The position numbers and the translations under genes are program-made. DNA of 63,515 bases, counting the filler, from Octopus bimaculoides (Eukaryota), in the NCBI RefSeq assembly GCF_001194135.2. It is 6 parts of 6 records of this genome, joined end to end, with 100 filler letters (N's around TTAATTAATTAA, not from the genome) between each part and the next. Parts side by side here need not be neighbours in the genome. Positions count along the whole stretch, not along the records: positions 25,816 to 50,259 come from NC_068994.1; 5 more parts are not named here. The stretch is one strand, 5' to 3'. The notes under the pieces are model-generated. The model was not told where the DNA came from and made no database searches. It worked only from the letters and a program-made list of their open reading frames with translations. This document shows, piece by piece, positions 1 to 63,515 of this stretch. Position 1 is the stretch's first letter. Each line of letters begins with the position of its first letter.

Positions 1-55
<55 letters not shown>

Positions 56-60
56 ATGTA
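1..60. repeat. (TA)n/(TATG)n microsatellite
   Basis: Direct sequence. Confidence 0.95.
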
Positions 61-259
61 TGTCTTCTCCCTGGCTGGCTCCTGTCAACTGTCCTACTCA
101 TTCATGCATGCATGGAAGACGGACATTAAATGATAATGATATCATTATTAAAAAATGTTAGTGGTTTGTTTTTTTGAAAACAAATGCTAATGTCCTACTT
201 ACATTTTCACACTGAGTTAAAAATAATAATGAAATTTCATTAAAAAGTTTGATATATGA

Positions 260-530
260 GTTTTTTCTTACTAATGCCACTCTAACGCTACTGGCATAAC
301 ACCCTCAATTACACAAATTTATATAAACTGTTGACTATACAAGATTTAAATCCTCCAAAATTCTGCAGTGGAGTAAAACTTATTGTGAAGAAAATGATGC
401 CACATGTTATAGAAGCTACTCTACTCTCTGGATGTGGAGCAAACAATAATGTATTCACTACTAGAATTCCGTTAATACCTACTGATATACCAGTAAAATT
501 TACCTGCAAGAAATAGCAACTCAAATGCCT
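260..530 (+). mobile_element. Helitron PIF1-like helicase remnant
   Basis: ORF 331-516 QDLNPPKFCSGVKLIVKKMMPHVIEATLLSGCGANNNVFTTRIPLIPTDIP resembles the Helitron helicase segment LRNLxPPxLCNGTRLxVKxLxxxVIEAxILTGxxxGxxVFIPRIPLIP; stops follow. Confidence 0.8.
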
Positions 531-1959
531 TTAAATCAAAGCCCAATGCTGGATGTTCGAGAACTAAATGAAGGGCAGATTTTAAATTCTGAGATCATCC
601 TGATTCCAAAATAGTATAACATGTTTATGTAGAGCAAATGTAGAATAATAATTCAATTTTAATCTCTTATATTAAAACCTTCAGCTCAAATCTATCAACA
701 GATTTTGATAATATTTTAAAGGCTGTTCTATGATTTATAATTGAATATTTATACTGGTTATTTTTACTACTGACAAATTATTAGATGAAATAGTTTTTCA
801 AATTTACTAATTTATGTTCTGGATAATTGTTCCATTCAAAATAATTAAAATGACTTTCAAATCAATACAGAGCTATTAGATTTATCTACACCTCATTCAT
901 TTTCTAGTTGCTGTTGTATTTAACATATCTAATTACTTGCAAATAGGCAAATGCAATCCTAAAACAAAGTGATTGATTTTATGTATATAATCTTGTGCTA
1001 GATTTCTAATTAACGAGGCAGCTTATCTTGATGTGTTATTTAGTGATTAAGATTTAAAATGCAACTGAATTAATAAGAACACAGCTTGATCTGATAGGAA
1101 CTTGTTAAAAAATGTCAAAATTAATGATTATTTGACAGAAAGATTCTCGAAACAAGCATGTTTGATCATCAATTTATATTTGAAATAACAAATATGACAA
1201 CCATTACTTTTGAAATAAATGTTGTTCAATATATGATGCAATTAGCACAAGAAATTTTATTCTTATAAGAAATTTGCATTAGAAAGAATTGATACGAGGT
1301 CATTAAAGATTTATGACAGGATGAGCATGGCATTGTAATTCAAAATGACATTATAGCTGAATGTAATCATTGTAAATAATGATGGAAAGCAATTTCTTCT
1401 ATGAATAAAAAGCTATGAATATCTGTAATTTTCCTTTTATGTTTTAAAATAGAAAACTACTTCAATGAATATGGTAACCATCACACTTATGGCTATCCCT
1501 TACATTCTTATAAATTAGTTGTATTTCAAAATATCTGGTTTTGATTGATACCTCTGAAAATTATTTCAGCTTCTTGATAGTTATAAGTCCAAGTGTATCT
1601 TAACTTTTCATTTTCAAACCTCTTTGTAATAAAAATTCTAAACATTTTAGTTTTGGTAATTTGTGTGGCTATTTCTTTCATAATTTATTTTAAAAGCTTA
1701 ATAAATAAGTTGGATGCCTAAAATATTATCATGAGTCATCATTTGTACTGCTGGAATTTCAGACTGTTAATTTCATCTTTTGGAATAGTTTAGTCTTCCA
1801 ATTGCCATCAGGTGCCATATAAATGTACATAATCTTGAGTTGGGATTAATGTCATAAACTTTTATTGCATGCAGGATTAGACTATACCAGATAAGTAGAA
1901 AGTCCTTATTCTAACTGTATACTCTTACTGTATGTAGTTTGATAACATTCATCTATTAA

Positions 1960-3500
1960 TATATTTAGATGGTTTTATATATTTTTATCATCTTCTACCA
2001 GAATGGCTTCATGGTAGCACCCGTGCATAGAAAGAGCTTTCACACTTACTACTTGCTTTTTTTCTAAATCCACGATGCCCACTGTCAACAAGATTACATC
2101 AAAACTACTTTCCTCTACCTCAACATACAAGTGTGCAAACAATTCCTGGCACTGACAGCGATTCTTTTGTCTGCAGAACTGGTCTGTCTGTGTCAAACGC
2201 TTCAATTTTCCTTTCTGTCTTTAAGGATCTATTCTATTCTTAGGAGAACATGCTTCTGTATATTCCATCCCAAAGGATGGTGCAATATGTCTAACCCTGT
2301 TGACTATTGATCTATCATTCTCAAATTCAGTATCTACAAGGCAATGGAAACACTCATCAACTATCATATACTCCAAGACCTTGAGCTTCACTCCCCAATC
2401 GCCTCCTGTAATTTTCAATATAGATAGATATACTGAAAAATTACCCTCTTGTTCAATACATGATAGGTCTCTCACTCTTGAGAAGTTTGCAAAAGTAGTT
2501 GTATATTTGTCATCAGCTAAGTCTTTGATTATGCATAGGAAAAGAATCCGGTTAAGGTGTGCACCTATCTGTGTGTCATTTCTTGACGACAGATAGGTGG
2601 AGATATACTAATCTTATCTCTTTCATTAGTAAGAAAACATAAATACTACTTTTGTTGTGACTGGGGAGAGTCATACTGCCTTAATAAATACTACTCATAC
2701 TAAGAAAACACAATCATACTTATATTCAATTAAAACATTAAACAGCATGCAAACTTATGCTCTCATGATCACTCCAAATAATGAACCACTCTATCACTGA
2801 GAATCTTTCCTGGCAAAAGCACATCCTTAACATAGCTAGAATGCATTCCTATATCTAGCCTTTCTAAATACGACAAGAAAACTGATTAACCAGTAACTGC
2901 AAATCAAAAAAGCTTTTGGTAATTGTTCTGTCTGTATTGCACCGCTGCTCTCTTGCTGCTTTCACTATCATAATGACATCTCTCAATAATTGATTGACTC
3001 ACTGGAATACAGTAACCAATAAAGCTGTTGTTCACAAAATGTGATATGAAATAAAATTTTTTTAAAATTAACAGCCACTTTGTTTTTCGTGCAACCACCA
3101 TCTTACTTTTGTTCAACAGGGACATTCATTTCTTCAATCTCACTGGTCTTGGATGACTTGCAAAAGCCATGACAGTGGCTCATCCGCCAGACTGAATCAT
3201 TAAAAAAAGAGAAAATAACTTTCCCCAAAACCAGCTGTCCACTGTCTTATTTACTGATATTGTTTCTTGGAACTGGTTATTTGCATACTACCTCCATCCA
3301 AGCATACACAACAGACTCATCTCCCTAGCTATTTTCGCTCATTCTTTATCTCACTTCTCCAGGCCCTCCAATAACACCTGAGCCCTAATTTTCCTCCCTA
3401 GAACACCAACTCACTGGAATTCTCTTCCTGTGTACATTTGTCATTCAGACACCAGTTTGTTGGTGTCCAAATTGAAGATTAAGTTTATCATTTCCACTAG
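1960..3500 (+). mobile_element. Decayed CR1/L2-type LINE reverse transcriptase region
   Basis: 2281-2400 reads SNPVDY*SIILKFSIYKAMETLINYHILQDLELHSP (cf. SNPxNYRPISLxxxxSKxMExxIN); ~3400-3490 reads FLPRTPTHWNSLP (CR1/L2 C-terminal motif); many stops and frameshifts. Start is approximate. Confidence 0.7.
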
Positions 3501-3626
3501 TCTTAGAGAGCTTGTGGAGGTCATAGGCATACTCTTGCCCTATTGATGAAATAAGTATTGTAAAGAAAACAATTCATGTACATTATTTACATTAGACGGA
3601 TATTTATCCTCATCTTGTTTGTCATT

Positions 3627-3672
3627 AACACAATGTTTCAGCTGATATACCCTCCAGCCTTCATTAGGTGTC
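3627..3672 (-). ncRNA. Minimal type I hammerhead ribozyme motif (degenerate copy)
   Basis: Reverse complement GACAC-CTAATGA-A-GGCTG-GAGGGTATAT-CAGCT-GAAA-CAT-T-GTGTT; one core substitution. Confidence 0.55.
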
Positions 3673-3720
3673 TTGAGGAAATATTGAAACTGGGTTCTCA
3701 TTCCCAAAGTATTTTTCGAC

Positions 3721-3763
<43 letters not shown>

Positions 3764-3986
3764 TCACTGCCTGGAATCGAACTTGGAATCTTGGGGTTAG
3801 TAGCCCGTGCTCTTAACTACTATGCCATATGCTCGTTCATATGGCATAGTGGTTAAGAGCACAGGCTACTAACCCCAAGATTCCAAGTTCAATTCCAGGC
3901 AGTGACCTGAATAATAAAAACGAAGAGGAGAAGGAGGAGGAGGAAGATATCTTAGGAATGCAAACCCAAGTTCAAAATTTCCCCAA

Positions 3987-4032
3987 GACACCTGATGAAG
4001 GCTAGAGGGTATATCAGCTGAAAAGTTGTGTT
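3987..4032 (+). ncRNA. Minimal type I hammerhead ribozyme motif (degenerate copy)
   Basis: GACAC-CTGATGA-A-GGCTA-GAGGGTATAT-CAGCT-GAAA-AGT-T-GTGTT: CUGAUGA and GAAA core, stem I GACAC/GTGTT. Confidence 0.6.
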
Positions 4033-5094
4033 AATGACAAGCAAAATGAGGATAAATATCCATCAAATGTAAATATTGTACATAATTCCTCCCTCATCCC
4101 TTAAATACAGAACTGTATTAACAATTCATGTGTAAATTTGATAGCTGATTAGTAAAGCTTGTAACAGGTAATTTCACTGAACTATACCTTTCCTGCAAAT
4201 CAGAAATGTATTTTAAATTTAAATTTCTAATCATTTCCTTTATCTTTTTGATTGGTTAATTGTATTAACTTCACAACCTTAATTGTTGATTGATTCCAGT
4301 TTGTATTGATCCCACTCAAGGTTTTGCTATCTTGTTAGTTTTTTTTTGTTTTGCTTCTGAAATCATTTATAACTGGCCTTTTGTGATGATTGATATAATT
4401 CTAAGCTATAGTTGGGCAGCTGGTATTAATTCTTATTTTCTTATAAGCATGTATAGTGTATCTACACCTCTTGTAGGTGGAGCATTGTTATTCTTGCTTG
4501 CAATATCATGCCTCTGGACTTAAACCAACTAAGCTGGGTAGATATTAGTTTCTTTTGCATAAGCACAACTACATTTTTATAACATTTTGGGCATTTTTGA
4601 TAAAACTAGCCCTGTATATTAATGGTGCTTTTTTTATTGTGTCTTGTGGTTTGAAAGTCAAAAGGTGATCAAGTTAAAATATTTTTCATATTTTTTTGTT
4701 ATAATTTTTTTTTATTATTATTAGCTTTCTAAAATCCATCAAGCAATATTTGTACATATCCTCTATGTACAAAATTAGAATAAAGCTGAGAGAAATGAAA
4801 AGGAAATAATTCAACTGCTCACATGAACATCAAGCATTGTTAGAATCATTCTTGCAAATATTTGATTTTGTTGCTTATTTCATTCAATTATGGTATGAGA
4901 TAGCAGTAGGTGTTCTTTTTGTGTATACACTATTAATTGGATTGTGTGCCTGATGACTAAGCTGTCTTAATTACTTTAGCTATGCCTCCTGAACTAATGG
5001 TTTCCTTGATGTCGTGGTGTAGAATGTATCTTTGTGTGTGTGCGTACACACACACACACACACATGTATATATGTATAATTTTTATCATCACCA

Positions 5095-5560
5095 TCATTT
5101 AATATTCATGTTGCATGCTGGCATGAGTTGAATTGTTTGATAGGATCTGATGTGTCTGAAGACTCCACTGTGCCCCTATGTCAGCTTTGGCACGGTTTCT
5201 GCAGCTGAGTGTTGTGGTATTCTGAGATGTTCTCTGGGTTTCTTAAAGATAAAGCATTATCTACCTTGGACATTGTTATCAACACATTACAAGAACTGAG
5301 ACAATAGAAAAGGAATCTGGGGAAGGAGTCTGTCATGGGGTTCCCTGAGGTACAGCTGAATTCTGGCATTGATGTTCATTGTAATATCCCTTCATCTATG
5401 GATGATATTATCTGGATTGCAGCCTTGTACATCATCACTCTTTGACTTGAATCTGCTTTTACCAGCTAAGAAGGCATTCCAGATGTCCTTCCTAATGCCA
5501 ACCATTTTATCGTGTGTACTAGGTTATTTTTTCATGGCACCAACATAAGTGAGGTTACTA
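5095..5560 (-). mobile_element. RTE-type 3' tail repeat fragments
   Basis: Contains GATGTCCTTCCTAATGCCAACCA, the reverse of the family motif TGGTTGGCGTTAGGAAGGGCATC seen at 12490, 15185 and 16605. Confidence 0.6.
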
Positions 5561-6049
5561 TGCAACTTGCAGAGCTAAGATCACTTTTGACTGAGTGGGG
5601 CTGCATTAGATAAGGAGGTGGATTTATGCTAAAGGATGACTTGAGAGAGAAGAGGCTAGATCAGAACAAGTATCTTGCTGTAGGTGAGTTACACATTATA
5701 GAAGATAGCAGAAATGACCAATGTGAATTTAAAAGTGATAAAAATGGTGGTGATGACATGTTAGGGTGAACCCTCAAGTTATGAAGTGAGTAGAAGTGCG
5801 TGGGGACAAGAGAACATGAAATGCGGATAGTTAGAGTAAACAAGAGTGTGTGGGAGAGTGAGAGATAGTTAAAGATAGCAAATAGTTAAGATTATGAACA
5901 AGAACTGAGGGATGTTAAGTTGGTCAAGTTGAGAAGAGTAGATGACAACTGTAGAAATGATACCTGAGTTGCAGTAGCTAGGAGAAAGGAAATGACTGAC
6001 AGTGCCGAAAAGGCCTGACATGGTGGAGAGTCACAGAATAGTAATGGTA

Positions 6050-6499
6050 CTAACTGGACCAAATGATGCAGAAACTTACAAAAAAACAGCCTAGATTAGT
6101 AAACAGATCCACTCCTATTTTATTGCAAGGCAATACCAGACCATACATCACAAAAATGACATTGGCGAAACTACAGGAGTTGGAGTTTGAAGTTCTCCAT
6201 CAGCCACCATACTCACCTGATCTTGTTCCCACTGATTACCACTTCTTCCAGAATTTAGATAACTTTTTGATAGGAAAAAATATTTAATTCCGATGATGCT
6301 GTAAAACAGGCCTTCGAAGATTTTATTGGCTCTAGATTGCCAGGCTTTTACAGTTCCCGGCTGGACAAGTTACTGCTGAAATGTCAAAAATGTATTGACA
6401 ATATGGAGGCATACTTTGAGGAATAAAACTATTCCTTGCATTTATAAAACATTAGCAAACTTCTTTTCTTTTCTACAAATTTCATACTGGGCGACCTAA
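6050..6499 (+). mobile_element. Mariner (DD34D) transposon 3' fragment with right TIR
   Basis: PILLQGNTRPY...VLHQPPYSPDLVPTDYHFF (mariner SPDLAPSDY motif), frameshift, then a C-terminus ending MEAYFEE*; terminus GGCGACCTAA followed by TA. Confidence 0.9.
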
Positions 6500-7199
6500 T
6501 ATATCTGTGTAGTAGCACTTTCCTAGATGAGGTGGATGTACTCTATTGTGATTATCACTCGAGTTTTGTTGTGTGTTATTTGTTGGGGATTGAAGTATTT
6601 TCTGGTTCTAAAGTGGAGGACTAGTAGTTGTGATACAGCCATTGCTACCCTGAGCATATGTATTCTCAAGACAAATCCTTAGTGATAGTGAACCACACTT
6701 CCTTAACAATATTGAGAGTTCTATCTGCATGCTGTTCATGTTTATCAGGGAAGGCTGGGTACATTAACGTTAATTTAAGTTCAATCTAAAGTAGAAATTA
6801 TCTCTATCAGCTCGATTTGATGTCACCATGTAAAGTTTTTAAAATGTGAGTAAAAGGATGAATATACCATTCCATGTATAAATGACTCAAGCTTGTTCAA
6901 ATTATTTCCAAAATGATTTTCAAAACAGTTCTGATTATATAACTTATAAGATGTGTCTTTAAATATATTCTTAGGAGAAATCTCTGAGCCCATTGTTGCT
7001 TTTATAAAGTATATATAAATTAAAACCTTCAAACAATATTTTCTAATATCAATCATCACTAATATATGAACTATAAAAAATTTCTTTGAGAGAGATATTT
7101 GCTTATGATGATTAGGCAATATGTATATAAATATGAATAAAAGCGCTTATTTAAAATGAATTTTGATAGCAATGTAGCTTTTTGCCCACCACTCATCTA

Positions 7200-7950
7200 T
7201 CTCTAGTTTCCATTGACCACAAGATAAGGAATTGAGGGACCCTGTCAAAGGCTTTCTCCATGTCAACAAAAACCAAGTACAGAGCTTTATCTTTGGCTAG
7301 GAATTTTTCCTGCAGCTATCTTACCAGAAATATATCATCAGTGGTGCTACTCCCTGGCACAAACCCAAACTGCATCTTATCTAAGCTGATTTTCTCCCTA
7401 ATTAGTTGGGCTATGACCCTCTCCGTGACTTTCATCACTTGATACAACAATTTGATACCTCTGTAATTATTTCTATCTAAGGTGTTACCTTCACCTTTGT
7501 AGCAGTTGACTATGGTACTGCTACACTAGTCATTGGGTATGACTCCTTTGTATATCACCTGGTTAACTATACAGGTGACTAGACTATAGCCTACTTTGGC
7601 AGGTGTTTTAAGTATCTCAGCAGTGGTTCCTGATGACCCGGAGGCTTTCCTTGTCTTGATATCCTAAATTGCTTTATCTACCAAGGAACTGTCAATTTGG
7701 ATAGGTGGTCCCTCTGTTGTGTCGACATTTGGCAGACTTTTTCCCATTTATTCTCTTCATTTAGCAACTTTTCATAGTGGCATCTCCAAGCCTCTCTCTT
7801 TGCAGCATCTTTGAATGCATGTGAGCCATCAATCCATGTGGACACATTTCTCTCCTATGACATCACAATTTTCTCCCCAAGTCTCTGTTCCTCATGACAC
7901 AGAACATTGACAAATCTCTTCTTATCTGCACCAACTCTGTATTGTTATTG
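7200..7950 (-). mobile_element. RTE-clade LINE RT fragment
   Basis: Minus strand reads MQFGFVPGSSTTDDIFLVR*LQEKFLAKDKALYLVFVDMEKAFDRV. Confidence 0.88.
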
Positions 7951-7959
7951 GTTTCAAAT

Positions 7960-8170
7960 TTTGATATAAGGCCAGCTATTTCAATCGAGTGAATAAATCA
8001 ATTACATTGACCCCAGGGCTCAACAGGTACTTATTTTATTGACTTCCCAAAAGGATGAAAGGCGAAGTCCACCTTGGCAGAATTTGAACTCAGAAGGTAA
8101 AGATGGACAAAATGCCTCTAAGCATTTTGTTCAGCATGCTAACAATTCTGCCAGTTTGTTGTCTTACTCT
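7960..8170 (-). mobile_element. tRNA-derived SINE with Nin/Deu-like central domain
   Basis: GGTACTTATTTTATTGAC...AAAGGATGAAAGGCGAAGTCCACCTTGGCAGAATTTGAACTCAGAA; related to 18905-19263, 38430-38575, 48083-48205. Domain name is from memory. Confidence 0.7.
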
Positions 8171-11100
8171 GTATTGTTATTAACCCTCTAAATAAGGCAT
8201 TAGTCTCGTCTCTTTTATATGTTATTTTAGACCACTTTCAAAAGAATGTCTTCAATTACTATCTGATTGCTATTCTGTGTGTTCTCCATGCTATTATAAA
8301 AGTATAAATGTGGTCTGTCTGCAGTAGGTAAAAGAGTAGTTGTGAGTGGTATTATCTATATAGAAGAATGTTGTTAGAATTGGTAGTGAGTGGTTGTTAA
8401 TATACTGAAGGAAGTTTGGTATAACCAAACCTTGAGAGATATAAAAGTTGATAGTACCAGTCAGAAAGAGCTCAATGCACATTACATTGGGGTAGTATAA
8501 CAGGGAACATCTAATTTAATTGATTAGAGCTGGGTGAAAGTCATAGGCATGCATCTTGCTAAAGAATTCTCAAGTGAGACATGGCTGAAGGCTTTGTTTA
8601 TGTAAAAAATAGCAATATTGTTCTTTTACTCTTCAGAGTTAAAGAGTATTAGAGAGTGATGCTAGATCTGGATTCCCAGAAACCTGAATTGTGGTCACTA
8701 AAGAGAAAGAGAAATTCACAGGGATACAGGAGATGGGCATGTACAACTGCTTATGCTGTTTTCCAGATGTTAGAGATGAAAGTAATTTTCTTGTAATACA
8801 CTGACCTTTTAACATTTCAATCTGAAATCCACAAATTTTATTTTCTACTCTAAACATTATGAACTAAGAGGAACACATGAATAATCGATAAAGCTTTATT
8901 TTTCATATATGATGATAAAGTAGGAAATAAAGTTTTTATAATTCTCTTTGATATTATTATTCGATATTATGTAGAACATCTGATGATGAATAGATCATGT
9001 AATATTGCTCTTTATTTTCTATTTACCTTGACCAGGTAGACATAATTTTAAAGCTGATTTACTATAATAATTCTCAAATGAAACAAGAATCCCATATCCA
9101 ACACCACAAATGAACAAGCAGTTAGTATTTTTGTTAAATGATATCTATCTCCAGTTCAGATGAAATTTTCCTATTAAAATTTGTTGGTGTTATACTTTTA
9201 ATTAATGCTTCAGTTTAACCCTTTTGATACCAAACCATTTGAGATCACACTTGATTTCATGGTACAGACTTCCTGTTTTAAAGCGATTTGAATTAAACAC
9301 TTCCTTTTAAAATTTCATGCTAATTTATATTCCAAGCATCATCTTAATAATGATAAAGTTATTGTACTATATTCTTCATTATTTTAAAATTAATTGAAAG
9401 AAAAACAATATATTTTAACAGAAATATGGTAATAAAAACTTAGATATACATTACTTTTGTAGTAGAGTCTACATTGAAGAAATTTTTATTTTATATAGGA
9501 AATAGTTTTTTCACCATATATCATGAAAGAAAATTCAATATGAAAAAAGTAGTTTGTGTATTATTAAAATTGATGTTTTATTTTATAGCTTATACAACCC
9601 TCTGAATAATCTAGATAATGTACACTTGAGCTTTGATTTTAACTCAATATAGCTTTTTATTCATAAACTCAGAATATAAATTTGCTGGCTAATAATTTCG
9701 CTCATCTACCCAATTTACTTTTGACATGTTCATCTAAAATATCTGAATCGATCCAGTGTTTTGAGAATTTTTGTTATCGTATGCCTTTTTGTGTATAGAT
9801 TTGCTTCTGATTTCTCTCCAGTTGGCTTATTAGTTTTTTTTAATCGAATTGCAATAGCATTTTATGTGTAGTTTAGAAGCTCAAGTCTACAGAAAATAAT
9901 ATTTTAGATCACTGTTTTTGCTGCAATATAAAATAAACAATTATTACAAATATGATGATACAATGGAAGAAGTAGCATTATATGACCAATTGCATCAGTT
10001 ACAAATGTTCCATTTTATTTTGATACAAATGATTCAGTACCTTTCTTCTCATTACCTGCATTATATTTATTTCACCAGCTCAATTAGTGGTTCAAATAAA
10101 ACCTGTTTATTATCCTTTTTCACATTGTAAAATGTTAACAATATATAAATCAAATAATACAGATCTTTTTAAAGAGAAAGTATATATTTGATTGAAGCAA
10201 TCATAAAACAGTTTTGATTTTTCTTCATTGTCACTTCCATGTTCACATGTGTTAGATCAATATTGTCTATGTGCTTATTCAGAATTACAGCTCTTCTGGA
10301 TAGGTCAGAACATCACATCTCACGTGTACGTTCCACTTTTGTTATAGTTTCTATGACTGGATGTCCTTCATAAATCAACCACTTTATAGAGTGTACAAGA
10401 TGCAATTTATGATGACACCAGCTCTAGAGAGGTTATCATATCATTACCATGACTAAAGAGACCTCTTGATGCTATCTCAGTTCATTTGCTATCCCTTTCC
10501 AGAGTTTATCAAGAAAAGTAACATCAAGTTTATGGAATTTGAATTCAGAAACATTACTGGATGCATAATATATATAGGTTTTTCTCACATTTAGTTTTTC
10601 AATTTCTATACTTTAAAAGAGAAATCATCTTGCATGAGTATGGTCTTGGAAAAATTATTGTACACAAATACATTGCAACAGCACACATTATCCAATAATA
10701 TTCATACATTACATTAAATGGATAAATAATTTCTTTGTGAATTAATGTATTATAGTTGCCATCAAAGTAATTTCTTGAAATTTCTGTTTTCTTTTCATAA
10801 ATAAGCACACTTCAAGTAATGATCTCTGTATATATATTTTACAATTCTTATTCTAATGATAATATCCTCACTGTGGAATACATGTTGTGTATAACATTGT
10901 TGTTATGTCAATATTTTCAAGGTAATCTGTTTAATAATATTGATAATCCTGTTAAAAATATTTAGTTATGTGCATTTCTTTCAATTTGATTACAAAATTT
11001 AAGAAATAAAGTTTATATACATGCATGAATAAATAATTTCCTGTATGGCTTTCTGGTTTCAAAGACTGACTAGTACCTTTCCAACATTTCACATTTCAAA

Positions 11101-12136
11101 TGTTGTTGTTAGTAGTTGGTGGTTGTCTTATTATTTATTTGATTTTTGAATAAAAATAAGCTGTTGATATACAAAAGTTTCCATAGACATCTATACCATT
11201 GACAATTCTACCCTTTACTTCCCAACTATCCATCTTATCAATATAGTAATCACAATTACTCATCTTCTAATTTAACTATATACTAATGTATAACTGATTA
11301 TTTTCTCTCTGAATTGAGACTAAATCCATCATGTCCATGATAATTTGAAACCTTTGCAAATATTTGCTGTAGAAAAATTAAAAGTATATTACTATGTCTA
11401 TTGTTCAATAATGTACAATTCTATTTATTTAAGTGTTTTAATGGTAGTTATTAAGGTTAGCAAAAGGAATAATAGTTTATGTACAAGAAAACATGTATGC
11501 ATGTACAGAAATAAATGGAGAAATTGGTACCATCTATAATTCTATTTAAGCCATAATTTCATATCATTTAATGCAGGTCTCGTGTTGATAAATATCATGA
11601 TTTCATGTAAATAACGACCAGTTTGAATTAAACTCATTTCAAAATTTATGGAAAACAATTTCCCTTTTGACTATTCTTTTACAAAGGAAGGTTATAGTTT
11701 TAATCATTATATTTATATTTAAGTGGTAACAACTTGATATTTTTCTCACTCTATACATTCTTTTATCCATTCTAGCATTTGTTAAATGACACTTTAAATT
11801 TAGATTTAGAATTAAATATTTTGAATGAATATTGTAATGGTTGGGTATCTTTCATAATAACAGCTACTCAAATGTAATTAGTAAGAGTAATTTTTCAGTC
11901 AGGTACAGTATGCATAAACAGTAGTATTCCTTAGCTTGAAGAAATGTTAAATGATTTGGATCTGTTGTTATGTATAAAAAAATAATTATGTTTCTCATTA
12001 CTACTATTTCTATTAGTCTAAAATAGTGATTACCGCAAATATTATTTACCTTAACAGATGCGCATTAAAATCATGAAGTGAATGTGTTGACGATTGTCTT
12101 CTTGTTTCTCACTTGTATGAGTTTTATTTATTTATC

Positions 12137-13314
12137 ACTAGCAGAGGCACCTGGCGTTGCTCGGGAATGAAACTGTTGCTTATATACTTGAAGAAAAAAA
12201 GGCAAAATATGCTGTATAGAAATTTGAGGACATTCTGTAGATGGACTCTCAGATGAATGATGGCTGGGCGCCTCTCATGAATGGGGAAAATTGAAGATGT
12301 GCCAAAAAGCCTCATTGGTACTTGGAAACTATTAGGAAAATTAAAATGGGGATCGTTGCCAGTGCCCCTGGACTGGCTCTTGTGCGGGTGGCACATAAAA
12401 GACACCATTTCGAGCGTGGCCGTTGCCAGTACCGCCTGACTGGCCTTCGTGCGGGTGACACGTAAAAACACCCACTACACTCTCTGAGTGGTTGGCGTTA
12501 GGAAGGGCATCCAGCTGTAGAANNNNNNNNNNNNNNNNNNNNNNNNNNNNNNNNNNNNNNNNNNNNNNNNNNNNNNNNNNNNNNNNNNNNNNNNNNNNNN
12601 NNNNNNNNNNNNNNNNNNNNNNNNNNNNNNNNNNNNNNNNNNNNNNNNNNNNNNNNNNNNNNNNNNNNNNNNNNNNNNNNNNNNNNNNNNNNNNNNNNNN
12701 NNNNNNNNNNNNNNNNNNNNNNNNNNNNNNNNNNNNNNNNNNNNNNNNNNNNNNNNNNNNNNNNNNNNNNNNNNNNNNNNNNNNNNNNNNNNNNNNNNNN
12801 NNNNNNNNNNNNNNNNNNNNNNNNNNNNNNNNNNNNNNNNNNNNNNNNNNNNNNNNNNNNNNNNNNNNNNNNNNNNNNNNNNNNNNNNNNNNNNNNNNNN
12901 NNNNNNNNNNNNNNNNNNNNNNNNNNNNNNNNNNNNNNNNNNNNNNNNNNNNNNNNNNNNNNNNNNNNNNNNNNNNNNNNNNNNNNNNNNNNNNNNNNNN
13001 NNNNNNNNNNNNNTGTAGTATTTACTCTCTCTCTCTCTCTCTCTCTCATACACACGAACACACAAAATAGAAAGTGAAGCTTTTTGCGGTTGTTACGTCA
13101 ATACCGGAAGTTGACATTGAGGAACCTTTTTAAAGAAGTGAATCTTAAATATAAAGCAATATTATTTATTTTTAATTAAAAAAATCAAATGAAGAGCCTA
13201 AGATTTATCCGAGGTCAAATTATTCATGCATTACAAGTATGGAAGCATTTGGTGAAGTCGATTTCACGTGAAAAGCGATTACACACACATCTCTGTTTTA
13301 TATATAGTATAGAT
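12137..13314 (+). mobile_element. Non-autonomous Helitron/Helentron-like element, interrupted by a repeat insertion and an N-gap
   Basis: 5' ACTAGCAGAGGCACCTGGCGTTGCTCGGG and 3' TTTTATATATAGTATAGAT resemble HINE/DINE-type termini; continuity across the gap is assumed. Confidence 0.45.
12330..12522 (+). mobile_element. RTE-tail short interspersed repeat (cut by gap)
   Basis: CACCCACTACACTCTCTGAGTGGTTGGCGTTAGGAAGGGCATCCAGCTGTAGAA, shared with 16558-16760. Confidence 0.8.
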
Positions 13315-15122
13315 TAAATTCTCATTTGTCAATGCATGTATATATCTAATTTTTAGAATTTATTAAATTAATTCAACTATTCTCTAACTTAATTACATAA
13401 ATATTCCACATTAAAATACTAATCTAAAACCAAAGAAAACAATCGAGAACAAAAAAAAAAAAAGAGTAAAGGAGAAAAACAGGAAGAAAGAAGAAGAAAA
13501 ACATTAATTCAACACTAAGTGCATCAATCAGTCACACACCACAAGGCTCAATGTTCTTGGCATTACTACTGCTGGTTGTGAGTCTAATGTATTAGAACAG
13601 CCAAGCACTCACACTGGCATCACCTGACACCTTGGTAGAATGAGCCACTAAAGATGACAAGAACTTCACTGTTAGTGACCCAGCTCTTCCAAACATCTAA
13701 AATGCTGGAAGAAATGGTTCACCGACAAGTCCTACTACTTAAGGATTTAATTACAAAGTTCATATATTTTCTTTCATCACCCAGTGTAGTAAAAACTTAA
13801 ATAGGAAAAATTAGAATTTGATATAAACTTTAATGATTTTTGCTTTACACAAGATACTATAATACTTAAAAAAAGAATGAAAGTTAGTTTCATAATGTCC
13901 TGTTGCCTTATAAAGAATGTACAAGTAATACTTTGGGAAAAATCATGTGAGATATTTAATTGTAAATATTGGAGAAAATTAAAAGAGTAACTTAATTATC
14001 ACCCATAACAGTGATATCTTATTATAGTCATAATCCTTTAAAAATATTCAGTGAAATGATAAAGTAGATTCTGTTTCAGTCATTTTTGAGACAAGTTTTT
14101 CGGCTGTGATGGTTTTACATCAAAATCCAGATATAATATTGTCAAGGGAAGTAACTGATGATAACTTGATTTGTTGGTTTATTTGAAACTATAAAGGAGA
14201 TAGCATTCTATTTATTCTTCTTTCATTCACAACAGTTTATTGCAAAAAGTAGTGCACTGATTTTAAGTTAGTGGCAGCAATTTAATACATGCTAATCTAA
14301 GTTTCTAGTCATTATTTTAGGAATTATATAATAATTATAATATTGATATTTAATGAATAAAATCAGTCTGAAAATGTATATGGTTTTGTATTTTCTATCT
14401 ATCTCTCTCTCTTTCTCACACGCGCGCGCGCGTACACTCACACACACCCACACCCACACCCACACCCACACACCCACCCACACACCCACACCCACACACA
14501 CACATAATGACCTATTCAATAAAGTGTTACTTTTTTGGCAGATGAATTGTGAGAATAATGCTAGTCTTGACTAAGATACTTTACTCCCTTCTGTTAATTA
14601 TAATGGAAATTTATGAATCTGGGTTTGAACCCAATGATTAACAATTTTTTATTTAAATGTTTCTGTTATGATTTTTATCAATTTATCAGAGGAGTAATAG
14701 CATTGATGACTTATGTAGGTGCTGCCAAACTGATGAGATTGATACAACTGATATTAAGACTAAACATCAGTAGATAGATGCTTTGCAAAAGAAGAAAAAA
14801 AAAAAAAAAAAATTGGCTGAAAGAGAAGTCAAGAAGGATGCAGTTTAGGAAGGAAAAATCGGTGAAGGGCATCCAGAGTGAGGGCTCACTAAGGGAGAAG
14901 ACAATAGTAATGTCAAAAGGAGGAGAAAAAATTCTTTTGGTGAGTTGTAATCAATATGAAATACAATTTTCTAAATCAGAGGCACCAACAACATTCAAAT
15001 AGTAATATAATAGGCAGAGAGGCAGAGCATCTGTTGTACTGTGTCAGTTATCACCGAGCAGTAAAATAGCTTTTCCATCATACACACACACATAACTGTG
15101 TGTATCCATATATATATATATA

Positions 15123-15335
15123 TTGGCAGAGTTTCTACAGCTGGATGCCCTTCCTAACGCCAACCACTCCGAAAGCACCCGGAGTGGTTGGCATTAGGAA
15201 GAGCATCCAGCTGTAGAAACTCTGCCAAATCAGATTGGAGCCTGGTGTAGCCATCTGGTTCACCAGTCCTCAGTCAAATCATCCAACCCATGCTAGCATG
15301 GAAAGCGGATGTTAAACGACGATGATGATGATGAT
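15123..15335 (+). mobile_element. RTE-tail repeat with 5' fold-back inversion
   Basis: 49-bp inverted arms (15123-15171 / 15180-15228), then tail CCATGCTAGCATGGAAAGCGGATGTTAAACGACGATGATG. Confidence 0.85.
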
Positions 15336-15346
15336 GGGGTATAGAC

Positions 15347-15478
15347 ATGGCTGCTTCTTAACCATATGGTCCTGGGTTCAATCCTACTGCTCTACACTTC
15401 GGGAAAGTGTCTTCTGATGTAACCCTTGGCCAACTAAAGCTTTGTGAGTGGATTTTGTTGACAGAAAATGAATAAAAC

Positions 15479-15486
<8 letters not shown>
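15347..15486 (+). mobile_element. tRNA-derived SINE (second family)
   Basis: Head ...CCATATGGTCCTGGGTTCAATCCTACTG (B box), body GGAAAGTGTCTTCT; related to 37545-37690, 20123-20270, 30345-30440. Confidence 0.7.
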
Positions 15487-15528
<42 letters not shown>

Positions 15529-16290
15529 CATATAAGTGCATGTTGTTGTGTGTATCATGATCTAGACATCATGTGATGGGCTTCATCATCATACAAACAA
15601 GGCTGACCATTTCCAGTCTTCTACACAAAAAACCATGTCTGGCCATGGGTAAATGTTACCTTGCTTGGAAACAGTTGATGGTTGGCAACAGGAAGAGCAT
15701 CTGGCTGTAGAAAAATCTGCCTCAACTAACTATATTATTCCAATAACTAGAAATTAAAAAGAAGCTTGATGCCTAATCAACTTCATTTCAGTCACACATG
15801 CAAAGCATATAGTTCAACACATTACACAATAGCTGCATGTTTAATATACCCACGTGATGGCAAACATAGTGTGGGCTCTATTTTCTAACGGTATTATTTT
15901 TTACTAAGTGATGGTTTCTATTATTTTATTAGCTTAATCTCCTGTATCTATTGAAAATGTGTGTCATATTAATGTGTCAAAAGGACCTTGGTGCTTTACT
16001 GTTTAAGGACCTGATTCACTTGAATCCTGAATTTGGAAACCCCCTTCGGTCACGAATGACCATGGGATTGCACCTAGAAAGTTACCCTCCGAGACGCAAG
16101 TCCAGGCAAGGTTGTTTATGGAAGACAAGCATGCCCATGCATACCAGCCTCCCCTCTCCATGCCACTGATTTCATCCAAGGTAAAGGCAAAGGCTGATAC
16201 AGCTTGACACCAGTGACATCGCAACTCATTTCTACAGCTGAGTGAACTGGAGCAACATGAAATAAAGTGTCTTGCTCAAGAACACCAGTG

Positions 16291-16329
<39 letters not shown>

Positions 16330-16557
16330 TCACAAGCTGTGTAATCTTGGCATAGTTGGAAAACTTGGAGAATGGCTACATGACTTCTTAAAAGATAGAA
16401 TTCAGGTAGTAGTGGCTAATAGGGCCACCTCCAAGGAAACACAAATAATGAGTGGTGTTTCACAGTGCACTGTCCTGAGGCTGCTGCTATTCATAATAGC
16501 CCTCTCTGATGTGCCCTCAGTTGCTTGGGTAGTTGCCTTTGCTAGCTATGTAGATGT
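16330..16557 (+). mobile_element. CR1-type LINE RT fragment
   Basis: HKLCNLGIVGKLGEWLHDFLKDRIQVVVANRATSKETQIMSGVSQCTVLRLLLFIIALSD...SYVD (cf. SGVPQGTVLGPLLF...YADD). Confidence 0.85.
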
Positions 16558-16760
16558 CTGGCCCTTGTGCCAGTGGCACGTAAAAGCACCCACTACACTC
16601 TCGGAGTGGTTGGTGTTAGGAAGGGCATTCAGCTGTAGAAAATCTGCCAAATCAGATCAGACTGGTGCAGCCATCTGGTTCGCGAGTCGTCAGTCAAATC
16701 ATCCAACCCATGCTAGCATGGAAAGCGGGCGTTAAACGATGATGATGATGATGATGATAT
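16558..16760 (+). mobile_element. RTE-tail short repeat inserted in the CR1 fragment
   Basis: Family motif plus (GAT)n tail; interrupts the CR1 frame at the YADD-equivalent. Confidence 0.85.
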
Positions 16761-17374
16761 AGAGGTTATGAGAGATAATGGTGTTAATACAGCCCAAGGG
16801 TGTCAGTTATCTTGATTGACCATTGACTTGTACACTTTCCCTGTCATCATCTCTTTATTATCTCTCCCATTGTTTTTCTATTTTTTCTTTCTTTACTTTA
16901 GTCCTTTCTTCCTGTTTTTTCTTTTTTTCTTTTTCTTCTCTTTTGTTCTTTTTTCTTTATTCCTATCTTCCTGTTTTCGATTTGACCTTACAAAAACATT
17001 CCCTGCTTTTAGGTTACTTTAAATAAAACCCCCAATTCAATTGCACTGTGTACAAACACTTTACTTGGAATGACCAATTTTAAATACTATTGAAATTTAC
17101 TCACAAGGTATTCGAATCTTATATGTATACCATTGCACTTAAATAATAGATCTACAAATGCAATATCTCTGCATATCTCACATCTATTTTCATTCCTCCA
17201 CTTCACTGTCTATTTCGTATCTTATCTAAATTAACTATTGCTTAACCGTTTTGTTACACCGTCTCCAATGAAGGGATATAATAAATATCCTGGAAACAGC
17301 TGTAAGATCTTCTATTTATAAATGATCTAAAATCTTCACAGCCTTGGTTGTTTATCTCATTCTGAAAAAAATTT

Positions 17375-17409
<35 letters not shown>

Positions 17410-17422
17410 GTATATATATATA

Positions 17423-17522
17423 NNNNNNNNNNNNNNNNNNNNNNNNNNNNNNNNNNNNNNNNNNNNTTAATTAATTAANNNNNNNNNNNNNNNNNNNNNN
17501 NNNNNNNNNNNNNNNNNNNNNN
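17423..17522. other. Artificial scaffold spacer N44-TTAATTAATTAA-N44
   Basis: Exactly 100 bp with a six-frame stop linker; same at 25716, 50260, 54201, 61354. Confidence 0.95.
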
Positions 17523-18140
17523 TATTACGGCTTCTATTGGCAGCAGCAGCAGCAGCACCACCTCCACCACCACCAATAACAACAACAACAACAGCAACAA
17601 CGCAACACGCACTGCCACCACATCCAACCATACCATCTACGCAATACTGTCGCTCCTTAAATTCTCGCCATATTTGTTGGCTTATATAACAGTAAGACGG
17701 ACATTTATATATCTAACATAATAAAACAAGAAATATAAATTTATTAAAATTGCATCTTTAGTGATGAGAAAACTCATTATCTGAATGTCTAATTGTGGAT
17801 CAAATTAAGCAGTGGGAAATTACCACGGAAATTTAACTTATTGAAATTAATTAGATATGGCAACCTATTATTTAACGGTTAACTCTTAATCAGCAACTGA
17901 AACAGCCTGTAAATCTGGGTTCTCAACCATTTCTTTTTTATCTATGGACCCCTTCGGTTACTATATTATTCAGGTGGACCACCATGGCCATTCGATGTTT
18001 AAAAACCAGTTTTATAGAAACTTCTTTCAAAATTCCTATTTTGTTTTTCACACATTAACTTGTGTAGGTTGAACTATGTAAAACATTTGAGAAAGAAATC
18101 TAGCTGTTTCTAGCAATACATACCAATGCATACATCTAAA

Positions 18141-18645
18141 GCAACGGTTCCCAACTATTTTTATCTACGAATGATAATTAGGTAGATGCTAACGATTCTT
18201 CTAGCTCGCCACATTAAGTATGACAGTAATTGATAACAAGTTAGGGTAAGGCTGCGCGTAGCAGTTTACCGTTTAAATTTGAAAAGATGCCTTGTAACTG
18301 ATTCCTTAAGGTCACCAAAAATTTCTGACAAATACTGTTAAGTTTGGGAAATTAACAGTCTTGTTTTCATCCAGTTTTTGGTTACGATATAGTACAGCTT
18401 TGATCTAAATACTAAAATAACATTGATATTTTCCTTCTTATTTCCTTGTTAAAATGCATTGACATGCTCAAAGACACCAATAGAACGTAAGAAATGTGAC
18501 AACCAAACTGAGTTACTGAATCGATCTGCAAAAACATGTTTTTGGTCAACCAAAGATGTTTTAGGTTCAACAGTAAGTGTTCACATTTTATTGAGGTCCG
18601 CGCGTAAACTAGTTGTGAAAAAGGAGACATTGATAGAGACCCACT
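18141..18645. mobile_element. hAT/Charlie-like non-autonomous element (degenerate)
   Basis: Left end CAACGGTTCCCAAC and right end GGTCCGCG...GAGACCCACT resemble CAGTGGTTCCCAA-type termini. Confidence 0.35.
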
Positions 18646-18679
18646 TTGTCTTCACATACATCGTAAAGTAGCGGCGTTT

Positions 18680-18900
18680 TTAACCCTTTAGCGTTGAAAC
18701 TGGCCATATCCAGCCCAAATAGTCTACCTGTTTTACATTCAAACCAGCCAGATCTGATATCTCGCACCTATCCTATAATGTCATTCTAAAAATAAGTAAT
18801 CCCATCACTGGAACCTTGAAGCTACGAGATAATGCAGGATTAACTTAAAACAATGTGGATAAATAAGCATTACATTTGACGGGATAGTCTGAATGCTAAA
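18680..18900. mobile_element. piggyBac-like MITE (degenerate right end)
   Basis: TTAA-CCCTTTAGC left end; ...AATGCTAAA right end. Confidence 0.45.
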
Positions 18901-18904
18901 ATAT

Positions 18905-19263
18905 TTTATTTCGTTATTGCCCACAGGGGGCTAAACATAGAGAGGACAAACAAGGACAGACAAAGGGATTAAGTCGATTACATCGATCCCAGTGATTGAC
19001 TGGTACTTACTTATTTAATCAAGCCCGAAAGGATGAGAGGCAAAATCTACCTCGGCGGAACTTGAACTCAGAACGTAACGGCAGACGAAATACCTATTTC
19101 TTTATTGCCCACAAGGAGCTAAACATAGAGGGGACAAACAAAGACATACAAAGGGATTAAGTCGATTATATCGACCCCAGTGCGTAACTGGTATTTAATT
19201 TATCGACCCCGAAAGGATGAAAGGCAAAGGAAATACCGCTAAGCATTTCGCCCGGCGTACTAA
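18905..19263 (-). mobile_element. Two tandem partial Nin/Deu-like SINE copies
   Basis: Duplicated CAAAGGGATTAAGTCGATTA..TCGA.CCCAGTG...CCCGAAAGGATGA blocks. Confidence 0.8.
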
Positions 19264-20122
19264 CNNNNNNNNNNNNNNNNNNNNNNNNNNNNNNNNNNNN
19301 NNNNNNNNNNNNNNNNNNNNNNNNNNNNNNNNNNNNNNNNNNNNNNNNNNNNNNNNNNNNNNNNNNNNNNNNNNNNNNNNNNNNNNNNNNNNNNNNNNNN
19401 NNNNNNNNNNNNNNNNNNNNNNNNNNNNNNNNNNNNNNNNNNNNNNNNNNNNNNNNNNNNNNNNNNNNNNNNNNNNNNNNNNNNNNNNNNNNNNNNNNNN
19501 NNNNNNNNNNNNNNNNNNNNNNNNNNNNNNNNNNNNNNNNNNNNNNNNNNNNNNNNNNNNNNNNNNNNNNNNNNNNNNNNNNNNNNNNNNNNNNNNNNNN
19601 NNNNNNNNNNNNNNNNNNNNNNNNNNNNNNNNNNNNNNNNNNNNNNNNNNNNNNNNNNNNNNNNNNNNNNNNNNNNNNNNNNNNNNNNNNNNNNNNNNNN
19701 NNNNNNNNNNNNNNNNNNNNNNNNNNNNNNNNNNNNNNNNNNNNNNNNNNNNNNNNNNNNNNNNNNNNNNNNNNNNNNNNNNNNNNNNNNNNNNNNNNNN
19801 NNNNNNNNNNNNNNNNNNNNNNNNNNNNNNNNNNNNNNNNNNNNNNNNNNNNNNNNNNNNNNNNNNNNNNNNNNNNNNNNNNNNNNNNNNNNNNNNNNNN
19901 NNNNNNNNNNNNNNNNNNNNNNNNNNNNNNNNNNNNNNNNNNNNNNNNNNNNNNNNNNNNNNNNNNNNNNNNNNNNNNNNNNNNNNNNNNNNNNNNNNNN
20001 NNNNNNNNNNNNNNNNNNNNNNNNNNNNNNNNNNNNNNNNNNNNNNNNNNNNNNNNNNNNNNNNNNNNNNNNNNNNNNNNNNNNNNNNNNNNNNNNNNNN
20101 NNNNNNNNNNNNNNNNNNNNNN

Positions 20123-20270
20123 ACAGTTTCCGTTTACCAAATCAATTCGCAAGGCGTAGTTCGGCCCGAAGCACTAGTAAAAAAAGACACTTTGCACCCA
20201 AGGTGCTGCGCTGTGGAACCGAACCCGAACCCGAACATTGTTGCAAAGCGAGCTTCTTAACCACACAGCC
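20123..20270 (-). mobile_element. tRNA-derived SINE (second family)
   Basis: CCCAAGGTGCTGCGCTGTGGAACCGAACCC...GCTTCTTAACCACACAGCC is the reverse of the tRNA-like head. Confidence 0.7.
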
Positions 20271-21684
20271 AATATATCTGGGCAAGGTGTGAAATAAAAT
20301 TGGCGGCCGAATTGGAATGAAAGAGACGTCGATGTGGCGGTGGTGGCAATGGCAACGATAGAATGTCTACAAAATACCTGTCTGTGTGTTCGTCTATATG
20401 TATGCAAAGAATGTGCGGATGCGCGTGATTGTGTGAGTGTGTGTCCGTGTGTGTGTGTGAGCGAGAGAGAGAGAGAGTACAAGCTACCTGTGGCTGACAT
20501 CTCACCTGAAATGCTGTATCTGAAATGTCTCAAAACTTTTAAACAGTTTGACCTCCTTTTACGTTACCCTTCTCATTTTACTCTTATCTACCTCTTCCTC
20601 CTTTGTACACTTTCGGTCACCCGTCGCGCACAAGCAAATCTATCTATTTATCTATCTACCTGTCTGTCTGTCTGTCCGTCCGTCCGTCTGTCTGTGTCAC
20701 ACTCTCTCTCTCTCTCTTCCATCACTTTCTCTCTCATGAATATATATATATATGTGTGTGTGTTTGTGTGTGTATTTATCTATGTCTCTACCGATGTCCA
20801 TGTCTCTCTCTGCCTTTCTCTACATATATATGTGAGTGTGGAGAGAGAGAGAGAGAGAGAGAGGAGGCAGAGTGACAGAGACAGAGAGAGAAACACACAC
20901 ACACACATACGCACACACAAACACACACACACACACACACACATATTTCTTCCTCTCAACACGCAACATATTTCTCAGTCCCAATCCCAAGGTGTGATAT
21001 GTGATCAGAAATGTATGTATGTATGTATGTATGTATGGACGAAGTAATGCGTGTGTATTTATGAGTGTCATCGTATTTTCCGTTTCTGACTGGAATCATA
21101 TATATATATATATATATATANNNNNNNNNNNNNNNNNNNNNNNNNNNNNNNNNNNNNNNNNNNNNNNNNNNNNNNNNNNNNNNNNNNNNNNNNNNNNNNN
21201 NNNNNNNNNNNNNNNNNNNNNNNNNNNNNNNNNNNNNNNNNNNNNNNNNNNNNNNNNNNNNNNNNNNNNNNNNNNNNNNNNNNNNNNNNNNNNNNNNNNN
21301 NNNNNNNNNNNNNNNNNNNNNNNNNNNNNNNNNNNNNNNNNNNNNNNNNNNNNNNNNNNNNNNNNNNNNNNNNNNNNNNNNNNNNNNNNNNNNNNNNNNN
21401 NNNNNNNNNNNNNNNNNNNNNNNNNNNNNNNNNNNNNNNNNNNNNNNNNNNNNNNNNNNNNNNNNNNNNNNNNNNNNNNNNNNNNNNNNNNNNNNNNNNN
21501 NNNNNNNNNNNNNNNNNNNNNNNNNNNNNNNNNNNNNNNNNNNNNNNNNNNNNNNNNNNNNNNNNNNNNNNNNNNNNNNNNNNNNNNNNNNNNNNNNNNN
21601 NNNNNNNNNNNNNNNNNNNNNNNNNNNNNNNNNNNNNNNNNNNNNNNNNNNNNNNNNNNNNNNNNNNNNNNNNNNNNNNNNNNN

Positions 21685-21721
<37 letters not shown>

Positions 21722-22890
21722 GTATGATATATATTTATATATATCTATCAATAAAATATAGTATATTATATATATATACACCTTGTTTATATACACACAT
21801 ATGCTCACATACAATGATAGTATTATACTAACACACCTTTATGCCTACCGTCTATTATTTAAGTGTATATAATTAACACTGATTTGACGAAAATATATGT
21901 ATGTATGTAAGTGTATATATACATACATAAACACATCTATCCATATATTACAAGCATACTTATGCACATACACACCCACGTATAAAATATAATGTGAGTA
22001 ATTGGGCAGTAACGTATTTAATTTATTTGTCACTTTAGCCTAACGCGACATATTTCCTCCCCATGAATGAATGTTCGTCTCTAGCTCTGTCTGTCTGTCT
22101 CTCGTTTTCTCGTTCTCTCTCTCTCTCTTTCGCTTTCTTCTGCGCACACTTATCCACACACACACACACATACATACATACATACATGCATACATACATA
22201 CATACATACATACAAGCCTGCACACAGATTCTAGGAAACGTGCATGCACTTATAGCATCTACGTTTGAGTTTATAAACAAATGTAGAAAGAGAAAATTGC
22301 TTCATACAGGAGTCTATCGTAGAGTTGAGATCATATTGTGTGTGTATTTGTGTGTGTGTGTGTGTGTGTGTGTGTNNNNNNNNNNNNNNNNNNNNNNNNN
22401 NNNNNNNNNNNNNNNNNNNNNNNNNNNNNNNNNNNNNNNNNNNNNNNNNNNNNNNNNNNNNNNNNNNNNNNNNNNNNNNNNNNNNNNNNNNNNNNNNNNN
22501 NNNNNNNNNNNNNNNNNNNNNNNNNNNNNNNNNNNNNNNNNNNNNNNNNNNNNNNNNNNNNNNNNNNNNNNNNNNNNNNNNNNNNNNNNNNNNNNNNNNN
22601 NNNNNNNNNNNNNNNNNNNNNNNNNNNNNNNNNNNNNNNNNNNNNNNNNNNNNNNNNNNNNNNNNNNNNNNNNNNNNNNNNNNNNNNNNNNNNNNNNNNN
22701 NNAGCTTCTAACAATCCGTAGTAAATATTAAAAAAAAAGAAAAGCTTTAAGGGGAAAATAGTGGTTTATTGACACGGAAGGTTGTGGATTTTTTCCGTAT
22801 CGAAGAACAATAAGCTGAAAATAAGTCCTTTTTATATTTCACGGTAGGCGACCAGGGTTGCCGGGTGTATGTATGTATGTATGTATGTAT

Positions 22891-24100
22891 TTACCTCTAT
22901 CATAAGAGACCTTTTGTATGCAGATGATTGTGATCTAGTAGCGCACACAGAGATTGAATGCATTCTCTGATGCTTGCACTGCCATAGGATTGACGGTCAG
23001 TCTCAAGAAAACTGTTGTCATGTACCAACCTGCCCCTGGTAAGCAGTATAGTAAACCAAATATCTATGTGTATGGTAAACGACTTGGTGTAGTTGATCTG
23101 TTTGTCTACCTGAGAAGCACTGTTAATAGATATAGCAATTTGGATAGTGAAATTCCATACAGAATTAGGAAAGAAAGTGATGCTTTCGGAAGCCTAGAAA
23201 GGCGTCTCTGAAGTCGGCAAGACATATGCAGGAAGACAAAGGTGTACAAGGCATGTGTGCTCTCTTCTCTTCTTTATGCCTTTGAGACCTGGGTCATATA
23301 TCGATACCACCTTAAACAGCTGGAACGTTTCCATTAGATGTGTCTCAGACGGAACTATGGCATTAATTGGGAGTACCGCATCAGTGATCCTCAGATATTG
23401 GAAGGCTCTCGGTGTGAAAGTATAAAAGCTTTTGTGTTGAAACAAAGGTTCAGATGGAATGGTCATCTGGAGAGTTAGCTAAAGGAGAACGACCTCCACA
23501 TAAACCAAAAGAGAGGTATAAAGACTTGCTGAAGGCTTCCTTGAAAGATGCTAGCATCTCTACTGACACATAGGAGTGTATAGCTATTGGCCGTAGCAGG
23601 TGCAGAAGGATTGTACATGAGGGGATGGCTACTATTGAGAAATCTCGAGTTACGCATGAGAAAGTAAGGAGGGATGTCAGGAAGGGCATCGCTGTTGCAC
23701 TTCCAGACGGTAAGAGTCTTCCTATGACACTGACATGCAGTGTCTGTGCAAGACTCTGCCTCAGTAAACCTGGGCTCATGAGTCATCTTCTTAGTCATAA
23801 AGCGAGACCGATGATTGACTACCAGACCGCTGGTGGTAGTGCTACACACCATACTAATCATATCTGTCGGGCATGTGGAAGGGTGTGTGATTCAGTGGGA
23901 GGACTTAAACGACATGCAAAGGTACATGGAGCCCAATCACAACTACAGCCGGGTATTGCCAGTAAAGGTTTTAGCTGCCAATTCTGTCCAAGACATTGTA
24001 GATCTTTAGCTGGGCTGAAAAATTAACGTTCGATCACAGCACCGTTAGCAGTTCAGTCTCGTGCAATGGCCATATTCGATAACGAGGGGGCAGCCATCAT
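22891..24100 (+). mobile_element. 5'-truncated RTE (BovB-like) LINE with C-terminal C2H2 zinc fingers
   Basis: LLYADDCDL (YADD 22917-22928), GLTVSLKKTVVM, VYKACVLSSLLYAFETW, RFRWNGHL, then CSVC..H..H, CRAC..H..H, CQFC; ends GAGGGGGCAGCCATC plus (ATGT)n; stops and frameshifts. Confidence 0.92.
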
Positions 24101-24872
24101 GTATGTATGTATGCATGTATGTATGTATGTATGTATGTATGTATGTATGTATGTATGTATGTATGTATGTATGTATGCATGTATGTATGTACGTATATAT
24201 TTATATACATATATATATATATATATACGTACATGTGNNNNNNNNNNNNNNNNNNNNNNNNNNNNNNNNNNNNNNNNNNNNNNNNNNNNNNNNNNNNNNN
24301 NNNNNNNNNNNNNNNNNNNNNNNNNNNNNNNNNNNNNNNNNNNNNNNNNNNNNNNNNNNNNNNNNNNNNNNNNNNNNNNNNNNNNNNNNNNNNNNNNNNN
24401 NNNNNNNNNNNNNNNNNNNNNNNNNNNNNNNNNNNNNNNNNNNNNNNNNNNNNNNNNNNNNNNNNNNNNNNNNNNNNNNNNNNNNNNNNNNNNNNNNNNN
24501 NNNNNNNNNNNNNNNNNNNNNNNNNNNNNNNNNNNNNNNNNNNNNNNNNNNNNNNNNNNNNNNNNNNNNNNNNNNNNNNNNNNNNNNNNNNNNNNNNNNN
24601 NNNNNNNNNNNNNNNNNNNNNNNNNNNNNNNNNNNNNNNNNNNNNNNNNNNNNNNNNNNNNNNNNNNNNNNNNNNNNNNNNNNNNNNNNNNNNNNNNNNN
24701 NNNNNNNNNNNNNNNNNNNNNNNNNNNNNNNNNNNNNNNNNNNNNNNNNNNNNNNNNNNNNNNNNNNNNNNNNNNNNNNNNNNNNNNNNNNNNNNNNNNN
24801 NNNNNNNNNNNNNNNNNNNNNNNNNNNNNNNNNNNNNNNNNNNNNNNNNNNNNNNNNNNNNNNNNNNNNNNN

Positions 24873-24908
<36 letters not shown>

Positions 24909-25715
24909 TCTCCCCCCCTCTCTCTCTATATATATATATGTATAAATATATATAGATATATATAGATATTCATATCTATGTGTGTGTCTGCGTGCCTGTA
25001 TTCGCGCCCCCATCAACGCCTGACAAACGGTGTTGGTGTGTTTATGCCCCCGTAATTTAGGGGTTCGACAAAAGATGGAATAAGTAGGCGTGGCCATGTG
25101 GTAAGGAGCTAGCTTCACAGCTTTTTTTTCTCGTCCCTCCTTAATTCTTCTATCCCTCTGCCACTACTCTCTCTTCTCTCCCCCCACGTGATCGGTGTTT
25201 AGCCAAGCCTGACCTTTCTTTCTTGGTTCGACTACCATCCTTTCAACATCTATATTCCTCTCTGTGCCTGTTAAATCTTATGTCCCTGCTGTAAGGCTTC
25301 ACTTCCACACACGCCAGCTTAATTTAATTCGTCCTTAGTCGAATGTTGTTATGTCTTGTTATTTGCATTTGTATTTGTGTAACATTTCTCCGTTTTTTTC
25401 CGTCCTTGTATTCGTATACATTTGCTGCTATCTTCCAAGGAATCTAATACTCTTAACTTAGTTTTTCCTTGGGGCTGGCCAGATTGGAGCAATCTCGAAT
25501 ATAACCAGCCGAAATTGCAAATATAATTTGGAATTCGACTGAGGAAAGAAAACTCCGAATGACTCGTCCTTGTTTACTTTGTATCATTGGTCTGGATGTT
25601 TTGTTGTCCCTTTTTTGTATCACTTAAGTGTCGGGATGTTTTGCGTTCTTGTCCCTTTTTGTATTTTTTATATATCGCAATATAGCGGCGTACGTACACT
25701 TTGGTCTCTTATTGT

Positions 25716-25815
25716 NNNNNNNNNNNNNNNNNNNNNNNNNNNNNNNNNNNNNNNNNNNNTTAATTAATTAANNNNNNNNNNNNNNNNNNNNNNNNNNNNN
25801 NNNNNNNNNNNNNNN
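25716..25815. other. Artificial scaffold spacer
   Basis: N44-TTAATTAATTAA-N44. Confidence 0.95.
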
Positions 25816-25871
25816 GTAACTTCCATTGTTTGGTGTCTCCTCACATTTCTTTATCATTGGTTTGTCAACAG

Positions 25872-26025
25872 AAATACTGTCAACCTGTTGTGGTGACATC
25901 AAGTGATGATGCTGTGGAAGATAATGCTGCTATGGTTTGTAACTATACATCAGATACAATGTCATCTAAGAGAAGTGGTAGACAAGGAGACCTGAAACAT
26001 TATGAAGAAATACCAGGAGTATCAG
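25872..26025 (+). CDS. PCDH: Protocadherin A, penultimate (cytoplasmic) exon; upstream exons absent from this scaffold
   Basis: caacag|AAATAC...GTATCAG|gttagt; 154 nt, phase 0 to 1; KYCQPVVVTSSDDAVED...KHYEEIPGVS is clearly paralogous to 36803-36947. Confidence 0.85.
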
Positions 26026-26179
26026 GTTAGTAACTTTAATGTCTATATTTTACTTTGTCATTTCAAATGTAACGGCCATTTCTAACATCGTTATCAACAC
26101 TGTTTGACAAGCTGTCTTTCATTTGTTGCTTCTCTGAATTACAAGATAAATCTGTGCTCAAATACATACACACATATAT

Positions 26180-28430
26180 CATCATCATCATCATCATCAT
26201 TATTTAATGTCTGTTGTCCATACTGGTATGGGTTGGACTGTTAGACAAGGGCTGGTAGGCTGAGGGGCTACACCAGATCACAGTTTGATTTGGCATGGTT
26301 TCTACGGTTGGATGACATTCCTAACACCAAGCACTCCGAGAGTGTAATGAGTGCTTTCACATGCCACTGGCACAGACGCCATTTGCATGAGACCAGTATC
26401 TTCCGTGAGTATAATTTCACTTGGCTTGATCAGTCATCTTCTCAATCTTGGTATATTACCAAAGGTCTTGATCGTTTGTCATTGCCTCCATGAGGCCCAA
26501 CACACAAAAGGTGCTTTTTACCTTCTGCCAGTATTGGCCACATTACCTTTGTGAGGCCCAATGCTCAAAAGGTGCTTTTTATGTGCCAATGGCAAGGGTG
26601 CCAATTACATGACACCAGCATCAACCACAGCTACGATCTCGCTTGACTTGATGGGTTTTCTAAAGCACAGTATATTGCCAAAGGTCTCAGTTATTAGTCA
26701 TTGCCTCCGTGAGACCCAAAGTTCGAAGATCATGCTTCACCACCTCATCCCATGTCTTCCTGGGTCTACCTCTACCACAGATTCTCTCCACAGTTAGAGA
26801 TTGGTGCTTCTTTACACAGCTATCTACATCCATAGGCATCATATGACGATACCAGCACAGTTAATTCTCTTGCACACCACATCTGATGTCTCTTATGCCC
26901 AACTTTTCTCTCAAGCTGTTTAAACACTGTTGTACATGCACACTGATATTGCACATCCAGTGAAGCATGCTAGCTTTATTTCTTTCAAGCCTATGCATGT
27001 CCTTGGCTATTATAGCCCATGTTTCACTGCCGTGTAGCATAGCTGTTTACACAGACTTCATACAGTCTCTCTGAGGGAGTGGCCCTTTGTTGCCAGCAGA
27101 AGTAAGAGCTCTCTGAACTTTGCCCAGCCTATTTATTCTCACAGCTACGCTTTCAGAGCATCCACCCCCACCACTAACTTGGTCACCAAGATAATGGAAG
27201 CTATCTACTACCTCTAGCTTACCTCACTGGCAGTCGATGGAGTCTATTTTCTGTACATTTTTAGTGTTAATTATACCTATGCACCTTCCACACACAAAAA
27301 CTATTTTCCCAGTTAACCTTCCTCTGATATTGCTGTGCCTCTTATGTGTCCATAGCTTGCACCGGATACATCTTATGGAGTTTATCCCAACACTTTACCT
27401 ACAGATCCAGCAGGGCCATCTGCCTAACAGAATTTGTGATTTGTCCGCCCTCCTAATTACTAAGATTTTGGTTTTTGCTATGTTAACTCTAAGGCCCTTC
27501 GATTCTAGACCTTGCTTCCATACCTGAAACTTTTTCTCTAGTTCTGGCAGTGATTCAGCTATAAGAACAAGGTCATCTTTTCCAGATTGGTCTGCTTCCT
27601 GGTATCTTTCTAGCCTGAAGTCTAAAGTCACTAATGACTATTCTATGCTGGAAGGTACTTTCTTCACCCAGGAAGGTCTTTGTATTTTTGAGCAACCATG
27701 CATCCCACTGTCTGACGAGAATGTAATCGATCTGGCTAGTATAGCCACCTGATTGGTAGGTTGTCAGGTGGCTAGCTGGCTTCTTGATGTTGTGTTGCAA
27801 TTCAATAGGTTATTTGCATCACAGAACTCCAGTAGCCTTGTCCCCTCTTCATTTCAGGAATCAATTCCATGTACACCATGGAAGATATCAGGTGCCTGAC
27901 ATACCCATTGATATCCCTAGCTTGCAGAAGAATATCATAAAAGCAGTCCTTTTGTTCATTTGGTAGACCCACTTGGCGGGGTGTAGGCAGAGATAATTGT
28001 TGCTTTGCTATTCTGCAAAACTAGCCTGAGCTTAAGCACCCTATTGCACACTCTGACTACCTCTATGACCTTATGCACCCATTTCTCTGCAAGAAGTATG
28101 CCCACACCACCTACCTGATCGCTCTTACCTTCCCAGAAGATTTTATACTTACATATCTTGCTTGTGAGGAACCTGGCTGAAGCTCCTCTCCACCTTACTT
28201 TTCGAATGCAACATACATCAACACACCTTCATTCAAGCATCTGTATATTTGTGACAGACTATGCCTTTCTTTTGCTGGGCTTAAATCTCATTTGTGGACC
28301 CATGAAAGACGAACCTCCATTAACTACTCTGCCTATCTATCTGTGCATACCTGTCAACGCTTTGTATGCCATAAGGTCTGAAAATGTAACAGAGGCCTCA
28401 AAAGATATTTTAAGATCCACAAAGATCAGA
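26180..28430 (-). mobile_element. Rearranged RTE LINE (endonuclease, internal deletion, RT C-terminus, 3' tail) in Pcdh A intron
   Basis: Minus strand: KPASHLTTYQSGGYTSQIDYILVRQ (APE), DDLVLIAESLPELEKKFQVWKQGLESKGLRVNIAKTK (RT), GRGRPRKTWDEVV, then family tail. Confidence 0.88.
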
Positions 28431-28904
28431 ACTTAACTGCAGCTCTTGGTGGTCCAAAACAGATATGAAATTTAAGTGATTGTCTTTTCAAAACATTGTC
28501 TTGTTTAAAAAGTCACATCAGATGCCATGATAGATCTAAGGTGTAAGTACAAGAGGTGATCAATCTGTGTATAAGGAGCAGACTGTACCCTAAGTATCGA
28601 ATTTCTTTTTGCTGTGTTAGTATGAATCAGTTATAATTAACAGAAGCAGATTTTCTAAAGCCAGCTGCTCTAACTGTCAACAAATATCTATATTCACTGT
28701 TTCCAAGAAGTAATATTTCTCCTAGTCTTTTGAACATGAACACCACCACTTCTATGACAGTAACATTTGTTTACAACTATCATGTGATACCAATACAAAT
28801 GAGACACAAACATGTTCACACATGCACACATGTATTCTTATATAGATACATATATATATATCATCATATATATATCATACATATATATATATCATCATCA
28901 TCAT

Positions 28905-30250
28905 ACATCATCATACATCTGTTTTTTCATGTTGGAATGGGTTGGATAGTTTGACAGGAGCTGGCAACCTAGAGGGCTGCACCAGGCCCCAGTTGTCTGT
29001 TTTGGCATGATTTCTGTCTTGATGCCCTTCCTAATGCCAACCACTTTACAGAGGGTATTGAGTGCATTCACATGACGCTGGCATGAGTGCTTTTTACATA
29101 GTGCCAGTACCCATGGGGTCACCAAGTGGTTTGAAAGACAAAGACGTCTCTGCTAAGAGAGGGAGAGGAACTGAAAGAAGTGATGTATGCCAGATGAGAG
29201 ACTGAAGTATGATAGAGGGTCAGGGATAGCTGTCTTCCTGCAGAGGAGATATTTGTCTACCCCAGTAGAACTAGAAAGTAGAGGGAGGTGAGAGAGAGAG
29301 AGCCTCCACACAGGAAACATAAGTAGTGTACAGGGGGGAAAAAAAGGCACAGAAGGGATAGAGGAGATATTTAGAAATAGCATGTGATGTTGAGAAGAAA
29401 CTGGAGGGGCCTGCAGTGAGGATTGTGGGGAGATGGTTGTTGATGCGTTTTGCCAGAGGACAGAGTTGTGTGTATATGGATTTACTAAGCTTGATGTGTC
29501 TTCTCAAGCACAGCAAATTGCTAAACATGTCACTCCCTTATCATCTTCTCATTGAGGTTCAGTATCTGAAGATCCTTTCTCACCATTTCATCTCATGTCT
29601 CCTTGGGTTAACCCCTTCCATAGGTTCCCTCCACAATTACAGATCAGCACTTCTTTATGCAACTGTCCTCATCCATATGCATCACATGACCATACCAGCA
29701 CAGTCCTCCATCTTGCACACTACATCAGATCAAATTTTTCTCTTAAATCATTAACACTCTGTTGTACATGCGCACTGACATCACCCATCTTGTGGAGCAT
29801 GCTGGCTTCATTTCTTTGAAGCCTTTGCATATTCTCTGTCATCACAGTCCATGTTTCACTGCCATGCAGCATAGCTGTTCTTACACAGGTGTCATTGTTT
29901 ACCTTTCACTCTGAGAGAAAGGCCGTTTGTTGCTAACAAAGGTAGCAGCTCCCTGAATTTTGCCCAGCCCATTGTCATTCTAGTAACTTCACTTTCAAAG
30001 CTTCCTCCTCTTCTGATAATTTGGTCACCTAGGTAACAGAGACTATCTACTGTTTCTAAGGATATCTCCCAGACATTTGAGAGAATTTATTTTCTATATA
30101 TTCCTAATGTTTATTGTACCTGCACATCTGCCATACACAATGACTTCTTTCTCTGTTAACTTTCCTTTGATACAGCTGCACTTCTTATGTGTTCATAGCT
30201 TAGACTTGGCACATTGTATGGAGTTTCTACCTGCACCTTTTCTATGTATT
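28905..30250 (-). mobile_element. RTE LINE 3' portion
   Basis: 29570-30250 parallels 26800-27400 (RT C-terminal region); tail motif GATGCCCTTCCTAATGCCAACCAC at ~29020. Confidence 0.75.
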
Positions 30251-30344
30251 GAGTAGGGGCCATCTCCCTGAAGGGACCAGTGATTTATCTGTATTCCTAT
30301 TTACTAAATGTGTGTGTATCAGGCTTCTTACAGTGTCTCTTCTC

Positions 30345-30440
30345 CAAATCCACTCACTGGGCTTTCTTTGGCCTAGGGACATAGCAGAAGACATGTGCCC
30401 AAGGTGCTGGCTGTGGAATCAGTCCCACAACCATGTGGCT
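30345..30440 (-). mobile_element. tRNA-derived SINE fragment (second family)
   Basis: GAAGACATGTGCCCAAGGTGCT...CCATGTGGCTG. Confidence 0.6.
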
Positions 30441-30625
30441 GAAAAGCAAACTTCTTAAGTATATAAAGTGTCAGGGTGTAAGAATTAGATTTTGTTTATA
30501 TTCTAGATTCTTGGAAATCTAAGAACTGAATATTCAGTCATATCTCTGTCATGTTCATGCAAATTTTACAAAGAAATTATTTTTTTCAATTACTTTGTGA
30601 AATATTTTTTTTGTAGCTAAATAGG

Positions 30626-30729
30626 AGAGACGAAAATAGTGGAGACGAAAATAGTGGAGACGAAAATAGTAGAGACGAAAATAGTGGAGACGAAAATAGT
30701 AGAGACGAAAATAGTAGAGACGAAAATAG
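30626..30729. repeat. 15-bp minisatellite (RGAGACGAAAATAGT) x7
   Basis: Direct count of seven near-perfect units. Confidence 0.95.
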
Positions 30730-30985
30730 ATGTATATTTAGTAAAGTTGGGTCCTTTCCTTCATTGCTACTCTGAATACCAATGACAGGTTCAGCTTCAA
30801 ATTAATATAAACTGTACCCTAAATATTGAGGTCTTTTTTGACCCATTTGTCCATCATTTTATTAGAAATACCTTTGCTCTACATTGTGGAGTGCATTTCT
30901 TTTTAATATTGCTTACTTAATAAGTAACAAAATGGTCATCAACATCATAATTTTGTAAAACATGTATTTTGTTTCTAAATTTCAG

Positions 30986-31062
30986 ATCAAAATATTTATA
31001 AAAACAATGATACAGCTACATCAAAAGATTCTAGTGAAGAAACACCAGTGAAACACGTATAA
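30986..31062 (+). CDS. PCDH: Protocadherin A, terminal coding exon
   Basis: tttcag|AT CAA AAT...CAC GTA TAA; phase 1 fits the preceding exon; DQNIYKNNDTATSKDSSEETPVKHV* parallels GNDTYKN...YPKHV* of gene B. Confidence 0.8.
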
Positions 31063-31823
31063 TTAAACTGCTACTGAAGTGACATAACTATTTTTCTCAA
31101 TATAAATATACAATATCACTATACAATACACAAACAACATTAACATACACTTTGTTTATTAATTCCGCTATATCCGTATATTCTGCAGAAACATGTCTAT
31201 AAATGAGCCACAATGTTAATTTAATTACTAAAGATTACATTGTATTGATCAATAAATTATTATTAAATATATTCAATTTGGAACATTTCAAATATATTGT
31301 ATATGTTCACCATTAACATTCCAATTACTTGAAAAATTTACTCCATATTGTATAGATAATGCCAGGAATAGAGATCTGAAAATAATTTCTCATGACTAAA
31401 AAAAAAACATTTTAGTGAAAATTACAGCAGTATTTTCTGAGATTTAAGAAGAAATGTATTTAAAATCTTATCTAGCTATCAATATTACCAATATTAAGGG
31501 ATGAATGTCACACCTTCTCCCAACAAATCAATAGTAAAGGAGCAACATCATTGGTCTTCTGTTTAGGTCATTCAACCAATCAGATTCTCTCTAAAACATG
31601 GAAAGAAACCACTAAGAAAGCTAAGCATTCACATTACTGGTGTTACTAAACTAAACAGTTATGTTTAAATGTAGAATATTCTAGCTATATAAATACATAT
31701 CTATATATATATATAATGTCGTTAGTAACATTAGACAAACTTCATCTTTAAGGACAAATACATACAAACATAGTAGTGCAGTAACAACACATGCAACCCT
31801 ATCCTAGCAGCAGGCTATCTGCC

Positions 31824-31953
31824 TGACGTGCTACACTACTCCATCACCATACAGCCATTGTCACACCATTGCAGCAGCAATTACAATGGATCTTTCTACA
31901 ACAATACATCTTTCTATTCTCACTGAATAACCAATGATATAATTATTGAAGAG
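31824..31953 (+). promoter_or_regulatory. Putative promoter/non-coding leader exon of Pcdh B
   Basis: TGACGTG-N7-ACTCCATCA..TACAGCCATTGTCACAC...ACAATGGA block repeated once per Pcdh unit, ending at donor GAG|GTAGGT; gene B has an acceptor (tttttag|34209) 53 nt before its ATG. Confidence 0.6.
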
Positions 31954-34261
31954 GTAGGTTTCTATTTAATCTTTCACTATCTCATTTTAATTTTAAGACC
32001 TCACTGAATCTGTAAATGATTGAATAATTATTCACATATTTTTCAGTCATATTGTCTGTATTGATAGTTCTTTTTGTTTTTGTTTTTTGTCCTCCTCTCC
32101 CTTCACAATTAGATGATGTTGCATGAAACATTTAATATTTAGAGTTAAAATTGTTTCAGGAAAACAATTTGAAAATAAAGGAGTGAAAATAGTAGTAAAA
32201 TAAAACAAAACAGTAAATTTTTTCTTTATATTTTTAATTTGAGGTAGAAAGTAAGAGTGTAAATCATTGTTTTGTTTTACTAGGCTTCTCTGTCTACTCT
32301 TATTTCTGATTTTCATTCCATTGGTTTTACAAACAATCTTTATCTCACAGTGCTTTCATTTAAGCTATTCTCCTACTCAGCTGACGTTGCTCTGGTTAAT
32401 TCAGCTGAAAATGAGTTCCAGCAGAAGCTGTGGGTTAGTCTTGCATGAGATTAGCATCTGGTCAGGAATCATGTACTCTCAGTTACTTAAACACTGTGAT
32501 AATCTCCAACCTAATTACTCTGTAGACCTGGGAGAGGGAGAGAGATTTAATTTAACTTTAATTCTAATATTTATACTTTTTTCAATTGAATCCAAACTGT
32601 CTGTTTCTATAATATTTGTTACACAAATGTAGACTACTGTTACTTATCCATTATAAGTGTTGCTTTTGGTGTATGGAAAATGTAATATTTTGTCTGTATC
32701 ATTAGATTGCATTTGAAAGATATGTTATGGATAAAATATGAAGAAATATACCAGATTGTGTTTAAGTGTAATAATAGTGTGTTGGTTGTTGGTAATGATG
32801 AGGCACTGGTGTGTTAGAGTTCTGGGTTGAAGATAATGGTGGACAGTTTAATATTCACCACTGTCAGGAAGTGAATAGTAATGAGTGTCTTCAACAGATT
32901 TAATATAAACTGAAGAATCTGTCCTGTTGGATTAAATTTGTAATATATCTTTTTGTTATTGTTCAGGATAGATTATAAATGAATTAATCTGGAGAGAATT
33001 TGAACAGTAATTTCTATAATTATTTGAACAGTTTGATGTCGTTTTATTCATGATGGAATTGCATTCATCATATTAACTGGGAAAGAATGAATACATCATT
33101 GCAATGTTACAATCATATGTATGAACTTTTAAAATGTATAGGCATATGTTTAACATGCACTTCAGCCTTTTCATGAAAAAAGGTTAGCATGTCTTTAGAA
33201 ATTACCCAAATACTTGGTTAATGTCACAGAAATTTCTTATTACTTCTTTTTGACAATCTAAAATCAAGTTATTGTGAAAGCAAAAGATCTAAAATCAGTG
33301 TTATTGGAAACAATTTCAAAATCCTTTAACAGATTTTAAACATCCATTTTTTTTTATTCCCAGAATCATTTACATCTTGCAGATCAATTAAAGATGAGCA
33401 GCAATGAAGTTTTGACATCAAAGGGATGGATGTTTGATGTCATAATTTGTTAGCTCCATTATATCTTGCTTAAGATATTTTGTCAAGTTTAGTAAAAATA
33501 TGGCTGGTTACAATTAGTTTGTACAAATATTATATTTTTATTTTTGTCACTGCCATAATGGCTTCAAAAAAAATGGGTGACTAATAAAAGTGAAAGGTAC
33601 TATATGTTATTTCTTTTCAAAATTAACCATTAAATTAACAAACTTGATTTCGTTTGGTTAAGTTTTCTTGCTAAGTGTGGGTGGGACACACAGCACTTCT
33701 AGAACTCAGTTTCGCTGTGAGTGAGTCTTCTCAAGAACTCCATATCGCCAGACATCTCAGTCCATGGTCATTTCCTCCGTGAGGCCCAACTTCCTGAGAT
33801 CAGTCCTTACCACTTCATCCCATGTCTTCCTGGGTCTCCCTCTTCCATTAAAAAGAAATCACACATGAGATAATGTGATCATGGTTATAATCATAGCTCC
33901 ATCTAGGTTGACAGCAACATGCAATTATAGACTAAAATCAGGTCCTAATTTTTGCATAAAATTCAGATGTAAAAGATTATAATTAACTGTAGTGTGGAAA
34001 TCATTATTTTTTTTTTTAGTTGGAAACTGATTACAGCTTTGGTTTTTACTACATTGGTACTTATAAAAGATATACTGTAAAATACCAAGGGTGATTTATT
34101 TGATTCAGAGAGTAAAAAAGGATTTAGAGCTAAAAAAGAAATCTTTGTATATTGATACCAATTATATTTTTATTAACTAATTTTATAAATTATTATATCT
34201 GTTTTTAGGTTCAATGCACCACATAGCTACACACACTTAACCAAGACCAACTTAAAACAAT

Positions 34262-36610
34262 ATGTTCCTGTCATTGTCTATTATATTATCAATGGTCCAC
34301 TGCATCCTGACCATAGACCTTACCTACCATGTGGAAGAAGAGAGAAGTCCAGGAACATATGTAGCAGACATTGCTGCTGATTCTAAACTTTTAGACAATG
34401 TTAAACCATCTGACCAACAATTGATAACATTCAGTCAATTCAAACGAAAGGTGGCACAGTTATTTAATATCACCAAAACAGGTAAACTGTACACTGCTCA
34501 GACACTGGATGCAGAAGATCTCTGTACATTCAACAAAGAATGTTCTAGAACTATGAAAGTTGTTGTCAATAAAGGAACAAGTGTTTCGAAAATATTAAAA
34601 ATCAAAATAGTAATAGAAGACATCAATGACCATCACCCTGAGTTTCCCAAAAAACAAATTTCATTAAAGTTCTCAGAAACAGATGGAAAAGGCACAAAAC
34701 GATCACTACCAAATGCCATGGACAAAGATGTAGGATTTGAAAACTCATTAATACAATATAAATTAAAATCAAAGAATGGAGAACCATTCTCTCTGTCAGT
34801 GTCTAAAAGAGCTGATGGTATTTCTTCTCTTAAAATAGTTTTGAAAGAATCATTGGACAGAGAAATCAAAGACACATATTTATTACAAGTCATAGCTAAG
34901 GATGGAGGTTCACCAGCAAAACAAGGTGTTTTAAATATAAATATTTCTATAGCAGATGACAATGACAACCCACCTGTATTTTCTAAACCTCTCTATAATA
35001 TATCCATACAAAGTACACATCACAAATCTAAACCCATCATTGTTTTGTCTGTAACAGATGCTGATGCTGGTGAAAATGGTAAAATTACTTTCCATTTCAG
35101 TCCCAAGACATCAGATCTAGCTAAAAGCTATTTTCTATTGAATGAAACCAGTGGAAGCATTTTATTAAGGGAATATTCAAATTTAGGGAAAAAGAAAACT
35201 TATGAATTGTTTATAGAGGCCAGAGATGGGGGCAACCCTCCCCTCAGTTCCATAGCAACAGTCCTCGTAAATGTTATCAACCAACACAACAATCCTCCAT
35301 CTATTGATATTGATTATGTTTCTGCAATCAATGACAACACAGCTACCATTTCTGAAGACATCAAAGTTGGTAGTTTCATTGCTTATGTGATGGTCACCGA
35401 CAACGATGTGGGACAAAATGGAGAGGTCAGCTGTGATATCAAACATGATACATTCAAACTACAGTCAATGGGATCTAAAGAATATAAAATCGTTCTAAAC
35501 AAACCAGTGGNNNNNNNNNNNNNNNNNNNNNNNNNNNNNNNNNNNNNNNNNNNNNNNNNNNNNNNNNNNNNNNNNNNNNNNNNNNNNNNNNNNNNNNNNN
35601 NNNNNNNNNNNNNNNNNNNNNNNNNNNNNNNNNNNNNNNNNNNNNNNNNNNNNNNNNNNNNNNNNNNNNNNNNNNNNNNNNNNNNNNNNNNNNNNNNNNN
35701 NNNNNNNNNNNNNNNNNNNNNNNNNNNNNNNNNNNNNNNNNNNNNNNNNNNNNNNNNNNNNNNNNNNNNNNNNNNNNNNNNNNNNNNNNNNNNNNNNNNN
35801 NNNNNNNNNNNNNNNNNNNNNNNNNNNNNNNNNNNNNNNNNNNNNNNNNNNNNNNNNNNNNNNNNNNNNNNNNNNNNNNNNNNNNNNNNNNNNNNNNNNN
35901 NNNNNNNNNNNNNNNNNNNNNNNNNNNNNNNNNNNNNNNNNNNNNNNNNNNNNNNNNNNNNNNNNNNNNNNNNNNNNNNNNNNNNNNNNNNNNNNNNNNN
36001 NNNNNNNNNNNNNNNNNNNNNNNNNNNNNNNNNNNNNNNNNNNNNNNNNNNNNNNNNNNNNNNNNNNNNNNNNNNNNNNNNNNNNNNNNNNNNNNNNNNN
36101 NNNNNNNNNNNNNNNNNNNNNNNNNNNNNNNNNNNNNNNNNNNNNNNNNNNNNNNNNNNNNNNNNNNNNNNNNNNNNNNNNNNNNNNNCAACAACTAGTG
36201 TCACTTTGGTATTGGCTGTTAGTAACGAGACATCACCAATGTCGAAGAGTGGACCTTTACAATCTTCGGGTAGGGTCCATATGACATGGGTTATTATCAT
36301 TGTATCCTCAGCAGTAATAATATCAGTGGCTATTGTTGTTTCTATAACACTGTGTATTATGAAATGCATTAAACACAGAGATAACACAGCAGCTGCTGCA
36401 ACAAAGACTACAGCATACCAAGGTAGAGCAGAGATGAAACAATTGTTGTACCAGACTAACACTTCTGTTGCTATGTCAAGGAATCCGGAAGAGATGGTGA
36501 AAAGGAATATCTATTCTGAGAGATCCAAGAGTGAATGTTATGCAGAAGGTCAGCTACGGAACAAATATGAATCTTCAGTTCAAAGCAGAACCCTTCCTAA
36601 ACCATCTTCA
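34262..36610 (+). CDS. PCDH: Protocadherin B, large exon (signal peptide, EC1-EC6, TM, proximal tail); 35511-36188 is an N-gap
   Basis: Cadherin motifs EDINDHHPEF, LDRE, AKDGG, DDNDNPPVF, DNDVGQNG; TM WVIIIVSSAVIISVAIVVSITLCIM; donor TCA|GTAAGA at 36611. The 678-N gap fits the missing EC4 end, EC5 and most of EC6. Confidence 0.95.
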
Positions 36611-36802
36611 GTAAGATTTCAATTTTTAATAATCATTAAATTTATTTAAACATTATTCCTTTTAAATCCCTTTTTGCCCTCATGCATTTCATATTCATTA
36701 ATTTAATGCTATGTAAGGATAATTGTTCTGTTAACCAAAAATTTAATTTTTCTTTAATTTTGATTGTGTTAAAACTAATTTTTTTCTTCTTTTTGTAAAC
36801 AG

Positions 36803-36947
36803 AAATACAGTGAACCAGTTGTGGTAACATCAAATGATGATGCTGTGGAAGATACCACATCTGTTGTGTCGAACTATCCAACTAACACCTTGTCGAGTCA
36901 GAGTAGCAGTCGTACTAAGCATTATGAAGAGATACCGGTAACCTCAG
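36803..36947 (+). CDS. PCDH: Protocadherin B, penultimate exon
   Basis: taaacag|AAATAC...CCTCAG|gtagga; 145 nt, phase 0 to 1; KYSEPVVVTSNDDAVED...KHYEEIPVTS. Confidence 0.85.
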
Positions 36948-37069
36948 GTAGGAAAGAAATCCCCAGTTTTGAAATTGAATTGAATTTAAGCAATTAAGCA
37001 AAATAAGCATGTATTAATGTATAGCTGTTCATAATTCATCATAAAAATGATGTATTCTAAATGAAAACA

Positions 37070-37470
37070 CAAAAAGCATCTTATTCAACTTCTGATGGAT
37101 TACCTTTTTGAGCTCCATGTGTCTAACACATGTGGGCATGCCTACAAAGTCAGAAAACAGCACAGCTCCCATGACTTTTGGAAACTTTTTTACACTCAGA
37201 ATTGCTGAAGCATGGAACAAACTACCTGCATCAGTTGTTAGTTGCCAAGACACTCCATCCTTTAAAACCTCCATGTTTCCTGAAATTCGCCAACACTACA
37301 CCTGACATCCCCACCTCCATACGCATGCACACATGTATATCACGAGTCATACACTGTTCACTTACTTTGACATTTGTACATAATTCTATGAACTGTGCAT
37401 ACACCTTTGATGAGTTGTAGTGCACCTGAGCATTATACACAATAATTTCATTTTTATCGTTATTATTATG
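37070..37470 (+). mobile_element. CR1 LINE 3' end in Pcdh B intron
   Basis: GHAYKVRKQHSSHDF / FFTLRIAEAWNKLPASVV (CR1 C-terminal motif), followed by 3' UTR and (TTA)n. Confidence 0.85.
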
Positions 37471-37544
37471 AACCTTCTCTTCTAACCTAATCACGTAACA
37501 TTTTGCTTGAAATATAATGTTTAATTATTATTGTAAACTATATA

Positions 37545-37690
37545 GGCATGGCTATTTAGTTAAGAAATTTGTTTTGTTAACACATGTTTCTAGGTTCAAT
37601 CCCACTACTTGACACCTTGGGAAAATGTCTTCTACCTAAGACTCGAGTTGACCAATATCTTGTCAGTGGAATTTGGTGGACAGAAACATG
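37545..37690 (+). mobile_element. tRNA-derived SINE (second family)
   Basis: GGTTCAATCCCACT..GACACCTTGGGAAAATGTCTTCTAC. Confidence 0.65.
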
Positions 37691-37765
37691 TAAAAATATT
37701 CAAACTTCATTTTGCAATGAATTTTTATGTTTTTTATTTGTTTTCTTTTTTTTTTTTTTTTTCAG

Positions 37766-37845
37766 GAAATGATACATATAAAAACAGTATAACATCAACA
37801 CTAAACAGAAATCAGAATCAAGAGACCTACCCTAAACACGTGTGA
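37766..37845 (+). CDS. PCDH: Protocadherin B, terminal coding exon
   Basis: (T)n cag|GA AAT GAT...CAC GTG TGA; phase 1; GNDTYKNSITSTLNRNQNQETYPKHV*. Confidence 0.82.
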
Positions 37846-38429
37846 CATATGATAGTTAATACAACTCGTTTTTTTAGCTTTAATGCATACAATATCACAT
37901 TATAGAAAAGCATTCTACATATATTAATAGATTTTACTCAAATTGTGATTTTGTTTTTCTCAAAAGATAAATAAGATAATACACATGATATTTCATACTG
38001 GTTACATTCTCTATAGCTTCTTTCCTTCCTTTGTCACTGAAAAATAATTGGTTATAACAGCTATGAAAGTTCTTAAGTAAAATTTGTTCAAAATGATGAT
38101 ACCCGTCAATTATATATTATTTGATGTGAACACTTACTGAAGTAATTTTCTGTAAGATTGTTACTGTCTCTCTGACAGAACAGGATAGAGAAAATGCATT
38201 ATCATACTTGTCAAAGCAACCCAAGTTTTAGAATTGAAAATATGCAATTTCCCCTTTAGAAAGCAAAAATATATATAATCTACAACTTTTATAGCTCACT
38301 AAATGAAAGAGAGAAAAATGACTTATGAATCTAAACTAATTTAAAAAATAATTATTAAATTTCAGATGTCAAGTTCAGGCAAATATTGAAATAATATATA
38401 TTTAATCTTATTAAAGCATTTGGAAAAGT

Positions 38430-38575
38430 ACCCTGCAGTATTTCTTCCAACGCTCTACATTGTGAGTTCAAATCCTGCCAAGGTCGTCATTGCTTTTCTT
38501 CCCTTCTGGGTTGATAACATACCAATGAAACACTGGAATTGATTCATCCATTCTCTTCAAATTTGCAGGCTTTGT
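38430..38575 (+). mobile_element. Nin/Deu-like SINE fragment
   Basis: GAGTTCAAATCCTGCCAAGGTCG...CTTCTGGGTTGATAA. Confidence 0.6.
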
Positions 38576-38931
38576 ACTTAAATTAGAAACTTATGAGATA
38601 ATTCCCCTTACTTATTTTGTAATTTAAAGCTCATTTGAATATCAGTTTTTCTCATTTATTACTTAGAAGTATTGTTTTCCCTTTGACTGGTACAACTATT
38701 AAACTTTTCTACTAATTATTCACAATTGATGATTTTCAACCAATGAAATATTTAGTCAGCCCAACATTCCATGTGTACACCATTTGTGATATAATCCCAT
38801 ATAATCACACACGTGCACAAGAGAGTGAAGTTCATATACAATTCCTGATGGATAATTAATTGAAATAGCATGCAATACATACACTTGCGTATTGGGATAT
38901 ATATCTAATTGCCTTGTATAACAACAGGCTT

Positions 38932-39061
38932 TGATCCACCACTTCATCAACTTTACAACCATTGTCACACTACAACAGCTACAATTACAATGGATTTTCT
39001 TACTGCAGCGGATGTTAAGTCTTTGGATTTTACAACAATGGATTTTACAATTATTGTCAAT
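38932..39061 (+). promoter_or_regulatory. Leader-exon paralog of pseudogene C (degenerate)
   Basis: ACTTCATCA..TACAACCATTGTCACAC...ACAATGGA; donor AAT|GTAAGT. Confidence 0.5.
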
Positions 39062-39201
39062 GTAAGTCTAGTTAAAATATCTTATAAAAATGTTTTTATT
39101 GCATTGTTTGGTTTATATAAAGTGTATAGTTACATGCATTTTGTAACATTGTACACAAACTTTTGCATAAATGTACAAAACTAAGAGCTTTGCCAAATGT
39201 A

Positions 39202-40398
39202 CAGGGTGTGCCATAAAGAACTTCCAATTGAGTTTTAGTCATAATTTTTAGGCATAAAAACAGACGGGTTCTTTAAGATTTGATTAAAAATGGTCAGGTA
39301 ACATATTAAGATATGTTTAATTCAGTATGTCCACCTTTGCAATTGCTTGAAGACAACCAAGAACAGAGTTACAGGAATGCCAGGTGATTTCTTCACTTAA
39401 ATGATACCATGACATGACTAAGGCTTTCTTCAGAGTGGTGCTATTTTTGTAGAAATCTCTTGAAATGTTACTTTCTAGAATGGACCAAATAGCAAAGTCC
39501 ATAGCGTGAATGTCTAGGCTGGCATGGGGCCATACATTCTTGTCCCAAAACCTGCTGAAATGGCTCCTGCACCGCTTTTATCCTCCAACATTTTCATGTA
39601 AATTGCCAAATTGACCTTTCTCCCCTCTTTAATGAACACCAGAGGAGATTTTCCACCATCGGATGACCCTACCACCCAAAACAATACTCCAGCAGGTTTC
39701 ATTTGGTGAAACACCTTTCTAGCGCTTTCAGGAACAACATCTGACCTCGTGGCCAAAATCTTGTCATTTTGGGTGTTCACTACAGCCTCAATGGTGAATA
39801 TCTTTTATCCGACCAGATGAAGATATTCTCACCGGTGCTCTGAATCTCTGCCATTTTCTTACACCTGTCCAGTTACTTTGCTCTAGAGGTAACTGAAATT
39901 AAGTATCAACATTGCAATTTTAATGACTTACAATTTAAGTCTTCGTGCACAACCCATTGCATGGTTGTCTGGGAGATATCTCTAGACTTTTAGCTATTGG
40001 CCTCATGCTCTGTTGCGAATTTCCTAACACTCTCTTTTAGACAAGATCCACCAATTGTTTCATCCTTATGGATCGTTTTTGACCAGGAATGGGCTTGCTG
40101 TTGATTGAACCTGTCTCATTATAGTGTTTCATGGCATTATAGACTGTTATGGGATCAACATCAACCCTTGAAACCATGACTTTAGTGCTATGTCCTGTTT
40201 TTTTCAGAGCTACAATCTCACTTTGCTTGTTAACTGTCATTTTGAAACATTTTACTTGCTAAATGTAAACAAATAGTGGAGTGTACATGAACAACTGAAT
40301 GTTGGGGAGTGCATTTTAATCATTTTTGTGCAATTTCAAACTGAATTTAATAAAATAAACTTATTTAAATAATCGGGAATTCTTTACAGTGCACCCTG
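39202..40398 (-). mobile_element. Full-length but decayed maT/DD37D (Tc1/mariner superfamily) transposon
   Basis: TA flanks; TIRs CAGGGTGTGCCATAAAGAAC / CAGGGTGCACTGTAAAGAAT (21/28 match); transposase fragments: HTH region, NTQNDKIL, MDFAIWSILE. Confidence 0.88.
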
Positions 40399-40489
40399 TA
40401 TATACTTTTACTTATTGAATGTTTATACTCATTGTTAACCTTCACCTTACTGATAGCATCCCTGTACATGGCTTGTACAACTTTAACCA

Positions 40490-41980
40490 ACCACTCATCT
40501 ATTCCTAGCTTCCACATTGACCATCAGATAAGGTGGTGAGAGACTCTGTCAAAGGCTGTCTCCATGTCGACAAAAGCCAGGTACAGAGGATTATTTTTGG
40601 CTAAATATTTCTCCTGTAGTTGCCTACCCAGGAATATAGTTGTGCTCTTGCCTGGCACAAATCCAAACTACATCACATTTACACTAACCCTCTTCCTAAT
40701 TAATTGAGCTATGACCTTTTCTGTGACTTTCATCACCTGATCCAACAATGTGATGCTTCTGTAATTATTTGTGCCTAAGGCATCACCTTTGCCTTTGTAG
40801 CAGTTGACTATAATGCTGATACAATAAGCGTTGCACATGACTCCCTCGTGGATAACCTGATTAACTATACAGGTGACTAGGCTGTATCCTACTCTGCTAG
40901 ATATTTCAATCATCTCAGCAGTGATTCCTGATGGGCCAGGGGCTTTCACTGTTTTCATATCCTTAATTGCTTTATCTACCAAGCTATTGTTGATTTGGAT
41001 AGCTGGTCCCCCAGTTGGGTCAACATTTGGCAGACTCTCCTTTTCCCGTTCATTTTCCATGTTTAGCAGCCTTTCATAATAGTATTTCCAAGTCTCTTTC
41101 TTTGCAGAATCATTAAATGCAAATGCACCATCATCTATGCAAATACATTTCTCTCCTACCACATTACGATTTTCTCTCACATACTTCAAGTCTCTGGTTC
41201 TCACTTCGCAGAAGATGGGCTAATTTCTTTTCTACTTTTCCCTTGGCTAGATATACCAGTCTCCTAGCTTCCCTTCTGGCTATCTTATACAATTTTCTGC
41301 TACCTCCACACTACTACTCCTTCCAGGCCTGTTTCTTTGCTCTGGAGGCTTTGTCTACAATATTATTTCTCCACCACATCACCCTAGGTCTGGTTGGGAC
41401 TTTGCACCAGCTACAGATTTGGTCTTTGGCACTCAGCAAGCTGTCCCACAGGATTTCCCAGTTACCCCCTATGGTACAAGTCTGTAGTTCCTCCTCCCTC
41501 TCATCAAATTTCTAAATTAGAGTCTCCCTAAATCTCTGACCATATAAAGGATCCTTAAGCTTCCAAATCCTTCTTTTCTAGATTGGTCTGCTTCTTGGTA
41601 TCCTTCTGGCTTGAAGATTAAAGTCACTAATGACTTTTTCATGCTGGTGGGTACATTCTTCACCAGGGAAGGTCTTTGCATTTATGAGCAACCATGTATC
41701 TCGCTGTCTGGTGAGAATGTAATCAATCTGGCTAGTATGGTCACTCAGTTAATAGGTTGTCAAGTGGCTGGCAGGCTTCCTGTAGTTGGTGTTGCAGATC
41801 AATAAGTTATTTGCATCACAGAGCCTTGTTCTCTCTTCATTTTGGGAACCAATTCCATGGCCCCCATGTACACCATGGAAGATACCTGGCTGCCGCCCAA
41901 TATGCCCATTGAAATCCCCAGCCATGAAGATGAGATCATTGTCATTCATCTTTGAGGTAGCTTGCAGAAGAATACCATAA
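40490..41980 (-). mobile_element. RTE LINE endonuclease/RT fragment
   Basis: IFMAGDFNGHIG, NTNYRKPASHLTTY, YKGKGDALGTNNYRSITLLDQVMKV, FVDMETAFDRV. Confidence 0.9.
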
Positions 41981-42139
41981 AAGTAGTCCTTTTGTTCATT
42001 TGGTAGATCTGCTTGGTGGTGGGGTGGGGCTAGGCAAACACCAGTGTTACATACAGTGAGTCATGGGCACAGAGTGCAGAGATGAGAGAAGAATGAAGTG
42101 CATATGCTCCATTAGTCATGCAATGTCAGTGTGTGTGTG

Positions 42140-42440
42140 TGTGTGACAAAGTGCTAATGTATTGTGAGAAAAATTAGGTATAAAAGGATTTAGGATGTAG
42201 TGTGCAAAAGAGAAAAGTATAGTGATTTAGTCGTGGGATGCATATAAATGAGGTCTGCTGGTTAAAAAAGTGCTGGTCACTTATAATGGATGGAACTTGT
42301 GGAAGAAGAAGATTCAGGAAGACATGAGGCAAAGCAACAAAGGCTGATCTCAAGATGCTAAGCCTTACAGAGGAGGTGACTAAGAACTGAGATGATTGAC
42401 AACTCACTGTGCTTAAGAGGACCCGTCCTAAAACTGCCTT
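42140..42440 (+). mobile_element. RTE LINE RT C-terminal fragment
   Basis: VKKCWSLIMDGTCGRRRFRKT*...DLKMLSLTEEVTKN (cf. GRGRPRKTW). Confidence 0.65.
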
Positions 42441-43204
42441 GATTATGTTTCTGCAAATGGGGACCAGCCCCTCTTTTGTCTCTTCCACATCATGTATTCC
42501 CAACACCTCATCCCCTAATATCTATCTACTCAGCAACTGTAATCACCTGAGAGTAGAATCAACATATATTACATTCTCTCTCCTCTTTCTTTGTGTTTTC
42601 AGTGACCTTCCTCTTCTCCTTAACCCCTGAAACCATTTTCATTTCTCGTTATTATCCCCCACCCCACTATTTCCGTCAGTCACCTTCTTTCTTTACCTTT
42701 ATTCATTGCTAAAGGTACAGCCTTTGCCACATTCCATCTTTAACATCTCTTATATCTGCTCTCATTCATAATGCATTCTCAAATCTAGCATTGCCAGCTT
42801 ACTACAGACCTCTTATGTATCTCTATATCTCCTTCCCAACTGCTCCTACACTTTGCTCATCATTCCATTATTTTCTGATCTCTTCTCCTTCCAATATCTG
42901 TATCTCTCACTTTATCCCTCTCCATTACTGGTGTTTCCCATCAACCCACTAACACCCTTCTTCATCATTCACTATATTTACCTGCATCTCTAGCCATCTG
43001 TTACTCTTGCCCACTCTTATGAAACTTTCACCAGGGCCAGTTCCTCTTTCACACTTTAATCTCTCTACACATGGCATAAAACCACTGCCCCTTCCCCACT
43101 CTTGAATATTCTCCTCTCTCCATTTAATTAAGGAGGCTTTTCCATGTTCTCCTATTCTTTTCTTGTTTTGCAAGTTATTGGGTGACCTCACAAGTTATAT
43201 CAAA

Positions 43205-43350
43205 TAAGCACCCTGTACACTTTCTAAAGTGGTTGGTATTAAGAAGGGCATCTAGCTGTAGAAACCTTATTAAGACTAACACTAGAGCTCATTTGTGGCT
43301 CTGCATCTCATCCAATCCTGTCGAACTGTCCAACCCATCCCAACAGAAAA
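43205..43350 (+). mobile_element. RTE-tail short repeat
   Basis: GTGGTTGGTATTAAGAAGGGCATCTAGCTGTAGAAAC...GTCCAACCCAT. Confidence 0.7.
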
Positions 43351-43539
43351 ATGAACTTTAAATTATGATATTTTCTGTTGGTAAATTTCGTAAGCAACAG
43401 TAGTGGGCTGTAGGAGATAAAGGGGGATGTTTCATAAGAGTGTAAGGGGAGATGGTTAGAGATGGAGTAAAGAGGACGGTAGCAAGTTGTGGTGAGAAAT
43501 GTAGGAGTGACTCAGAGTGTTATGGTAGGTTAAAGCAAA

Positions 43540-44561
43540 ATTCTTTAATGAATATCATTATGGTTCTTATTGAACAAATAACTTTCAGGGATTGATATGG
43601 TGAAGGAATAAATCTTCCATTCCAGTATATACAGATGTAGGACTGAGGAAGTCTTTAAATGAATCTCATTTAGCATGATCAGATATAATCTGTTGCGGAG
43701 TGGAAATTAGAGAAAGTCCTTGAAAATAGTTAAAGTAAAATTTCTACTGAAGTTAGAACATCTGTACCAAAATAAAATGTGTTAAACATGAAAATTAGAA
43801 TTGAAGGCATGAATGACAATTAGCCTCCCTTACACAAAATATTTATAGTGCATCACTGGAAGGAACAGACCACAAGATGAAACCATTTATTACATTGATA
43901 GCATCTGGCTCAGATGCATGAGAAAACAGCAAAATAACATTATATTGCAAATCCTAAAACATCATATATAAAACCAAAATACTTTAAATTAAATGAAAAA
44001 AATTGAGTATTCATAAACAGATATCAATGTGTGGCTGAAAATGAAATGTGAATTATATGTGAAGCCAGAGTTGAAAGCAATACTCTCTTTGTAGGCATTG
44101 TTCTAGTTCATATAATGAATGAAGAAAACAGTCCTCTAACTATTGATATAGACTTTGTTCCTAATCCAAATAATGACATAACTACTATTTCTGAAGATAT
44201 CAAAGTCGGTAGTTTCATTGCTTATGTGATGGTCACTGACAATGATGTGGGACAAAATGGAGAGGTCAGCTGTGATATCAAACATGACACATTCAAACTA
44301 CAGTCAATGAGATCAAAAAATATAAAATAGTTCTTTAAAAAAGCAGTGGAAATGATAAACAGTTGTTTAGTATGAACTCTCACAGTGGTGTTTTATCATT
44401 CTCCAGACAAGTTTATCTAAATGATGCTGGAAGTTATGAGCTGGTGTTTGTTGTGAAAGACAGTGGTAGTCCAGTTCAGTCGTCAACAACTAGTGTCACT
44501 TTGGTATTGGCTGTTAGTAACGAGACATCACCAATGTCGAAGAGTGGACCTTTACAATCTT
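43540..44561 (+). pseudogene. PCDH: Protocadherin C pseudogene, remnants of the large exon (EC2-EC4 fused to the EC6 end)
   Basis: Frameshifted NVLNMKIRIEGMNDN*, KPFITLIASGSDA*ENSKIT; then TISEDIKVGSFIAYVMVTDNDVGQNG and VKDSGSPVQSSTTSVTLVLAVSNETSPMSKSGPLQS nearly identical to gene B; EC1, EC5 and TM missing. Start is approximate. Confidence 0.9.
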
Positions 44562-44758
44562 TTACAATTATTGTTTTATTTTTTAAATTTATTAAACACT
44601 ATTTATAGACATGTATAACAATTCATTGGTATTGTATAATTGAAATTTATATTTATTTTAGCTGTAATCCTTAATTAGCAAATCTAATTTAATAATGACA
44701 ATTTATTATCTTGATTTAAGTTATGTTCTAAGTTCTATCATATTTTTTTTTCGATTAG

Positions 44759-44905
44759 AAATATTCAACCAGTTGGTCACATCTAAAATGGTAGTTTGGA
44801 AGACTGCTCAACTCTGTGAAATTTCTGACCCAACAACAGTATCAATTCAAGAATGTAGTGAAATAGGGAGAGATACAAAACATGAAGAAATACCTGGAGT
44901 ATCAG
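44759..44905 (+). pseudogene. PCDH: Pcdh C penultimate exon remnant
   Basis: gattag|AAATAT...KHEEIPGVS G|gtaaaa; 147 nt breaks the phase 0 to 1 pattern. Confidence 0.8.
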
Positions 44906-45251
44906 GTAAAATTAAATTTCTTTAATGAAGATTTAAGGAATACTAAATATAGCTTCATGCTATTAATTTTGCTTATCTACTTGTATTTCTCTTATTGATT
45001 ATTCTTTGAAACTTTTCAAAAATATTTGTATTTCTTAATTTTAAGTATGGATATGGAGTGGCAGTAAGGAGAACAAAAGTCAATCATCTGATTCTTCTTT
45101 TTCTTGAATAATTTACATTTTAACCAATGTTCTTTGTTTTAGACAGTTTAAAGATTTTACAGCACAATCATTGGGATAGATAGCTAACTGTTTTAGAAAT
45201 GTTTTTCTCTAAATTTCTATGTATTAAATCACTTTATACTCTCTGTTTTAG

Positions 45252-45334
45252 GAGATAATACATACCAAAAACAATGCAGAAAATACATTACAAAAGCACC
45301 TTCTCCAAAAAAAAATTATCTGAAACATATAAAC
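45252..45334 (+). pseudogene. PCDH: Pcdh C terminal exon remnant
   Basis: ttttag|GA GAT AAT ACA TAC...YLKHI parallels GNDTY...YPKHV*; stop displaced. Confidence 0.65.
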
Positions 45335-46703
45335 TTATCTAACACTAACCAATATTTTCCCTCACTCCTGAATTTTTCTTTCAATCTTTCAACATCAAAT
45401 ATAACCTTAGCAAAAGGAAATAATAACTAACTATCTATTGTTATCATTTACATTTATTGCTGTCATATCTCAGCAGTGTATTTAAAATGTGACTTTTACA
45501 TCGAACTACAGACTGCAAATGTTTAATCCTTCAGTTCCTATCCAAGCTGTTTAGAAAGAGTTTTAGCTAAGTATATGGATCCATCCTTATTTGCTCAACG
45601 ATATACTTATTTTTTGTATTATCTTAATAAGTTTCCAAATTATCAATAAAATCTGAAATATGTTAAGCATATCTTCTCTTTAAAAATAATAATATATTTC
45701 AAGAGAACATTTTTCTACAAAATATTGTAATTATGAAGAAGTGAATTTGTTACTTCTTTTCAAATAAACACTTCTATGAAGTTACATAGACCCTTATTTA
45801 AAGGTAGACTTATCCAAATTGAGTAAGATATCTAGTGAAAGGAACACATAAAAAGAAAAATAGACTTTATTTTTGTAAAATTTCATGAGTGAATATTTAC
45901 ATATTCATTATTTTCATTAATGGAATTGCCTGAAATAATGCAAGTTTTTTTTTTTTTTTGGCTATTTTGGAATGTTGTAATAGTTAAAGTTTTAACTATT
46001 TCATAACAAGCATTTATAAATTGAAGTTCAATGATTTTTTAATATTTAATTTCTTTTTCTAGAAAATTTGTTCTGATCATTGTTCAATTTAAGAATTTAA
46101 TGTTTTACCAAATAATAAGGAAATAACAGAATTATTAAATTAAAGGTTGTGCATATTTTTATGATGATGTAGATCAGCCATCGAAAACAGACATTAATCA
46201 AATCAAACTTTACATATCACTCCTTCGTTGTTTACAAGATGAAGCATGTTAATTTGACTGAAATCAGAATTTCTCTCCCTTTTTTGCGTAGCTTTAAAAA
46301 AAAATAAAAATAAACATTGATTTACCAAAAAATTTTAAAGAATTTTGTCAATTTAAAAATATTCATTAAGATTATAAATCCTGCTTTTACTTTTTTTCCC
46401 CTAATTTGTAAATAAATTTCAGTTTAAATTAATCTAATTAATATACTGATGCGGTATTTTACCTGATATTCACTAAAGCTATCAAGCCAATTAGTCGTAC
46501 TCAGCAGATGTATCAATTTTTTTGTTTGTTTTTGTTTGAAATCTGAAATAAATATTCAGCAGATGAGTGAAACTAACAATATATCCCGATGATGGGAAAA
46601 CTCATTCAAGCATATCCATCTCAAATCTCTAAATGCATGCTTACATTTGCTCACGTACACATATTGACAATAGAGGCACTGGCATAAACGTAAGTGTTCC
46701 TAC

Positions 46704-46866
46704 TGACTCACAGTTCCACTCCATCAATATACAGCCATTGTCAAACACACACACACACATGCACACACACACACACACACACAGCTGCAGCTTCAATGGA
46801 CCTTTTCTGCTCTAACAAAATTGATGACTCTTGTTACACTGAGTAATAATGGAATTAAAGATTAAG
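46704..46866 (+). promoter_or_regulatory. Putative promoter/non-coding leader exon of Pcdh D
   Basis: TGACTCA-N7-ACTCCATCA..TACAGCCATTGTCA..(CA)n..CAATGGA; donor AAG|GTAAGA; gene D acceptor (gttgcag|49343) lies 54 nt before its ATG. Confidence 0.6.
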
Positions 46867-48082
46867 GTAAGATTAAAATTTATTTTTGTTTGTTGTGTTT
46901 GTTATTTCTTTGTTGTTGTTTTAACATATTCTATTGAAATAGATCTCTTTATATAATGAAAGCTGAAAGGGAAACAGTGATCAGTAGACATATTTTTCTT
47001 CTTTAGACACATTGTTAACTGGTTGGTAGTAGTGAAACCAGAAATGTTGTTTGAGATTTAGCATTGAAAATTTCCACAACCACCCAAACTAATCCTTCTT
47101 ATAGATGAAAAACAAATAATGCTATTAAATTTCTACAGATGTTTATTATATCTACTAAATTATGTCAGTTTGGTATAAAAATTAGTTCATTCATATTGAA
47201 TATGGTATAGAATTAATGGAAGAATTATGTATAATTGGAATTGATAAATGCTGAAACTGTATGCTAAATAAGGACAAATGGAGCTGAAGCTTTGAGCTTC
47301 TAAGGAGACTTAACAACAGTCACAAGAGAAATCTATCAGCTCATTATAAGTGTTTGTTAAATCTAGTAAAGAATGACAGAATCTTAAGCAATCTTCATCA
47401 TCATCATCATCATCATATGATTAATTTAAAAAGAATTTCCTTGATTTGGCAAACAACGTTTAATATAATTCTGAACATTTAATGTGTGTATGTGTGTCTC
47501 ACTGTTACTAAAACAAAACACAAAAACATAAAAGGGTTAATAATAATCATGATATATAAATTAACCAGATTATTGAGTATTTATTTAGTGAAATTAAAAA
47601 TGAATATAAAATTAGTAATACCTCATGATAATCTTTCTGTTCCAATTTAATTAGGTATATTAGTTTGGATATCCATTTAAATTACTGCTGCTTTTTCTAG
47701 TAATATTTTCAGTATAGAATTATGTTACTTATTGTTTTCACTACAATCTTTCCCCTTAGATATTTCTTACTGTCTCACCTTAAATCTTTCTTATAACTCA
47801 GTCAATTTTTATGAATTTCTTTGATTATTATTTTCTTTTCCTGTTAATTTTATTTTAATTAAATGATACATAACAACCAAATCTTCCTCAAACCATATCC
47901 TCCCATCTTAAAAATAAGAACAAGAAAATGTTATCCTTAGTCTGCTAAAGAATACCATTTTCCTTTTTTTTTTTCAAGTTTGGGATTTGACCCATCTACC
48001 ATGACTGCAGAGAAAACCTTTGTGGTCAAGAAAATAAATTATTATTATTATTATTATTATTATCATTATTATTAGTAGTAGT

Positions 48083-48205
48083 AAGGTGATGAGCTGGCAG
48101 AATTGTTAGCACACCATGGAGAACAATGCTTAGCAGCATTTCATCCGTCTTTCATCCTTCCTGAGTTGATAAGATAAGTACCAGTAGAGCACTGGGGTTC
48201 ATATA
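48083..48205 (+). mobile_element. Nin/Deu-like SINE (internally deleted)
   Basis: GAGCTGGCAGAATTGTTAGCAC...CTTTCATCCTTCCTGAGTTGATAAGATAAGTACCAG. Confidence 0.7.
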
Positions 48206-48344
48206 TGGATTCTAATGGCGCAGAGGCCCACCACTGGAAGCATATAATTCTTTTATCGTTCAGTTTCTTATAGGACCCCAGTCTCAGAACTAAGATTACA
48301 AAGCTAAATAATACATTTAGGAGAAGGTTGAAATACTGAGTTAA

Positions 48345-48565
48345 CCCTTTCGTTACTGTATTTATTTTCAGATGCTCTGTGTTTCTTTCAATTACTTTAA
48401 ATATAACAAAGAATTTACTAAAATAACTTAGTTATCATTAAGCTAGTGTTAAGAACTTAAATTGTAACTAAGGTTTGGTGGAAGATTTTAATTCAAAACT
48501 TATGGAAACAAGACATTTGTACTACAGAGCCAGAACTGGTTTCAGCCGGGTTGGTAACGAAAGGG
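48345..48565. mobile_element. piggyBac-type MITE
   Basis: TTAA on both sides (48341-44, 48566-69) and a perfect 12-bp TIR CCCTTTCGTTAC; related degenerate copy near 9215-9430. Confidence 0.85.
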
Positions 48566-49396
48566 TTAATCTCAGAATGAGTATGTAAAGGGATGTAACT
48601 AAATACCACAAAGTGTGTGTGTGTACGTGTCCTGCACACTTATAATGTTGCCTTTGACTACCAACCCTTAATCCTTCATAATAATGATTTCTTATATTTG
48701 CACAAGACCTCAGATTTGCGGAGTAGGTACAGCTGATTTATTTTATTATCCATGGAAAGATGAAAGACATAGTAGACTTTGAAATCAAGGCATAAAAGGA
48801 ATTTTAACTAAATAGACTCTTTATCAACTCTAACAATCCACTTTGATAATGATGCAAGAGCATGTTTTATATTTATGTATGGGAGGAAGATTCAGTCTCC
48901 AAAATATTTTCCTGTTTTCTCTTGGTTTGACATTTTTTTTTTATCAGTGCATCATTGTTGTTTTGCTTTAAGCTGCTCTACTGGTTAATAATAGAAGAAA
49001 CCATGATTGAGGCATTTATTACATTAAGATGAGATCACAGTCAAGCCAACACTATATTTACTGAAGCATTACAACTTATTGTTTAATTCCTAATAAATGT
49101 AAGCATTGTATATCTATTGTGAAAATTATGACATGTACACACACACACAGAGTTTCCAATTTACAATATATTTCTCTATTCATGTTTTATCAGAATGTAT
49201 TATCAAAAACTAAAGAATTGTATAAATCTTAAGAAGGTGATTCCTCATTTATTATGATGTAATACCATCATAAATAAGAAATCACCTCCTTCATAACACT
49301 TTCAAGTTAATGTTTTGACAGATGTTCTTTCTATTGTTGCAGGTTAGATTCTAAGTACTCAGATGATCGTAAAGTGTTTCAAAACCAAAGAGAATT

Positions 49397-50259
49397 ATGT
49401 GGTTCCCACCATGGATCATCTTCTCACTGTTTCATACATGTCTTAGTATAGACCTCACTTATCATATAGAGGAAGAGAGAAGTCCAGGAACATATGTAGC
49501 AGACATTGCTGCTGATTCTAAACTGTTAGACAATATCAAATCAGCTGAACAGCAAATGGTAACATTCAGTCAACTCAAAAGAAAAGTAACACAATATTTC
49601 AATGTGACCAAAACAGGAAAACTTTACACTTCTCAGAAACTTGATGCTGAATCACTTTGTACATACAACAAAGAATGTTCTAGGATTATTAAAATTGTTG
49701 TTCGGAAAACAAAGTCATTTACAAAAATATTGAAAATCAAAATTGTAATAAAAGATATAAATGATCATGCACCAGAATTTCCTGAAAAACAAATAATTTT
49801 ACAGTTTGGGGAAGGAGATCGAGAAGGTATGAAAAAGTCAGTTCCAAATGCCATAGACAAGGATATCAGTTACCAAAATTCTTTCATTGAATATAAACTT
49901 AAAAAGTCTGATGATTCATTTTCCCTGTCAGTTTCTAAAAGAGCTGATGGTATTTCATCATTAAAGATTGTTTTAAAAGATAAATTAGACCGAGAGATAA
50001 AAGATAAATATAATTTAGAAGTTATTGCTAAAGATGGAGGTTCTCCATCTAAACAGAGTGTGTTAAATGTTGTGATTGTTGTTGAAGATGAGAATGATAA
50101 TCCACCTGTATTTTCAAAACCACTCTATAATATTTCCATCAGAACCACACACGACAAGACAAAACCTATTCTTACTTTGTCAGTAACCGACAAAGATATT
50201 GGATCCAACAGTAAAATTACTTTCCATTTCAGCCCCAAAACTTCCAGCCAAGCAAAGGG
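49397..50259 (+). CDS. PCDH: Protocadherin D, 5' part of the large exon (signal peptide, EC1, EC2, start of EC3), cut by scaffold end
   Basis: Open frame with DLTYHIEEERSPGTYVADIAADS, KDINDHAPEF, LDRE, EDENDNPPVF; collinear with gene B. Confidence 0.93.
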
Positions 50260-50359
50260 NNNNNNNNNNNNNNNNNNNNNNNNNNNNNNNNNNNNNNNNN
50301 NNNTTAATTAATTAANNNNNNNNNNNNNNNNNNNNNNNNNNNNNNNNNNNNNNNNNNNN
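50260..50359. other. Artificial scaffold spacer
   Basis: N44-TTAATTAATTAA-N44. Confidence 0.95.
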
Positions 50360-50422
<63 letters not shown>

Positions 50423-51124
50423 ACGCACAGGCACGCATACACACATACACAGATACACAAACGCAGATACATATCCATAATACTAAAACATAATACATAT
50501 GTATAATACATAAGAGAGGGCACATGATATGTTTTCATAGATTTTAAACCACATCACAGGAATTTATCTGCATCCAAATACCTTAGAACTGAATGTACAG
50601 TGAATGTTTATTTGACAGATGAAATCTAGCGATCTAACAGCATAAATCAGGAACTGTCTCACGGAGGAGCTTCCAAACGATTGCTGACATTAATTGATTT
50701 TCGGTTATGGTAGAATACGTTAGTCAAAGTTGCAACACAAAGCGGCCAAATCCGAATCTTTCAATAAATAAAATAAAATTTCTTGACTACACCATCATGC
50801 AAATATATATTTAGTTACGAATAGTAATCCAAGTGACATAACTCTGGATATTCAGTAACAATGATTTACTTCCCTTGACCACAATTAGTTTCCAACAAAT
50901 TTTTCTTATTAAAAAATTGTCATCTCTCATCGCATTTCAACGCATTTTCTTCGCCGACATTTTATATTCGTGGGAGTGAAGTCGTGGGAGTGATGTCGTG
51001 GGAGCAGAGTCCTCTAGCGTATATNNNNNNNNNNNNNNNNNNNNNNNNNNNNNNNNNNNNNNNNNNNNNNNNNNNNNNNNNNNNNNNNNNNNNNNNNNNN
51101 NNNNNNNNNNNNNNNNNNNNNNNN

Positions 51125-51158
<34 letters not shown>

Positions 51159-51278
51159 CCTGTCTGGCTGTCTGCCTGTCTGTCTGCCTGTCTGTCTGTC
51201 TGTATGTTTCTCTCTCTCTCTCTCTCTCTCCGTCTTTCTCACTCTCTCTCTTTCTCTGTATCTCTCTCTCCCTCTTTC

Positions 51279-51310
<32 letters not shown>

Positions 51311-53028
51311 ATCTTTATTTTGGGGGTAACCAGGCTATCATTGAATTCATGCTGTTGAGAGAGGTATCTCTCTCAATATGAAATCCACGGTAGTTTGGTT
51401 ACCGCATGTGTAAAGGATATTTGTATGTCAATTCAGTGTCGCACACTCATTCTTACTCTTCGACATTATTGTATGTATGTATGTATGTATGTATGTACGT
51501 ACGTATGTATGTATGTATGTATGTATGTATGTATGTATGTATGTATGTATCTATCTATCTATCTATCTATATCTATATATATAAGTCCAACCCATGCTAG
51601 CATGGAAAGTGGACGTTAAACGACGATGATATATATATATATNNNNNNNNNNNNNNNNNNNNNNNNNNNNNNNNNNNNNNNNNNNNNNNNNNNNNNNNNN
51701 NNNNNNNNNNNNNNNNNNNNNNNNNNNNNNNNNNNNNNNNNNNNNNNNNNNNNNNNNNNNNNNNNNNNNNNNNNNNNNNNNNNNNNNNNNNNNNNNNNNN
51801 NNNNNNNNNNNNNNNNNNNNNNNNNNNNNNNNNNNNNNNNNNNNNNNNNNNNNNNNNNNNNNNNNNNNNNNNNNNNNNNNNNNNNNNNNNNNNNNNNNNN
51901 NNNNNNNNNNNNNNNNNNNNNNNNNNNNNNNNNNNNNNNNNNNNNNNNNNNNNNNNNNNNNNNNNNNNNNNNNNNNNNNNNNNNNNNNNNNNNNNNNNNN
52001 NNNNNNNNNNNNNNNNNNNNNNNNNNNNNNNNNNNNNNNNNNNNNNNNNNNNNNNNNNNNNNNNNNNNNNNNNNNNNNNNNNNNNNNNNNNNNNNNNNNN
52101 NNNNNNNNNNNNNNNNNNNNNNNNNNNNNNNNNNNNNNNNNNNNNNNNNNNNNNNNNNNNNNNNNNNNNNNNNNNNNNNNNNNNNNNNNNNNNNNNNNNN
52201 NNNNNNNNNNNNNNNNNNNNNNNNNNNNNNNNNNNNNNNNNNNNNNNNNNNNNNNNNNNNNNNNNNNNNNNNNNNNNNNNNNNNNNNNNNNNNNNNNNNN
52301 NNNNNNNNNNNNNNNNNNNNNNNNNNNNNNNNNNNNNNNNNNNNNNNNNNNNNNNNNNNNNNNNNNNNNNNNNNNNNNNNNNNNNNNNNNNNNNNNNNNN
52401 NNNNNNNNNNNNNNNNNNNNNNNNNNNNNNNNNNNNNNNNNNNNNNNNNNNNNNNNNNNNNNNNNNNNNNNNNNNNNNNNNNNNNNNNNNNNNNNNNNNN
52501 NNNNNNNNNNNNNNNNNNNNNNNNNNNNNNNNNNNNNNNNNNCCATTTCTCCATTTCTAACAAAACTGTCCGATGAACGGGAACGTGAAACTCAGAGTAA
52601 CGGTTTTTTTGTTATATTTCTGCTGCTTTTAAATAAAGTATATATATATATATATATATATCGTGGTATTAGAAATGATTGTGATATAGCTAACACAGTA
52701 ACAATGTCGGAAACGAAGTCAGAACTGGCATATATACAAATAAATATAATAAATGCTCATGCAGAGGAAAATCAAGCTGCCTATTGATGAACCTCTGTAT
52801 GAGTACAAATCTTGTATATAAATGTACCGCACACACAAGGTGAGGGTCGTATATTTACATTGGGGCAACGGCTGATTCATTCAAGAATCATTATCGCAAC
52901 CATGTAGCCAGCTTCAAGAAAATCAATAAGAGACATTCAGCATCTTTGGCCGATTTTGTGTGGCGACTCAAAGGAGATCAAATTAAATATCGCATAACTT
53001 GGTCCATAGTAATGCACGCAAAACTATA

Positions 53029-53240
53029 CAGGGTGTCCACAAAGTCTGGGTACATGGAGTAAATAAAATCATAACATAAATATTTAAATATAAGAAATAA
53101 TAACCTCTTAAAGTATGTGTTAATCCCCATGTGGGTACATGGAGTAAATAAAATCATTACATAAACAATTAAATATTAGAAATAATAATATTTTAAAGTA
53201 TGTGTTAATCTTCATGTACCCAGACTTTGTGGACACCTTG
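53029..53240. mobile_element. Tc1/mariner-type MITE with internal ~85-bp tandem duplication
   Basis: TA flanks; 28-bp TIR CAGGGTGTCCACAAAGTCTGGGTACATG (27/28 match). Confidence 0.9.
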
Positions 53241-53937
53241 TATAATATCATTTCTAGGAGAAACCGACTCTGCTCCAAGGAATCTCTGTCTATTCTGTGG
53301 ACCAATGAGAAGATCATTAATAGAATTTCTGAAAGACTTTCAAGATACTTACATGCATATAAAAGCACTTTCGCCCAATACAATGGGAATGAATTTTAGT
53401 AACTGTTAACATAATTCACCTTAAGGTATGGATGAATCAAATTTAGCTCTCATCTCCCTATTCTTTTAAAAACCAAGTAGCTATTTAATTGATTCGGTAT
53501 GTGAACGTACGTGCGCCAAACCACACGTGTGCATATGCTTACGTCCTCGTGGGTGCTTGTATGAGCGAGTGTAAATGCGCCATACAACCTACGCAAGGGC
53601 GTTTGATACACCCACATCCGTTAACGGTTATATTTAATACTTTTTCCGCTGTATTGCGTGTTCGATTCTGTTTTGCATCTGTTATCTTATTATTGATCTT
53701 CTATATAAATGAAGCTATATCCTTTGTTTTGCTGCTTTTCTTAACACCAACCGAGAAGATACATTGCGGAACTGTTATTTTAATGAGTTATATCTAATTA
53801 TCACCTGGAGAGACACATATGCACCATCGGATGATCCTGAACCAGTTGTTAAGTATCCCACCCATGAGGAATCGATGCTAGATGGGTCGAAACAATTGTA
53901 GTGATAAATAAAAATTCGTCTCTCATTAACCATATAG

Positions 53938-53938
53938 G

Positions 53939-53970
<32 letters not shown>

Positions 53971-53995
53971 TAGACGGACAGATAGACAGACAGAC

Positions 53996-54051
<56 letters not shown>

Positions 54052-54140
54052 GCAGGCTGGCAGATAGATAAAAAGACAAGAATAGAGAGTTCTTGTATAT
54101 TTGTTAAGATAGATAGATAGACAGATAGATAGATAGATAG
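53938..54140. repeat. (GACA)n/(GATA)n microsatellites
   Basis: Direct sequence. Confidence 0.9.
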
Positions 54141-54200
54141 AGAGATATCTTTTTATTATAGCCACACAGGGCTAAATACAGAAAATGGACAAATTACAAA

Positions 54201-54300
54201 NNNNNNNNNNNNNNNNNNNNNNNNNNNNNNNNNNNNNNNNNNNNTTAATTAATTAANNNNNNNNNNNNNNNNNNNNNNNNNNNNNNNNNNNNNNNNNNNN
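54201..54300. other. Artificial scaffold spacer
   Basis: N44-TTAATTAATTAA-N44. Confidence 0.95.
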
Positions 54301-56512
54301 TTATATATATATATATATATATAATACTTGTCTGTAAACATAGTAAGGAGCGATAACAAGAATCTTTCCAACACAAACTTCAGACATTCGTCGGAAGAGA
54401 TAAATTGGTGCAGAAAAGAGGCACAGTTAACTATGATAGGCGACAACTATTAAATATACCTCATATTACGATCAACTCGGGAACATTATGGCTGGAAACT
54501 TCATTAGAATCACCAATATCGTGCGCATGTGAGTGTGCATGTGTATACGTAGGTGTTTGCGTTAGTGTTTTCTGTGATGTTCTTAAGATGATTTCAACAT
54601 TCTTAATTGTACAGCAGACATTTCTGTAATAAGGCAATGAAGTTGCCGAAGTCGTAAAATGGAACATCTCGTGTAACATTCGAACAAACTGACATCACCT
54701 TAATTAATGAAGCAATATTAAATAACAAGCTCATAGATGGCAATCAGAATCATTGAAGTGTGACACCATATGTCTTGTAGTAGAGATAAAGGTTACGGCC
54801 CTTTAATTTCCTGACTTGAAATACAGCCAATAGCAGAAGTACTTTTCATGATCCCAGACACAAAAATGTGTGTTACGTCTTTGATGATATCCGAACGATT
54901 CTACAACCCTGAGCTCATAGTACAAATCAGTATTTATATGAGTGACACATTTCAAATAGATATACACCTCCGTTTTTTTTTTTCTAAACATTCTTTTCCA
55001 TGTGAAACCGCTTTTATTTTTTACCAAATGAAATTCCCTTCGACGCTGCTTTTCGTTTAAAAATTCTATAGGCAATAAACGAATATAATGCTTACATGAT
55101 TAGATTTACAAAAATAATAATGATGATGTTGATGATGATGGTGACAACAAACCAAAACTAAAGCATAAAAAGTCTAAAACAATCTAGATACAAGAATACA
55201 AAACATTTTACTAATAGTAACACATGTGTATATACATAAATATATGCACATGTATATGTATATATAAATATATCATATATATANNNNNNNNNNNNNNNNN
55301 NNNNNNNNNNNNNNNNNNNNNNNNNNNNNNNNNNNNNNNNNNNNNNNNNNNNNNNNNNNNNNNNNNNNNNNNNNNNNNNNNNNNNNNNNNNNNNNNNNNN
55401 NNNNNNNNNNNNNNNNNNNNNNNNNNNNNNNNNNNNNNNNNNNNNNNNNNNNNNNNNNNNNNNNNNNNNNNNNNNNNNNNNNNNNNNNNNNNNNNNNNNN
55501 NNNNNNNNNNNNNNNNNNNNNNNNNNNNNNNNNNNNNNNNNNNNNNNNNNNNNNNNNNNNNNNNNNNNNNNNNNNNNNNNNNNNNNNNNNNNNNNNNNNN
55601 NNNNNNNNNNNNNNNNNNNNNNNNNNNNNNNNNNNNNNNNNNNNNNNNNNNNNNNNNNNNNNNNNNNNNNTATATATAATAGTATATGAAAATATTTAGT
55701 GGGACGAATGTACTTGTTTCATTGAGTACAATAGATCAAAATATGGTTTGATATTTGTCAATAATGTCGTTAATGGAATTTCAGTGTTCTTAATATTTGA
55801 ATAGTATTTTGTCTTTATTGGCCGTTAAAACCAAAGTTAAAAAAAAAATATATTAAAAATTCACAGAAGTGTGTTGAACGAAATAGTACAAGAGCTGACA
55901 TTGCTAATTAACGTACTATTGAAAATTCCGATTCAACATTCAGTTAAAAACTTGCTCATGTTTGCAATTTGAATCGCATGACATGTCTGTTAGTTCTTCT
56001 TGAGCCTTCAAAGTTAAAAAAAAAGTTCTCCTGTTCCATTTCTACAATAAATTAAATGAGATTTGATCTGGATCATGTTTGTAGTGGCCAGCGTCTTGTA
56101 AAATATATTGTAAAATATTTTATTTGTGGAATCGTGTTTCCATACATGATATTTATTCGATTGTGATATTCAGGATCGAATTAAAGTTTAAATATTTTTG
56201 CAAACAAAATGAACAATACATGAAATAAGTTTATCGTTTCTTCACTGCACAGCTCCATATATTTTTCGCCTTTCTCTCTTCTCTTTTACGTGATTTAGTC
56301 ATTGTACTGTTGGCATGATGGAATACCACCTGAAGCGGATGTAATGAAAGCAGGACAGTCCGTCAAGCGATGGTGGGGCAGACATAACACAAACATACAC
56401 GCGCACACACACGCACACACAGATCCAGTTACAAGGCTTTGATCATCCTGGGGCTCTACAACTGGGGCTCTAGTGGGACTGAACCCCAGGCCGCATGGTT
56501 TGAGAAGATTTC

Positions 56513-56840
56513 ACAGTTCTATATTTAAGAGATGAGGAATTATGTACATTATTTATATTTGACGGATATTTGTTCTCATCTTGTTTGTTGTTAACACAAC
56601 ATTTCTTTCGGCTGATATACCCTCCAGCCTTCATCAGGTGTCTTGGGGAACATTCGAACCTGGGTGCTCATTTCTAAGGTATTTTTCTATGTTATTATTA
56701 TTACTATCATTATGAATCGAACTCGGAATCTTGGAGTTAGTAGCCCGCGATCTTAACCTCTACCCCACATGCCCGTGGGCAATTATGGAGGGAATTTTAG
56801 GGCTTATAAATCTAAAGTTTTCCTAAAATTTCCCCAAGAC
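56513..56840 (-). mobile_element. Second locus of the tRNA-headed hammerhead element (one full arm, central GCCCGTGGGC, partial opposite arm)
   Basis: 56513-56770 matches 3571-3831; AAAATTTCCCCAAGACA at ~56825 matches 3975-3990; adjoins a different SINE at 56300-56510. Confidence 0.82.
56593..56642 (-). ncRNA. Minimal type I hammerhead ribozyme motif (best-preserved copy)
   Basis: Reverse complement GACAC-CTGATGA-A-GGCTG-GAGGGTATAT-CAGCC-GAAA-(GAAA)-TGT-T-GTGTT; perfect 5-bp stem II. Confidence 0.65.
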
Positions 56841-57596
56841 AACTATTAACCCATTTTCTTCCTCCTATTTTTTGTTATTTTTGTACATACATAAATCTTA
56901 AAATTCTTCTCTTTCAATGCAAGGCAATTGTGCTTCAAATCCTGGTCAACATTTGTAAATAGACATCTACTCAGAGTAAATTTTAATGAAATTCATGTTT
57001 GCCTTATTGCACTTAGTTCTGAAAAATTTATCTTACCAGTAATTTCCTGTGGTGAGGTGAGCAACGATTGATAGTAGTAGGTGGTTTGCTTGTAGATTTA
57101 ATCCTGCACTCTCTTATCAATACTGAGCCATTGGTATATGCACCACACATTTATTTCATTCCAGAGCTGTTCCATTTTAACCATAGTTTACTTTAAATCA
57201 AACATAATCTTTTGTTGTAGATCATTTGAACGATCGGTAAAACAGTTAGTTCTTGTGTAGACTGTTTTCATACGAATTAACTGGGAAATTTCAATAGTTA
57301 AGTTACATTTGTAATGTCTGCCAATTCAATAAATTAAATTACAAATTCAGTACTTTCTCTAAATTTTTCAATGAATTACACAAATTAATGTATGAATAAT
57401 TTATACACGGTGTTTCTTAATAGTTGAACTATTCCCGTTCAAAGAGGTCTTTCAATAAATAATTTCTGTGATTATGCGATGCACCTTTACATTGATTTAC
57501 ATCTTAATCTTAGGAAGAAAATTATCAATTAAATCCAATGAAATACGTAAAATATACTTAATATGCCCTAGAAGCATGAAAATAAAATTGTTGATC

Positions 57597-57761
57597 TGTT
57601 GTGTCGACGCCCCCAGGGGAAGAATTAGGATCTCCCAAGACATATAAATAGAGGTAGTCTGGCCGTGGTAGGAGTGTTGAGTAGCAGTCGAGTAGCAGTT
57701 GTGTAGCGGTTGAGTAGACATCATCCGAAGGTGCTAGATAGCAGTAGCTTGAGACATAACA
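57597..57761 (+). mobile_element. Solo LTR (165 bp)
   Basis: TGTTGTGTC...GACATAACA inverted termini (8/9), 5-bp TSD TGATC on both sides, internal TATAAATAG. Confidence 0.75.
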
Positions 57762-59148
57762 TGATCATAACCATATTTGAACTCGGAATGTAAAAGGTAT
57801 GTAATCTAGTGACAGATGTTTAGTCCTACATTTTACTACTTCAGCCAGCCATCAAAATGGCTTGGTATTTAGCACCGGTTAAGTAGTTTAAATATTGCTT
57901 TTCGTTCCGTAGAATCGTAGAAATTACAATATCACTGAACAAAGCGAATTATTCGTCAACCGTGTTTGTTTTCTAATCTTTCATAATTATGTATGAGGCT
58001 AAATATAATACTCATAAATATTTTTATCTAATAAATGTATATTTATAAAAACCCTGTTCTTGTACATTTGAGAATTTCAAGAAATATCCTTCAAAAGAGA
58101 ATTGCTAAGATTGTAATGCCTAAGCGGCATATCTCCTATCGAAATTATACATTCATTAGGACACTTCATAGATCTTATTTGCACGATATTTGTTCTATCT
58201 TTAACAGACCGAATGGTGTTTTAATGACAATGTCTAAAACATAATTCATATTGTAACAAATATTCCTTGTCCTTCATTTTTGTCCGGGTATACTTAGCTT
58301 CTACTTTTTTCCCTGCTTCACGTTCGTGCTTCTACATCCGGGCAACGCTAGATTTATTACGTCAGCATTGTTTTCTTTCATTTTCTTCATTGACAAATAT
58401 AACCATTTCTATAGGGAGATATTTTTCCAATTCTATATAATAAAAATGTCACTGCAATTTTGGAATTAAATTTTAACATTTTTCCCATAGGGAGATATTT
58501 ATATTTCCATTGAATATAAATTTATATAACGTTTTAAAATACCTAAAATTTTGAAAATAAATTTCTCTATTGTTACATTAGAAGGTATTTATATTTCTTT
58601 ACAACATAAATTTCAGTGATATTTTGAGAATAACTAAAGAAAAATACAATTTTACGCAATAACTGACGTAAATTAGACGAGAAAAATTTATGTGTGTAAG
58701 TATTTAGCGTGTATAATAAATTAAAAACCTTGGTTACTTTTTAAAATTTATTGCAATAATTTTATGCGAGATAAATGTACTCTTTAGAAGAAAAGAAATG
58801 CGACAAAAATATTGTCATTATCAGGTGATCTTACTAGTAATTTACGCGGTTGTCAGAATTAACTTCTCTCAGTTACTTCAGCGCACTGCTCGTAATATAT
58901 TTCCGGTTTGAGAATTTGAAATCATGGATGTAAATTCACATCGCTATATTATTATTCATTATGAAAAGAATCACTTCCATCATTTACACTCCGTCATGCA
59001 TGAATGAATTTCAGACATATATTTCTGAATGTTTCGAACACTACCCCCAAATTATTGCATATGTGACTTGTACAATTGACCTGAACTAATTCCTTGTAAG
59101 AGAATTTGGTAGAAAGAAGGTGTGTGTGGAAGACTGTCGAGTATATAG

Positions 59149-59149
<1 letters not shown>

Positions 59150-59218
<69 letters not shown>
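59150..59218. repeat. (GT)n microsatellite
   Basis: Direct sequence. Confidence 0.95.
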
Positions 59219-59220
<2 letters not shown>

Positions 59221-59423
59221 GGTGTGTGTTGTTTACGTCATAGGAATTTAGAAACTTCGAGAGAACGTAAAATAATTCTTGATAAATATTGGGTTAAAAT
59301 ACTCTTTAGATTGTAAATTCGAAGGCATCCTGTGACGTTTTCCAAAAAAGGTTTTAACCCAATATTTTCATGCTGTTATTTGTAGCTTTACCTACTTCGA
59401 GTTCAACAGTTAAAAACGAATTA

Positions 59424-59610
59424 CAGTAATCTCTCGCCATATCGCGGTTCACCTATCGCATTCTATTATTTGAGCTTACGTCGATTCCTCCGTGGTGTTG
59501 CTTTGCATTTATAATAAAATAGATATATACAAATTATGAAAATAATCTTTAAAAATATACAGTACATCACTGATTCTACTCCGCGGATTTTCACCTATCG
59601 CGAGAGGTCA
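59424..59610. mobile_element. pogo/Tigger-like MITE remnant
   Basis: TA-CAGTAATCTCTCG terminus and repeated TTCACCTATCGC. Confidence 0.45.
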
Positions 59611-61297
59611 CAAAAGTCACGACGAATAAATTACTAGACTGAAAATATAAGTACCGAGATCGATGCTTCTACTAAATGCTTCAATTCGGTGCTATAGCAT
59701 GGCCGCAGCCCAGTGGATGTGGCCAAGCTCTGAGTCGCCTTTTAACATAAACGGTAAACATTTATATATATTTCATTGATGTATAAACGTCATAAAATAT
59801 ACATATGGTATTTTGAGTACTAAAAAAGAACATGTGTATCTATTTTAAATAATATAAAAAATATATTTTAAATAGTAATTTTATGCCGAATTATCGTGAA
59901 CCGAGGTATAGCAATTAGCTGTCATCAAGTCGCTTTATTTCCGGATAACGCCGGATATCCTTCAAGGTGCATAAATGTATACACATGTATACACATATAT
60001 ATGCATCCACATTTTCCTGTCTATAAAATACCTACGTATTGAGCGCTTCAAACTTTTGTTTATAAAATGTTCTCATTTGCGTGTGTATGTGTGTGTTTCT
60101 ATGCAAAGATATATATATATATATATATATATATNNNNNNNNNNNNNNNNNNNNNNNNNNNNNNNNNNNNNNNNNNNNNNNNNNNNNNNNNNNNNNNNNN
60201 NNNNNNNNNNNNNNNNNNNNNNNNNNNNNNNNNNNNNNNNNNNNNNNNNNNNNNNNNNNNNNNNNNNNNNNNNNNNNNNNNNNNNNNNNNNNNNNNNNNN
60301 NNNNNNNNNNNNNNNNNNNNNNNNNNNNNNNNNNNNNNNNNNNNNNNNNNNNNNNNNNNNNNNNNNNNNNNNNNNNNNNNNNNNNNNNNNNNNNNNNNNN
60401 NNNNNNNNNNNNNNNNNNNNNNNNNNNNNNNNNNNNNNNNNNNNNNNNNNNNNNNNNNNNNNNNNNNNNNNNNNNNNNNNNNNNNNNNNNNNNNNNNNNN
60501 NNNNNNNNNNNNNNNNNNNNNNNNNNNNNNNNNNNNNNNNNNNNNNNNNNNNNNNNNNNNNNNNNNNNNNNNNNNNNNNNNNATATATATATATATACCC
60601 ACGCATAAAGAGAGCGGGTTTGTATTTATATATACCTATAGGTGTACATATGTATGTATATATCTTCTTAAAATATAACACTGGTGTTCAAATGAGAATA
60701 AACAGGCATAAAATATAAAACTAAGCACACGCATACACGTACACATATACACAACACATAGACCCATAGGCGTACAGGGACACGAAGGCACAAACACGGA
60801 ACATAGGACATATACAGATTTCTTATTGTTCTTTGATATTAAGAAACACTGCCTAAGGTCAAACAAACATGGAAATGTCTTTAATTCTTTCATTTATAAT
60901 TATAGGAAAGAAGTTATGTCTTAAACTGTTCATTGATGGCGCCACAAAGGAGATAACCTCTTTGGAATGCTATATATGAACGCAGATTAATATGTATGAT
61001 TCCTCAGTTATGATATCAATAAGTATGACACACACATGTTGTATATATATATGTATGTATGCATATATGCAGGTGTGTACGTGTATGTGTGCGTGTGTGC
61101 GAGCGTGTGCATCTATGTGACTATGTGTACGAGTGTGCTTGTGTGTAATACTCTCAGTTCGATATTTCCTGCATGTCTACTCCCATAGGGACATCTGTGC
61201 TTTATGTTTAGTAGGTACACACTCATATACACACCTACAGAAGTATACACACACACACAAACACAAACACACATACAAATATATATATATGCTTATA

Positions 61298-61353
<56 letters not shown>

Positions 61354-61453
61354 NNNNNNNNNNNNNNNNNNNNNNNNNNNNNNNNNNNNNNNNNNNNTTA
61401 ATTAATTAANNNNNNNNNNNNNNNNNNNNNNNNNNNNNNNNNNNNNNNNNNNN
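61354..61453. other. Artificial scaffold spacer
   Basis: N44-TTAATTAATTAA-N44. Confidence 0.95.
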
Positions 61454-61882
61454 ATATATATATAAAGAGAGATTTATATGCAAAAACATACATATGTACA
61501 AAAGTAGATATATACATACATATGTATGCATATAAATGTACGTTTGGATGTATGTATACATTTATGTATGTATGTATGCATAAAGGTCATGATAGGAACA
61601 ACGTTACGGAGTCTGGGCCTTAAAACAACACTAAAAACAGGGATCCATATCGAAGTGTTAAAGGTCAGAGGTTAAGGGTTGAAGTCAAGACCACAATTCT
61701 GTCGTAAAGGTCAAACACTTAAAACTGCGCGGAGAACAACAATAATAATAATAATGATAATATTTTCATTTTGCGTTTGTAAAGATTTGTGTGTGTGTGT
61801 GTGCGTGCATAGTTACGTGTGTGTGTATGTATATATATATACGTATATGTATGTATACATATATATGATTATGTAGGTATAC

Positions 61883-61929
<47 letters not shown>

Positions 61930-62577
61930 NNNNNNNNNNNNNNNNNNNNNNNNNNNNNNNNNNNNNNNNNNNNNNNNNNNNNNNNNNNNNNNNNNNNNNN
62001 NNNNNNNNNNNNNNNNNNNNNNNNNNNNNNNNNNNNNNNNNNNNNNNNNNNNNNNNNNNNNNNNNNNNNNNNNNNNNNNNNNNNNNNNNNNNNNNNNNNN
62101 NNNNNNNNNNNNNNNNNNNNNNNNNNNNNNNNNNNNNNNNNNNNNNNNNNNNNNNNNNNNNNNNNNNNNNNNNNNNNNNNNNNNNNNNNNNNNNNNNNNN
62201 NNNNNNNNNNNNNNNNNNNNNNNNNNNNNNNNNNNNNNNNNNNNNNNNNNNNNNNNNNNNNNNNNNNNNNNNNNNNNNNNNNNNNNNNNNNNNNNNNNNN
62301 NNNNNNNNNNNNNNNNNNNNNNNNNNNNNNNNNNNNNNNNNNNNNNNNNNNNNNNNNNNNNNNNNNNNNNNNNNNNNNNNNNNNNNNNNNNNNNNNNNNN
62401 NNNNNNNNNNNNNNNNNNNNNNNNNNNNNNNNNNNNNNNNNNNNNNNNNNNNNNNNNNNNNNNNNNNNNNNNNNNNNNNNNNNNNNNNNNNNNNNNNNNN
62501 NNNNNNNNNNNNNNNNNNNNNNNNNNNNNNNNNNNNNNNNNNNNNNNNNNNNNNNNNNNNNNNNNNNNNNNNNNNNN

Positions 62578-62613
<36 letters not shown>

Positions 62614-62829
62614 CAAATAGTAAATGAGTATATGCATATATACGTACAGGTATGTGCATACCGACATCCACCTGTATGTATAGGTGCATATCTGGGTACA
62701 GGACATTGCAAACAAAACGTAGACGAGAAAACACACAAGCCACATAGAGAACATACTCCTTCATCAGCCGCCCCGTAATCTCGTTCAGAGGACGAGATTA
62801 CGGTTTCGTTACATTTGATCGTTTCTATC

Positions 62830-63010
62830 TATTTGTTGTGTCAGTCATTAAACTGCAGCCATGCTGGAGCAGCGCCTTGAATGTATCGAACCCACTACAT
62901 TCTTGTACGTATTCTATCGATCTATTTTATAGAACTGCCGAGTTACGGGGACGTAAACACACTAACACCGGTTGTGAAACGGGGGGTGGGGGCGGGGGGT
63001 GGGCCAAACA
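62830..63010 (-). mobile_element. SINE copy
   Basis: AGTTACGGGGACGTAAACACACTAACACCGGTTGT is the reverse of the motif at 25020-25065. Confidence 0.6.
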
Positions 63011-63480
63011 CAGGCAGATAGATAGACCGACAGACAGACAAACATGTATGTATGTATGTATGTATGCATGTACGTATGTATGTTTATATATCCATTTGTT
63101 TTTTGAAATCGAAACTGAAAGAAAGCGAGCAAATGAGTTCCAAGTCAGAGCAGCGCCATCTGGAGGTAATTGTGTGAGAGTCGAAAGAAACGAGTCTGGA
63201 TTACAGACACAGTCTGAAATTTATACATCAATGAGTACAGATTAACAAAGTCGTCACAGCCGCAGACAGGTATGTATGTATGTATGTATGTATGTATGTA
63301 TGTATGTATGTATGTATGTATGTATGTATGTAGGTTTGTGTTTATATACATATATATACACACACACACATACATACACGCACGCGGGTGTGTATAAACG
63401 TTTTTATGCTTCAAAATGTATATTTTCATTGTATATATTTAGATATGTTTACAGATAAAATAAGTGTGTGTGTGTATATA

Positions 63481-63515
<35 letters not shown>

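Follow-up and report, generated by a model that had tools for sequence, protein, structure and literature searches.

A block of ~160-190 nt, of which the Octopus bimaculoides window holds three copies, delimited here at ~130-160 nt, on the same strand, each closing in a splice donor, is probably the 5' end of the protocadherin (Pcdh) gene that follows it, and would combine a leader exon with a compact promoter. The window is the whole stretch of DNA analysed here, 63,515 nucleotides including filler, joined from six parts of assembly GCF_001194135.2, with positions 25,816 to 50,259 coming from NC_068994.1. It is highly probable that the block provides the non-coding leader exon of the next protocadherin gene, and we lean, with some reserve, towards its being a promoter as well, with transcription starting in or just before it. 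A sequence-only reading of this DNA had proposed a paralog-conserved, per-gene non-coding element. Such an element indeed heads each of the O. bimaculoides and O. vulgaris units inspected, and it recurs in weaker form in Argonauta. The features concerned are the following, in window coordinates.

30986-31062, + strand: last coding exon of the upstream gene A (ending in DQNIYKNNDTATSKDSSEETPVKHV and a stop codon at 31060-31062)
31531-31700, + strand: upstream module of unit B, with ATTGG at 31550, CCAATCAG at 31576 and the TATA-like TATATAAATA at 31686
31790-31823, + strand: 5' flank of block B (ACACATGCAACCCTATCCTAGCAGCAGGCTATCTGCC), conserved among orthologs (91% identity with each of the four O. 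vulgaris copies)
31824-31953, + strand: block B, whose 3' part would form the first, non-coding exon of gene B, with its end at 31953 (nhmmer E = 3e-30)
31824-31830, + strand: CRE-like bZIP half-site TGACGTG of unit B, the same in all four O. vulgaris copies of the orthologous subfamily
31838-31878, + strand: family-wide conserved core of block B, ACTCCATCA..ACAGCCATTGTCACAC..GCAGCAGC
31886-31930, + strand: upstream ORF of 14 codons (MDLSTTIHLSILTE, then stop) with the strong start context ACAATGG
31954-34208, + strand: first intron of gene B (donor GTAGGT, acceptor TTTTTAG)
34209-34261, + strand: exon 2 of gene B as far as its ATG at 34262, 53 nt of 5'UTR
38932-39061, + strand: block C, leader of a pseudogene unit, with core 38959-38970 and donor GTAAGT at 39062 (nhmmer E = 1e-24)
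46704-46866, + strand: block D, with core 46735-46746, exon end 46866 and donor GTAAGA (nhmmer E = 1e-25)
49343-49396, + strand: exon 2 of gene D as far as its ATG at 49397, 54 nt of 5'UTR (Pfam: cadherin)

Alignment confirms the three block intervals proposed earlier, all on the + strand, and the donors are found as described, at 31954, 39062 and 46867. The core motif CCATTGTCAMAC occurs in the window only at 31855, 38959 and 46735 (shuffle expectation 0.01, with none of 100 shuffles reaching three occurrences). Inside the core, block D carries a (CA)n insertion of 30 nt at about 46744-46783, a tolerance that weighs against the preferred reading. Among 13 aligned copies, TTGT and CA are invariant, TGTCA is found at +4 in all ten representatives, and several octopod copies read GTCAAAC, GTCACCC or GTAACAC. 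The distance from core to donor is 98-100 nt in five of seven representatives. Blocks B and C also contain an inverted repeat, CCATTGT/ACAATGG, the second arm of which reads TCAATGG in D (six of seven positions) and is not conserved in the aligned copies outside the B/C/D/Ovu9 subfamily. A cluster of SOX sites was considered and discarded, since the core does not fit the strict WWCAAWG consensus and the counts are near background. No published description of the block was found in the literature searched, Albertin 2015 and Wang & Ragsdale 2017 lying outside that search.

Matches to Pfam Cadherin and Cadherin_2, and 99% identity to O. bimaculoides XP_014781377.1, identify genes B and D as protocadherins, and their acceptors lie where the sequence-only reading had placed them (AG at 34207-34208 and at 49341-49342). 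That unit C is a pseudogene, as had also been proposed, follows from what is left of it, namely protocadherin fragments at 43950-44560 matching residues 280-417 and 598-678 of a full-length protein. A candidate last exon of this pseudogene inside the intron of gene D (repeat D19) is devoid of coding similarity and is therefore treated as low-complexity chance. Upstream, the last exon of gene A leaves 760 nt of intergenic space in front of block B. The peptide of this exon shows 80-88% identity with each of the four O. vulgaris units, and its DNA differences include the silent pairs ACA/ACT, GTG/GTC and CAC/CAT. Two polyadenylation signals, AATAAA at 31251 and ATTAAA at 31262, follow the gene A stop codon by ~190-200 nt and precede block B by 560 nt. 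The region abounds in transposon fragments.

The leader-exon assignment is supported by the conservation of donor and acceptor, and by contigs of a related octopod that join the homologous exon end to pre-ATG sequence. Contigs L001, L003, L006, L007 and L008 pass directly from this exon end, GGAATTTAACA..CAG in some and GGATTTAACA..CAG in others, into sequence located 13-70 nt before the ATG, and these contigs, judged from their junctions, appear to be cDNA. The junction of L003, GCAG^ATCT (the caret marks the exon boundary), falls in the column where genomic copies have AG^GTAAGT and is therefore not an unspliced donor. Apart from the three window blocks, each genomic copy inspected has GTAAGT or GTAGGT after the exon end. 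On the acceptor side, TTTTAG^GTTCAA is found 53-55 nt before the ATG in O. vulgaris too, a position conserved in both Octopus species, and L004, from a related genome, possesses a polypyrimidine tract and CAG^ATC ~100 nt before the ATG. Being derived from homologues, the spliced contigs support the use of the leader exon in these homologues and not in the window's own genes. The 90% protein cluster of gene B has zero members from sequencing-run assemblies, and gene D has no entry in the protein index, its best match being at 71%.

A motif search upstream of Pcdh paralogs, which the sequence-only reading had suggested as a check, gives a consistent picture. In 238 kb of cephalopod protocadherin loci, the block profile returns 17 strong copies (E from 1e-18 to 1e-32), nine in O. 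bimaculoides (three in the window and six in a second array, L002/L013) and eight in two O. vulgaris arrays (L005 and L009). All 17 are located 5' to the next Pcdh coding exon and on its strand, the minus-strand genes of L013 included, at a spacing of 1.7-5.6 kb (1736-5582 nt from donor to ATG), and the sampled 238 kb contain no copy that departs from this pattern. Argonauta yields three weaker copies, and GGATTAAACAATG[A/C]AG^GTAA[G/T]T occurs once in each of three complete intergenic intervals. The earlier claim that every protocadherin is preceded by the element stands only for the octopod units sampled in three species: no block is detected within 10 kb upstream of one cuttlefish Pcdh (L011), nor within 10 kb upstream of one Pcdh from what is probably an octopod assembly (L004). 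Contig L012 carries a leader of a different kind.

The block stands out from its surroundings by its conservation. Block B is 92-93% identical to its O. vulgaris counterparts, as compared with 84% for third codon positions, while the segment directly 5' of the conserved flank (31666-31789) reaches only 38-51%. The alignment of the gene B intron with O. vulgaris does not extend past its first ~60 nt, where identity is 61% for one copy and 80-82% for the other three. Obi2 and Obi13 share 99-100% of the block but 70-71% of their initial 600 nt of coding DNA, and their intron is at random level. Across subfamilies, the core retains 69-79% identity versus 57% for random pairs. By these alignments the block evolves at a slower rate than silent sites in codons, which points to a stronger constraint; the near-identity within arrays could partly reflect local gene conversion.

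The similarity that is common to all paralogs starts at the bZIP site. As had been noted, TGACGT(G) in B and TGACTCA in D (46704-46710), if both are read as 7-mers, are each followed by 7 nt and then by ACTCCATCA. The TGACGTG of unit B aligns with the position of an exact TGACTCA in five other lineage representatives. Overall, TGASTCA is found 30-35 nt before the TTGTCA core in five of ten lineage representatives (background 0.01 per 160 nt) and TGACG at -31 or -32 in two further ones (background 0.06 per 160 nt), so that the site is positionally conserved in seven of the ten. The two Argonauta copies read do not contain an exact AP-1 site. In unit C, the site was described as degenerate, and it is indeed TGATCCA (38932-38938), followed by 2 nt and ACTTCATCA. 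Decay of the pseudogene is not needed to explain it, because the apparently expressed homologues tx1 and tx3 are likewise devoid of a bZIP site and exhibit nearly the same spacing as unit C.

If we assume that transcription starts in or just before the block, these elements can be arranged into a simple scheme. The upstream edge of the block would comprise 35-90 nt of tightly conserved sequence, and the non-coding first exon would end ~100 nt past the invariant TTGTCA core, at the strong donor, to be spliced over an intron of 1.7-5.6 kb to the acceptor 53-54 nt before the ATG. The TGACTCA/TGACG site ~30-35 nt before the core would form, together with the core itself, a compact promoter shared by the family. 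This promoter may have been copied with every tandem duplication and then retained by selection, in which case the whole family would answer to the same factors, presumably a bZIP factor and a further putative binder of TTGTCACAC..AGCAGCAG. Such a module is putatively activity-responsive.

The strongest alternative, which we regard as possible and clearly the less probable reading, is that the block lies wholly within the 5'UTR. The start of transcription would then be 130-400 nt farther upstream, either in the unit B module with its CCAAT and TATA elements or in a second module at -375..-250 of the Obi2 array, and the block would act in RNA (through upstream ORFs, translational control or neuronal mRNA localisation) or as DNA downstream of the start. 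Contigs L001 and L003 speak for it, as they extend beyond the core by 230 and 585 nt on its upstream side and there cross CCAAT-like sequence that includes a shared conserved CCAAT + ATTGG module; some transcripts therefore either begin farther up or continue in from the gene before. Assembled contigs can, however, be lengthened upstream by low-level read-through where genes of an array share one strand. The actual promoter could be the CCAAT pair and TATA-like box of unit B, which precede the block by 130-300 nt, and the module that contains them is a candidate distal promoter or alternative transcription start site. Units C and D, too, have a CCAAT box, 219-279 nt ahead of the core, and the -375..-250 module is ~95% conserved in the Obi2/Obi13 array. 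The unit B module aligns with all four O. vulgaris units, but at 76-81% identity, approximately the third-codon level (84%), and is thus no better conserved than silent sites.

The limits and content of the block bear on this alternative too. Among paralogs, conservation stops on the right where the exon does, which favours the 5'UTR reading, but ortholog conservation extends ~60 nt into the intron. Each leader comprises at least one upstream ATG (ACAATGG in B, C and Ovu9, TCAATGG in D), and many copies have AACAATG at the exon end. However, upstream ATGs are not enriched over background, and other subfamilies place them elsewhere. The upstream ORFs vary among copies in position, frame and length, and no coding frame is conserved. 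A conserved upstream peptide was considered, as B and D both encode MDL...TE before a stop, and was rejected: the orthologs are frameshifted, a 1-nt indel in O. vulgaris altering the C-terminus, and the other subfamilies do not possess the ORF. At the RNA level, the aligned copies do not share a conserved fold (RNAalifold consensus of only -0.91 kcal/mol), and a family-wide CCATTGT/ACAATGG hairpin was discarded because it is confined to the B/C/D/Ovu9 subfamily (block B alone, z = -1.96). Lastly, a role in RNA would hardly account for a TRE/CRE site whose position at the 5' edge is conserved.

According to a second alternative, which seems unlikely, the block is an architectural or looping element, in which a zinc-finger protein bound to the TTGTCACAC..AGCAGCAG core would mediate enhancer contact and isoform choice, as a counterpart of the vertebrate CSE/CTCF system. 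Each gene possesses a single oriented copy, the ~45-nt core is extremely conserved, and it has GTCACAC in common with Drosophila Motif 1, G[A/C]TACGGTCACACTG (PMC8263732). In addition, C2H2 zinc-finger genes share a chromosome with the PCDH supercluster (PMC9068888). Against it, no match to the CTCF-like motif CCASYAGRKGGCRS with up to three mismatches is found in or near the blocks, no CGCT box is present in 31531-31960 or 46450-46875 (unit C has just one AGCG), and the Motif 1 likeness amounts to one 7-mer, of little statistical weight. A 2023 review calls the cephalopod Pcdh clusters "still-enigmatic" and reports no functional cohesin data for spiralians (PMC10658181), and stochastic choice is not known to occur in cephalopods. 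A wider version of the promoter reading, which we put forward as a speculation with low odds, is that octopods independently evolved a shared Pcdh promoter, composed of a TRE/CRE site and a Motif-1-like TTGTCACAC..AGCAGCAG core; a zinc-finger or architectural protein specific to the lineage would recognise this core and set which of the ~170 genes a neuron expresses. If true, the octopod element and the CSE/CTCF choice system of vertebrates would be convergent counterparts.

It is more doubtful still that the similarity is functionless, a residue of recent tandem duplication and of local gene conversion of the 5' exon. Near-identical copies do cluster within arrays (five for Obi2, four for Ovu9 and three for Ovu5), and gene-conversion homogenisation has been suggested for these arrays (PMC9068888). 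Conversion would nevertheless have to skip an intron at random level and a coding exon at 70% identity and yet hold the block at 99-100%. Moreover, the core is kept across subfamilies whose proteins are 50-60% identical, lies above the silent-site level between the Octopus species and persists partly in Argonauta. Least probable is that the block is a dispersed repeat, a transposon fragment or a piece of the gene A 3'UTR that neighbours Pcdh genes by coincidence: the transposon-rich surroundings and a gene A stop codon merely 760 nt before block B are compatible with it, but all 17 copies precede a Pcdh coding exon on its strand with no stray copy in the 238 kb sampled, the block is spliced onto the downstream coding exon in homologues, the polyadenylation signals of gene A come well before block B, and Rfam returns no match in the window.

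With the block taken as the leader exon and probable promoter of the following gene, it offers a concrete starting point for the regulation of the very large neural Pcdh arrays of cephalopods, being a short, sharply bounded element common to all sampled octopod members and endowed with a recognisable bZIP site. It can serve as a search profile for annotating true 5' ends and pseudogenes, as a bait for its binding factor, and as a reporter or CRISPR target; bioRxiv 10.64898/2026.09.23.753964 reports a transgenic cephalopod. Even if it were merely an ordinary 5'UTR, the block would be unusually conserved and useful for gene models.

Compared with known systems, the block resembles an ordinary 5'UTR leader exon by its consensus donor, its acceptor shortly before the ATG, the lack of a conserved frame and the junction seen in homologue contigs. 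Leader exons usually diverge fast, whereas the octopod block is 99-100% identical between paralogs that have 70% identical coding DNA, and it surpasses silent sites between species. With AP-1 (TRE)/CRE neuronal promoters it shares a TGACTCA or half-CRE TGACG fixed at the 5' edge in seven of ten lineages; it differs in that the site is missing from some apparently expressed octopod homologues and that the B type has only a half-CRE. Environmental enrichment is reported to upregulate three protocadherins of O. vulgaris (PMC7465212), which is circumstantial for activity regulation. The zinc-finger protein M1BP, a partner of insulator proteins, binds Drosophila Motif 1, which is located near start sites (PMC8263732). 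The octopod core TTGTCACAC has GTCACAC in common with GGTCACACTG, a match of seven letters only and in another phylum, to be taken as a lead and not as a claim of membership.

The vertebrate clustered-Pcdh CSE, of which the block had been proposed as a cephalopod analogue, is the promoter CTCF site of each variable exon (PMC7811963). Octopod protocadherins are complete duplicated genes devoid of shared constant exons, unlike the vertebrate variable/constant scheme (PMC9068888). The analogy survives at most at the functional level: the octopod blocks are devoid of a CGCT box, of a CTCF-like motif and of a fixed genomic distance to the ATG, and homology with the CSE or CTCF sites was rejected, as there is no sequence relationship and neither motif was found. 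The octopod element, moreover, is mostly transcribed as a non-coding exon. Both systems place one conserved, oriented element before each tandem Pcdh member, with a paralog conservation far above that of the surrounding non-coding DNA. The distance from the octopod element to the ATG, 1.7-5.6 kb in the genome with an intron in between, becomes constant only after splicing, and in the mature mRNA it would be nearly constant at ~150 nt (about 99 + 53 nt), which likens it to the vertebrate element.

The three blocks that the sequence-only reading had proposed as leader exons of protocadherin units B, C, and D lie where it placed them and can be aligned with one another. The 12-mer CCATTGTCAMAC of their conserved core occurs three times in the window (31855, 38959, and 46735), in the blocks only and on the plus strand only, against 0.01 occurrences expected. 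The splice donors (GTAGGT at 31954, GTAAGT at 39062, and GTAAGA at 46867), the acceptors that open exon 2 at 34209 and 49343 (53 and 54 nt upstream of the ATGs), and the spacing between a bZIP-like site and ACTCCATCA (7 nt in B and D, 2 nt in C) were also as described.

Features of the protocadherin units in the window

30986-31062: true last coding exon of gene A, the protocadherin upstream of block B (..DQNIYKNNDTATSKDSSEETPVKHV*, 26 residues)
31824-31953, plus strand: block B
34262, plus strand: ATG of gene B, which is interrupted by an assembly gap (35511-36188)
about 37765-37845: terminal exon of gene B (..NDTYKNSITSTLNRNQNQETYPKHV*), 1.09 kb upstream of block C
38932-39061, plus strand: block C
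43950-44560: two protocadherin fragments, all that remains of unit C
46704-46866, plus strand: block D
46744-46783: (CA)n microsatellite of block D, between TTGTCA and CAGCTGCAG
49397, plus strand: ATG of gene D, truncated where the Octopus bimaculoides piece 25816-50259 ends

The first 416 residues encoded from 34262 comprise Cadherin_2 and Cadherin domains and are 99% identical to XP_014781377.1, annotated "protocadherin alpha-3-like". The true end of gene B is not at the listed ORF end (36649), and homology resumes at 36781-36949 (repeats D10 and D18). The 78 nt that follow its N gap (36189-36266) are 100% identical to 44484-44561 of pseudogene C, which could be a gap-edge assembly artefact or a very recent gene conversion.

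The comparison was widened to further protocadherin loci, reached via the encoded proteins. Octopus bimaculoides contributes another array, on CM046614.1 (L002, L013), and O. vulgaris two, both on OX597827.1: L005, and L009 with close relatives of gene B. Argonauta hians (L010), a cuttlefish (L011), and a probably octopod assembly (L004) supply the other loci. A profile made from the first block copies reports 17 copies (E-values 1e-18 to 1e-32), three in the window, six in L002/L013, and four each in L005 and L009. All 17 have a protocadherin coding exon on either side and share the strand of the downstream exon, whose ATG lies 1.7-5.6 kb further on. Where the L013 array changes orientation, the blocks flip together with the genes; downstream of the one copy that seemed orphan, on the minus strand, lies a protocadherin N-terminus of the same strand, truncated by an assembly gap. 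No further copy was found on either strand of the 238 kb searched, which argues against a dispersed repeat. Each of the three complete intergenic intervals of Argonauta contains the exon end GGATTAAACAATG[A/C]AG^GTAA[G/T]T (^, splice boundary) once, with a weaker core, and the block was not detected within 10 kb upstream of protocadherins in the cuttlefish locus or L004. At an N gap in L013 (11124-11421), a plus-strand protocadherin meets a minus-strand one, where two sub-arrays run towards each other; the chromosome assembly may have been joined by scaffolding here.

The proteins encoded by five contigs assembled from public sequencing runs (L001, L003, L006, L007, and L008) are protocadherins that share 48-55% identity with B and D. 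In all five, the end of the homologous block is directly joined to sequence 13-70 nt upstream of the ATG, and in a multiple alignment the contigs and the genomic copies diverge precisely in the donor column, where L003 reads GCAG^ATCT and the genomic copies AG^GTAAGT. The core-to-ATG distance of L001 (158 nt) agrees with the 99 + 53 nt that gene B should have after splicing. The acceptor TTTTAG^GTTCAA is found 53-55 nt upstream of the ATG in both Octopus species, followed by a diverged UTR, and the genomic relative L004 exhibits a polypyrimidine tract and CAG^ATC about 100 nt upstream of its ATG. Read as spliced cDNA, the contigs place the homologous donor in use, and the leader-exon assignment is well supported; they speak directly for the homologues, from which the junctions 31953^34209 and 46866^49343 would be predicted for genes B and D. 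Two spliced-leader contigs have broken frames, L003 (732-1838, 368 aa followed by a stop) and L006 (84-1154, 275 + 60 aa), and L012 is likewise interrupted (247-2114, 386 + 159 aa); these could be assembly errors, paralog chimeras, or transcribed pseudogenes.

Unit B was compared with the four O. vulgaris units of L009.

Identity of unit B to O. vulgaris

31666-31789, directly upstream of the block: 38-51%
31790-31823, 5' flank of the block: 91%
31824-31953, block B: 92-93%, with sub-windows at 97-100%
intron 1, first ~60 nt: 61-82%
intron 1, rest: not alignable
coding exon, codon positions 1, 2, and 3: 93%, 96%, and 84%

The block thus changes more slowly than silent sites (92-93% versus 84% at codon position 3). 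Between paralogs (Obi2a and Obi2b versus Obi13), the core is 99-100% and the exon 3' end 90-95% identical, the first 600 nt of coding DNA 70-71%, and the intron at random level. Across subfamilies whose proteins share 50-60% identity, core identity is still 69-79% (random pairs: mean 57%, maximum 65%), and the flanks of the core are at random level.

From 5' to 3', the block comprises the bZIP site, (A/T)(C/T)(C/T)CATCA, (C)CATTGTCA(C/A)AC, A/T AGCAGCAG, a variable stretch, GGATT(T/A)(T/A)ACA about 10 nt upstream of the donor, and AG^GTAAGT. At the bZIP position, 30-35 nt upstream of the core, D, Obi2, Obi13, Ovu5a, and Ovu5d have an exact TGACTCA, and B and Ovu9 have TGACG(TG); among the aligned copies, none was found in C or in tx1 and tx3, from apparently expressed homologues. 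The (C)CATTGTCA(C/A)AC segment is nearly invariant, with TGTCA at the same position in 10/10 representatives, and in five of seven the core and the donor are 98-100 nt apart. An inserted (CA)n run lengthens unit D; CA-rich runs also lie directly upstream of the core in L001, L003, and the Obi2 copies, and this spot seems prone to microsatellite growth. No family-wide RNA structure and no Rfam family were found, and every leader has upstream ORFs, which show neither conservation nor enrichment.

At 26028, what looks like the stop of gene A is in fact a splice donor (CAG^GTTAGT). The peptide of its true terminal exon is 80-88% identical in 4/4 O. vulgaris units, the DNA differences including silent ones. 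Its stop codon is therefore only 760 nt upstream of block B, and AATAAA (31251) and ATTAAA (31262) follow shortly; a short 3'UTR terminating before block B is plausible. Counting leader, large, short cytoplasmic, and terminal exons, these protocadherins have at least four. The last intron of gene A (~5 kb) houses reverse-transcriptase/transposon fragments and a minisatellite (30604-30744, about 9 copies of the 15-nt unit GGAGACGAAAATAGT). The repeated retrotransposon fragments (26647-27133, 29490-29973, 27576-27979, and 41572-42019) include two copies 2.84 kb apart in this intron and another in unit C; their minus-strand ORFs (e.g. MLHGSETW..) look like a reverse transcriptase end.

As to where transcription starts, we lean slightly towards a site inside or adjoining the block, which would yield a 5'UTR of ~155 nt. 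Paralog-wide similarity starts at the bZIP site, and near-perfect identity sets in about 90 nt (Obi2/Obi13) or about 65 nt (B/Ovu9) upstream of the core, a stretch of core-promoter size; a TRE/CRE acts as a signal at the DNA level. The alternative is a start further upstream, since L001 and L003 have 230 and 585 nt of sequence ahead of the core, including a common module with CCAAT and ATTGG. Unit B carries ATTGG (31550), CCAATCAG (31576), and TATATAAATA (31686) there, units C and D a CCAAT box 219-248 nt upstream of the core, and the Obi2/Obi13 array a separate ~95% conserved module at -375..-250 from the core (about 7790-7915 in L002, with homologues in L002 and L013). However, identity to O. 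vulgaris in module 1 of unit B reaches only 76-81%, not better than silent sites, and low-level read-through in same-strand arrays is expected to extend assembled contigs upstream. The -375..-250 module contains GCCATATTTTG and an inverted YY1-like TTATGGC, with CT/CA low-complexity DNA between it and the block. For the block itself, a promoter role and a response to activity would be plausible.

Overall, the earlier observation is confirmed and extended. In the literature library searched, no earlier description of the block was found, and reviews call cluster regulation in cephalopods unknown (PMC10658181). Octopus vulgaris protocadherins are reported to increase after environmental enrichment (PMC7465212), which would be compatible with a candidate AP-1/CRE promoter, without being a test of it. 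The vertebrate CSE, of which the block had been called a candidate analogue, is the nearest functional parallel, with one oriented conserved element per clustered protocadherin. Neither a CTCF-like motif nor a CGCT box was found in or near the octopus blocks, and on this motif content homology with the CSE (as defined in PMC7811963) is excluded. A lead only is the likeness of the invariant GTCACAC to Motif 1 of Drosophila core promoters, to which the zinc-finger protein M1BP binds (PMC8263732). In terms of ordinary gene architecture, the block corresponds to a non-coding first exon bordered by a promoter-like edge.
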